Assembly: GCA_951406725.2 (NCBI GenBank)
Contig: OX597815.1
Location: forward strand, 213,280,001 to 213,344,000
Source of the DNA: Octopus vulgaris
Lineage: Eukaryota
DNA: 64,000 nt
Reading direction: 5' to 3'
Below the pieces are notes generated by a model. It worked only from the letters and a program-made list of their open reading frames with translations. It was not told the DNA's origin and made no database searches. This document shows positions 1 through 64,000 of this stretch, in pieces. The first letter of the stretch is position 1. Every line of letters starts with the position of its first letter. A program made the position numbers and the translations under genes.

Positions 1-117
1 AAACGCAATGTATTGCTCTAAGAATGACAAGAAGAGATATCGATTCAGATTATTGCTTTTTGTCAATATAAATGGAGGTAGAAGAGGAATCACCAAGGAA
101 GCTCGTTTGCATATTTT

Positions 118-545
118 GGAACTTTTTGGTTTGAACGGCAGTTTTTTTCTAGCGGTGTCATATGAAATTGTCACCCATAATTATGACCCTAGTATCGATC
201 TATTGCATGTCAATCTGTTTTAGGGTTAGGGTTAGTTAGGGTTATGGGTGGGGAAAGGGTATCTTTTTTTCTTCACAAATGTAAATAAACCCAATCTGTT
301 TCTTAAACGAGGGACATATTCATACGGCACAGAATGTTTTCACCTAAAATAGACGTCATTGATTGGTTGAAATTGCAGAAATTGAAGAAATAAAACAACA
401 AATATCTTACAAACTATAGAATTTTCTCAATAAAGCCAAGAGAAAAAGATGTTTTATAAACACATTCTACCAGTATACGAAGTTTAAAAGTGTTTAGTTA
501 AGTGGAAATTATTTTAAAAAACTGCCGTTCAAACCGAAAAGATCC
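118..545. mobile_element. MITE with ~27-bp terminal inverted repeats and internal TTAGGG-like repeats (copy 1)
   Basis: Ends are gga(a)ctttttggtttgaacggcagttt and aaactgccgttcaaaccgaaaagatcc. Contains tttagggttagggttagttagggtt at about 218-243. A second copy is at 37154-37555. Confidence 0.85.
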
Positions 546-1517
546 CATTTTTTTTTTATAACTACACACAAAGAAAGAAATTCTTAATATAACTCTGTTT
601 CTTTCTCGCCACCTTCCATCTATCTTGACAAAGGGCGAACTCATGAAACGTCACCCCCCCCCTTTCCTTCGCAGTGCAATACACTGTCGTGGTCTTCTTA
701 TTCGTTTTCCCAATTTCGTTTTTGTTCAAAATTTACCTCAAATGATGCGAATGGACATATTTCTATTTTATGAACATTTGTTAATGTAATTGTATGCGCG
801 CGTTTTCTATTTAAAAAAAAAAATAACCCAATCACGATACAATTATTTTAATTCAAACAATCCATGTACGTTTATAGAACCAGCATTTGCAAGGACTTTC
901 TTTCGAGGGAACTAATTTCCCCCACCTTTACGTTTAAAATTATAATTATGAAAACTTGTCTTTTGATTTTAAATAAATCTGCTGAATAGACATAATTCGA
1001 TATTTCTCGATTTTACATTCAGTAATTGGTGCATATCCTTAGTTTAGTATAAAAATACTTTATAATCTTAAGAAGCTACATTTATTAAACATTTTCAAAG
1101 TATTAAATTTAAATCTAATTAAAATTGAGAATGGTTAATTTTATTATAATAAAATAACAAAGGAACAAACAAATACTCAGACAAAAATACGAAATTAATG
1201 GCAGGTTCTGTATTTTAAATGGGGTCTGTCTTATATAAGAATATCCGGTGGTGATTTTGAAACGAAAACGAGATTAAAAGTATGGATAACTAAAAGTAAC
1301 ATAATTTTATAATTTCACTGTTGTTTCTTTGTTTACTGACTGCAAATGTTAATTTCATTGATAAAATATTATTGTACACTACAGATGTACTTTACGGAAT
1401 GAATTTCTAGCTATTGAGAATAAGTTTCATGTTTTAAGAATTGTGTATAAGACACCGATACGGACGTCCATAGATAGTACACTAAGTGTGATAAGGTATT
1501 CGTTTGGGAAAAGCAAG

Positions 1518-2544
1518 ATGGCCAACGAAGTGGTTCACGCTCCCAACAAAACATGGGAATTAACTTTATACGAGCTGCATCGGACACCCCAGGAACTTAT
1601 CACCGACAGTACAGAAATGGCTGTTTCTCCAAGGAGTTTACATAACGAGCTAATGTGTCCTATTTGTTTGGACATGTTGAAAACAACAATGACAACCAAG
1701 GAGTGTTTACATCGGTTTTGTCAAGAATGCATTATCACAGCATTACGTAGCGGCAACAAGGAATGCCCTACTTGTCGGAAAAAGCTTGTTTCTAAACGAT
1801 CCCTTCGCCCAGATCCGAATTTTGATGCCTTGATCTCTAAAATATATCCAAGTCGTGATGAATACGAAGCTCAACAACAGCGAGTGCTCGATAAATTAAA
1901 TCGACATCACAATTCGACAGCGCTTACCAACAGTATTGAAGAGGGTCTTCGACGACAAGCAGAGAACCGGGTTCAGAGGGTTCGGAAGCTTCCACTGGAA
2001 GGAGCTCCTGTCTACGATGCAGCTTTTCAAAACCAGCAAACCACTCCACTGACTTCTCCTCCTCAGTCGTCTCAACAGCAGCAGCTGCCGTCCAGCACCC
2101 CTGCTCCTCAACAACAACCATCTTTGTCTAACAACAATAATAGTACCAATAATAATAATAATAATAGTCACCACCATCATGCACAACAACAACAACAACA
2201 ACAGCAGCAGCAGCAACAGCAGCAACAACAGCATCATCATCATCAACAACAACATCACCAGTCATCACAACAACAGAGCACATCGTCATCGTCATCATCA
2301 TCATCATTGTCGTCATCAAACAATTCCGATGTGCTGAATACCACTCCAAGGAAACGACAGAAGACTTATTCGGATGACTCCAGTGCCGAGAATTCCGTCG
2401 GTGAAGGAAGTACCGAACAACAGCAATTGCAGGAGGCTACAGTCAGTGATATTGAACTCGTGTTCAAACCTCATCCACAGGATGGAGATGTTGTAGTTGA
2501 CCATTCCAACACCAGATACATCAAAACTACTGCTAACGCCACAG
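1518..2544 (+). CDS. RNF2: RING1/RNF2 (Sce) PRC1 E3 ubiquitin ligase, coding exon 1: N-terminus, C3HC4 RING finger, Q/N/H/S low-complexity linker, start of RAWUL domain
   Basis: ATG at 1518 in good context (gcaagATGG). Translation includes [14 protein letters not shown] and [73 protein letters not shown], recognisable as RING1A/B. It ends IELVFKPHP...[10 protein letters not shown] at a donor ACAG|gtaact (phase 1). Confidence 0.96.
2140..2317 (+). repeat. Coding trinucleotide repeats (AAT, CAA/CAG, CAT, TCA/TCG) giving polyN, Q16, polyH and polyS
   Basis: Read directly within exon 1. Confidence 0.95.
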
Positions 2545-5500
2545 GTAACTTTGCTTTCAACAAACCACACACATATTTTTGTTTTTGTATTGAAGATAAT
2601 TGCGATCTATAACTTGATTTTGTTATTTTGTTGATTAGTAGAACTAGTTTACACTCATTTTGCAATCATAAAAATTGCGGTTGTTTGGATCTCAGTCACT
2701 GATTTGAAATCACGTCTTTGTTATTTTAAATTTGCATTAAAACCAGCTGGAAAAGACATTTAAAGTTGAGTTCAGACTGCTCGGGTTAATTTGTATCTTG
2801 CTGTTATATAGAAAATATATGTAGGATAACGGGGGGGGGGGGACCACACAGACACACATGCTTCACAATCGAGTGAAAAATACTGGTTCATTTATACATT
2901 TTTTTCATTTAATATTCAGAGTTATATATGGTTAAGCATTGAAATCTTATATCTGATTATAAAATATATTTTTTATTGAATGATACATATTTGTACACTC
3001 AGTGTCTATCGATTATATTTCGCTAAATAGTGAAAAGAAAATGCAAAAAAAAAAAAAAAAAAATCTGCAAGTAGATATTTAAACAAAAGTAAACAAGGCA
3101 ACGAGTTTACTTGACGGAAATTCAGCTGAGTGTTATTTTATATACATGAACTGGTCCATATTTACTTGTGTCAACACTGATTTGGTCAAGGCTAAGAAAG
3201 TGGGCGTATTTGTTAACTTAAGTCTTGGAACCGTTCTAACAAAGTTTAAAAAAGACAAAAAAAAAACCAACAAAAAGACACTTGACAACTATCATCGATG
3301 ATTTCTTCCACACTTTATTCGCAGAAATATCACAGAGTACAACTTACAGTTGGTTATTGTTATCAAGTATCAGAGTTAAATAGTTTGAATTGAAATTTTA
3401 ACTTTAAAGGTCCTTTGATCCAATTTAGATTCTTCAGTTTTCTCTGGTGTTGTAGGAACAATGACTGTTGATCGAGTTCTCCACATTAACTGAGTTTGGG
3501 TAGGCTTTGGGTTGTTGTTTGATCGCTGCTGTACCTGTTGTCTCACACCTAGGGCGATATTATGTAGCAGCTGCCTTTCTCTCCCTTTTTCATAATTACA
3601 CTGGAACCATTGCTATATAAATTGACGGTGTTGAGTAGATCTCTCGGTTGGGATTCAACACTTTACATGAAGTTGTCATGGTAACATCCAAGTTGGACAT
3701 TGTTGTGGTTGTTGTCAAATTAACATAACATGAAAGTAAAATAGGGGAAAGTGAAAAGAAAAAATTGGTTCTGTTTGTGTCAATCTTTTTCATTGGACAG
3801 ACGCACGAGTTAGAAGGTTGCTTTGGACTTACAATTTAGGCCACAATACTGAACTGGGATAAGGGTATGACCTGAATGGTGGTTAAATGGTTCATCAAAA
3901 AGACTACTTCCCTTAACTATTTGGTAGAAACATTAAATACCTCCATGGCTTTTAGAGTATGAAATCGGCTGTCATACTTTGGCTAGAATCCTCCCTGTCC
4001 TTGAAGATTTTGGAGAAGTAGCTTACATTTGTGCGAACAAACACATCTCACTTTATCTAGAAATCAATATACTATTAGTGATTCATTTTCATGGATATCC
4101 CTATATTTTGAGTTTTAAACAGTTCACAAATTTAGATATTTTGTAGAGCTTAGTCAGATTGTAGGTCATTATAAAACAAAGTTATTTTGCAAGTGATTCA
4201 GTATTCCACAGATATGTGTAACCATAATTTAATTCTTAGGCAGAATCTCTTTGAATTACAAATTACAAATACTTTACATCTCATGAGCCTTCAGACAGTT
4301 TTTTCTGTATCTCATTATTTCTCAACTTGGGTCCATATGATTACTGGGGATCCATCTAAGATTTTGTGGGGTGGTTCATGCAGACAAAATAGTAAATTGG
4401 GACCCCATAGAAGCACATTAAGGGTGCATGAAAAGTGTTTTGCTTTAGATGTATTTATTGCAAGAAACAACCAAATTTCTTTTTACTAATGTCTTACATA
4501 GTTCAAACTACACAAGTTAATGTGCGATGAACAAAATAGGAATTTTGAAAGAAGTGTCTCTAAAACTAGTTTTTAAACATTGAGTGGCTATTTTATTTCA
4601 TCAGAATAATATAGTAATGAAAGGAGTCCATAGATAAAGAAAATGCTTAAGGACCACTGGTCTAACCAATTTCACTCTTAAGCCTATGCTAGAGGACATT
4701 TGTTTAAGGTGCCACACTTTAGAATTAAACTGACTCGAGCTCTTTACTCCTTATGGCACACAGGCCAACAATGACATTCTCTCCGCTGTTCCTGGGATAT
4801 CTTTTCTGCTTCTCTGCAGTTGGATTACTTCTGTATCATATGTTTCCCTGAGGGAAGACCTTCCTCTTCCAAGTCTTGTTGGTTTTGAATTGTCATTCAT
4901 GCTTCTGCAACTTATCTTTATTCTAGGCAGGGGGTTGGCACAATGTAAACCCATTTTTACGTTTGGGAAGAGGAGGACCATATTTGTTTGGTCTCTGTCC
5001 TTTGACCTGTCCAGCATAGGAGACCCTACCAGGAGTTTGTGGTTCACTAGCATAGCTCTAAGGGTCAGTGAGGCACACAAGCCATCACACCACAATAAGG
5101 TGGAAGATTACACTTTGTGTTTCATAATTGTGAATTGGATTTCTTAACCACTGCTGCTTTAATATTACTGTTGCAGCTGCTACACACACACACACACACA
5201 CACATTAAAAATGTTATTTAAATTAAAAGTATATCGCATTGTGAACATTAATTTCAAAATATTTATAAAAGATAATTTAGTATTAACTGATGTTGAAGAT
5301 TAATATCAGATATCAGCTAATTTCTTGCCTGCTCTACATTACTATCCATTGTAATGAATTTACCTATCTGTTTGGCGTATATTCTTAGTCATCCTAGCCT
5401 GTCCTGGTTATTTTCATATTCTTTTAGTATTTCTTGTTGGCTCTGAGTTGAGAAGTTCCTGAATTATTATTTTGGTTGTAGTTTTGTGTTTCTTTCCTGG

Positions 5501-5934
5501 AGAAGTGATCTGTTAGTTCTGCTTAAAAAGTTGTAAATGATTCATTAAAATTTCAACCCAGTCTGTCAGCTAAAGGGTTTACCATTCATATTCTTTTATC
5601 TCTTTGTGCTATCAGCAATGTCATTAACTCCTGCTAGTTCATGCATGGTAATTAGGTACCATGTAAAGTCACTGCACATTGATTTAAGTAGTGAGTGTAT
5701 TGTATAAGTAATAATTGTGTTCATTTTGTTACCTCGAAGTGGTTGGTTATTGCAGAAGAAATGAATAATGACATTTTTAATTATGATCCAAGAAATGCTG
5801 GAAACCATTTCACCTGGAGTTGAAGGAACAATCAGTCAAGATGTACTAAAAATTTTAAGATTTGAACTAAGTTCTTTGTTTGATCTTGGGATGAAAAAAT
5901 TAGTGATGTTTGTTTGTATTGGATAAAAGATAAA

Positions 5935-6212
5935 GACTCCCTTTGGTGATGAATGACCATTGGATTGCATCTAGAAAGTTCCCCTCTGAGGCACAAGTCC
6001 GGGCAAGGTTGCTTGTGGAGGCCCCCCTCTCCTCTCCACTGGCAAAGGGGCCGATACAGCTTGGCACCAGTGATGTCGCAAATCATTTCTACAGCTGAGA
6101 GAACTGGAGCGATGTGAAATAAAGTGTCTTACTCGAGAACACAACTCACAAAGCCTAGTCCAGGAATCAAACTCATAACCTCATGATTGCGAGCCCAACA
6201 CTCTAACTACTT
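5935..6212 (-). mobile_element. tRNA-derived SINE (same family as 20367-20700)
   Basis: Reverse complement shares the tRNA-like head and the body gacactttatttcac...ctcagctgtagaaatga...cactggtgccaagctgta with the 20367 copy. Confidence 0.7.
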
Positions 6213-6363
6213 AACGAGTTGTATAATTAGATTCTGATGTACACTTAATCATCGTTTGATTCAGATTACAAATGAAGTAAACAATCAGTAATTGCCTAAA
6301 TGTCTGAGACGTATTATTGTTAATGTGATTATTATTTTCTTTAGAGATGAAATTTTTATTTAA

Positions 6364-6583
6364 CCCTTTCATTACCAACCCGGCTGAAACCGGTTCGGGC
6401 TCGGAGTACAAATGTCTTGTCTTCATAAGTTTTGAATTAAAATCTTCCACGAAACCTTAATTGCAATTTATGTTCCTAATGCTAGCTTAATGATAACGAA
6501 GTTATTTTACTAATCTCTTTGTTTTATTTAAAGTAATTAAAAGAAACACAGAGCATCTCAAAATAAATACAGTAATGAAAGGG
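6364..6583. mobile_element. piggyBac-type MITE
   Basis: TTAA on both sides and 12-bp TIRs ccctttcattac / gtaatgaaaggg. Confidence 0.8.
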
Positions 6584-8688
6584 TTAATATTTACATCTGA
6601 TGATGATAATTATGTTGACATTTACACTGCATTTTGATTGGTTTGATCTCTGATCGTCAAAGTGTCTTATTCCTGGATATATGTACTAGACTGGATTTCA
6701 AGTAGGGACCTATATTTCTAAACTAAGGATAGTAAGTGCTCTTATCAGCTAGGCTACTTATGAATATATATTTATTGTTGTGCTTTTAACTTATTTAAAT
6801 TTTTGCTTTTCCCTTCACCCACCCATATTAAGCTGATGTCTTGCTCTGACTGCCTGTAGTAAAAAATAAATTCAAATAAGCTATAAAAATGTCACATTAA
6901 ATGTCTGTACATCTTTAGCATGTGCATAAGAATATTATAACCCTAGGTTTAGAAACAGAAGTTTCTAGTCCTAATCCTGTTTGGTACTATGTACACATCC
7001 AAGAAAAAGAACTCTGATGATGATTGGAGATGAAACCAGTTGTGTCATAGTTTGGATGCAATTATCAAAACGCTGTTCTTCATATCTAAAAGCGAAATTA
7101 ATTGCTCAAAAACTTATAATTGTTCTAAAAATAGTCATGTATTTCAAAACGTACATCAAATTGACTCCAGTAATGATTCTTATGATAATTCTTTGTTTGG
7201 ATGACCAGTAAAATTCTTTAAATTCTATAGTTTTTAATGTTTAGAAATTTTCTGTTAAATTTTCGTGTTTTTGAAAAGAATTTTCTTGGAAATATTTTTT
7301 TCTTCATAACTTTGGTATTTTGTTCTTTCTTTCCTTCTCTCTCAGAAGCTACCTGAAACTGTCTAAAATGTTCAAGTTTTCTCTATGCATATCAGTCTAT
7401 AGACATTTAAGCTACAAACACCAATTCACCGGCAAATAGGGATCTGTGAATATTAAAAGTGAACATCAACCACATCAATTTCACTAGTCTAAGAAGGGCC
7501 AGTAAGGGCCATAGCCACTGCCTCCTCCTACTTGTTTTTGCTGCTTTATACAAAAGAAATATGAACATTTTCCTCATTGATTTTTACCTGTCACTTACCT
7601 GTTTTCTGTTTGAGCTTTTGTCAGTTTTGACTGAGCAGACCTATGATAAAACATATTCAAACCATAACCAGTCTTCTCTTAGTCATTGTGTATCTAGGAC
7701 TATATTATACAATGTGTGTTTCCCTTTTCAAACCAGTCGGATGTAATCTGATGGGAATTTGGCTGCTGTTTCCTGTTGGTTCCTCTTGTATAACTGTAAA
7801 GTCTGGTGATGGTTCCAGTGGTGCCAGACAAGATGGATTTGGTCATTGCTAACTAAAGAGATTAACTATCAGCCTTTTTAGAATACTGAGTGTGTTGTAT
7901 TATAAAATGAAGAGAGGATTAGGTTTATTTGATTTTGCCTTTGATCTTCTGTTGCTGTTGTTTAGCCCCTGGTCAACACCAATTGAGCAGACTTATAATC
8001 AAAGGCTTTCCACTTATTGCCATCTTGTCTTTTTGTGGGATATCTTGTATTCCATTATCTAATATGCTCTTCCCATTTCTTTTTAAAGAAAATAAACTGA
8101 GCCATTGAGAATTGTCATGGGCAGATACATAGTTCAGTACTTGTGGCAGGATAAGAATAGTTGATGTTTCAACAAGGATATGATAGAAACAATAGGCTGA
8201 CACCCTTGAACTGCACTTTTGTGAAACTGAGAATCATATAATGTCTAAATCTAAGGCTCAAGTTTGAAAAATAGATGTATTTTAATTTCTTTTGGCATTT
8301 TCACATTTGGCTTTGTGTTGGTTTTTCTCTGCATTCCAATCACTTGGAATTTTATTATGGTTATTTCACTTTTTAGAGCTGAAGATACATGGATGATTAC
8401 CACGTGTGTGTATGTGTGTGTTTGTGTGTGAGTAGAGAGAAAGAGAGAGAGGAAGTAGCTTCAAAACAAACTTTATTCCAATTATATTTGTAAGTAATCA
8501 AATGGACTTGAATAAATCAATATAGTGTCACTAAATAAGTTAATTGACTGTGGATAATAGCTTTAACCTGTTTCTATAGACCTGAAATACTAAAGAGGAT
8601 TTCCTGCTTTGAGTTGCTATCACCTCTGACCTAGTCTTACAGAAAGCTTGGGTTTGTTATGTATTTGTTTATGCATCATGGAAATATA

Positions 8689-8892
8689 GGAGGGGCTGCT
8701 GAAAAGTTCCTGGCTTTGGAAGCATCACTTAATTAGGATTTTATTCAACATATCCCCTCTCTCAGATTCACACACTTATTGCAGCGGTCCTTCAGTTTTT
8801 CTAAGCCCTGTAAAAGAACTTGGAAGTTGTGGCCTCCAACTAGGCCTTCCCTGCTACTCTTAAAGCCAGGAATTTTTCAGCGACCCCTTTTG
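8689..8892. mobile_element. mariner-like MITE
   Basis: Imperfect TIRs aggggctgctgaaaagttcctggcttt / aaagccaggaatttttcagcgacccct with TA nearby on both sides. A partial copy is at about 11030-11110. Confidence 0.65.
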
Positions 8893-9010
8893 TACTCCAA
8901 CTGTAATGGTGTTTCATTGATGTAAGCCATCTTTGAAAATTAAGTTAAACTGTGACTATTGTTTGCTTTGTATTTTATATATTAACCGTTTGTTTTCTTT
9001 CGTTTTTCAG

Positions 9011-9058
9011 TTGATCACCTATCCAAGTACCTAGCTATTAGACTGTCTGTTGAAAATG
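9011..9058 (+). CDS. RNF2: RING1/RNF2 coding exon 2 (48 nt, RAWUL domain)
   Basis: Acceptor tttctttcgtttttcag| and donor G|gtaagt. Splicing from exon 1 gives (T)VDHLSKYLAIRLSVEN, matching the RING1B motif TVDHLSKYLA.RL. Not in the ORF track. Confidence 0.93.
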
Positions 9059-11449
9059 GTAAGTACTTTCTCAATATTTGTTAAAAGCAGCTGCTCCTGT
9101 TTGGTCCACGGTCAGCCCTAATCTAGCAGGGCAATGATCAAAAGGGGTTTAGCCTTAAACATCTCATTAGTTTTATTTATTTATTTTAGAAATGTCTTTC
9201 TACATTTGTTATCCAATGTGCCCTTTCTTTTCTAAAACAGTAGGTGTGTATTAAGGGAGATTTCTCTGCTATTTCTAGCAAGTCAAAGTGACCACATAGA
9301 GGATCTATTGTTCACTTATGTTAGAATTAGTTGAGTAAACTGGGAAGTTATTTTTATGTAGTGAATAATATTTCAAAGAGAAATAGTTGTTCATGTTTGG
9401 ACATGTAATGCAAATATATATATATTAGTTGAAGAATTAAGTAGAGGTAGACAAGTTAGTTCAAGCCTTCAAATATTAGGCCAGGCATTAAATGATACAA
9501 AATTGAGTCATTGAAATAGGTTCTGTCTTTTTCCCGATGTTAATGTAGAAATATATGTGTATATGTATTAAAATAGACAATGGCAGTGATTGTGATATTT
9601 CAGTGTTGGGTTATTGTCTACATCTTCATGAGATGAAATTTTGCTACAAGCATTCTATTATTTCTCTAGATGAGCCATATAACTCTGCTTGCTTAAATTT
9701 ACCAACCTGAAAATAGATGTCACCACAGCTTCATAAACAAGTTGCTAGTCATGGAAAGATTATTTGACTGTAAAAACTTGTGCAACCATGTAAAACTGGT
9801 AACAAGCATCACAATTTTTATTTCAGTTAGTTTTCTATTCTGGTATCATCAAATTTTTTATATATATTGGGATAGTTTGGATGGGTCTTACTACAGCTCA
9901 ACACTTGTCAAGGTCTTTCATCATCTTGCATAGACAGACAGTAAGAGAACCTGGGACCTTTATTATAAAGTTATATTTTTGACATAGCTCTTATGGCTAG
10001 GGACCTCTTCTTTCACCAGCTTTTTTACAGTGTGGACTGGGTGTATTTTCTCTTGCCAGTATAAAAGAACTCGAATATCTTTATTCAGAGTTACTGTTCT
10101 CCCAGGTGTGTTACCTTCAATGCAGTTGCAGAATCCAAATCTTTGTTAATTTCTTTTCTTTTTTTTTCTTTTTGGTATGGTTTTTACAGTATAATGCATT
10201 TCCTATAATCAACCACTTTACCATGTGCATCATTCCACCGACCGTAGAGAGGCTGTCTCTGATAAGACTAAAAAGATCCTTCAACCTTACATTGCCTTTA
10301 TTTGTTCTTGGATATCAGCCAATCTGCCACAACCCTTCCCTTGTATTTCGCTCCGTCATTGCTACACTCACCTCTGTCCTGCCCACCCACTTCAAACCTC
10401 TCTATCACCTCACTTATGCTCACCACCCTCAGTGTCTCTCAAGGGCATGTCTCGACACACTTTCGCCACAATTTTCCTCACTATTGCCCTCTTTATTCCA
10501 CTCCCTCACTCACCTGTTCTTTTTATCTTACTCTCTACCTTGCTCTCCAACTGGGGTATCCGTGTATCTACTCTAGAGCAAGACGCCTATCCTTGTCCCT
10601 CTATACCTTTAATCCCCCCCATACACACACTACTCCCCCATCCCAGCCAAGGAATTTTGTCATGCTTGTTGCTTGGTGGCCCTGTTGGTACTGGTGGCCC
10701 TGTAAAAAGCATCCACTCTGTCAGGTGGTTGGTGTTAGGAAGGGCAGAGAGCTGTAGAAACCATGCCAAAGCAGACGATGGAGTATTAACAGCTCCTGTC
10801 AGACCATCCAACCAATGCCAGCATGGAATAACAGACATTCAATGTTGATCTAAATGCCTAAACTAAATTGGGAAATAAAGTATTTGGAAATCACATTTAT
10901 TATTCATAACAACGAGGCAGCTACACACATCAATAATACTTTACATCTTGATGATGAAGCTGAATGGATTTTGTAACTTTATTGTTCCAAACTAACTGCA
11001 AAAGAATAATGCAAATATATACATATATCAGGAGGGGGTGGGGCTGAAAAGTTCCTGGCTTTAAGGGTATTGTGAAAGGCCTGGTTGGAGGCCCTACCTT
11101 CTAAGTCCTTTTACATATATATATATTTGTTCTAACCTCTCATCTGGCACAGAGCCACCTCCCCCAACACTACTCTCCCCTTAGTTGAGGGGGTCTTTTT
11201 AAAATTTACTGTTTGGTAAACCCATTGCTGCTGGTGCCACATGGAAAAGAATCCGGTACATTCTGTAAAGTGGATGGCATTAGGAAGGACACCCAGGTGT
11301 GGACGACACCATGCTTAATCAGACAACAGAGCTTGGCATGGTCTTCTGAATTGTCGGCTTCTGTTAAGTTGTCCAACCCATGCCAGCATGCAAAACGGAC
11401 TTTAAATGATGAGGATGATTATATGTATATATATACATATATATACATA

Positions 11450-11503
<54 letters not shown>

Positions 11504-11514
11504 TATACATATAA

Positions 11515-11810
11515 GGTGCAGAGTAGCTGTGTGGTAGGTAGCTTGCTTACCAGCCGCATGGTCCTGGGTTCAGTCCCACTGTGTGGCATCTTGGGCAAGT
11601 GTCTTCTACAATAGCCTCGGGCCGACCAAAGCCTTGTGAGTGGATTTGGTAGATGAAAACTGAAAGAAGCCCTTCGTATATATATATATATGTGTGTGTC
11701 TGTGTTTGTCCCTCCAACATCGCTTGACAACTGATGCTGGTGTGTTTTGCTTGACTAAAGGCAGTGCTCCAGCCTGGCTGCAGTCAAATGACTGAAATAA
11801 GTAAAAGAGT
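11515..11810 (+). mobile_element. Abundant tRNA-derived SINE family A (internally deleted copy)
   Basis: Head gtgtggtaggtagcttgcttacc...gggttcagtcccactg, core cttgggcaagtgtcttct, internal (TA/TG)n, tail gactgaaataagtaaaagagt. Many copies in the window. Confidence 0.8.
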
Positions 11811-12407
11811 ATTTATATATATATATATATGTATATCATCATCATCATCATTGTTTAACATCCGCTTTCCATGGTAGCATGTATACATATAAACTCTAAA
11901 TAAGAAAGGTAAAACTTGAACATAGTTGTGTTTTCAGCCATACATATATATATATATATATATGTGTGTATATGTCTTTTGTTGATGCATGTTTGTGAAG
12001 AATGTAAACGTTGGTGAAAAATTAGTGCTCTTTGAATAAATTGTTTTACACTGAGTTACAGACACCTCCTTGTTATTCTCACTGTCAGAAATACAGTGAA
12101 CCAGTGGTTGGTCCATTGGAGACCTATAACCAATAACATCAGGTTGGTTCTACAGATATTCTATGGAAATTATAGCCAGATTTTTGCTACAACATTTCAC
12201 CTCAAGACGTCAGATATAAACAATGAGATTGAAGACAAAAGGGGGCATTGAGTGTATATGCCATATTCGGGGGTTTTTGCCCCTTCATCAACACCCATCT
12301 AACCCATTCTTGCCTCCAAACACATTGCTTATATGGCCACCGCATACAGTGGTGTTAGGTTATTGGATATACCTATTTACATATTAAACACATTCCTGGA
12401 ACTGGTA

Positions 12408-12750
12408 TCATCATCATCATCGTTTAACGTCTGCTTTCCATGCTAGCATGGGTTGGATGATTTAACTGAGGACTGGCAAACCAGATGGCTGCACCAGGCT
12501 TCAATCTTGATCTGGCAGAGTTTCTACAGCTGGATGCCCTTCCTAATGCCAACCACTCCGAGAGTGTAGTGGGTGCTTTTACATGCCACTGGCACAGGGA
12601 CCAGTCAGGCATTACTGGCAACAGCCACACTCAAATGGTGTATTTTACATGCCACCTGCACAGGAGTCAGTCCAGCGGCACTGGCAAACGACCTCACTTG
12701 AATGTTTTTTCACATGCTACTAGCACAAGTGCCAGTAAGGTGATGCTGGT
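12408..12750 (-). mobile_element. SINE family B with (GAT)n tail and probable 7-bp target-site duplication ctggtat
   Basis: Core gtttctacagctggatgcccttcctaatgccaaccactcc. Other copies at about 10680, 11220, 16420, 27830, 31930, 32425, 47830 and 62275. Flanked by ctggtat on both sides. Confidence 0.8.
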
Positions 12751-12896
12751 ATGTAAGCATTAATGACTTGTAGGTACATGGTATTTCGTTCTGCAATCAT
12801 AATATACTGTAAAGTATATTAAATGTTTTTACAAGTCAGTACCACGTTCTACTGCATTAGCAGTGCTTTTTACATTATTTTGTTAAGGTTAGTTCT

Positions 12897-13292
12897 GGAG
12901 TGACTGTGTGGTAAGTAGCTTGCTAACCAACCACATGGTTCCGGGTTCAGTCCCACTGTGTGGCATCTTGGGCAAGTGTCTTCTGCTATAGCCCCGGGCC
13001 GACCAATGCCTTGTGAGTGGATTTGGTAGACGGAAACTGAAAGAAGCCTTTCGTATATATGTATATATATATGTATGTGTGTTTGTTTGTGTATCTGTGT
13101 TTGTCCCCCTAGCATTGCTTGACAACCGATGCTGGTGTGTTTACGTCCCCATAACTTAGCGGTTCGGCAAAAGAGACCGATAGAATAAGTAGTAGGCTTA
13201 CAAAGAATAAGTCCTGGGGTCGAGTTGTTCGATTAAAGGCGGTGCTCCAGCATGGCCGCAGTCAAATGACTGAAACTAGTAAAAGAGTAAGA
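12897..13292 (+). mobile_element. SINE family A, near full length
   Basis: Same head, core and tail as the other family A copies. Confidence 0.85.
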
Positions 13293-13854
13293 GAGATATT
13301 CTATAAAATTATAACCAGCACTGATTTTTTACTACAACGTTTTGTATTGAGATATCAGATGTAAACAATGAGATCAAAGACAAAAATGGGTAATGAGTGT
13401 CTATGCCATATTTCGGGGGGTTTTGCCCCTTCATCAACACCCATCTAACCCATTCTCGCCTCCATACGCATCGCTTATATAGCCACCACCTACAGTGGTG
13501 TTAAGTTATTGGATATACCTATTTACACATTAAACACACACCTGGAGCTGGTTTGTAAACATTAACGACTTGTAGGTACGTGGTATTTCATTATGCAACC
13601 ATAATAGACTTTATAGTGGTTTATTATGGTTGCATACCAAAACACCATCTACCTACAAGTCATTAATAACATTATTGTTCATAAATTGTGAGGCAAAATA
13701 TCTTCCAGCCTCGCATTAGGTTATGCAAAGTCTTGAGAGTGAAATTTGGTAGACGGAAATTGCTTAGAAGACTGACAATATGATACATGGATGTGTATGA
13801 GATGGTAAGACAATCAAATCAGTGCATCAGACGAAATGCCTTGTGGTATTTCAG

Positions 13855-14030
13855 GAAGGTGGTGAGCTGGCAGAAACGTTAGCACACCGGGTGAAATGCT
13901 TAGCGGTATTTCGTCTTACGCTACGTTCTGAGTTCAAATTCCGCTGAGGTAGACTTTGCCTTTCATCCTTTCGGGGTCGATTAAATAAGTACCAGTTACG
14001 CACTGGGGTCAATATAATAGACTTAATCCG
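13855..14030 (+). mobile_element. SINE family C (tRNA-like head; core gcctttcatcctttcggggtcga)
   Basis: Repeated at about 34620, 38635, 38958, 49300, 51068, 53625 and 53870. Confidence 0.8.
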
Positions 14031-14636
14031 TTCCACCAGCACGGGACCAGTCAGGCAGTACTGGCAACGGCCTCGCTCGAATCTTTTTACACATGTCACT
14101 GGCACAGGTGCCAGTAAGGCGATGCTGGTAACGATTACGCTCGAATGGTGTCTTTTACGTGCCACCAGCACAGAGGCCCGATAGCCGCTCTGGCAATGAC
14201 CACGCTCAGATGGTGCTCTTGGCACCCTACTAGCAGGGCACAAGTGCCAGTAAGGCGACGCTGGTAATGATCATACTTGAATGGTGCCTTTTATGCGCCA
14301 CTGGCATGGAAGCCGTTATTTGTGGAAAGTTTTTTAAAGAGAGTCTCTGGGTTCAAAAGCCATATCTGTTCTCATTTGAGGATCTAACACTGTATTTGTG
14401 CTTGAAGTGATCAAGCTATGTTTCAGAACAGACTGCTTTCGTGTGTGTGTGTGTGTACATTCACATTTATTTTCTATTCCTATGTTGCCTTGTTTAATCT
14501 ATGTGGTAAATAAATCATAATAATCATCATCTTATACATTTAAGCCCTTATTTAGATTTAATATTCTTATGCAGATGTGAAAAATATCACTGAAATTCTA
14601 TACTAATATTTTTTTCTTTTTTGTTATTTATTGCAG

Positions 14637-14896
14637 GTTCATTAAGTACACCCGCCGAAAATAACAAGTATATGATTTTTATTGCAACATCACCTGGAAA
14701 CTTTGCCCACCTGAGTGGTTCTATGACCCTGGATCAGGTGAATGACAAGTACTGGAAAGTCAACAAGCCACTCGAAATGTTTTACTCCTTGCAAAAGAAA
14801 AGTGGCCAAGATGCTAACTCCTGCACTTTGTCATCCACTTCTTCAGGTAGCTTATGTCAGGTATCATCACAGAAGAAGAGTGGGGGAGAGAAGTGA
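14637..14896 (+). CDS. RNF2: RING1/RNF2 coding exon 3 (end of RAWUL domain, C-terminal tail, stop)
   Basis: Branch-like tactaat at about 14601, polypyrimidine tract and ttgcag| acceptor. Reads GSLSTPAENNKYMIFIATSPGNFAHLSGSMTLDQVNDKYWKVNKPLEMFY, the RING1 C-terminal motif. Joined CDS is 1335 nt in frame (444 aa plus TGA). Confidence 0.94.
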
Positions 14897-16271
14897 GAAC
14901 TGATGTAGATTGCTGGATAAATCTACTTCCTAACTTGCTGGTTACTTGTCAATCTCTCTCATTTCGCCCTTCTCTCTCCATTTCTTCAAACATTTTCCAT
15001 TCAATAGAATATCCATTAGACTCTTCATTTTAACTATTCAATAGAATATCCATTTTGTCTCAGACATCATCATCTCACCCCACTTTTTTTTTTTTTTTTT
15101 CAATTTTAAAAATTTTATTTTTCTCTCACCTGATATTTTTAAATTACACCTAGCATCTACTAGTGGGCACCCCCTTTTCATTTCCTCCTCTCTTCTAATT
15201 TTCCTTAATTGCAAATATTTTGCTTTCTTCATTCTTTTCAAGGTACCTGGTCTCTCTCAGTCATTTTTGAATCTAGCTGTTAGTCTCATTTAAACATCGT
15301 AGTTTCTATTTCTCATTGGAAACTCATTCACTTCTCTCTCTCTCTCTCTCTTACATTCATTTCTGGTCATCTTTGTTCTCATTACTATATTTTGTGTACC
15401 TTGTTCTTGCTTCTCTTCTCTTTTATCATACATAGAATAAAATGCCCTGGACTTTAAACTTGTAGCATCTGGTCTAACTTATGGCAAAGCATTGGAGTGG
15501 TTTTACTTGATGCTTTTGATTGCCTCAAAAACTGCCTTCATACAACCTGGAATGTCATTGTAAGATCTTAATAGCCCTACTAACTGTATATTTTAATAAT
15601 TAATAACGTTCCTTTTTTTTTTTTTTTCTACAATACCACTCCCCTTCTCTGCTTGTCTTAGATGCCATCATTCTTGTCAAATTGCTATACAAGATATTCT
15701 TTGATGAAAGACAAGGAACATTGAAATTTAAAAAAAAAGAAATTGAAACCATATCGAACAATTTTTTTTCTTCTCTACATGTATCTATTCTATCCTTTAC
15801 ATTTCATTGTATTTTCCATCTCTTCTTAATACAGTTTCTCTACTTCCTGTCACCCCAGCCCTCCATTATCCTTAGGGCTAGTCAACCCAGCTGTGTATTT
15901 GGTGGTATTTGTATAATCAGTTTATTATTTAGAAATGATTCAGCAAACTTTCCCACACCTCTTAGCTGTCATTTTAGTTCTACATTTGGTTGGTTGTGAA
16001 AGTATGGACATTTGGATTCTCTCAGCAGCTGGCTGCAGTTCTTCATCTAAACTGCTTCAGGGGCCAGAGTTGCTCAACCATTTCCTGCTGATACATCATC
16101 AACTACAACCAACCTATTGACTATGTTCCTTGATAATCTGAATAGTTTTCAACTGGAATAAATATATTAATTGTGCTGGTGGTACTTTCTTCTTCTTTGT
16201 TTACTTCTATTTGTTGTTAGATTCAAACTCTTATAAATAATTTAATTTGTGAGTTGTTTTTTTTAAACTAG

Positions 16272-16277
16272 AATAAA
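16272..16277 (+). promoter_or_regulatory. Candidate polyadenylation signal of the RING1/RNF2 gene
   Basis: AATAAA followed by GT/T-rich sequence about 1.4 kb after the stop. Another AATAAA lies at about 15436. No transcript evidence. Confidence 0.35.
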
Positions 16278-16282
16278 TGGTG

Positions 16283-16327
<45 letters not shown>

Positions 16328-16419
16328 TCATTCATAATATATGAATTCATAAAAACTTCTTAATGTATCATTCTACAGATCACATAGAATATATAACATG
16401 ATACAAAATAAAAACGTGC

Positions 16420-16677
16420 AGGTGGCACATAAAAAGCATCATTTGAGCGTGGCCATTGCCAGTACCGCCTGACTGGCCCCCACGTAATAAAGCACCCACT
16501 ACACTCTGCTGAGTGGTCGGCGTTAAGAAGGGCATCCAGCTGTAGAAATTCTGCCAGATCAAGATTGGAGCCTGGTGCAGCCATCTGGTTCGCCAGTCCT
16601 CAGTCAAATCATCCAACCCATGCTAGCATGGAAAGCGGATGTTAAACGATGATGATGATGATGATGATGATGATGAT
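16420..16677 (+). mobile_element. SINE family B
   Basis: aagggcatccagctgtagaaa core and (GAT)n tail. Confidence 0.8.
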
Positions 16678-18121
16678 ATATATATACACACAAGCATACA
16701 CTCACACAATATATATATATATGTATATCCTCATCATTTTAATGTTCACTTTTCCACTTGTGCATAGTTCTGGTGGAATGCATTCTGGTAGATTTTCTAT
16801 GGCGAAATGCCATTCCTGTCATCAACCTTCACCTGCGAGGTAATATTTCCCATGGTCAGACATGTTTTCATTGAATATTGGAGACGAAGGACAGTGCTGC
16901 TTGTATTATGGCTATTATACAATGTCAAGGCAAGGAGACAGAAACACAGTCATGCTCACCCATGCATGTACGTGTGTGTGTGTGTGTTAACATCTGCAAT
17001 CATACATACATGTGTCTAATAGAATAAAAACGTAGACAAGGAAACAACTGGTGACTAGTTAGATTATAACATTTATATTCATAAACTGATACAACTTAAG
17101 GGTAGAGAGGAATGTTTCTGGAGTTTCCCATTGATTTGAATTAATCATGCATTGTCTCATATCTTCAAGATGTTGATGGTGTAATTACTTAATATAGAAT
17201 AACATTGTAGGGTAGGTGCGAGAGCCTGGATCTGGTCAGTTTGAACATAAAAAGATTAACTAAATGGCGGTTTAAATACTAAAGGGTTAAGGAATGTTCG
17301 TAATGGTTGTGATATCTGCTGGTATTCTTCTATCACAGTTATCAGGTAAGTTTGTATTACTGATACTAGATGGTAGATTGAGGTTGGTGCTAGGAAGTGC
17401 GGTGCCCAATTAGAAAATTGTCAGTGGAGCCCTCTGCTCTGCAAAAGCTGAAGATTAATGTTTTATGTTTCGTGTAGTACACCGGTCCCGGCCAAAAAGC
17501 ATTGAGGGCTTGAGGCTCCACCATTAGTCAAGGATATACTAAAAATTCATCATAGCATTCTCTGTTTGAGCGTTTACGCAGGGCCCTCTCTTGGTGTGTG
17601 ACCCAATTTGAACAAATCTGTCCAATTGGCTTAAAAACATCCCCGAGGCAGGTCATCATAGGTAAAATTCAAAGCTGGATGTGAAGAAGGAAGATGTGCA
17701 GGTCGTACCTTATAATTGTTTCAAGATGTGCCTCTTGGTGCAATTCCTTGCAAGCAGTCTGCAACCAGCATTTTAGGGGCAATATGTTCCATCTTTGTAA
17801 AAAAAGTGAGTTGGGACTTGATGAGAAGTGAAAACATCAGAGTAATGGGAAATATATAGAAGTGAGCATAAAGGAAGAGCAGAAGAACAGTTCAGGTCAG
17901 ACATAAGAAGAGGAAGACTTAATATAGAATCTAATAAGGAAGACTGAGAAATAAATGTCTAGAATTAGAAGGTTTGTAGAAAGAAGTTGCCAGTGCCTTT
18001 ATGTGCAGGGGAGGGGAATGGTGTGAAGGGGACATTGTGTAGATTTGCAGTGGTGAAGGGGCGAGCAATTGAATTGTCAGTTAGCGAAACTAACCAGAGT
18101 GGGCAGTGTGTGTGGTAAGAG

Positions 18122-18572
18122 ACTTCAAACTTGAAATCTTCAAAGCCACAGTCGAACCAATTCTACAATATGGCTCAGAAACCTGGACGTTATCAAAAGA
18201 AGCTTGAGAGGTGGTTGGATGGAACCTACACTCGCCTCCTTATGAGAGCTCAAAATCTCGTGGAAGCGTCATCCAACCAAAATGCAAATATATGGGAAAC
18301 TACCACCTGTGACATCTCTTGTGAAAGGTAGAAGAGTCCAGTTTGCTGGACATTGTTGTAGAGCTGAAAAAGAGGCAATTTCTACTCTTCTCCTCTGGAA
18401 GCCATCTACTCGCAATACCAGAGGGTGCACACTCTCCTACCCTGATGTAATCTCCAGGGATACAGGCATCCAGCAACAGGACCTCCGTAATGCCATGATG
18501 GACCGTGAAGTCTGGCGTAGCATGGTAAATTCCATTGTCTCGACCATGGTCAAACAATGATGATGATGATGA
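18122..18572 (+). mobile_element. 5'-truncated RTE-type LINE (C-terminal RT region) with 11-bp TSD
   Basis: Frameshifted translation ILQYGSETWTL...LDGTYTRLLMRAQN...RRVQFAGHCCR...MMDREVWR and a (TGA)n tail. TSD tgtggtaagag at 18111-18121 and 18573-18583. Confidence 0.85.
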
Positions 18573-19547
18573 TGTGGTAAGAGGTCTTAAGTTTCAGAGG
18601 GGAGGAGATTGGATACAAAGATATAATGGACTTAGGAATAACTTGGCTGTGTGGTAGGTTGCGATAATTGGGGGAGGGGGGTGTAATGTAGGTAGGAAGG
18701 AAAGAGTTAAGCTAAGAAGAGGCGGGATTAGAGAAATAGAAGCGATAATAGTGGTGGTGGTGGTGGTGGTGGGAGGGGTTATAAGTTACCCTACTGCTCC
18801 CGTATGATAAGGTTCGCATCTGACTGGTGGACAAATGGTATTCTTAAAATTATTGTAAGGGAGGACTACCTGCACAACTTCTTATCCAGTTTCGGATTTT
18901 AGTTATGATGATCTGCCTTAACCTAATATCTAATATCAGTAAAATGAACTTAAATTATAACTGTGCTGGAAGAATATCAGATCACAACCATTATGAACAT
19001 TCCTCAACCATTCTCTTTTATTGCTTTAATCACATAATGACAAAGCAAGGAGACAGTAGCATGTGTGCACACACACACACATGCGTATTTGTGTGCATAT
19101 ACATGCAAACTTTAAAAAATGTTATCCCCCCCCCCCCGATATTTTAAGATTACACCTAGCATTTAATAGTGGGCCCCCCTCTTTTAATGTCTGCTCTAAT
19201 TTTCCTTAATTGCAAATATTTTTCAACCAATCCTTTATTGCTTGTAGTCTAAACTCCCGAAACCTTCCTTTCTATTCCTAAGTTGTATCAATTTATAAAT
19301 GTAATCAGACCAGATACTTGTTGTTCACCTGTATGTATCCTTTTTATTCTATTATGCATTTACCAACTCAATTGAAACACCACCTGTAACCAATCCTCAT
19401 TTAGGCAGCTGCGATAGCCTTGCATTTTCAGTTGCAGTTCAAGGTGGAGTTTAGACAGGAAGTCAGCCTCAGCGCTAATTGTATACACCTATTATTTTAC
19501 ATCATCAAACATAATATTACATATACACACACGTGTATGTATATATA

Positions 19548-19598
<51 letters not shown>

Positions 19599-19599
<1 letters not shown>

Positions 19600-19905
19600 G
19601 AGGCGCAATGGCCCAGTGGTTAGGGCAGCGGACTCGCGGTCGGAGGATCGTGATTTCGATTCCCAGACAGGGCGTTGTGTGTGTTTATTGAGTGAAAACA
19701 CCTAAAAGCTCCACAAGGCTCTGGCAGGGGGTGGTGGCGACCCCTGTTGTACTCTTTCGCCCCAACTTTCTCTCACTCGTTCTTCCTGTTTCTTGAGTAA
19801 CGCTGCAATGAACTGGCATCCCGTCCAGGTTGGGGGAACACATACGCCATAGAAACCGGGCCCATGAGCCTGGCTAGGCTTGAAAAGAGCGCAAAAATGA
19901 ATAAA
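19599..19905 (+). mobile_element. tRNA-derived SINE family D
   Basis: A/B-box-like head ggcgcaatggcccagtggttagggcagcgg...tttcgattccc. Other copies at 19918-20299 (-) and 39403-39848 (+). Confidence 0.8.
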
Positions 19906-19917
19906 AAATATATATAT

Positions 19918-20299
19918 CGTCGTGGCAGTCCATTGGTTATGACGACGAGGGTTCCAGTTGATCCGATCAACGGAACAACCTGCTCGTGAAATTAACGTGC
20001 AAGTGGCTGAGCGCTCCACAGACACGTGTACCTTTAACATAGTTCACAGAGAGATTCAGCAAGACACAGAGTGTGACAACGCTGACCCTTTGAAATACAG
20101 GTACAACAGAAATAGTAAGAAAGAGTGAGAGAATGCTGTGGTGAAAGAGTACTGCAGGGTTCGCCACCAACCCCTGCCAGAGTCTTGTGAAGCTTTTAGT
20201 TGTTTTCACTCAATAAACACTCAACGCCTGGTCTGGGAATCGAAACTGTGATCCCATGACCGCGAGTCCTCTGCCCTAACCACTGGGTCATTGCACTTC
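19918..20299 (-). mobile_element. tRNA-derived SINE family D (inverted relative to its neighbour)
   Basis: Reverse complement matches the head and body of the 19599 and 39403 copies. Confidence 0.8.
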
Positions 20300-20366
20300 T
20301 ATCTATCTATCTCTCTCTATATATATGCATACATACTTATATATGTGTGTGTGTGTGTGTATGTGA

Positions 20367-20700
20367 AGGCGCATGGCTCAGTGGTTAGAGCATTTAGCTT
20401 ACGAATGTGAGGTTGTAAGTTCGAATCCTGGACCGGGCTGCATGTTGTGTTCTTGAGCAAGACACTTTATTTCATGTTGCTCCAGTTCACTCAGCTGTAG
20501 AAATGAGTTGTGATATCACTGGTGCCAAGCTGTATTGGCCCCTTTGCCTTTCCCTTAGATAACATCAGTGACGTGGAGAGGAAAGGCTGTTATGCATGGG
20601 CGACTGCTGGTCTTCCATAAACAACCTTGCCCAGACTTGTGCCTAGGAGGGTAACTTTCTAGGTGCAATCCCATGGACAGTCATGACCAAAGGGGGTCTC
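20367..20700 (+). mobile_element. tRNA-derived SINE family E
   Basis: tggctcagtggttagagc (A box) and gttcgaatcc (B box), followed by a non-tRNA body cttgagcaagacacttta. Confidence 0.78.
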
Positions 20701-20719
20701 ATCATCATGTGTGTGTATA

Positions 20720-20750
<31 letters not shown>

Positions 20751-21253
20751 TATATGTATGTATTAGTTCTTGAGTGTACAATTAGATATAGGACTGCTGC
20801 CGGTGAATTCAGAGCTCTATGTAGACTATTATCATCTAGTTTACTTTGATACAGTGGTGTGCTTACTACTATATTTAGTAGTATTGTTGGTTATCATGTA
20901 CTGAACAAATATTGAAAAAAAAAAGATAAATTCGATCAACACAACATTTGAGGTTTATACCATTTGATTCTTCAGCATATTTCACTCTTCTACTTGTATT
21001 CTCAGCAGCAAGTATTCACAGTGAAATTAGATGCAGATCCATGATGGCTCTTCTTTATTATACTATGTTCACACAGAACAAATGCTATGTATCAATAATA
21101 ATATAATAAAGTAGTGTTCTCTTGAAGAACTTTGTAGATCTGCATCTAAATACACTATGAACATCCACTGCAGAGGGTGGTGCAAATAGTTGGAATGGTG
21201 AAACATGCAGAGGGAAGAAGTGGTATAAACAGCATGTTTTTCAATGACATTCA

Positions 21254-21749
21254 TCTATATATAAAACTCAACTTGTGTGTCTGTGTGTGTGTCTGTGTGT
21301 TTAACTTCCCTGCACATCTCCTCCTAGCCAACAAATTGTAGAACCACAAAAAATGGGTCACTTAAAGTTTAGGCGAATGAAAATTGAACTGCGCTATTTC
21401 TGTTCCGAAATTCATCTCGCAAGTGCAAAAATCGATAATGTGTTTGTTTAGGCCTTATCCCATGCATTGAATAGCGAACTTTACTCAGTCAGCTGTTTGA
21501 CGTGAACTGTGTTCACCACGTGTGCAAGCATGCGTAAATTGCATGAAAAATAAAAAAATCAAGATATAAAAACGAATCGCCGTAAACATTGTAGAAATTC
21601 GGCAAAGAAATGAATTTTCGGGATGTAGCCTGGAGGGTTTTTTTGTATTAATCGTTTGGACTTTGTGAACACATGCCAATTGTTTTCATAACATTTTTAA
21701 CACTTAGAATTAAATGTGACCATTTTGCAAAGCCGGGCAATACTGCTAG
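21254..21749 (+). mobile_element. Non-autonomous Helitron
   Basis: Inserted between A and T. 5' TCtatatataaa followed by a (GT/CT) microsatellite; 3' GC-rich gccgggc then CTAG. Same termini as 62988-63370. Confidence 0.75.
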
Positions 21750-21774
<25 letters not shown>

Positions 21775-21782
<8 letters not shown>

Positions 21783-21972
21783 TAAGGGCATTACTATACA
21801 TAAATGCCCCACGCTAAGAGGGACTCTTAAAGTCAAAACTACTGTAATAACCACATTGTACCGAACGCGAGAGAATGCAACTCTCGAAGCGAGCTCCCTA
21901 AAAACAGACTCAGCTGCATATGGTCCCTCCTAGCGTGAGGCATTTATGTATAGTAATGCCCTTAATATAAAT
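21775..21972. repeat. Inverted repeat with 50-bp arms and ~98-bp spacer, adjacent to (TA)n
   Basis: 21775-21824 matches the reverse complement of 21923-21972 with 2 mismatches. Confidence 0.9.
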
Positions 21973-23082
21973 AAATATATTTATAGGGAATAATTAATAA
22001 ATTTTTCCCTTTTGAGGTTTTTCACACTAACTACTTGATAAATTCTTATAAAGATTTTATCCTATATTTAAAATACATATAAAGATATCATGGATTCTCC
22101 TGTCATTAGACAACATTTGAGGGTTCAGCAATTTCTTGCCGAACAACCACACAGAAGATGATTTGTTTATGGTGATCAAATGTTTGTGTTCACATTAGCT
22201 CACTCCCTCCGTCAAATCAACATTACCTGTACAGGTGCAACTGGGTGCCACATGTCAGGTGAGAGGAAATGATCACAGAGCCACATGAAGTGAAGTGCTT
22301 TGCTCTAGAACACAATGCAATTCCTGGTCTGGGAATCGAACCCATGATCTCACAATCATGAGTGCAATGCCGTAACCACTAAGCCATGCACCTTCACAAC
22401 ATATATATATATATATACACACACATACACTCATATATAGGAGCCTGTTTGGCTGTGTAACTAAAAGCTTACTCCCCAAATGATGTGCTTGGGTTTCATC
22501 CTGTTGTAGGACACTTTGAGCAAATGTCTTCTATTATAGCCATGGACTGATCAAAGCCTAGTGTGTATGTGTGCGTGTGTGTGTGTCAATATATGTATGT
22601 ATGTGTGTGTGTGTATACATATATATAGGAATAAAAATTTATATATAAAGAACGTGAAATACACAAAGGGACGAACATAGAAAACAGACAAGTCATTCGA
22701 AGCCTTCAATCTTCAGTCAGAAACCGAATCATCATGGCAAATTTCAGCTGATTAATTCTGATATTTGCTCCAACTATGCCAGCCCCAAGGAAAAAACTAA
22801 GCTGTGGGCATTAGATTTCTTGGTAGAAGGAAAGAATGTGAATGCAACAGAGACGAATATAAATACAAAAAGTGAAAACAAATTGAAAACAATAATGGTT
22901 AAAAACAGGATAACAGCGGGTGTCTTACGACTTTAGACAAAATGAGACAAAAATAACATATGGCTTCCCTAAATCGTAACTCTGTGCCACGGGAGAGTTT
23001 TAGCCTCCGCGATGATGGGCAGATCTGGAAATTCGTCAAGTCTGGTGAGTCGTGGATAAGGGATGCCAGTTGGACTGAGCAG

Positions 23083-26077
23083 ACTACACCCACAACAACA
23101 ACTGGCAATGCAAAAATCTTGGGAAACTAACCAAGAACAATCAGCCATCCCCTGTATATCATCATCTGAAATCCAGATATAAACTGCTGTCCTTGAATGC
23201 CCGTATTTTATGCAACAAGGTGCATCTTTTTGTCTCCTACGTCAAAAGTATCAACCCAGATTTCATCACAGTCACGGAAACGTGGGCACACTCTGCACTC
23301 TGTGATGGAGTTTTCAGCATAGCCGGCTACAACCTGTTCCGCAAAGACCGCATTAATCGCCGTGGAGGGGGTGTGATGATTTATGTTCGATCAAGTCTAT
23401 CGGCAATCCCCTGTGATGATTTGAACCAATCTCAGCAGGAGGTATTTTTCTGCAATGTACACATGACCATGTCAACACTTCTGCTCGGAGTCGTTTACCA
23501 TCCTCCAAATTATCGCCAAGACGCGCAGCTTTTTGATATCCTCAGAGCTGCTGCCATGAAAACAGCCACATATGTGTATATTGCGGGGGACTTCAATTTC
23601 CCTGAGATTGACTGGGAGGCCTTCCGTTGGCCGCAAAGTGCAGACGATTTCCTTGAACTGGTGCTGAATTCGAATTGGTCCCAAGTTGTTACCTCCCCCA
23701 CAAGGGGTAACAACACTTTGGATCTGCTACTTACCGCTTCTCCTGAAACAATCATTAGTGTCGCTACCGAAGAACCTTTGGGTGACTCTGATCATTCCAT
23801 GGTCATGGCCGACTTGTCTCTGATTGGTTGTAACAAAAAACACAACCATCTTCAGACTGCCCGCTTTGACTGGAATAAAGCAAACTGGAGCTCTTATTGT
23901 ACTGAGCTGCAACGCCCAAACTGACGCGAATTTTATGCCTCTGGAGATGTGGACACTATACTCCAGAACATTCTGAATTCAATATGTGCAGCATCAGTAC
24001 CATGCAAGCACAAAAAACCACCCAATAGTGCAATTTGGGAGACTGCAGCAGTCCAACTTGCCAGGAAAGAACGCCGTAATGCTGAACGGGAATACAAGTT
24101 GCACAAATCAGAGAGCAACAGGAAAAAGCACAATAGGTCAGCCAACCACCTCAAGCAGGTGACAAAAAAGGCAGTGCTTGAATTTGAACAACGCATTGCA
24201 GCTAACCCTGACAGCAAAGGGTTCTGGAAGTATGTGTACTCAAAGCAGAGACCCCACTCTCCTGTTGGTCCCCTTCGCAATCTCCACACAGGACAGATTA
24301 CTGGCAATCCTGAAGAATGTGCAGAAATCATTGCTGGATGCTATGCCGGCATCTTTACTGTCGAAGACCAAAATGTTCCATCATCATCACCACTGACATC
24401 GGACTCTATATCTTCTATGCAATTTACACCAGCAATGCTGCAACGCCACCTAAAGAATAAACGCAATTATGCCTCTCCTGGTCTCGATGGTGTTACATAC
24501 CTACTTCTCAAACGCGGTGGGTACTTTCTTCTAAGCCAACTTTCTCTATTCTTCCAATTCTGTCTGACAATGGTGTTACTCCAGAACAGTGGAAAACTGC
24601 CAGTGTCATCCCTCTGTTCAAAAAAGGCGACCGCACATCGCCTGTCAACTATCGCCCCGTCAGTCTTACTAGCTGCATCGCCAAACTGATGGAATCCTGT
24701 ATCAGGGAAACCCTCTGGAACTTCTGGAAGTCTCACAGCCTCATCCAGCCGTCACAATTCGGATTTATTCCTAACTCCAGCTGCTGTAATCAACTCATCG
24801 AGTTTCTTGAGGACGTTACCCAAATCACTGATCGCGGATCCTGGGTGGATGTTGTTTACCTGGACTTTGCTAAGGCTTTTAACTCTGTGCCACACAAAAG
24901 ACTTATGGTGAAGCTTTCTGCGTTGGGTGTAAGAGACGAACTCTATAACTGGTTAAAGTCCTTTATTTTCGGCCGAAAAGAGGTTGTCACAGTTCTAGGA
25001 CAGCACTCTTCGCCCTATGAGATGACATCTGGTGTGCCGCAGGGATCTGTTCTTGGCCCCCTTTTATTTGTTGCATATGTTAATGACATAGATGCCAACT
25101 TAAAGAATGCCACAGTGCTGAAATATGCAGATGACATCAACCTGTACCTCGAAATAAAGAGGTCAAATCCTATACACTATGGATCTCTATTGCAAGCAGA
25201 CCTGGACACAATGCAGCAGTGGATCATGGACTGGCAACTCAAGCTGGCTGTGGACAAATGTACCACCATGCATTTTGGGAGGAGAAACCCAGCGTCCACC
25301 TACTCCCTCCACAACACTAGTCTCAAAAAGTCTTCAAGTGAACGTGACCTGGGTGTTATTGTCGACAGTGATTTGCGTTGGACAAAACACATCGCTAAAA
25401 TTGTCAAGAAGGCTGAGGGTGTCTTGGCATCACTCACCAAATCTTTTGTGAGCCGCTCTCCGGCTATTTATCTGCGGCTTTATATAGCTATGGTAAGACC
25501 TCACCTGGAATTTGCATCACCGGTCTGGAACTCCTATCTTGCCCAGGACATCAATCGTCTGGAAGCTGTTCAGCGACGTGCAACCAAAAGAATACCCTCC
25601 ATCAGGCATTTGCCATATCCTGAATGCCTTACCTCCCTGGGCATGGACACATTGAAACTCCGACGTCTGGCAGCTGACTTGGCAGACACCCATAAAATTA
25701 TCAACCATCGCACAAACAATAACTCTGAGCACCTCTTCAAACTCCACCCATCTAACACCCATGGACATATTTACAAAGTAAGAAAACAGCACAGCTCCCA
25801 TGACTTCAGGAAACATTTTTTCACGCTGAGAGTTGCTGAAGCATGGAACAAACTGCCGACATCGGTTGTTAGTTGTCGGAGCACTGCATCCTTCAAGACT
25901 TCCATGCTTCCTGAGATTCGCCAACACTACACTTGATTTTCTCCCCTCCATACACACACACAAGCATGTTCACTTTCCAGACATTTCTACACTACTGCAT
26001 GTACTTTATATGCACTTTCTGACAAGTTGTGGTGCACCTGAGCACTGTATACAATAATTTCATTATTATTATTATAT
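23083..26077 (+). mobile_element. CR1-like LINE, 5'-truncated, with near-complete but inactivated ORF2 (APE endonuclease plus RT)
   Basis: APE motifs (LNAR, VTETW, GGGV, GDFN, LDL, SDH) and RT motifs (QFGF, YLDFAKAF, SGVPQGSVLGPLLF, YADD). Premature TGA at 23922-23924, frameshift near 24568, (TTA)n tail. Possible degenerate TSD tgagcag/caagcag. Confidence 0.93.
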
Positions 26078-26726
26078 CAAGCAGGCGTGGAGATAATTAC
26101 CTTTTCGGCAGAGGGGAAACACATATATATATATATATGTATACACACACACATATTTATGTGTTTGTGTGTAGCATTGTCTAGACATCACATGATAGAT
26201 TATAGATGAGCATCATTGTCTTACAAGCAAGGTTGTCTTCAGTCTTCTGTGAAAAATATATTTAGGTATGGGAGAATATAAACTTGCTTTGAAACAGGTG
26301 AGGACTGGTGCAGGAGGGGCATCTGGCCATAGAAAATCTTCTTCAACAAATTTGGTTGGACACATGCACATGTCTGAATATAATATAATGAAGTGTATTT
26401 GGAAATATTAACACCTGCCTTTCTATACATAAAGGTATGTATGAATACATGTACAGTCAGGAATGCACACTCATGCATACATTTTCCTGAATATGTGCTT
26501 GTGAGAAATTTGGGAGATATCACCATCTTTTTTTTAACACCCACACTTCCATGCAGTTTTGTTGTGGCAGATTTCCTACAGCTGGATGCCCTTCACCTGT
26601 TTCCAAATAAGGTAATATTTCCCCATGGCTGGACAAGTTTTCCTGGAAGACTGGGAACAAAGGAGACAACTTGCATGATGGTGACATTTGTTTATATTTC
26701 ACATACGATGACAAGGCAAGGAAACT

Positions 26727-26767
<41 letters not shown>

Positions 26768-26859
26768 GGGTGAAGGGAGAGAGGAATATTTAGAAAAATA
26801 TGTAAAAATATGAAATTAATATTTTTAAATCTCACAAGAAATATTCAGCAACAATACTC

Positions 26860-27216
26860 TGGAGTAAAGATTGTTTGCCAACATAACATGGCAGTCCTGG
26901 TTTAGGACGAATGTTGCTGTAATTTAGCCCCAGGAGACCTCGTTTCCAGCTGGCTACACGACACTATCTGTGTGTCCTTATATTTTTGAATAAGGTAATC
27001 TAGCACCCCCCCACTCAGCTCAAAACAGTATGTGTATTGTGATACACAGATATTGTTTTGAGTTGAGTGGGGATGCTAGATTCCCTTGTTTGAAAATATA
27101 AGGACACAGATCGTGTCGTATACCAGCTGGAAACAAGGTCTCCTGGGACTAAATTACAGCAACATTCGTCCTAAACCAGGACTGCCATGTTATGTTAGCA
27201 AACAATCTTTACTCCA
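26860..27216. mobile_element. Foldback MITE: 357-bp near-perfect palindrome
   Basis: tggagtaaagattgtttgcc... versus ...gcaaacaatctttactcca. Arms pair almost to the centre at about 27038. Confidence 0.88.
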
Positions 27217-28249
27217 ATGTAAAAATATGTTTAACATGAAACCATATTTAAAAAGAATTTTAATAAAACTAATTTAATGATTAACTGCAGTCATCCAAAA
27301 GTCTCATCTCATCTAAAACCAGTTCAAAGAAATAGGACTATGCAAATTCTTTACTTCAATGCAACTATGGTAACAGTTCACATTACTCCCTTAATAGCAA
27401 CTGCCTCACACTTTTGTCACCAACCTGTCTAAGACTACCTTGGTTTTCAATACAAATTTTTCATTTCAAAGTGATTTAAATTAAAACCTTCCAGCAAAAT
27501 TTTTATATTAATTAATGTTCTCCAGTTTAATAATCACACAGGTATTTTACTAAATTCTTCAGTATTTTCGAGACTTGCTGAAACAAAGGCTGTGTATTTC
27601 ACACAGAAATATAGTAGCAAAAGGGTGAAAACATTGTTTCGCTGAGCTAAAGTATCTTCAAAAGATGGCAGAGGAATAAAAAACGATTTTGGTCTAACCA
27701 AAAAATACTTGGAAAAATAGACATTCTCAACCAATGTTCCTTTTGTGCAGAGGAATTTATGTTGTGTGCAAATTGTTTCTTTGCAAAATAAGTGTGCATC
27801 CATGTGAGTAACCATTGCTCAAATTTCTTCATCATCCTCATTGTTTAAAGTCCGTTTTCCATGCTGGCATGGTTTGGACGATTTGACTGATGACTGGCAA
27901 GCCATGGAGGCTGCACTAGTCTCCACTCTGATCTGGCAAGGTTTCTACAGCTGGATGCCCTTCCTCACACCAATCACTCTGAGGGAATAGTGGATGCTTT
28001 TTACAAGCCACCGGCACGGGAGCCAGACAGGCAGCACTGGCATCGACCATGTTCGGATGGTGCTTTTTACGTGCCACCAGCATGGGAGCCAGTCAGGGGC
28101 CACTGGCATCGAACACATCTTAGATGGAACAGTGTTTTCAGCATAACTATTCTCTCAGTCACTACAAAAGATGAAACAAAGCACCACGTCCTCAGTGCGT
28201 TTGTAGTCTGATCACATAAATTTATTCAGTGAAAAATGTAGAATGCCAG

Positions 28250-29100
28250 AAGGACTCTATCAGGGCCTTGTTCTCAGCCCCTTCTTCTTTATTTTAGTTC
28301 TCCAGGCTTAACAGAGAAGTTGATGACCATCTGGCCCAGGAAGCTCATGTGTGTCAGCAATCTAGTTCTGATAGCCAAATCAGTCAAAGAATTAAATGAT
28401 AAACTCCAAGTATGGAAGCAATGCCAAAAATGAAGATGTCTAAAAGTTGACCAAACAAAAACAAAAGCCTTAGTAAGAATCTATCATTTTAGCAGTGCCA
28501 ATGTGAGATATGCAGAAAAGGAGTGGATAGAAATTCTATATTCTTTACCCTGTGTATACTGTGTGGGAATAAGAGGTATATTGTATATAAGCAGGAAAAT
28601 CCAAAATAAAAAAAACTTGTTTGTAGGAGATGCACTGGAACAGGTAGGAAAAAGAGCAGACATTAAATAAATCATTTCAAATTTCCCATAAGTAATTGAC
28701 GTTTTCTGTTATCCAGGTGATCCAATTAGCAGTGGAGATGAGCTCTGGAAGCACAGTAGCCAGATGGGTGGGAAAAAGTTCATGGAACAAAGGGAATCTC
28801 ATATTGTATGATGCTTGTGTATGAAAGGTAATATTGCTTGGTAATGAAACATGGGCATTGAATGAATAGAAGTTGTTTGTGATGGCTGGATAGAAAGGAG
28901 ACGAGTAAACTCTGCTGGATATGCAATGTTAGCAGGGCATAAACTTGCTAACAGAGAGGAGCTGAGGTGAAAATTTCGGTATAAGAGGAATTAATTGTGT
29001 GCAACAGAGGAGACTGTGATGGTATAGACGTGATGTGTATGGAGGATGATAGTTGGGTGAGAAGGTGTGAGGTGATCCAAGTAGAGGGAATCTGAGGAAG
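28250..29100 (+). mobile_element. Highly degenerate RTE-like RT fragment
   Basis: Remnant QG..LSPF.F motif at about 28260 and decayed downstream RT-like sequence; no open frame. Confidence 0.45.
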
Positions 29101-29551
29101 ATCACTGGAGCTCAACGGAAATAATTGTCAGTGGTAAGGTGCTATACTGAAGAAGATTCAGCCAACTGATGCAAGCATGGAAAAACAAATGATGACGGTG
29201 GTTTGTTACCAATGAATCTGTGGATCTATATTCATAGGTACTTGGTCTTTCTTAGCAGCAATGAAAGAGAGTTAAATTGACTAGATCTTACGGTTGTTAT
29301 GGGTCATCAGGATTTCTTTATCTTTCTCATCAAAGATGTCAAACTATAGTAACATAGAGTTACTTATTAAAATGAAAACAACTTTGTATCTGACACAACT
29401 CTTCTACATCATAGTACAAGATTGATGGCCTGATATTAACTACTAGTGTGCTGATATAGGACGAGTTTTCAACAGATAAATACATGGAACAGTGCCCATG
29501 AGATGTGTGTAGCACAGCCTTGTTTACATTTTAGAAAATGACCTCTTTGCT

Positions 29552-31152
29552 ACTAATATAATAATAATAATAATAATAATAATAAACATTGTGTACAGTG
29601 CTCAGGTGCACTACAACTCATCTAAAGTGTATATATAATCAGGTGTAGTTTCGGCGGATTTCGGAAAGCATGAGGGCCTTAAAGGATGCAGTGTCATGGC
29701 AGTCAACAACTGACGCAGGCAGTTTATTCCATGCTTCAGCAACTCTGAGCGTGAAAAAATGTTTCCGAAAGTCATGGGAGCTGTGTTGTTTTCTGACTTT
29801 GTAGGCATGTCCACGTGTGTTAGACACATGGAGATCAAAAAGGTGTTCAGTGTTGTTGGTGAGGTGGTTGATAACTTTGTGGGTGTTTACCAAGTCCGTC
29901 GCCAGACGCCGGAGCTTCAGGGAAACAAGGCGCTCAGAATATGGTAGGTGTCTGATGGAGGGTATGCGTTTGGTTGCACGTCTCTGAACAGATTCCAGGA
30001 GGTCAATGTTCTGAGCAAGATAGGGGTTCCAAACTGATGATGTGAATTCCAAGTGTGGTCGTACCATAGCTGTATACAGTTTTAAATAGATGGCTGGAGA
30101 GCGGTTAACAAAAGTCTTGCTGAGTGATGCCAAGACACCCTCGGCCTTCTTGACAATTTTAGAGATATGCTTTGTCCAACGCAAATCACTGCTGACAGTG
30201 ATGCCCAGGTCACGCTCGCAAGAGGATTTCTTGATATCAGTGTTGTGGAGGGAGTATGTAGACGCAGGGTTTTTTCTCCCAAAATGCATGGTGGTACACT
30301 TGTCCACAGCCAGTTTCAGTTGCCAGTCTGTGATCCATTGCTGCATTGTGTCTAGGTCTGATTGCAGGAAAGAGTTGTAGACATCAGGATCTGTCCTCTT
30401 GATTTCAAGGTACAGCTTGATGTCGTCTGCATATTTCAATACTGTGGCATTCTTTAAATTGGCATCTATGTCATTAATGTATGCCACAAACAAGAGGGGA
30501 CCAAGGACAGATCCCTGTGGTACACCCGATGACATCTCATATGGTGTAGAGTGCTGTCCTAGAACTGTGACTAACTCCTTTTGGCTGGGTTCTATAGTCT
30601 ATTTCAGCTTGGTTTCTACAGCTGGATGTCCTTCCTAATGCCAACCACTTTACAGTGTACTGGGTGCTTATTATGTGGCACCCACACCAATTCTGTTGTG
30701 GTGGGCAGTTAAAAAGGTCATCCCCCACACCCATTGCAGAGAGTTTCACCATAAGCCTTTTGTGTGGCACAGAGTTGAAAGCCTTAGCAAAGTCAAGGTA
30801 GACAACATCCACCCATGAGCCACTGTCAGTGATCTGAGTAATGTCCTCAAGGAACTCGACAAGCTGGTCACTGCAGCTGGAGTTAGGGACAAATCCATAT
30901 TGTGAGGGTCGGATGAGACTGTGAGAGCTCCAGAAGTTCCAGAGTGTTTCTCTGACACACGATTCCATCAGTTTTGCAATACAGCTAGTGAGACTGACTG
31001 GGCGATAGTTGACAGGTGATGTGCGGTCGCCCTTTTTGAACAGAGGAATGACACTGGCAGTTTTCCACTGCTCCGGAGTAGCACCATTGTTGAGACAGTA
31101 CTGGAAGAAAATAGAAAGCTGGTGTAAAAGGAAGTGCCTGCCATGTTTGAGA
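29552..31152 (-). mobile_element. CR1-like LINE RT fragment, same family as 23083-26077, interrupted at 30585-30708
   Basis: Protein closely similar to the + strand copy (YLDFAKAF, SGVPQG, YADD, TRGH). Shares the 3' motif gtgcacctgagcactgta and a (TTA)n tail. Confidence 0.93.
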
Positions 31153-33739
31153 GTATGTGTGTAAGGTACGTGAACTGATCCTCAGTTTGAATTGCTTAAC
31201 AGATCCTCTGGACTAACTGTGAAGTTTATTTCCAAAGTGAATCTTCCTCCTTTTTTTGTGTTGGATATTTCAGGAACTTTCTGTTTCAGGAATTAAGTGA
31301 TGCTTTATATTTATATCTCAGTAGTATTTCAAAAATTGTGAAGATGGTGAAATTGGCCAATACTTTTCGTCTTTGGCCATGTTGTTTTTGTGCATTAGTT
31401 TAGGATTAGAGTTTGAGATAAAATAGATTTCCTATGATAAATATTTTTATCAAGAAATCTTTGCCAGAGTTTAATATTTATTGAGAACAATCTTAAGAAA
31501 TTTGTCAGGATCACTGACTGCATTTCTTTGGATTTCTCCTTTTCCCTCTACAACTTTTCATTTCTCTGATATGTTTTGTGAAGAACAAACTTTAGCAACG
31601 TAAATCTGATCAGCAAAAGTTTGTTAATTGAAGACAGAACAGTTTTGTTTCTAAAAGATCTCTTCCTTTATTTCTAAAACCATATCAGAGCATTTTGTGC
31701 ACATTTAGGATTAAGTGATGCAGTGATTTTGTATTAAAAAAGTATTTTAGATTTAATTTTGTGTTACCAAAAGGTTTCTTTTCTTAATGATGTTTTAAAT
31801 TATTGATGAAGGTTTTAAATTGAGTTTCAGCTGGTACTTCTGTCATCTGGAACTGTTGTAGCATTATCAATAATTATATTTTTGTTTCAGACGACTGAGC
31901 ATATGTAGCACATGGCTGTACTCCTGAAGACCTGCCCACCACAACAGAATTGGTGTGGGTGCCACATAATAAGCACCCAGTACACTGTAAAGTGGTTGGC
32001 ATTAGGAAGGACAGTCAGCTGTAGAACCCAAGCTGAAATAGACTATAGAACCCAGTGTGGTTCCTAGTCTTGCCAGTTCCTGTCAAGCCATCCAACCCAT
32101 AGCAGCGTGGAAAAGGGACATTAAATGTTGATGATGCTGATTTTAATTTGTTAAGAATGATTTTGTCTCTCTGGGGGCCATGTTTCATTTTTTACTCTTT
32201 GATGCAATGAGTTGGAGCATTATTAAGTCAGGTGTTGGTGCTTTGTCTCCAAATAACCTCCAGGCCATTTCAATATCAGTTTTCAGAAAGAATGAGCTCA
32301 ACAACCCAGTTTAAGCTCCATCACATTCCAGTTTAACTTTTCTCAGATTCATGCAGCCAAATTGTAAAGTAATTGATAGAAGGCGATGGGAAACCTAAGA
32401 AAAATAGGGAATCTTCAGAATATCAGCATCATCATCATCATCACAGGTTGGACGGTTCGACCGGGGTCTGGGAATCCAGGAGGCTGCACCAGGCTCCAGT
32501 CTGATCTGGCAGTGTTTCTACTGCTGGATGCTCTTCCTAACGCCAACCACTCCGTGAGTGTAGTGGGTGCCTTTTACGTGCCAGGGGAGGCTGTCAATGG
32601 TCACGATCGGTTGGTGCTTTTTACGTGCCACCGGCACGGAAGCCAGTCAAGGCGGCGCAGGCATCAGCCACGTTCGGATGGTGCTTTTTATGTGCCACCA
32701 GCACAGGTATCACGACTACAATTTCCATTTGATTTTTTCATGTTGTGTACTTGACTGAATAGGTCTCCTCAAGCACAGCAGGTCGCCCTATGATCTAAGG
32801 TAAGCAGAGCAGGCCATCCTGCGATCCAAGGTACTTTGGATGGGCTGGGGCTTCTATGTGAAGCTGGTGCAGGAAACAGCCATGAACTAACGTTATTTGT
32901 CGGGTTTTCGCAGTCACAGCATATCTCCAGAGGTCTCCGTCTTTCGTCATTGCCTCTGTGGCTTAAATATAAAAAAATATTTTAACTTTTCTCAACAACT
33001 CCACTCAAAATTATCACACATTCTCCTATTCAGTTGTAGGGGCTTTTTCATCTAACCGATTACAAAGTAACTAACGATAGTTACAGAACACTGACTTATA
33101 ATTAATGCAATAAAATCCAGGAATGTCTTCGTCATCCACTAAGAATTGAATCATAATTAATTATATGAATAGTATATTGCTTATTTTTGATTCTTCAAAC
33201 AAGGTTCATTTTTTTCTCTTGCTTCCCACCAACAATACTTCAGAAATTCTTCTCCACTTATAACAGGTTAACTAAACGTTATAAGAAACAAATATTTATA
33301 ATTAAGACGTAAAGAAAAATCAATGAGGCTTTGTAAGTCCTGTGAGAAGTATTTGAAGAAACAGTCGTAGAGAAAATGTATTAAAATCCATTTAGTTATG
33401 TAAGGTAGACAACTGAGACTAAATTCAATTAAAGGGAGGCAACTACTTTAAACTGCACTAATTGCCTTTTATGTCCTTAAATGGATAAAAAATAGGAAAA
33501 TGAAATAAAAACAAAAATATTGTGTGTTGTGTTTGGATACACAACACACAGTCAGAAACAAACAATAACAAAAGTCAGTAAAATTCCAATGATATTTCAG
33601 GAAAAGGTGGACTTTAACATAGCTGTCCCACATAAATTGGAATTTCTCCCTATTTCCCTGGACTTCACAGATTTTCTTTTGCCTCTTGCACTTCAAACAA
33701 AAAATCAACGATCTTTCATCGTCGCCTCCAACCATACTC

Positions 33740-33845
33740 GGGCGGAGGATAAAGAATACGCACACCACCCGTTTTCGGCGTAACAAAAACCCTAACCTTA
33801 ACCCTAACCCTAAACACCGGGTGTACGTATTCTTTACTTTCGCCC
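33740..33845. mobile_element. Small MITE-like element with imperfect ~26-bp TIRs and internal (CCCTAA)n
   Basis: gggcggaggataaagaatacgcacacc versus ggtgtacgtattctttactttcgccc, with aaccctaaccttaaccctaacccta inside. Confidence 0.65.
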
Positions 33846-35724
33846 CTTCAAGACAGCCACCACCATTATTTTAATTCTCTCTCATCTTAAAGTACTCCAT
33901 ATCCTGGGAAAAGAAAAAAAACCCATCTGCCCCACTGCTTTAGAATCACTGTTACTCTTAAGTAGGATTTTCTCCATTTTCGCCCAGATTTTCAATATCA
34001 CGCATTTCCAAATGAATTAGCGTGAGAGCTTTTTCTAAAAAATAAAAAAACAGAAAAGAAATTGAAATCTATAAATTTCCAGTGTCTCCCCTCATTCTCA
34101 TGTAATCTGCATTTTTAGAGTAAAAACACAAAAATACCCCCAAAATCATTTCGTACCTACCTTCCCTTCATCCCACCATACTTTTTACAGTTACTATGAA
34201 ACTTTTATAGAATTCCGATCCCTGAAACACTTGTAATTTGCATAAAAAAAAAAAAAAAAATTATCCATAATTTTTAAAAAATCCTACTCGCCCCCCCCCT
34301 TCATTGTGCCTTAGGAACAACAATCACCACTTAAATGGCGTTTTTTTTCTTCATGATTTTCTTAATCTCACCACCTCTGGTTTCTCGTACCTTTCACGAT
34401 TAAATATAAAATTAAATATCATGAGTTGATGTGTGAAAAACAAAATTAGAATTTTGAAAAAAAGTATCATTAAAATGATGACTTCAGTTGTTTTAAATGT
34501 AGAAAAGAATATTGTTTAATTGAAGAAGAGTTTAATGGGGCCCAAAATATCACGTTTTCTCCTTTTTATTATAGCAATCGATTGTTGCAGCAGCAAAGAG
34601 TTAAATAAATGTTTGCATTTAAGGCGATGAGCTGACAGGAATTGCTGACGCGTCAGGCAAAGTGCTTAGCATTTCATCTGTCGTTACATTTCAGAGTTCA
34701 GAGTTCAAATTCCGCCGAGGTCAACTTAAGCTTTCATCCCGTTGGTGGTCGATAAAACGAGTGTAGGACAAAAGCCCCACGATTATATTTTTTTCATTTT
34801 TTCAACCTTTTACTTGTTTCAGTCATTTGACTGCGGCCATGCTGGGGCACCGCTTTGAAGAATTTTTAGTTGAACGTATCGACCCCCAGAATATTTTTCC
34901 TTTTTACTTGTTGGAGGCATTAGACTGCGGCCATGCTGGGGCACCACCGTGAAGAATATTTTGTCGAATGTACCGACCCCTGAATTGTTTTCCAGTGATT
35001 TTCAACCAGCGCATGATGTTATGCATAGAAAGTCTCTCCACATGCTAGAAATAACAGTCAAATCTCCTGAAATATTTTTATAACCTCCTCGTTTTTTTTT
35101 TCTAAAAATCTTTTTACTTGTTTCAGTCATTGGACTGCGGCCATGCTGGGGCACCGCTTTGAAGAATTTTTGGTCGCAGAAAAATCAGCAATTTAAAATA
35201 TATATTAAAAGTCTTGTTTTCTTCTCTCACAGGTTAATGAGAATAAGTTGATCCTTTGAACTTTCTCCAGCCGTTGAAGGTCTAACATTGGGAGGAATAG
35301 AGATGTTTGGACACCATTTTTCGATTGAATATATTATGCTTTCTTAAAAATTGGAATTTTGGAAAATAATTTTTTTTTTTACAATCGCGATTTCCGTTTT
35401 TGTTTACGTGAAATTTAGAAAAATAAAAACTTGTAAGATTTAGCTGTTATTTCTAGCATGTGGAGAGATAAGTGTCTTCTGCTATAGCCTTGGATCAACC
35501 AAAGCCTTGTGAGTGGATTTGGTAGACGGAAACTAAAAGAAGCCCGTCGTATATATGTGTGGGTGTGTGTGTGCATCGGTTGTCAAGCGATGGTGGGGGA
35601 CAAACACACAGACACATATTTAGACAAACGATACTTCTTATCGTTTGCCTAAATAGGGAGATAGGTGTTTCTCCATAAAAATGATAAATTCTGGTTTTTG
35701 TGAAGAAAAACATGTCAGAGACAT

Positions 35725-36120
35725 ACTCTTTTACTTGTTTCAGTCATTTGACTGCGGCCATGCTGGAGCATTGCCTTTAGTCGAGCAAATCGACCCCGGG
35801 ACTTATTCTTTGTAAGCCCAGTACTTATTCTATCGGTTCCTTTTGCCGAACCGCTAAGTGACGAGGACGTAAACACACCAGCATCGATTGTCAAGCAATG
35901 CTAGGGAGACAAACACAGACACACAAACACATACACACACATACATATATATATGTATATATACGACGGGCTTCTTTCAGTTTCTGTCTACCAAATCCAC
36001 TCACAAGGCTTTGGTTGGCCCGAGGCTATAGCAGAAGACACTTGCCCAAGATGCCACGCAGTAGGACTGAACACGGAACCATGTGGTTGGTAAGCAAGCT
36101 ACTTACCACACAGCCACTCC
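35725..36120 (-). mobile_element. SINE family A, full length
   Basis: Reverse complement of the 12897 copy. Confidence 0.85.
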
Positions 36121-37153
36121 ATGTCTAATATTTACTTTCATTTTGTGTGTGTATTTATAGTCATTCAAACGTAGTTCTTATCATTTTTATGTCTCTACAC
36201 ATTCCTTGATGTAAATGCTTTCCCTTTTGTTAGAATTCAGACAATATACAGATTGAGTAGTAAAGAGTCTTGAGTTCTGTTATTCTATTATTGATTTATT
36301 TTCATTTTCGAACTTTATAATTATTCTTAAAACGAGGAAAATAATTGAAACACGGAACATACCATTGTGAGAGACATAAATGGTTTGACACCATTTTTCG
36401 ATTCAATATATTATTCTTACTTAAAAATTGGAATTTTGGAAAATAATTTTTTTTTTACAATTGCGATCTCCGTTTTTGTTTACGTGAAATTATAAAAAAT
36501 ATAAACTTGTAAGATTTGACTGTTATTTCTAGCATGTGGAGAGACCTTCAAAGGTTAACTTTATGTGCTGATTGAAAATCACCTAAAAAAGATTCTGGGG
36601 TCGATACATTCGACTAAAAATTCTTCAAACACACACACACACACATACGACGAGCTTCTTTTAGTTTCCGTCTACCAAATCCACTCACAAGGCTTTGGTC
36701 AGCTCGGGGCTGTAGCAGAAGACATTTTCCCAAGGTGTCATGCATTAGGACTGAGCCCAGAACCATGTCGTTGGTAAGCAAGCTACTTACCGCACAGCCA
36801 TTCCTGCGACTCTCTCTCTCTCTCTATTTATATATCTATCATATATATATATATACAGGGTGGGTCAAAAGTCGAAATATTTCAAATTCTCACCCGATTA
36901 TTTTCAAAAAATGAAGTTCTGTATGCTAAGGACAAAAATCGCATTCATTTTTATTTCTAGAAATTAATAATAAAGAAATTAGAATTTTCAGCTTATAAAA
37001 CTACATTTTTTAGAAGATATTTAACAAGATCCCATTTTAGCGATGGTTGTTCTTCCAAAGCATTGATAAGATGTGTGTGTGTGTGTGAGGGGACACCTTT
37101 AAATTATATTAATTAATTTTTTTGTTGTTTTGCAAATGTGGATTACATGTTTC

Positions 37154-37555
37154 GGATCTTTTCGGTTTGGACGGCAGTTTTTAAAAATAATTTCCACTTA
37201 ACTAAACACTTTTAAACTTCGTATACTGGTAGAATGTGTTTATAAAACATCTCCTGGCTTTATTGAGAAAATTCTATAGTTTGTAAGATATTTGTTGTTT
37301 TTTCTTCAATTTCTGAAATTTCAACCAATCAATGACATCTATTGAGGTAAACAACATTCTATGCCGTATGAATATGTCCCTCGTTTAAGAAACAGATTGG
37401 GTTTATTTACATTTCTGAAGAAAAAAAGCTACCCTTCCCCCCACCCATAACCCTAACCCAGATTGAAATGCAATAGATCGATACTAGGGTCATAATTATG
37501 GGTGACAATTTCATATGACCGCTAGAAAAAACTGCCGTTCAAACCGAAAAGATCC
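37154..37555. mobile_element. Same TIR MITE family (copy 2, opposite orientation)
   Basis: ggatcttttcggtttggacggcagttt ... aaactgccgttcaaaccgaaaagatcc. The interior is the reverse complement of 118-545, including taaccctaaccc. Confidence 0.87.
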
Positions 37556-38957
37556 AAGTATTTCAGAAAATGGAGAACTATAACATGCAAAAAAAAAAAA
37601 AAAAAAAAAAGAAAAAATTACTGTGATGGTTTTTGTGAAGGAATGAAAAGGGGGAAGAAGTTGATATTAAAGAAAATCATGGAGTTGAAGCATTTCTTAT
37701 TTCTTGGAAAAGGTTTCCCAGACCATCTTTTTGAAGGGATTCGGAAAATCGAAGCCAAAATGGAAAAAAATCCAACTTAGGGGAAACAGCTATTCCGAAA
37801 GTTTGCTCAGAAAGGGTTTACAGGTAACTTCATGTTTTGAATTTAATTTACATTTTTACAAATAGGTAACTGTAAAATATCAATTAATTTTGTCTTTTTC
37901 CATTCAAACGTTGATCGTTGTTGGCCAACATGTTTTTAGGTTTCAGTATTTCGTAGAAACCAAGTTATTTGTTGCGACAATATTTGAGTCAACCTACGTT
38001 TATGTAAATGTTAAAAAAGTCACTGAAAAAAAAAAGCCCCATTTTATTTAAATACTACAAGCAATTCAAGTAACCAAATATTTTGAATCACTTATTAAGT
38101 GACGTGACTTATACACAATTTATTTGTGAAAAAACAAAACTTCTCAGTTTCTTTTTAGTAAATTGAGGCAATGAAAGGAAAGCTTTCGAGTCGGTTATTG
38201 ACATTTCATGACGTGTTTACAGATTGTTAACACCTGACATAGTATCGTGGCGTTACTTGTATATTCATTTTTGCTTTTAATGTTGATGACTAAGACGAAG
38301 AATATTCCAGCCAACGCCACCAAGAAACTCTGTCCCGTTCTCTCAAGTAACACAGATTATGAAGGCGTTCTTTTTATTATTATTTTCTTTCTTTCTTATG
38401 ACTTTTTTGTACGGATTCGTAAGAAATAAGAGGTTCCCAGCAGTTATTATTATTCATTACAACAGAACCTCCAAGATCGGGCGTGAAGGAAGTAATTAAT
38501 AAACCAAAACTCTTTGGCAATCTTTAAACAGTGGTCTGCTTGCTATTTTGTGAACTCTATTAAACAATTTAATCAGTAGAGTCTCTTAGGAGCTGCAGGT
38601 GCCATATTTATACAAATAATCCCAAACTTTTTTGGAGAAGGGACTAGTCGATTACATCAACTCCAGTGTTTCATTGGTATTTAATTTATCGACTCCGAAA
38701 GGATGAAAGGTAAAGTCAACCTCGACGGAATTTGAACTCAGAATGTGAAGATGGACGAAATACTGCCAAGCAATTTGCCCGACGCGCTGACCATAATGTC
38801 AGCTCACCGCCTTAATATTTATACAAATAACAACGAATTTATGATTTCCAGTGCTCAGAAACGAGTAAAAGAAGTAACAGAAAGCCGCAGTAAGTCAAGT
38901 GAAGAATGAAGGCAATGAAAGCGAGAATGCTTGGGACGCAGAGAATAAAAATGAAAG

Positions 38958-39170
38958 GAAGGCGGCGAGCGGGCAGGAACGTTTGCACGCCGGGCGAAAT
39001 GCTTCTGAGTTCAAATTCCACCGAGGTCGACTTTGCCTTTCATCCTTTCGGGGTCGATAAATTAAGTACCAGTTACGCACTGGAGTCAATGTAATCGACC
39101 TAATCCGTTTTGTCTGTCCTTATTTGTCCCCTCTGTGTTTAGCCCCTTTGTGGGTAGTAAAGAAATAAGA
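38958..39170 (+). mobile_element. SINE family C
   Basis: Family core present; donor of the templated insert at 39664-39728. Confidence 0.82.
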
Positions 39171-39189
39171 ATAAAAATGAAATCAGAAA

Positions 39190-39340
39190 CTGAGCACTAA
39201 AAGAGCCACAAATAGGAAAGGGTGTACGGGCAAGACAGAAGGAGTGTTGGTCAATTTCAGGAAGCATGGAATTTCTAAAGGATGCAGTATCTGGACAACC
39301 AACGACTGACGTGGCTATTTTATTCCTTGCTTCAACAATT
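39190..39340 (-). mobile_element. Short 3' fragment of a CR1-like LINE
   Basis: Translates IVEARNKIATSVVGCPDTASFRNSMLPEIDQH, similar to the C-terminus of the 23-26 kb LINE (VAEAWNKLPTSVVSCRSTASFKTSMLPEIRQH). Confidence 0.7.
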
Positions 39341-39402
39341 TTGAATGTAAAAATAACACAAAACAAAGCCTTGTTGTGCATTTCATAAGTCTACTTTATA
39401 AC

Positions 39403-39848
39403 CGGAGGCACAATGGCCCAGTGGTTAGGGCAGCGGACTCGCGGTCATAGGATTGCGGTTTCGATTCACAGATCGGGCGTTGTGAGTGTTTATTGAACGA
39501 AAACACCCAAAAGTTCCACGAGGCTCCGGCAGGGGATGGTGGTGACCCTGCTGTACTCTTTCACCACAACTTTCTCTCACTCTTACTTCCTGTTTCTGTT
39601 GTACCTGTATTTCAAGGGGCCGGCCTTGTCACTCTCTGTGTCACGCTGAATATCCCTGATATTCAGAGGGGACAAATAAGGACAGACAAAACGGATTAGG
39701 TCGATTACATTGACTCCAGTGCGTAACTACGTTAAGGGTACACGTGTCTGTGGAGTGCTCAGCCACTTACACATTAATTTCACGAGCAGGCTGTTCCGTT
39801 GATTCGGATCAACCGGAACCCTCGTCGTCGGAACTGACGGAGTGCTTC
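39403..39848 (+). mobile_element. SINE family D with internal templated insertion
   Basis: Collinear with the 19918-20299 copy except for 39659-39724. Confidence 0.82.
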
Positions 39849-40102
39849 CATTCCATTTATAACCACTTGGTTTCAAGTTTGATTTTACTGCATCCCCTTT
39901 CGGCAAGTTCACTGAAGTGTGACCAATACCATCATCATCATCATCATCATCATTCCATGTCTGTCAGTTTTTCCATGTTGGATGGGTCTTCTTCAGAAGA
40001 AGAATGCCTTTACACCTGCTTTAATTCTTTGTCATTTCCTTTCTGAGGAGATTATCTTTCATTCTTTCTTCCCATGTCTTTTGGTCTTTCTCCCTTGTGG
40101 CA

Positions 40103-40498
40103 TCCTTCCACTTGGGTGCTTTACTCTCTTTTACTTGTTTCAGTCATGCTGGAGCACCGCCTTTAGTTGAGCAAATCGACCCCAGGACTTATTCTTTGCA
40201 AACCTAGTACTTATTCTATCGGTCTCTTTTGTCGAACTGCTAAGTTACGGGGATGTAAACACACCAGCATTGGTTGTCAAGCGATGTTGGGGGGACAAAC
40301 ACAAACACACACACACACACACACACATACATATATACGATGGGCTTCTTTCAGTTTCCGTCTACCAAATCCACTCACAAGGCTTTGGTTGGCCCGAGGC
40401 TATAGTAGAAGACACTTGCCCAAGGTGCCATGCTGTGGGAATGAACCCGGAACCATGTGGTTGGTAAGCAAGCTACTTACCACACAGCCACTCCTGCG
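40103..40498 (-). mobile_element. SINE family A
   Basis: Family head, core and tail present. Confidence 0.85.
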
Positions 40499-41344
40499 TC
40501 CCATACACATCACATGTCCATACTGGTTCAGTCTTGTTTCTTGCTCACTACGTCTGATTCCTTTTATACCCGGGGCTATTGTAGAAGACACTTGCCTAAG
40601 GTGCCACTCTGTAGGATTGAACCTGAAACCTCATGGTGTACTTCCCTGCCACACATTCATGGCTGCACCTGTTTATGTGAAGCAGTTTTAGTTGCTTTTT
40701 TTGCTTAGTAAAGATTTAACTTTCTGTTTGCACCTTTTCCACAACATATATATATATTGATATTAAAACTATCCTGGTTAGATTTTAAGGATATTTCTGA
40801 TTTTCTTCACTGTTTACCATTTTCTTCCAATTGTTTTCAATGGATTATGTTTTGTGTACTAATTATGAAAATGAAATTCATTTTCCCTATGGATTTATTT
40901 TCCCTATAAATCCATAATTTAAAAGTTATTAACCTTTAAAATTGGCAAAATTTGGGTATTTTAGCCAAACAGAAGTGAGTATTTTACATATCACCATAGC
41001 GAACATTTCTGCTTCCATAGTAACCAAAGCAAAGAAGCACCATTTGTTACATAGCTGATTGCGAAGAACTGTTTCCATAGTAACCAAAGATACTGTGCAT
41101 GCACACAAGGAGGGGATACGAGAAAGATAATTTATTTTATAAAATCCTAGTTTGATGTTTTGATATTCCGATGCCCCCCCCTCTCCCCTGATGATGGAAG
41201 AGGCAGCGAATCTGCTGCTTTCTGATTGGCTGAAAATTCTGAAAATTATCAAAGTCTGAATAATTGTAACATTTTTGCAAAATTTTTCTTGAATAAATGA
41301 ATAACAAATTCTGATTCAGAATCAAAAATTACGTCTATATACTC

Positions 41345-41573
41345 TTTTACTCTTTTACTCTTTCTCTTTTACTTGTTTCAGTCAGTTGACTGCGGCCATG
41401 CTGGAGCACTGCCTTTGGTCGAGCAACTCGACCCCGGGACTTATTCTTTGTAAGCCCAGTACTTATTCTATCGGTCTCTTTTGCCAAACCGCTAAGTGAC
41501 GGGGACATAAACGCACCAGCATCGGTTCTCAAGTAATGCTAGGGGGACAAACACAGACACACAAACATACATG

Positions 41574-41605
<32 letters not shown>

Positions 41606-41770
41606 CGATGGGCTTCTTTTAGTTTCCATCTACCCAATCCACTCACAAGGCTTTGGACGGCCCGAGGCTATAGTAGAAGACACTTGCCTAAGGTGCCACG
41701 CAGTGGGACTGAACCCGAAACCATGTGGTTGGTAAGCAAGCTACTTACCACACAGCCACTCCTGCGCCTA
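41345..41770 (-). mobile_element. SINE family A
   Basis: Family head, core and tail present. Confidence 0.85.
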
Positions 41771-42059
41771 TATGATACATAAAAAAATTTTTTTAATGAT
41801 AGTCATAAACAATGATGAAAACCATAAAGATCCGGTTTTAAAAAACAATCTAATGTTTAGATTAGTTTTACAACACGAAAAGGTGCAAACTAAATAAAAA
41901 GAAAGACTGCCTCACAACAGATGTCTTCTCAATATGCTACTGCAATACTGAAGGAAAGTGAGTGAGAGGCTAATGTTGGAAACCTGGTGGTGTAAACATG
42001 CTAGAAAAAAAGTTAGAAAAATGCTGAAGGGAAGCAAAACTTGTATTCTCTTATGCTCT

Positions 42060-42460
42060 TTCTACTCTTTTACTTGTTTCAGTCATTTGACTGTGGCCAT
42101 GCTGGAGCACCGCCTTTAGTCGAGCAAATCGACTCCAGGACTTATTCTTTGTAAGCCTAGTACTTATTCTATCGGTCTCTTTTGCCAAACCGCTAAGTTA
42201 CAGGGACTTAAACACATCAGCATTGGTTGTCAATCGATGTTGGGGCGACAAACACAGGTGCACATACACACACACACATATACGTATATACATATATACG
42301 ACAGGCTTCTTTCAGTTTCCGTCTACCAAATCTACTCTCTAGGCTTTGGTCGGCCTGAGGCTATAGTAGAAGACACTTGCTTAAGGTGCCACGCAGTGGA
42401 ACTGAACCCGGAACCATGTGGTTGGTTAGCAAGCTACTTACCACACAGCCACTCCTACGC
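42060..42460 (-). mobile_element. SINE family A
   Basis: Family head, core and tail present. Confidence 0.85.
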
Positions 42461-43793
42461 TGTTGTGTTTTATTTTTCCAGTGCTACCTTCATAGGACAC
42501 AAAATTATTGAGGATTCCTGATGGAGATTTTTAATCCTGAAAGATAGAGCTTACGCTTCCCATTATTGGACTGTGTATCCCATTGAAGGATATAATTTGC
42601 TCATCAACAGAGCTGTGGATGATATCAGGCATTCTTTATAAAACATATCTGACCAGAGATGGATCTACCTATATTTCTAATCCCTTAACGGTCCTCTTAA
42701 CATTGCAGTGAAGTTCAAATTTTTGATTCCAGCTTGTTTGTTCCTGAAGGATTTCTACTGTTATGATTTTTGTGAAATACTCTAGGTATGTATAAAGATT
42801 GTCTGGAGGTGTGACATTGTCCTCTGGATGTGTACTCTGAGATGTCACATTGATTTTTCCTTGATTTTAATGTTAAAAAGTTTGTGATGTGTATATCACA
42901 ACCATATAGCCATGAAAGGACTCAAATGAACTTAGCCTGTTGATTGAGTGACCAGGCAATTAACCAAACAGTTGATTAATCCATCTGGTTAAACGCTTAA
43001 CTAGTTGACTAATAATAATGAAAGAAGTAAAACAGAACCACTGCATGTGTTTATCATTGGCATAATGATCCTCCCAAGATACAACAAAATTTTTGTAGCC
43101 TACTGTTTTAAAAATTTCTTCAAGAAATATGTTTTGAACAAGCTAAATGTAATACATTAGGATTGATGTGTTGTAAGAAACAAAGAGCAAAAAAAAAAGG
43201 GCCTCACTTAGGGTCTTTATGAATTAAAGTAAAAAATAACGGTATATAGAAGACTCTCTTGACTATTTAAAATGTTTATGATGACTATGTTAGCATGGGG
43301 TTCTATAGATAAATAGAGAATTTCTTCTTTAGCTATTTGACAGATTTAGCTGTGGGAACTAGGTTATCTCCTTATATAAAATGTGTGTGTGTGTGTGTTT
43401 GCTTTTCACGTAAAAACAGCTGTGTGAATTGCTTCCATACTTGGGATGCATGAATAGTTTGACCGTGGATAAATAAAAGAGTCTTCAGTTTATTTTTTTA
43501 TTAAAAATAAGTAATATTGCTTTCAATGTATGATTTACTTCTTTAAAAAGGTTTCTCAATGTCAACTTCCGGTATTGATGTAGCAACAGCGAAATTTTTC
43601 GTTTTCATTTGCAAAACCTCTCACTCTCTATTTGAATGTTTTCAAGTTTTAATTTGCTATTTGCAAACAACTATGATAAATTACTGAAAGAAATATTTAG
43701 TAAATTCATAAATTTAAATATATGCAGTACAAGATAGTTTTTAACGAGCTTTCGTTTATACATTTCATGTTTATTTCATTCATTGTTTGCAGT

Positions 43794-43833
<40 letters not shown>

Positions 43834-44107
43834 ACTTTCTCTCTCACTTACACAAGTCAGTCACACATGTACACATGTGTTTTTTGTACGTATGTTTGTG
43901 CACATTTATGTATGTGTGTGTGTGTACATATAGAAAGGGCTTCTTTCAGTTTCTCTATCCAATCAGAAGGCTTTGGTTATTCCAGGGCTATAGTGGAAGA
44001 CACTTGCTCAAGATGCTACGCAGTGGGAGTAAATCCCAGACCACGTGGCTGGGAAATGAATTCCTTAACTGCAGAGCCATGCCTGTGCCTAAATATATGT
44101 TAGAAAA

Positions 44108-44183
<76 letters not shown>

Positions 44184-44754
44184 ATCTGGTTAAGTTCACT
44201 TCATAACTACATTGTTTCAGATTTCTTCCCACACTGCAACGTCTTTGATAAATGGTCTTCTATTGTAACTTTGAACTGACTAATACCGTGTAGATGGAAT
44301 TTGATAAATAGAAACTTTGAACTGATAATACCTTTAAATATTAACTTTTAAAAAATGAAACAAACACAAACTCTTCTACATCAAAACAATTGAAATCTTA
44401 TAAAATTTGTAGGTCAAGACATTTACAAAATAATTAAAAACAGGAAGCTTCCCACTTTATAAGTATCTGTTTAATTTATGTAATTGACCAACATTTTAGT
44501 GAAGATAAGCTATTAACATCAAGTTTATCTGATTTATATCTACACTTCTAGCTTATCAGTCTTTTTTGTGGCTGTTTTCAAGTGCAATATTTCTACATTT
44601 AAACATATTCTTTAGCATCAAAACTAAATGCTCTGAATTCAGTCTTAGTATAAGGATATTCTTGTATTCTGTTACCAATAATAGTATCATCAACTTCCAC
44701 AAGAGGGAAAAGAGATATTCGAGAAAGAAGCATCAAATTAAGTGAGCAAATTAT

Positions 44755-45022
44755 AGGCGTAGAAGTGGCTGTGTGGCAAGTAGCTTGCTTACCAACCACA
44801 TGGTTCCGGGTTCATTCCCACTGCATGGCACCTTGGGCAAATGTCTTCTACTATAGCCTCAGGCCTTGTGAGTAGATTTGGTAGGCGGAAACTGAAAGAA
44901 GCCCATCGTATATATGTGCATGTATATATATGTGTATGTATGTTTGTGTGTCTGTGTTTGTCTCCCCAACATCACTTGACAACCGATGCTGGTGTATTTT
45001 CATCCCTGTAAAAAAGAGACCG
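44755..45022 (+). mobile_element. SINE family A (3'-truncated)
   Basis: Family head and core present. Confidence 0.78.
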
Positions 45023-45429
45023 ATATTTCTGCCAGCTCACCACCTTTCCTCAATGGTTATAATGTTGACAGGAAAGATGGATTGATGAAGAAAGGCTTCG
45101 TTGAAACATGGTGAAAAGGATTGAAACACAGTGAAGAAAATAATATTTCTTAAATCAGCATCTTTATTCTGAGTACTTTAAATACTCTCTCTTTTACTTG
45201 TTTCAGTCATGTGATTGTGGCCATGCTGGAGCACCACCTTTAGTTGAGCAAATCGACCCCAGGACTTTGTAAGCCTAGTACTTATTCTATCGGTCTCTTT
45301 TGCCGAACAGCTAAGTTACGGGGATGTAAACACACCAGCATCAATTGTCAAGCGATGTTGTGGGGACAAACACAGACACACAAACATATACACACACATA
45401 CATACATACATACATATATATATATACAT

Positions 45430-45460
<31 letters not shown>

Positions 45461-47063
45461 CAGTTGCGGCCAAAATGTTCAGAACGGCATTGTTTTCGTC
45501 AGAAAAGTAAGTATAAATTTTTATCAAAGTAGTTTTATATTCTATAATTTTCACAGACAATAAATACAATATTAATTGTTATTGTCTGAGATTTTGGTGT
45601 AATTTGAGAGGATAATACAAAAGTTATGGATGATTTAGTGATTTACTGCAAAACCCATGGCGGCCAAAATGATCAGAACGGTTGAAAAAATAACAAAATA
45701 ATCAAAAATGACAGAGAATACTGGAATTATTTAATATTTAGTGTGAAGCCCTTTAGCTTCAATCACACTCTGACATCTTTGACTGCATGAGGAAATTAAA
45801 TTTTCAATTTCTTGCTGGGTGATCTTATTCCATTCTTCCTGAAGGGCATTCCATAATTGCTCAGTTGTTTTAGGATTTCTGGCTTTCGAACGTTCTCCTA
45901 GAATATTCCATACATTTTCAATAGGATTGAGATCTGGGCTTTGAGCAGGCCAATCCATAACAATAACCTTTTCAGCCTTAAGGAAGTTCATGACCACCTT
46001 AGCCTTGTGACATGGGGCATTGTCCTGCATGAATATGGGTGGTCGCTTAGTTGAATTTCTCAGCACAGGCAAGACATGATCTTTTACAATTTGTTTATAA
46101 ACTCCTGCATTTACCTTTCCATGTAATCGCACCAAAGGGCCCACACCATCTCCAGATATCATCCACCAAACCATGACACTTCCTCCACCGAATTTAACAC
46201 TAGTCTTAAGGCATTTAGGTGGCAGTTTTTCACCTACTTTTCTATGAACGTACCTTTTCCCATCTGAACCAAATAACAAAAATTTAGATTCATCACTGAA
46301 ATGCACCGTTTGCCATTTTTCTTGAGACCACAACACATGTTTGGTTGCAAAGGTAAGACGACACTTTTTATTCTTGGAGCTGATCAGTGGCTTCACTGCA
46401 GGTGCTCTTGCTTGTAGGTCATGTTCAACTAAACGACAAGACACAGTTTTTCGAGATAAAGTTTTCTTCAATACAATGCTCATTTTCCGAGAAACAGCAC
46501 CAGCAGTCTTAAATCTGTCCTTTTTAACCAACTTTACCATAGCACGATCTTCTCTCTTGGTCGTTTTTCTTGGCCTACCTGTAAACTTTCTTGCTTCACA
46601 CAAACCACAATCATCATAGACCTTAAGAATACCGTGTACAACACTTTTTGACTTGTTAACAATCTTTGCAATAGATCCAATACTTAAATTATCTTTCCTT
46701 CGAAGCTTTATAATCTGCTGACGAATTGGTAATGGAGTAAGTGGCATTATATTAACAAAGTACACTGCAAATATTTTTACTAATGTTTAGTAAACGAACC
46801 GTCACGTAAACAAATTCAAAACATTAGAGTTTGCCGGTTAAATATACTAAAACATGGAGTAAAAGCAACTGTTCTGATCATTTTGGCCGCCATGGGTTTT
46901 GCAGTAAATCACTAAATCATCCATAACTTTTGTATTATCCTCTCAAATTACACCAAAATCTCGGGCAATAACAAATAATATCGTATTTATTGTCTGTGAA
47001 AATTATAGAATATAAAACAACTTTGATAAAAAATTATATCTACTTTTCTGATGAAAACAATGC
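45461..47063 (-). mobile_element. IR/DR-type Tc1 transposon inserted in the (TA)n of a family A SINE (SINE halves 45185-45460 and 47064-47226)
   Basis: TA|CAGTTG left end. The ~224-bp TIR (45461-45684) holds two DRs gcggccaaaatg(t/a)tcagaac. The mirror TIR (46866-47063) lacks the outermost ~26 bp. Confidence 0.95.
45731..46747 (-). CDS. Tc1-family DD34E transposase (338 aa from ATG)
   Basis: HTH region with GRPRKT, catalytic motifs FSDESKF, MQDNAPCH and SPDLNPIENVW. 34 residues lie between the second D and E. No stops or frameshifts. Confidence 0.95.
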   Translation of the reverse strand: MPLTPLPIRQQIIKLRRKDNLSIGSIAKIVNKSKSVVHGILKVYDDCGLCEARKFTGRPRKTTKREDRAMVKLVKKDRFKTAGAVSRKMSIVLKKTLSRKTVSCRLVEHDLQARAPAVKPLISSKNKKCRLTFATKHVLWSQEKWQTVHFSDESKFLLFGSDGKRYVHRKVGEKLPPKCLKTSVKFGGGSVMVWWMISGDGVGPLVRLHGKVNAGVYKQIVKDHVLPVLRNSTKRPPIFMQDNAPCHKAKVVMNFLKAEKVIVMDWPAQSPDLNPIENVWNILGERSKARNPKTTEQLWNALQEEWNKITQQEIENLISSCSQRCQSVIEAKGLHTKY

Positions 47064-47829
47064 ATACATACATATATACGACGGGCTTCTTTCAGTTTCT
47101 GTCTACCAAATCCATTCACAAGGCTTTGGTCAGCCTGAGGCTATAGTAGAAGACACTTGCCCAAGGTGCCATGCAGTGGGACTGAACCCGGAACCATGTG
47201 GTTGGTAAGCAAGCTACTTACCACACATGCCTATAAATAGCTGAATATCTTATCTGTTTTGCATTTGTGATTATATATGAAACAGAAAGAGATATATGGG
47301 AAATGTGTGTTTGCTGTCTTTCATAAGGTGTAACAAATAGATGGACTGAAAGCAAATGATGTGGTAGAATGTCTTTTAAAGGCCTGAATGAAAGCAAGAC
47401 CTTGGTTGCGATCAAGACATGATTTATGAGATATGAAATCCACAGCCTTAAAAATGTAAGAAAATGGTGAATGGTCTTGGATCTTCTGTTTGTGCTTTGG
47501 TGTAAAAAAACAACAACCAAAAACAAAAGAAAAACAAAAAGTTGAAGTAGCTCCTTTGTTGTCAAACAACATTTTATTACGGTTGCCACACTAGGTGCGA
47601 TAAATGACAGTTGTTAATATGTTTAGTTTAGTACCACTGTTATAAAAGTTCCAACTGTTGTAGTATTGGTTGAGCTGCCTATCTACATCTAAACAGAAAT
47701 GCTGTAGAATTGCTGTCAAAGAGAGATCTACTACAGACTTATTAGACTTATTAGCAGGAAGTGAAAAAGAACCTAATATTCTGTTACTTTGACAGGCACT
47801 TATTAATGATTTCATTTCTAATTATTGTG

Positions 47830-48126
47830 TGCCATCCGAACGAGGCCGATGCCTGCACCGCCTTGACTGGCTTCTGTGCCAGTGGCACATAAAAAGCACC
47901 AACCGATTGTGGCCATTGCCAGCCTCCCCTGGCACCTGTGCCGGTGGCACGTAAAAAGCACCCACTACACTCACGGAGTGGTTGGCGTTAGGAAGGGCAT
48001 CCAGCTGTAGAAACACTGCCAGATCAGACTGGAGCCTGGTGCAGCCTCCTGGCTTCCCAGACCCTGGTCGAACCATCCAACCCATGCTAGCATGGAAAAC
48101 GGACGTTAAACGATGATGATGATGAT
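47830..48126 (+). mobile_element. SINE family B
   Basis: Family core and (GAT)n tail. Confidence 0.82.
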
Positions 48127-51067
48127 TAGTTTGGTAAGGGTATCTTTCTTCTAGCTTATTGTTAGAAGTATGGACTACAAAAAAATCCACCCCTATCATT
48201 ACATTTCTTTCAGTCAGGAATATCTATATCACAATGTACGTCAGTGGTGCTCCATCGTGTTAGGTAGAAACTCGAAGCAATGAAAATATGGCCCGGACCA
48301 TGTTTCCCAGCATGAATGTCAGACTTCAAAAAGTAGCGAACCATTTAATGGTTTTAGTAATTTCATACAGAAAAAGTAAGCATTATACCATCCAGCATAA
48401 ATATAAATCAACTTCATTATATTTAAGCCATTACTTTTTTCTGTAAAAACCTATTCTGACATTAAATGAGTTAACATCCGGTACAAATGTTTACATTTTG
48501 TATGTCTTTTTTTGACAAAAAAATTTCAAAATAAGTTCTGAAAACGATCTACTTATGTAATTTATGCATTCCTAAAGTTTATTTTTATTTTTGATTGAGG
48601 GCTGGTGAACCAGATGGCTGCATCAGGCTCCAGTCTTGATCTGGCAGAGTTTCTACAGCTGTGTGTATATATATATATATACATATCACATGATCACGTG
48701 ACCAACCAGACCATCAAATGTTGCTACACATTGCTGGTCACAATGTGTTCGCATTGTTTTAGCCTTCGAATGACGCCATCCTGCTGGCTAAGCGAGCAGG
48801 CAATGCCGGGTCATAGTGCTAGTGCATGCATATACAGCTGCGTGCGCACATACACGTGAGTACTGTCCAAATCTCCCATCAATCACATACAGCTAGCTGG
48901 CATTCAATTGGTGTATCAAGTTTCAGGCATTTTAATTGGGTTTTGGATAGAAAATTCACAAAAAAGTCACTTCTATTGATTTTTTAATGGCTTTGCAATG
49001 TGACTGGGGAAATATAAAGATGTGCACGACCACCCTTAGACGGTTTTGAATGACCATAGAAAGTGCGAGCCCTCTAACTGAAAAATTGTGGATTTGTATA
49101 AAAGATACACACACAGACAGACATTTTGCCGTTTGTATATATAGAGATATATATGTGTGTTATGTCGCACGTCTGGATGCCTCTACTACTCAACTCTGTT
49201 CTCTACTCAACTGTTCTCTGCCGACGTCTAGACTTCTCCCTCTATATCTACATATTGGGCTAGTCTACTTCATCGTCTGGGGCGTCCACACAACAATATA
49301 TATCCTTTCTACTAAAGGCAGAAGGCCTGAAATTTTTGGGGAGGAGACTAGTCAATTATATCGACTCCAGTGTTTCACTGGTACTTAATTTATCAACCAA
49401 AAGGATGAAAGGCAAAGTTGACCTCAGCAAGATTTGATCTCAGAATGTGAAGATGAACAACAAAATGCTACTAAGCATTTTGCCTGGCATGCTAACGATT
49501 CTGCCAGCTCACACACACACACACACACACACATAATGGGATTTCTTCATGTCTGAAAGTCATGAGAAAGAATGGCAAGCCTAAACTGATCCTTGAACAA
49601 CAGGCTCTGGCATACTTGGGGTAAATATATAGGCTTTGGTCAGATGTGGGGGGGTCATGATGACAACTCTTTCCTTCTTTGATGTTTCTCATCCATTGCA
49701 GTTGCTCTGGCTTTCTCAAAATTGCTTGCAGCAATCTTGTCATACCCCCCTCTGTACTGCATCTCTCTCTCTCACCCTGTGGGGTCTCTCCAGGTATGGA
49801 TAGACCTTAACTGTTCATTAGTACAGGACCTGCAACCACTGCCATCATCTGAATTTCTCCTGGTCAGTACTCACTCGTTTCTTCATCATTGACTTTTCTC
49901 TCATCTCTTCATTGAATTATGATCTTCCCACTTCCAAGCCCCGTCACCATCTCCCTCCTTGTCCATAAGAAACTACACCACATTGGAACTATTATGCTCA
50001 GTATACTTAACCCTCACTCCTGTGCTCTCAGACATAACCCCATTCACTAGACATGCTATTGTACCCTTTCTCTTTTCCACCCAAACCTCTTGACTTTCCC
50101 ACTCTCCACCCTCGTTCTGTCCCCTGGAACATGTTGTATTCTTGCTTTTGCTTCCATTACCTTAAGAGTGAAACTTGTCTTGGAACACACAGCATCTCCA
50201 TCACTTGTCCTTCTTATGGTTTATCTCTATTATTTATGTCTCTGTCTTGTCCTTCATGCCTCTCACTCTGTAAAGGAGTTAGTGAGCAAGGAGACATAGA
50301 CTCAAGAGACCCCTTTGGTTATGACATGGTTACCTCTGTAGTGCTGGTGCTATGGAAGCATGCACTCAATACACTGTAAAACATAAGGCTTAGAGCAAGG
50401 CTGCTCAAAGTTGTGGTCTGCAGACCAGTGTGTGAGCCATCGGCTGCCAGTATGTGATGAGTTTCCAGAAAAGAAAGAAACATCATAAAATGCTTATAAA
50501 AGGCTTATGCAATATTGTATTATTTGTTTACAAAATAAATAAAAGATAAAAAAAATTGTCAACTTTTATTATATTCATTATATTATATATTGTTTCTGGT
50601 ATAAATTAATATTACTAAGAAATATTACCGGCCCCTGGCACATTGGAAAAAAGAAAATTAACCGTACACCACATCAGATAGTTTGATTTTGAGGATTCTT
50701 TAGTCTTGCCAAGGAATGGACATCTCCCTCATGCTGATGCATGGAAAAAGTATCCAGTACACTTTGTAACGTGGTTGTAGTTTAGAAGCTATAGAAACCA
50801 AGCCAGAAACGAAACTCATGAGTGAGATGCAGTCTTGCAAGTCATCAAGAGGAGCAATGCTCATGGATGTGTGCTGACAGCTGTATAAAAATGTGCCAAG
50901 CACTCGAGGCAGATGGAACATGTGAAAGGGGGATAACCAAGAAGAGACTTGAGGCAAAGTGGTAAAGACTGACTCTGTTGATTGGCAATTTGCATTATTG
51001 GAGATCTACCATAGAACACCTGTCCACAGTGCAAGCTTGGTGAATTGAAAGTCACAAGAATGGTAGT

Positions 51068-51485
51068 AGGTGGTGAGTTGGCAGAAACGTTAGCACGCCG
51101 GGCGAATAGCGTAGCCGTATTTCGTCTGCCGCTACGTTCTGAGTTCAGATTTCATCAAGGTCGACTTTGCCTTTCATCCTTTCGGGGTCGATAAATTAAG
51201 TACCAGTTACGTACTGGGGTCGATGTAATCGACTTAATCCCTATGTCTGTCCTTGTTTGTCCCCTCTGTGTTTAGCCCCTTGTGGGTAGTAAAAAAATAG
51301 GTATTTCGTCTGCTGCTACGTTCTGAGTTCAGATTTCGTCAAGGTCGACTTTGCCTTTCATCCTTTCGGGGTCGATTAAATAAGTACCAGTTATGCACTA
51401 GGGTTGATATAATCGACTTAATCCGTTTGTCTGTCCTTGTTTGTCCCCTCTGTGTGTAGCCCTTTGTGGGCAGTAAAGAAATAAC
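51068..51485 (+). mobile_element. SINE family C with tandem partial duplication
   Basis: The body gtatttcgtctgc...gtaaa(g/a)aaata occurs twice head-to-tail (about 51117-51299 and 51301-51483). Confidence 0.85.
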
Positions 51486-52179
51486 AATGGTAGTAGTGGT
51501 GTAGACTACATACATCTGAAGACTTGTGAGGTATAAAAATCCCTTACCTAAAAACAGGTGAGGGTTGGCAAGAGGAAGAGCACCTGGTTGTAATAACTGC
51601 CTCAAATAACTCTCCATCCAACCCATGCAAGTATGGAAAAACAGACATTAAAAAAAATGAACAATTTATATGTAATAAAGATGGTGAATAAAAGAAAACA
51701 GAGAACCTGGCATAGAATGTAATGTCCTTTATTAAGTTAGATTTTCTTTTTGGTTTTTAACATCAACTAAGGAAGTTGAATGAAAAGAAAGAAAAAAGAA
51801 ACAGTTCAACAAATTACAAATACAAAATATAATTAGGATTTTTTTTTAATTATTATTATTTCGTAACTGATTCTGTATTTTTTAATTTTTTTTTACTTTC
51901 AGAAAAATAATGAAATCAAATTTTCTTTTCTTTTTGTTCATTTCATTTTTTCTTCTTCTTAATATTAAAAAGACAAAAATTGGGGAAATGCATGAATCAC
52001 TATGAACATTATTCACGGGACAGTTAAGAACCAACAGAAGTTTAGGTGTGTTTGTGAGTGTGTTTATATATATATATATATATATATTTGTATACATACA
52101 TGTAATATATATATGCACACACACACACACACAAATTTATCAATATATATGTATACATACATGTAAAATATATATAAGT

Positions 52180-52213
<34 letters not shown>

Positions 52214-54087
52214 AATTTATATATATATAAAATCATATACATACATATAAATTTGTAAATATATACTTATAAATTTGTATATACATACCTTTAAATGTAT
52301 ACATATATACTTATAAACTTATTAGTATATACTTATAAATTTATAAGAATATACATATAAATTTATAAGTATATACATATAAATATATAATATTTAAAAT
52401 TTACTTGTATAAAGAAAATGTAAATTTTGTCTATTTAAACAAGAAAGCAGACTTTCCAAGTTCAGGCTTTTGTTGTTGCCAAGAGAAAGAAAAACCAAAA
52501 CTTTATGCTAATTTTAAAAGTAAAAAAGATTAATCAGTTTTAAACTGTATCAAATCTCTCATTTTATTTATTGTAAAGTAAAGGAAAATTAAATAACATT
52601 AAAAAAATATCACTAAAGAAAGAAATATATAAAAGATAAAATTAAAATTTATTAAAAAAAATGAAATAAGATAAAATGTTGACAGAGCACAACTGCTGCA
52701 GTTATTGTAACATTTACCAATAACAACTATTTATTTCTTACAAAGCCACAAAGCCACAGAGGAGGAAAAATATGAAGTTGTGACATTAATGCCTTTCCCA
52801 AGGGCATTAACAACGTATGTTGAGTAAAGTGGCTAAGACTCGGAATTGAAACCATGTCACAGATTCAACTTGCCAAGAGCCTTTCTCTACTCTACGATGC
52901 TTGCCACGAATAACTGTAATTTATAGAGAGACTTGGTTATACTTCACTTAAGCATTATAATTATTTTTTATTTTTAATGTTAGAGTTAGAAGACATTGTT
53001 TCGAAACATATATATTGATATTTTCAAATATCATGAATATCTTTTTTCATAGATTAAATGCATGCAATGACTGACAGCTTTGTTTGAGAATCACAGAAGC
53101 TAAGCGAAAAACAGACAGAGTTGAGTAGATAATTTTTGGAGAAGTTCAACAGAAAACGTCATCTAAAATAACTCAATATGCAAAATTGTTTTCTTGTTTG
53201 TTTTGTTTTCCCCCCTCAATAAAAACATTATAGAATCGATAAAAATAGAATTGAAAATTCATGTCTTTCATCTGTGGAGTTTTTCAAATTTTTTTCTTGT
53301 CATTTTTTTGTCTTTTTCTATCAAAAAAAAAAAAAAACCCAAATCTGTTCACCCAATTATACCATCTGTATTAGTTTCCCTAATTCCAGCGACTCCCTTT
53401 TTTTTGTTTTTTGTTTCTTGTTTTTCACTGCTGAGGCTCCAACCAAGCTTTGCAGTCACACTGTATTCTCAAAACCGATTCCTTATCATAACAATTTTTC
53501 TCACAAGTTTCCAACACAGACTCACAAAATACATCTCAGCAGTGTACATAGACATCAGCAAGTTATGTAAATACATTTAAAAGTGGACCTTAAGTTCATC
53601 ATGATAATAATAATAATAATAATAATGGTTTCAAATTTTGGCACAAGGCCAGCAAATGTAGGGAAGGGGAAAGTCAGTTACACTGACCCCCAGAGCTCCA
53701 CTGGTACTGATTTTATCAACCCCAAAAGGATGAAAGGCACAGTCAACCCCAGCAGGATTTGAACTCAGAATGTAAAAAGCTGGAAGAAATGCTGCTAAAC
53801 ATTTTGTCCAGCATCATAATGATTCTGCCAACCTGCCTCTTAATAATAGTAACAATAATAATAATAATAATCCTTTCAACTATAGGCACAAGGCCTCAAA
53901 TTTGGGGAAGGGGGTATAGTCGATCACATCGACCCTAGTATTCAACTGGTACTTATTTCATTGACCTCGAAAGGATGAAAGTCAACCTTGGCGGAATTTG
54001 AACTCAGAATATGACGACGGATGAAATATTACTAAGTATTCCGCTTGGTGTGTTAACGATTCTGCCAGCTCACTGCCTTAAATGATG

Positions 54088-54125
<38 letters not shown>

Positions 54126-55596
54126 TATAATTGTTTAAAGGGGAAAGAAATTTAAGATGTTGTGACATTCATGCATTTCCCAAGTGTTGTAATTAGTGGC
54201 ATACGCAAATAAGGCAGGCTCTAATTGGGAATTAAGAAACCAGCTTTGACAAACACTGGCCCCTAGAAACTTATGGCCACAACATGGCACCTGCCATAAT
54301 AAAAATAATTACAATGATAAAGTTGATAAAATCTGCACATTCAGTTTGTTTCTTAGAAAATTAAGAAATGGTCCTAACTTCATGTTTTCATTCTCCTTTT
54401 GCTATCTTGCTTTGCTATCTTTCATTCCAGTTTTCCCCCTTTATACTACCTACTGGATTTGTCTTTTTAATGATACAAGACTACTTACTAAGTATAATAA
54501 TTGTTTCTCTATGGGTAAAATATATATATATAGGTTTCTAGAATGTAGCAATGTATGTGTGTGTGTGTGCGGTGAATGTACATGAGAGAGAAAGAGAGAC
54601 CATTGGAAGATTATGATAGTTTTTAATATTCCAAGATCACAACTTAAAATTACCAGGAGAGAAAAGAAAAGAAAAACTAATATTTCAAAAATGAACTTAG
54701 ATCATAAAATAATCAAAAACAAATACTATTTACAAGTGAAATTGTTTAAAATACCAATTTAAATGTCAAACTATTAAAATGTACCAAATTTAGAAAGGAA
54801 AATAATACGAAATCATATGCACATAAGTAGTGCATACGTGTGAATATATGGTGCAACAATACATTGGTGCTGTTCAAGAAAATGCTCATGTTGTTTACAC
54901 TGCAATTTTTGCTTTTGTTGTTGTATTTACAAACCTAAGTTACAGAAAAATTCCTAACTTTGGCCATAAAAATTCTCAAAAAAAAAATGACTTTCTTTAC
55001 AATGCTGGAGGTCTATTTTACAAAGAAGGGGACCTTGCAATAATATGATATTGGCCTTAGTGTATAAACGGATGCATATATTCTTGGAGGAATGAAAGGC
55101 AGAAAGTTGACTCCGGCAGGATTTGAACACAGAACAGTGAGGTACTGAAGCAACCAGCCCGGCATTCTTCTGTATTGGCCATCTCCACAGCCCTCAAAAT
55201 AATAATAATAATAAGGTATTGTTAAGACAAAAATAAAGACAAAAAACCCAGCTGCAAAGCAGGCCTTATTTCTGTTTTTAAAGTTTCAAAAAAAAAAAAA
55301 AAAAAAAGAAAACTGTTTAAAAACATAAAACAGAGAAGAGAGAGTAAAAAAGAGAGGAGTGGAGTTAAAATAATTTCCCCAAGCCAAAAAGAAATAAAAA
55401 TGAGAATTATAACGGAAAAAAAAAAAAATGCAGTTCTCTGTTTGTATGGAACCTGATATTGTTTAAATTAGTTTATGCAACGGTCCTGTTGTTGGTGTTG
55501 TTTGTTTTTATTTGTAGGTGCATACTTCAAGTTTTCTTTTTGTTTGTTTTTTCACCCCACCCCCCCTATTGAAAAAAATCTTCTCTTTGCTGCACT

Positions 55597-55663
55597 TCAA
55601 TCCAAAGCGTGATGAGCAATCACAGCTGCCCAGTTGCAATATTTCTTCAAGTACATGAACATT
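55597..55663 (-). CDS. Candidate terminal coding exon of an unidentified minus-strand gene
   Basis: Strong acceptor (tttcatttcttctttcttttccag|), then after one carried-over base [21 protein letters not shown]-stop, followed by several kb of AT-rich UTR-like sequence. Protein not recognised. Confidence 0.35.
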
Positions 55664-55889
55664 CTGGAAAAGAAAGAAGAAATGAAAAAAAATTATTATA
55701 AAGATGTCAAACTTTTGCATAAAACTATAAAACTGTAAGTTAGAGGGAAAAGTAAGTTTGCTTGATCTGCTCCCAGAATATGGCCAGGAATCAATAAAAG
55801 GATAAAGGAGTTTCAGTACAGGAACGGCTGGTTTGTTAAGAAGTTCACTTTCCAAACATGTTCCAGATTTTATATGCATGTGTGTGTAT

Positions 55890-55921
<32 letters not shown>

Positions 55922-56165
55922 GTATGTATATATATATGTATATGTATATATATATATATGTATATATATGTATATATATATATATGTATATATATGTATA
56001 TATATATGTATATATATATATGTGTGTATATATATGTATATATATATATGTATGTATATATATATATATATATATATATGTAGGTCCCGGGTTGATTCGG
56101 GGTTAACCACAGTAAGTAAGGTACTCAATACATAGCAGAGTAAAATTAATTTATTATATAGAAGG

Positions 56166-56216
56166 AGCTTCTACAGGACTAGTACTGTTTCATTCAAGAG
56201 AAATCTTCAGGAAGCT
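56166..56216 (-). ncRNA. Putative type I hammerhead ribozyme (copy 1)
   Basis: Exact reverse complement of 58021-58071. Confidence 0.65.
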
Positions 56217-56601
56217 ATTTAACAAGAATTGTATTAGCATTTATACATTTAGGCAGGTTTAAAGGAGTGGTGGTGGGGGACTTTTTTGGGGGTAGGCATA
56301 GCGCAAAGTATCATACTTGGGGGAGTGGTCAAGGAGTCAGTGGTAAGTTAGATGAAAGAATAGATAAATAAAAAAATAAAAAAATAATAAAAAAAAATAA
56401 TAAAAAAAATAAAATAAAATAAAATAAAAAAATAAAAAAATAAAAAATATATATAAAAAATATATATATAAATAATATATATATAAAAATATATATATAA
56501 AAAAAAAAAAAAAAAGGGGGGATAGAGTTATAGGTAAATAAGGAGATTCTCTCTTATACCTATACACATATGTATACGTATCTACACACACATATATACA
56601 C

Positions 56602-56632
<31 letters not shown>

Positions 56633-57173
56633 CATATATACACATATACATACACATCTACATACACACATACATACACCCGCCCACATATACAAATTTA
56701 TACACATGCATATGCATATACCTGTCTACACATACACACACGTATATATGCATACACTCACTCCCATGCATGCACGCATACACACATGTATCTGTATGTA
56801 GGAGTATATGTGTGTGTGTGTATGTATATGTGTATATATATATATATGTATATTTATTGGTGTATATGTATAGACTAGCCTCCTAAAGTGTAGACACGAA
56901 TCTGTAGGTACGAGTACGTATGTGTATATACGTGAACGTATGTAGATGTTTGTATGTATGAATATAACGCGTGCGTACGTGTATGTGTATGAGTGTACGA
57001 ATGGGTGAATGTACGTGCTAATGAGTGTGCGTGCGTGAATGAGTACTTGCCTTCTAGTAGACAGACAAATGGACATGCTGCCATAGCCAGGATCCTTAGC
57101 TCTAGCGATCAAAGATAACAAAAGTAATAAATGAAGATAATAAAATTAAAATTAGGGAATGGGCCTGTATTGG

Positions 57174-57220
<47 letters not shown>

Positions 57221-57319
57221 GTGTATGTGTAGGTATGTATAGGTACACATGTGTATGTGTATGTGTATGTATATGTGTATATGTATGTATGTGCACACAT
57301 GTATATGTATATATGCGTG

Positions 57320-57350
<31 letters not shown>

Positions 57351-57646
57351 GTACATATGTGTATGTGGGTGTATGTATATATAGGTGTAAATATGTGTAT
57401 ATAGGGAACTAGGTGTGTTGTGTGTGCATGAGTGTATGTGCGTATGAATATATATTTTTCTGTGTATATATGTATGGGTGGTCGTGTGTATATATATACA
57501 TGTGTGTATGCGTGCATGCATGGGAGTGAGTGTATGCATATATACGTGTGTGTATGTGTAGACAGGTATATGCATATGCATGTGTATAAATTTGTATATG
57601 TGGGCGGGTGTATGTATGTGTGTATGTAGATGTGTATGTATATGTG

Positions 57647-57691
<45 letters not shown>

Positions 57692-58020
57692 GTGTATATA
57701 TGTGTGTGTAGATACGTATACATATGTGTATAGGTATAAGAGAGAATCTCCTTATTTACCTATAACTCTATCCCCCCCCTTTTTTTTTTTTTTTATATAT
57801 ATATTTTTTATATATATATTATTTATATATATATTTTTATATATATTTTTTATTTTTTTATTTTTTTATTTATCTATTCTTTCATCTAACTTACCACTGA
57901 CTCCTTGACCACTCCCCCAAGTATGATACTTTGCGCTATGCCTACCCCCAAAAAAGTCCCCCACCACCACTCCTTTAAACCTGCCTAAATGTATAAATGC
58001 TAATACAATTCTTGTTAAAT

Positions 58021-58071
58021 AGCTTCCTGAAGATTTCTCTTGAATGAAACAGTACTAGTCCTGTAGAAGCT
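58021..58071 (+). ncRNA. Putative type I hammerhead ribozyme (copy 2)
   Basis: agcttc-CUGAAGA-u-uuc(ucuu)gaa-u-GAAA-cag(uacuaguc)cug-UA-gaagcu. Stem I is 6 bp, stem II is 3 bp with an atypical U.U closing pair, stem III is A-U plus 3 bp, and the cleavage triplet is GUA. Confidence 0.65.
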
Positions 58072-58088
58072 CCTTCTATATAATAAAT

Positions 58089-58121
<33 letters not shown>

Positions 58122-58276
58122 GTATATATATATATATATATGTATATATATGTATATATATATGTATATATATATATGTATATATATATGTATATATATA
58201 TGTATATATATGTATATATATATGTATATATATATGTATATATGTATATATATATATATATGTATATATATATGTA

Positions 58277-58321
<45 letters not shown>

Positions 58322-58447
58322 ATATGTATATATGTATATATATAAGTCCAACCCATGCTAGCATGGAAAACAGACGTTAAATGATGATGATGATATATAT
58401 AACTTAGGAAGGTTTTGGCCAGTATTGGCCCAGGCCATGTCTAACTA

Positions 58448-58508
<61 letters not shown>

Positions 58509-58723
58509 TACAAAATTAGAGAATGGAGAAACATACTTAAATCAGTAAAACATCAACTATCCGATGATACTCAATCCATACTTTAATACACCATTACATA
58601 TGAGTAAAGGCAATATATAAAATGAACTGAGATATACAGTAATAGTAAAAAGATAAAGAGATATAAGTAAAAAATTTCAAATATAATATACAAATAAATC
58701 ATATATGTATATATATATGTATA

Positions 58724-58897
58724 TACTTTGATACTTTGATAGGTTTCGGCCATTATTGGCCCAGGCCATGTCTAACTTAATAGCACCACCTGGTGAAGTC
58801 TTTCAAGTCAGAATTTGGGCACTATGGCCCACTCAAGTAGAGAGTTATTGTTTACAGAGACATATCCGGGTGTAGGGGGTTTATCCGGGATTTCTTG
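58724..58897 (-). mobile_element. Short 3' end of the LINE family at 59408-61064, flanked by (TA)n
   Basis: Nearly identical to 59408-59558, with an (atcaaagt)2 tail on the element strand. Confidence 0.88.
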
Positions 58898-58898
58898 G

Positions 58899-59397
<499 letters not shown>

Positions 59398-59407
59398 GGG
59401 ATATATA

Positions 59408-61064
59408 TACTTTGATAGGTTTCAGGCCATGTCTAACTTAATAGCACCACCTGGTGAAGTCTTTCAAGTCAGAATTTGGGCACTATGGCCCACTCAAGTA
59501 GAGAGTTATTGTTTACAGAGACATATCCGGGTGTAGCGGGTTTATCCGGGATTTCTTGAAGGAATCTGTCCAAAGACTTCTTGAACCCTATAGGGTCTGT
59601 TTCTGTTTTAATGTGTTTTGGTGTAATGTTAAAGAGAGCGGGCCCAATTGAGGTGAAATAATTGTGCCGTATTGTTGTTATGAGATGAGAGTGCGATTTT
59701 TGTTTTGGGCGGATGGCATGGGGCCCAAGCCTTGGATGTACCTTAAAGGTGATACCAACATCATTTGGGCAATGCTGATGGAATATTTTCCACATCATGC
59801 TGATGATGTAGCGCTCACGACGACGTTGGAGAGAATAAAGTTTTAGCTTTTCTAGTCGACCCCAATAGTCGAGGCCTGTCATGCCATCTATCTTTTTTGT
59901 GATTGCCCTTTGAGGTGCTTCAACTTTTATGATACTTTGTTTTGTGTGGGGAGACCACAGTGGACAACAGTATTCAAGGTGGGGTCGGGCAAAAGTGGAG
60001 AAGAGAAGGATAATGGTGTGGATATCTCTCGACTGGAAAGTTCTGAGAATCCAGGAACACATTCTGCGGGCCATGTCGACTTTGGTGTTTATATGAGTGG
60101 CCCAGCTTATGTTGTTGTCCACAATTACTCCCAAGTCTCTGATGTTGTTGGATGCCACGAGAGTTTCACCTGAAGGAAGGGAGTATGGGAGTTTCAGGGC
60201 ATCCTCTTTTCCAAAGTGGATTAACTCAAATTTATCCTCGTTCAGTAGCATATTGTTTTTTTCTGCCCATTGGATAACAGCCAGTAGATCTGACTGAAGG
60301 CATGTCCGGTCACTCGCCTCATTTATGACCTTCTGTAGCTTGGAATCATCTGCAAAGATTTTTATGTTGCTGTGCTCGATGATGTCATTAATGTCGTAAA
60401 TGTAGATGATGAAAAGAAGTGGGCCCAGCACAGTGCCTTGCGGAACGCCACTACTGACTTTGGCTGGGCTTGATTTTACCCCTTCAACTACAACATGTTG
60501 AGATCTGTCTGTCAGGAAACACTTGATCCATTTCAGTAACTTTCCAGAGACACCAATGTTGGATAGTTTTTTCAATAGGATCTTGTGATCAACCCTGTCA
60601 AAGGCCTTACTGAAATCAAGGTAGATGACATCGGTGTTGGAGCCCTTTCCCAAAGCTCTCAAAATGTCATCAAAGTGATGCAGGAGCTGCGTTAGGCAGT
60701 CCCTTCCATTACGGAACCCATGTTGGTTAGAGATCAGCCGTCTGTTGCTTTCCAGAAATTGGGTTATTCGAGATCTCACCACCCTCTCAAATACCTTGAT
60801 GATATGAGAGGTGAGTGAGATCGGACGGTAGTTCACTGCAAGGGACTTGTTTCCCTTTTTGAAAACTGGGACAACAGACTGGGACAGAAGGTTTTTTGGA
60901 ATATAGCCAGCATCCAGTGAGTTTCTCCACAGATTAGCAAGGGGAGATGCAAGTTGGTGTTGACACACCTTCAGGACACAAGCAGGGAACCTATCGGGGC
61001 CTACTGCTGAATTGTGTTTTATTTCGTTTATCGCCGCTAAGACATCAGGGGCACCAAACGTTAT
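59408..61064 (-). mobile_element. 5'-truncated CR1-like LINE (second family) with uninterrupted RT frame 59469-61064
   Basis: [41 protein letters not shown] and RPHLEYC motifs. Both ends abut (TA)n. The N-terminal YI-repeat part of the 702-aa ORF is microsatellite. Confidence 0.93.
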
Positions 61065-61103
61065 GTGTATATATATATGTATGTATATATATATATGTAT
61101 GTG

Positions 61104-61180
<77 letters not shown>

Positions 61181-61183
61181 CGG

Positions 61184-61302
<119 letters not shown>

Positions 61303-61459
61303 GTATATATATGTATATATGTATATATATGTATATATGTATATATATGTATATATGTATATATATGTATATGTATATATATGTATATATATATGTATAT
61401 ATATATGTATATATATATGTATATATATATATATGTATATATATATGTATATATATATG

Positions 61460-61532
<73 letters not shown>

Positions 61533-61708
61533 GTATATATATATATAATTGCAGCGTGGAAGGTGTTTGTAAGCCATTTAAGAAACACACAAAAGCCGTT
61601 CGATTCAAAATATTTTCGTCGCTAAAATCCGCGACCTGTTCACTGACAAAAATCCGTGCTGCATCTGAGAAAGTAACAATTATGTGAGTACATCTCCGTA
61701 TATATATA

Positions 61709-61941
61709 CAGGGTGTTCTAAAAAGAGATGTACTCACTCTTTGACTTCCCAGTACTCATGCATTTTGTGTTCAAGTAGATGTTTATTGATATACATACGA
61801 TCCTAAAAAGTTAAATTAAATTCAGGAAAATAAATTGTAGAAATGATTATTTATTATCATTTAGAATTATTTAATGTTCTCTCTCAATCCTACAAATTGG
61901 TAATCGTCTGTCAAAGAGTGAGTACATCTTTTTGGGACACC

Positions 61942-61944
<3 letters not shown>
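61709..61944. mobile_element. Tc1/mariner MITE
   Basis: TA-flanked TIRs cagggtgttctaaaaagagatgtactcactctttgac / gtcaaagagtgagtacatctttttgggacaccctg. Confidence 0.85.
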
Positions 61945-61972
<28 letters not shown>

Positions 61973-62987
61973 AGAGGATGAATTAAGATTTTTAAAGTAC
62001 AAATATTAGCACAGAGATAAAACAGTATGATAAAATACACAGTAATTAAAACAAGACATAATTAAAAGGGAATAAAACATGAAAGATTATTGTCTAGGTC
62101 AGGTTAGGGGACTCCATGTCCCCTAACCTGACCTAGCCAATCTTAATATTGTTTTCTCATGTATCAAAAAGTACCAGGTAAATTTTTTTAGTTGGTTCTG
62201 GTTGACAAATACCTACATCTTCAGGCTAAGACTACTTTAATTCATTATAATGTCTTATTACTATTATTATTATTGAGTTGGCGTTAGGAAGGGCATCCAG
62301 CCGTAGAAACACTGCCAGATTTGACTGGGCCTGATGAAGCCTTCTGGCTTCACAGACCCCAGTAGAACCGTCCAACCCATGTTAGCATGGAAAACGGACG
62401 CTAAACGACGACGATGATGATGATGATGAGTGAGAGAGCAGCACATGCCATCAAAGTGACCCTGGGGTACAAATATATGAAGCCCAATATACCCATCATG
62501 ACTACTCGTCTGATAAAGGTATACTAGGCACATGCAGCACAACCATACGTGTGTGACATGGTGATTTCATATCAAGATAAATAGCACGTGACCTTGCAGG
62601 TGGGGCCCAGTTAGAATTTTCTTCAGGTCGAGTAGCCCATCCTGCTCAAAAAGTCTCTTCTCTGAATAAGGGTTCTTTAAGGATGTTGAATGACACACCC
62701 ATGTTTCCAGAGGTGAATTATTCAAACCCCAAAGAATTCCTCTCAACACATGGTTATGATTCTCCCCCACTACTTCTGCTTGTGATCAAAGATGCACATA
62801 TCATCATCCACCAAGGGACTTGCTCATCTAGTTAAGGTCAAACAATTGACAAGCAAATCTGTGGTATTGAACAGAATATTTGCTGTGGCCCATCTTTTAC
62901 TCCAAGACGAAACATATACAGGATAACACTTCCAATCGGTTAAGATCAGAAGCCACGAGAGCCAGTGCCTGGGACTGCATCAGGGCA

Positions 62988-63370
62988 TCTCTCTCTATAT
63001 AAACGGCAGTTTGTCTGTGCGTGTTTCTGTGTGTCTGTTTTCTCGTACCCTCACTCTGACCACGGCTTTCAACCGATTCTGATGAAACTTGACACACACA
63101 TAGCCCAATGTCATAATTCAAAACTAACGCAGCGAAAATTTTGAAAAGTTCCCCCAGTTCTGAAAAAAATCGATAAATTCGACATGGGGTCGAGAATCTG
63201 AAACCCAAACCACAGACCGTCTAGGGGACGCAACTCCACCTTTTTTAACTCTCAAAAAATTTACCATCATTTTTTTCCCATTTTTTTGCTATTTTTTGGC
63301 TATAACTCTCTAAAAATGCTTTATAGTTATTTCCCTTACAAACCTGAGCAACGCCGGGCGATACTGCTAG
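62988..63370 (+). mobile_element. Non-autonomous Helitron
   Basis: A|TC start, (GT/CT) microsatellite near the 5' end, 3' gcaacgccgggcgatactgCTAG|T. Confidence 0.78.
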
Positions 63371-64000
63371 TTTATTATAATTATTATTATTATTGAATGT
63401 TGCTGTGAGCAGATGTGCTTTTCCTTCACTCCAAGAGCTTTGAAGTTTTACCAAGATTGTCAAGTGCTGCAATAAATACCACAAGGCATTTTGTTCGACA
63501 TGCCAACAACAACAACACTAATAAAAATTATAATACTAATTTCTAAAATAAGTGCAAGGAGCAGGTTACCTTTGTTTATCAATAACTTTGTGATTCTGAT
63601 TTCAAGAAACTGATATAAACAGTATCTCACTATAAAACACCAATAACCTTAATAGCGATGTTTTTCCACTTAGGCCAAAGGCCAACTCTAATTGTTAGCA
63701 ATAATCATTAAATATATAACATTTCAGTCAAAATATGAACAGATGCTACAGTCTGCTAGGTTGTAATTATCACCATAGTAACCAAAGAATGCTTGTGTAA
63801 TGACATAATTCCTTACACTGCATACATGTATGTTCATATAGATCGAGATATATATTGCATACACAAATATGTGTGTGTATGTTTATATAGACATGAATGG
63901 GTGTCATGGCTGTGTGGTTAAGATGTTCAATTCCCAGCCATACAGTTTTGGGTTCAGTTCCACTGCATGGTACTTTGAGCAAATGTCTTCTACTGTACAG

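Follow-up and report, generated by a model that had tools for sequence, protein, structure and literature searches.

Organization of the locus

Within the 64-kb stretch of octopus DNA analysed here (the window), an asymmetric head-to-head unit is composed of a forward copy of ~1.3 kb (~56792-58090, plus strand) and a shorter inverted copy (56791-56080, minus strand), with their 5' ends together. The forward copy is non-coding and GT/TA-rich, and its part at 57496-58090 is mirrored by the 5'-truncated inverted copy at 56147-56791 (minus strand). Aligned with each other, these two arms match at 586 positions; their 2 mismatches fall at a C/T homopolymer border, outside which there is no substitution, and the indels (6, 1, 1 and 56 nt) are all within simple-repeat tracts. 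The unmirrored centre (56792-57495) shows the same excess of G over C on the plus strand as the right arm, which is why we assign it, as the upstream portion, to a single forward copy of 1.3 kb. A 6-nt palindrome marks the head-to-head junction (56784-56791), where up to 8 nt can be assigned to either copy, so that the exact border is ambiguous.

The inverted copy bears a one-sided 3' tail of 64-67 nt on the minus strand (56080-56146, ending at 56083-56080), which brings this arm to ~710 nt; two hairpins are predicted within the tail, of which the last has its AC-rich loop at 56086-56101. This tail is missing from the right arm, whose tail-less end joins directly to the right flank (58091-58344), the same end class being found in all four sequencing runs compared below. 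The left flank (55906-56079), taken as part of the target microsatellite, and the right flank both consist of (TA)n interspersed with G and share one polarity, which fits insertion into one tract; an earlier note on this DNA had also placed the element in (TA)n. A target duplication is not readable inside such a repeat. Beyond the microsatellites, the unique flanks are not mirrored.

The earlier note described an inverted-repeat element with ribozyme motifs at both ends. Inverted arms are indeed present, but the unit is asymmetric, with a one-sided tail and an unmirrored centre, and the motifs, ~1.8 kb apart on opposite strands, lie near the outer ends rather than at them (25 nt inside the right end and 89-92 nt inside the left). 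The same note's statement that the locus has no open reading frame (ORF) holds: judged by eye, the frames of at least 50 residues in the element are low-complexity or short, with no coding remnant, and a Pfam scan of the frame at 55511-56170 gave no match. The unit has no upstream direct pLTR, and no further copy or fragment of the element was found elsewhere in the 64 kb.

Other features of the window include a RING2 gene (polycomb E3 ligase; 1365-2612) present as a single open frame of 415 residues, against 422-434 residues in octopod homologues. Such a near full length indicates that the gene is largely intronless; over the 141 residues compared (frame 1365-2609) it is 100% identical to proteins of Argonauta hians and Octopus bimaculoides, the next named matches reaching at most 90%, which identifies the host as an octopod. 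A Tc1-type transposase frame of 351 residues lies at 45731-46786. A LINE with APE endonuclease and reverse transcriptase (RT) occupies 23079-25936, a second RT is split over two frames (29639-31181), and a LINE-type RT on the minus strand (RVT_1, E 2e-30; 58402-58880 and 59405-61755) is interrupted by long (TA)n tracts, the 3' end region of this last LINE being repeated at 58402-58451, 58729-58890 and 59405-59550.

The hammerhead motifs

The two 51-nt motifs, at 58021-58071 on the plus strand and 56166-56216 on the minus strand, are identical by sequence comparison. Position-by-position mapping gives the order stem I, CUGAAGA, stem II, GAAA, stem III, GUA and again stem I, and both copies thereby show the core of a type I hammerhead (CUGANGA, GAAA and UH in that order, together with stems I and III). 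Cleavage is predicted after 58065 in the right copy, at the GUA site proposed in the earlier note, and between 56172 and 56171 in the left. The letters and order of these paired, opposite-strand motifs are thus as that note had claimed. Stem I has 6 bp, stem II 3 bp with a 4-nt loop, and stem III 4 bp with an 8-nt loop, and the description of stem III as minimal must be dropped. At the base of stem II the purine-pyrimidine closing pair, usually G10.1-C11.1, is absent family-wide and is replaced by U.U (58034 and 58045 in the right copy).

The descriptor used in our search required the core together with 5 bp in stem I and 4 bp in stem III. Only the two motifs matched in the window, as against 2 matches in 300 windows shuffled in non-overlapping dinucleotide blocks; both window matches represent one duplicated sequence and were counted once. 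The core boxes alone occur no more often than expected by chance (14 matches in the window against 14.3), and the 51-mer folds no better than its shuffles (z -0.17). None of the 120 Rfam matches at E<=5 in 55000-59500 belonged to a hammerhead family; all were microRNA-like, lay on (TA)n and fell under their own thresholds. Taken as a whole, the sequence supports the reading of the motif as a near-canonical type I hammerhead of the Penelope/retrozyme kind, for which self-cleavage is predicted.

A repeat family in public sequencing runs

Part of the element is contained in 23 of 24 listed public runs, from three organisms. Four of the 24 were compared in detail over 303 of the ~2010 bases (56066-56368), using a variant threshold of 4% and a contig cut-off of 80%, and yielded 2289, 1435, 157 and 267 matching contigs. 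The motif-bearing sequence belongs to a family that has many copies and occurs in three or more organisms. Summed contig depth reached ~10^6 in run X21, and in X23 the hammerhead bins were several times deeper than the upstream bins while X21 was flat, although depth is not a copy number. No contig in the four runs spanned the locus. Degenerate hammerhead patterns found no match among metagenome contigs, where the first pattern, having fixed a minority loop allele, was too strict, nor among viral contigs.

Another letter or a deletion was listed at 19 positions: none of the 39 in the core and stems, 3 of the 12 in the loops and 16 of the 219 elsewhere. The earlier note had looked to preferential conservation of core and stems among copies, and this is seen relative to the loops (Fisher p 0.011) but not significantly relative to all other positions (0/39 against 19/231; p 0.086). 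The tail (56080-56146), for which every one of the four runs provides coverage and none lists another letter, shows the same invariance as the core; stem changes of any kind are absent at the 4% threshold, leaving nothing to covary; and the 80% cut-off itself favours conserved sequence. Conservation of the core and stems therefore lends modest support to the ribozyme reading.

At position 56183, in the loop of stem III, another letter makes up 86-92% of the depth in all four runs and shortens the palindrome to CUAG. The 6-nt palindrome (acuagu) highlighted in the earlier note is thus real in the copies of the window but a minority allele, and only CUAG is family-wide. No variant was listed at either U of the U.U pair (four runs, 4% threshold), so that this mismatch is the state of the family; of the two options left by the earlier note, a family variant or an inactivating change of this copy, the first is therefore favoured. 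At 56183, 56218 and 56236, both arms carry the allele that each of the four runs has in the minority, which points to one source for the two.

The family has two end classes, tailed and tail-less, both leading into (TA)n. Loose ends at 56145-56149 run directly into (TA)n in all four runs, as the right arm does, and the tail, with its transition into (TA)n, is covered by other contigs; none of the loose ends listed leads from the tail into an ORF. Beyond the tail-less ends near 56149, X21 and X23, from two organisms, share an identical 11-nt unique sequence outside (TA)n, which could reflect an old common insertion or a preferred host repeat. At 56216, loose ends in all four runs show other upstream sequence whose join coincides exactly with the 5' edge of stem I, suggesting that the motif is common to subfamilies or to shorter copies. 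One X21 consensus at this point, built from 7 contigs with an agreement of 0.64, consists of a 27-nt palindrome that leads into the three opening letters of stem I, and looks like two hammerheads head-to-head, 27 nt apart. Diverged upstream sequences also join at 56290-56291 and 56307, pointing to subfamilies, which are 80-90% alike.

Predicted folding and ribozyme behaviour

The active fold is predicted to account for ~2.5% of the ensemble of the 51-mer, for 0.2-1.2% when the 19 nt to the short end are included and for 0.01-0.03% with the tail. An 8-bp hairpin predicted at 58062-58080 (plus strand; -6.1 kcal/mol; mirrored at 56157-56175) takes in the 3' strand of stem I along with the cut site, competes with the ribozyme fold and appears in the minimum-energy folds of longer transcripts. 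Occupation of the cut site and stem I by this hairpin would partly explain the low share of the active fold in longer transcripts. No variant is listed within the hairpin, the variant at 56156 lying just outside.

With the allele of the window, two copies of the motif cofold at -29.4 kcal/mol through an exchanged stem III, against 2 x -8.5 kcal/mol for the monomers; the majority allele at 56183 should pair less well as a dimer. All of these figures ignore tertiary contacts, magnesium and protein. The ribozyme is predicted to be weak or reluctant, helped by CUAG dimer formation or by protein. Because the two motifs of the locus are encoded on opposite strands, a single RNA cannot bring them together as a dimer, and their pairing gives no evidence for the dimeric working that the earlier note mentioned. 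Transcription through the whole locus would instead yield RNA with a ~590-bp duplex in which the ribozyme is buried.

Upstream of the right motif, a TATAAA at 57992-57997, 24 nt before stem I and free of listed variants in its mirrored counterpart, might serve as a pLTR promoter or be due to chance in AT-rich DNA. Helix I has a YAG at its 5' end, and ~19 nt upstream lies a CUAAU that resembles a branch point (57998-58022). One subfamily seems to be without the YAG, and the majority allele at 58001 breaks the CUAAU, which makes the idea of a splice site weak. We also considered whether the loose ends at 56216 represent spliced forms and rejected this, as the alternative upstream motif was not found in the element.

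Probable origin of the locus

We consider it very probable that the locus is one recent, 5'-truncated insertion of a Penelope-like element (PLE) in (TA)n, made up of a forward copy and a shorter inverted copy head-to-head. A PLE protein with RT and GIY-YIG domains, provided either in trans or from a longer parent RNA, would have cut the microsatellite, and the same family RNA would have been copied twice, from starts 25 nt and ~90 nt past the ribozyme cut site, with both copies stopping early and being joined at the short palindrome. Fold-back of the first strand and later trimming of one end might have led to the same product. The two arms reach 25 and ~90 nt beyond the predicted cut, which makes uncut RNA, or RNA cut and rejoined, the likely template. 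The ribozyme would matter in the source element and not in the present copy.

The link to an autonomous PLE is inferred from anatomy only. An RT/GIY-YIG ORF attached to the motif is absent at the locus and among the frames scanned with Pfam (21 of the 46 window frames of at least 120 residues), in which no GIY-YIG match was found and the RT frames were LINE-like. The RT frames at 24461-25933, 29642-31181 and 59472-61577 were rejected as PLE partners, as they match RVT_1 only and one lies beside an APE-type endonuclease.

Whether the source was a true non-autonomous PLE derivative of ~1.3-1.5 kb without an ORF, mobilised in trans, instead of the 3' region of an autonomous element, is a question on which we place the derivative just short of even chances. 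The 1.3 kb carry no coding remnant, the family is very abundant with subfamilies that differ upstream of the motif, and non-autonomous PLE derivatives have already been described (Craig 2021, PMC8557442; 2026 retrozyme preprint). However, PLE copies are usually 5'-truncated (Craig 2021, PMC8557442), a unique spacer of 0.9-1.5 kb precedes the 3' pLTR in Pen1_Av (PMC3846280), the forward copy begins at the inversion junction and has no natural 5' end, and only 303 nt of the element were compared with the runs. The family may be non-autonomous, as the earlier note described it, but a truncated 3' region of an autonomous PLE fits equally well.

It is also conceivable, though in our view unlikely, that the family is a very abundant and still active ORF-less octopod lineage derived from Penelope, bearing the first cephalopod hammerhead, in which the ribozyme acts as a timed switch. 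Cutting would then occur only during transcription or as a dimer, after which the conserved downstream hairpin would shut the ribozyme off; the RNA, thus preserved, would be reverse-transcribed from two fixed starts. In addition, a 3' splice site bordering helix I might remodel the ribozyme, as in Drosophila Penelope.

Decidedly unlikely is an origin as the dispersed offspring of a non-LTR retrozyme, in which a tandem hammerhead repeat is cut, circularised and inserted by the PLE machinery. The near-canonical type I motif with its 6-bp stem I and stable stem III would suit such a source, as would the U.U at stem II, shared with axolotl HHR_Amex2 (PMC7229834), ends past the cut site that fit a circular template and the proposed origin of retrozymes from PLEs (2026 retrozyme preprint). 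Yet known units measure 150-450 bp and stand in direct tandem (PMC7229834), whereas here the unit is at least 1.3 kb and the motif has no direct repeat; nor was a joint between tail and 5' end seen, although the stretch compared could not show a distant one. Of the Penelope/retrozyme-like membership assigned in the earlier note, the kind of hammerhead and the repeat family are supported, but retrozyme membership is not, as there is no tandem unit. An LTR retrozyme is rejected, the repeats being inverted rather than direct LTRs and the motif type I, not type III.

A MITE or foldback DNA transposon, bounded by long terminal inverted repeats and with a hammerhead look due to chance or to a passenger, might account for the long inverted arms, the TA target, the missing ORF, the unremarkable folding of the 51-mer and the Rfam result, but is very improbable given the asymmetric termini with a 64-67-nt tail on one side, the rarity of the full descriptor by chance, the placement of variation in loops and the separate occurrence of the two end classes in the runs. 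An assembly artefact, with the inverted arm a fold-back chimera of a long read, would suit the near identity of the arms, the low-complexity region and the want of a contig across the locus, but there is scarcely any likelihood of it, as the unique flanks past the microsatellites are unmirrored, the left arm has a tail missing from the right and both end types occur in independent runs.

Comparison with known systems

The comparisons that follow draw on excerpts of the publications cited. Canonical PLE insertions have an inverted 5'-truncated copy adjoining the 5' end, and carry a tail of 30-40 bp, often at one end only, with a bias towards microsatellites, (TA)n among them (Craig 2021, PMC8557442); head-to-head repeats with palindromic junctions and, in the rotifer element Pen1_Av, a non-coding spacer of 0.9-1.5 kb before the 3' pLTR have also been documented (Arkhipova 2013, PMC3846280). 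The octopus unit resembles the endonuclease-bearing PLEs (Penelope/Poseidon, Neptune, Nematis and Hydra) in its inverted copy, its tail at one end, its hammerhead near the 3' end, a microsatellite target that hides any duplication and a short palindrome at the junction. It differs from the published units excerpted in having no ORF and no direct upstream pLTR, in a tail of 64-67 nt as against 30-40, and in its inverted arm of ~710 nt.

Dual hammerheads on opposite strands have been attributed to truncated PLEs, and low activity has been noted for PLE hammerheads (Cervera and de la Peña 2014, PMC4209133). Similar to those described there, the octopus motif is of type I with a palindromic element in loop III, and occurs as an opposite-strand pair arising from truncated copies. 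In contrast to them, its stem III is no minimal helix but has 4 bp and an 8-nt loop, its stem II is short and has U.U where G10.1-C11.1 is highly conserved, and the spacing is 1.8 kb against 100-700 bp (PMC4209133). In Penelope of D. virilis an intron ends at helix I, and the octopus motif likewise has YAG at the 5' end of this helix (PMC4209133). For the U.U, a precedent exists in axolotl HHR_Amex2, also a type I motif with this mismatch at the base of helix II, of which 22% was cleaved in one hour as a monomer and more as a dimer (PMC7229834); a pair of the G10.1-C11.1 type thus seems to be usual and not obligatory. Unlike the octopus motif, that of the axolotl lies in direct tandem repeats of 350 bp (PMC7229834).

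Among cephalopods, the octopus Naiad PLEs share the host group and the preference for (TA)n, yet, according to the excerpted supplement of Craig 2021, they are without canonical hammerheads and survive in cephalopods as remnants; two short motifs taken from the octopus hammerhead did not occur in the metadata workbook of that supplement. Annotation of O. vulgaris has recorded 31 recently active Penelope-like families, the excerpt of which does not mention ribozymes (2026 annotation). We found no paper on cephalopod hammerheads in a search that had most subscription papers and the repeat databases outside its scope, and the species table of the 2026 retrozyme preprint could include a cephalopod.

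In the anole element PAc, the PLE protein cuts and extends both strands, and internal start sites define the tail (Frangieh 2024, PMC11167929); the ribozyme is protein-assisted and dispensable in vitro (PMC11167929). The octopus family is like PAc in having ends downstream of the hammerhead, two end classes and an AT-rich target, and unlike it in that the PAc ORF starts inside the hammerhead, whereas no open frame starts there in the octopus element within the 90 nt available (PMC11167929). With the cut at +26 and starts at 111-118, reverse transcription of PAc begins 85-92 nt past the cut, at an AC-rich stem-loop (PMC11167929), and the octopus tail ends 89-92 nt past the cut, below an AC-rich loop, an agreement that may be coincidence.

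The locus is most likely a new octopod example of an already described PLE layout and of a described kind of ribozyme variant, and it adds an octopod repeat family to that class. Its value as a specimen lies in one young insertion that shows both end classes, in a ribozyme close to canonical and in the many copies found across three or more organisms. As the predicted off-switch hairpin, the U.U pair and the CUAG loop can each be assayed in vitro, the family offers a usable test case for the still-open role of the hammerhead in PLEs (PMC8557442, PMC11167929).
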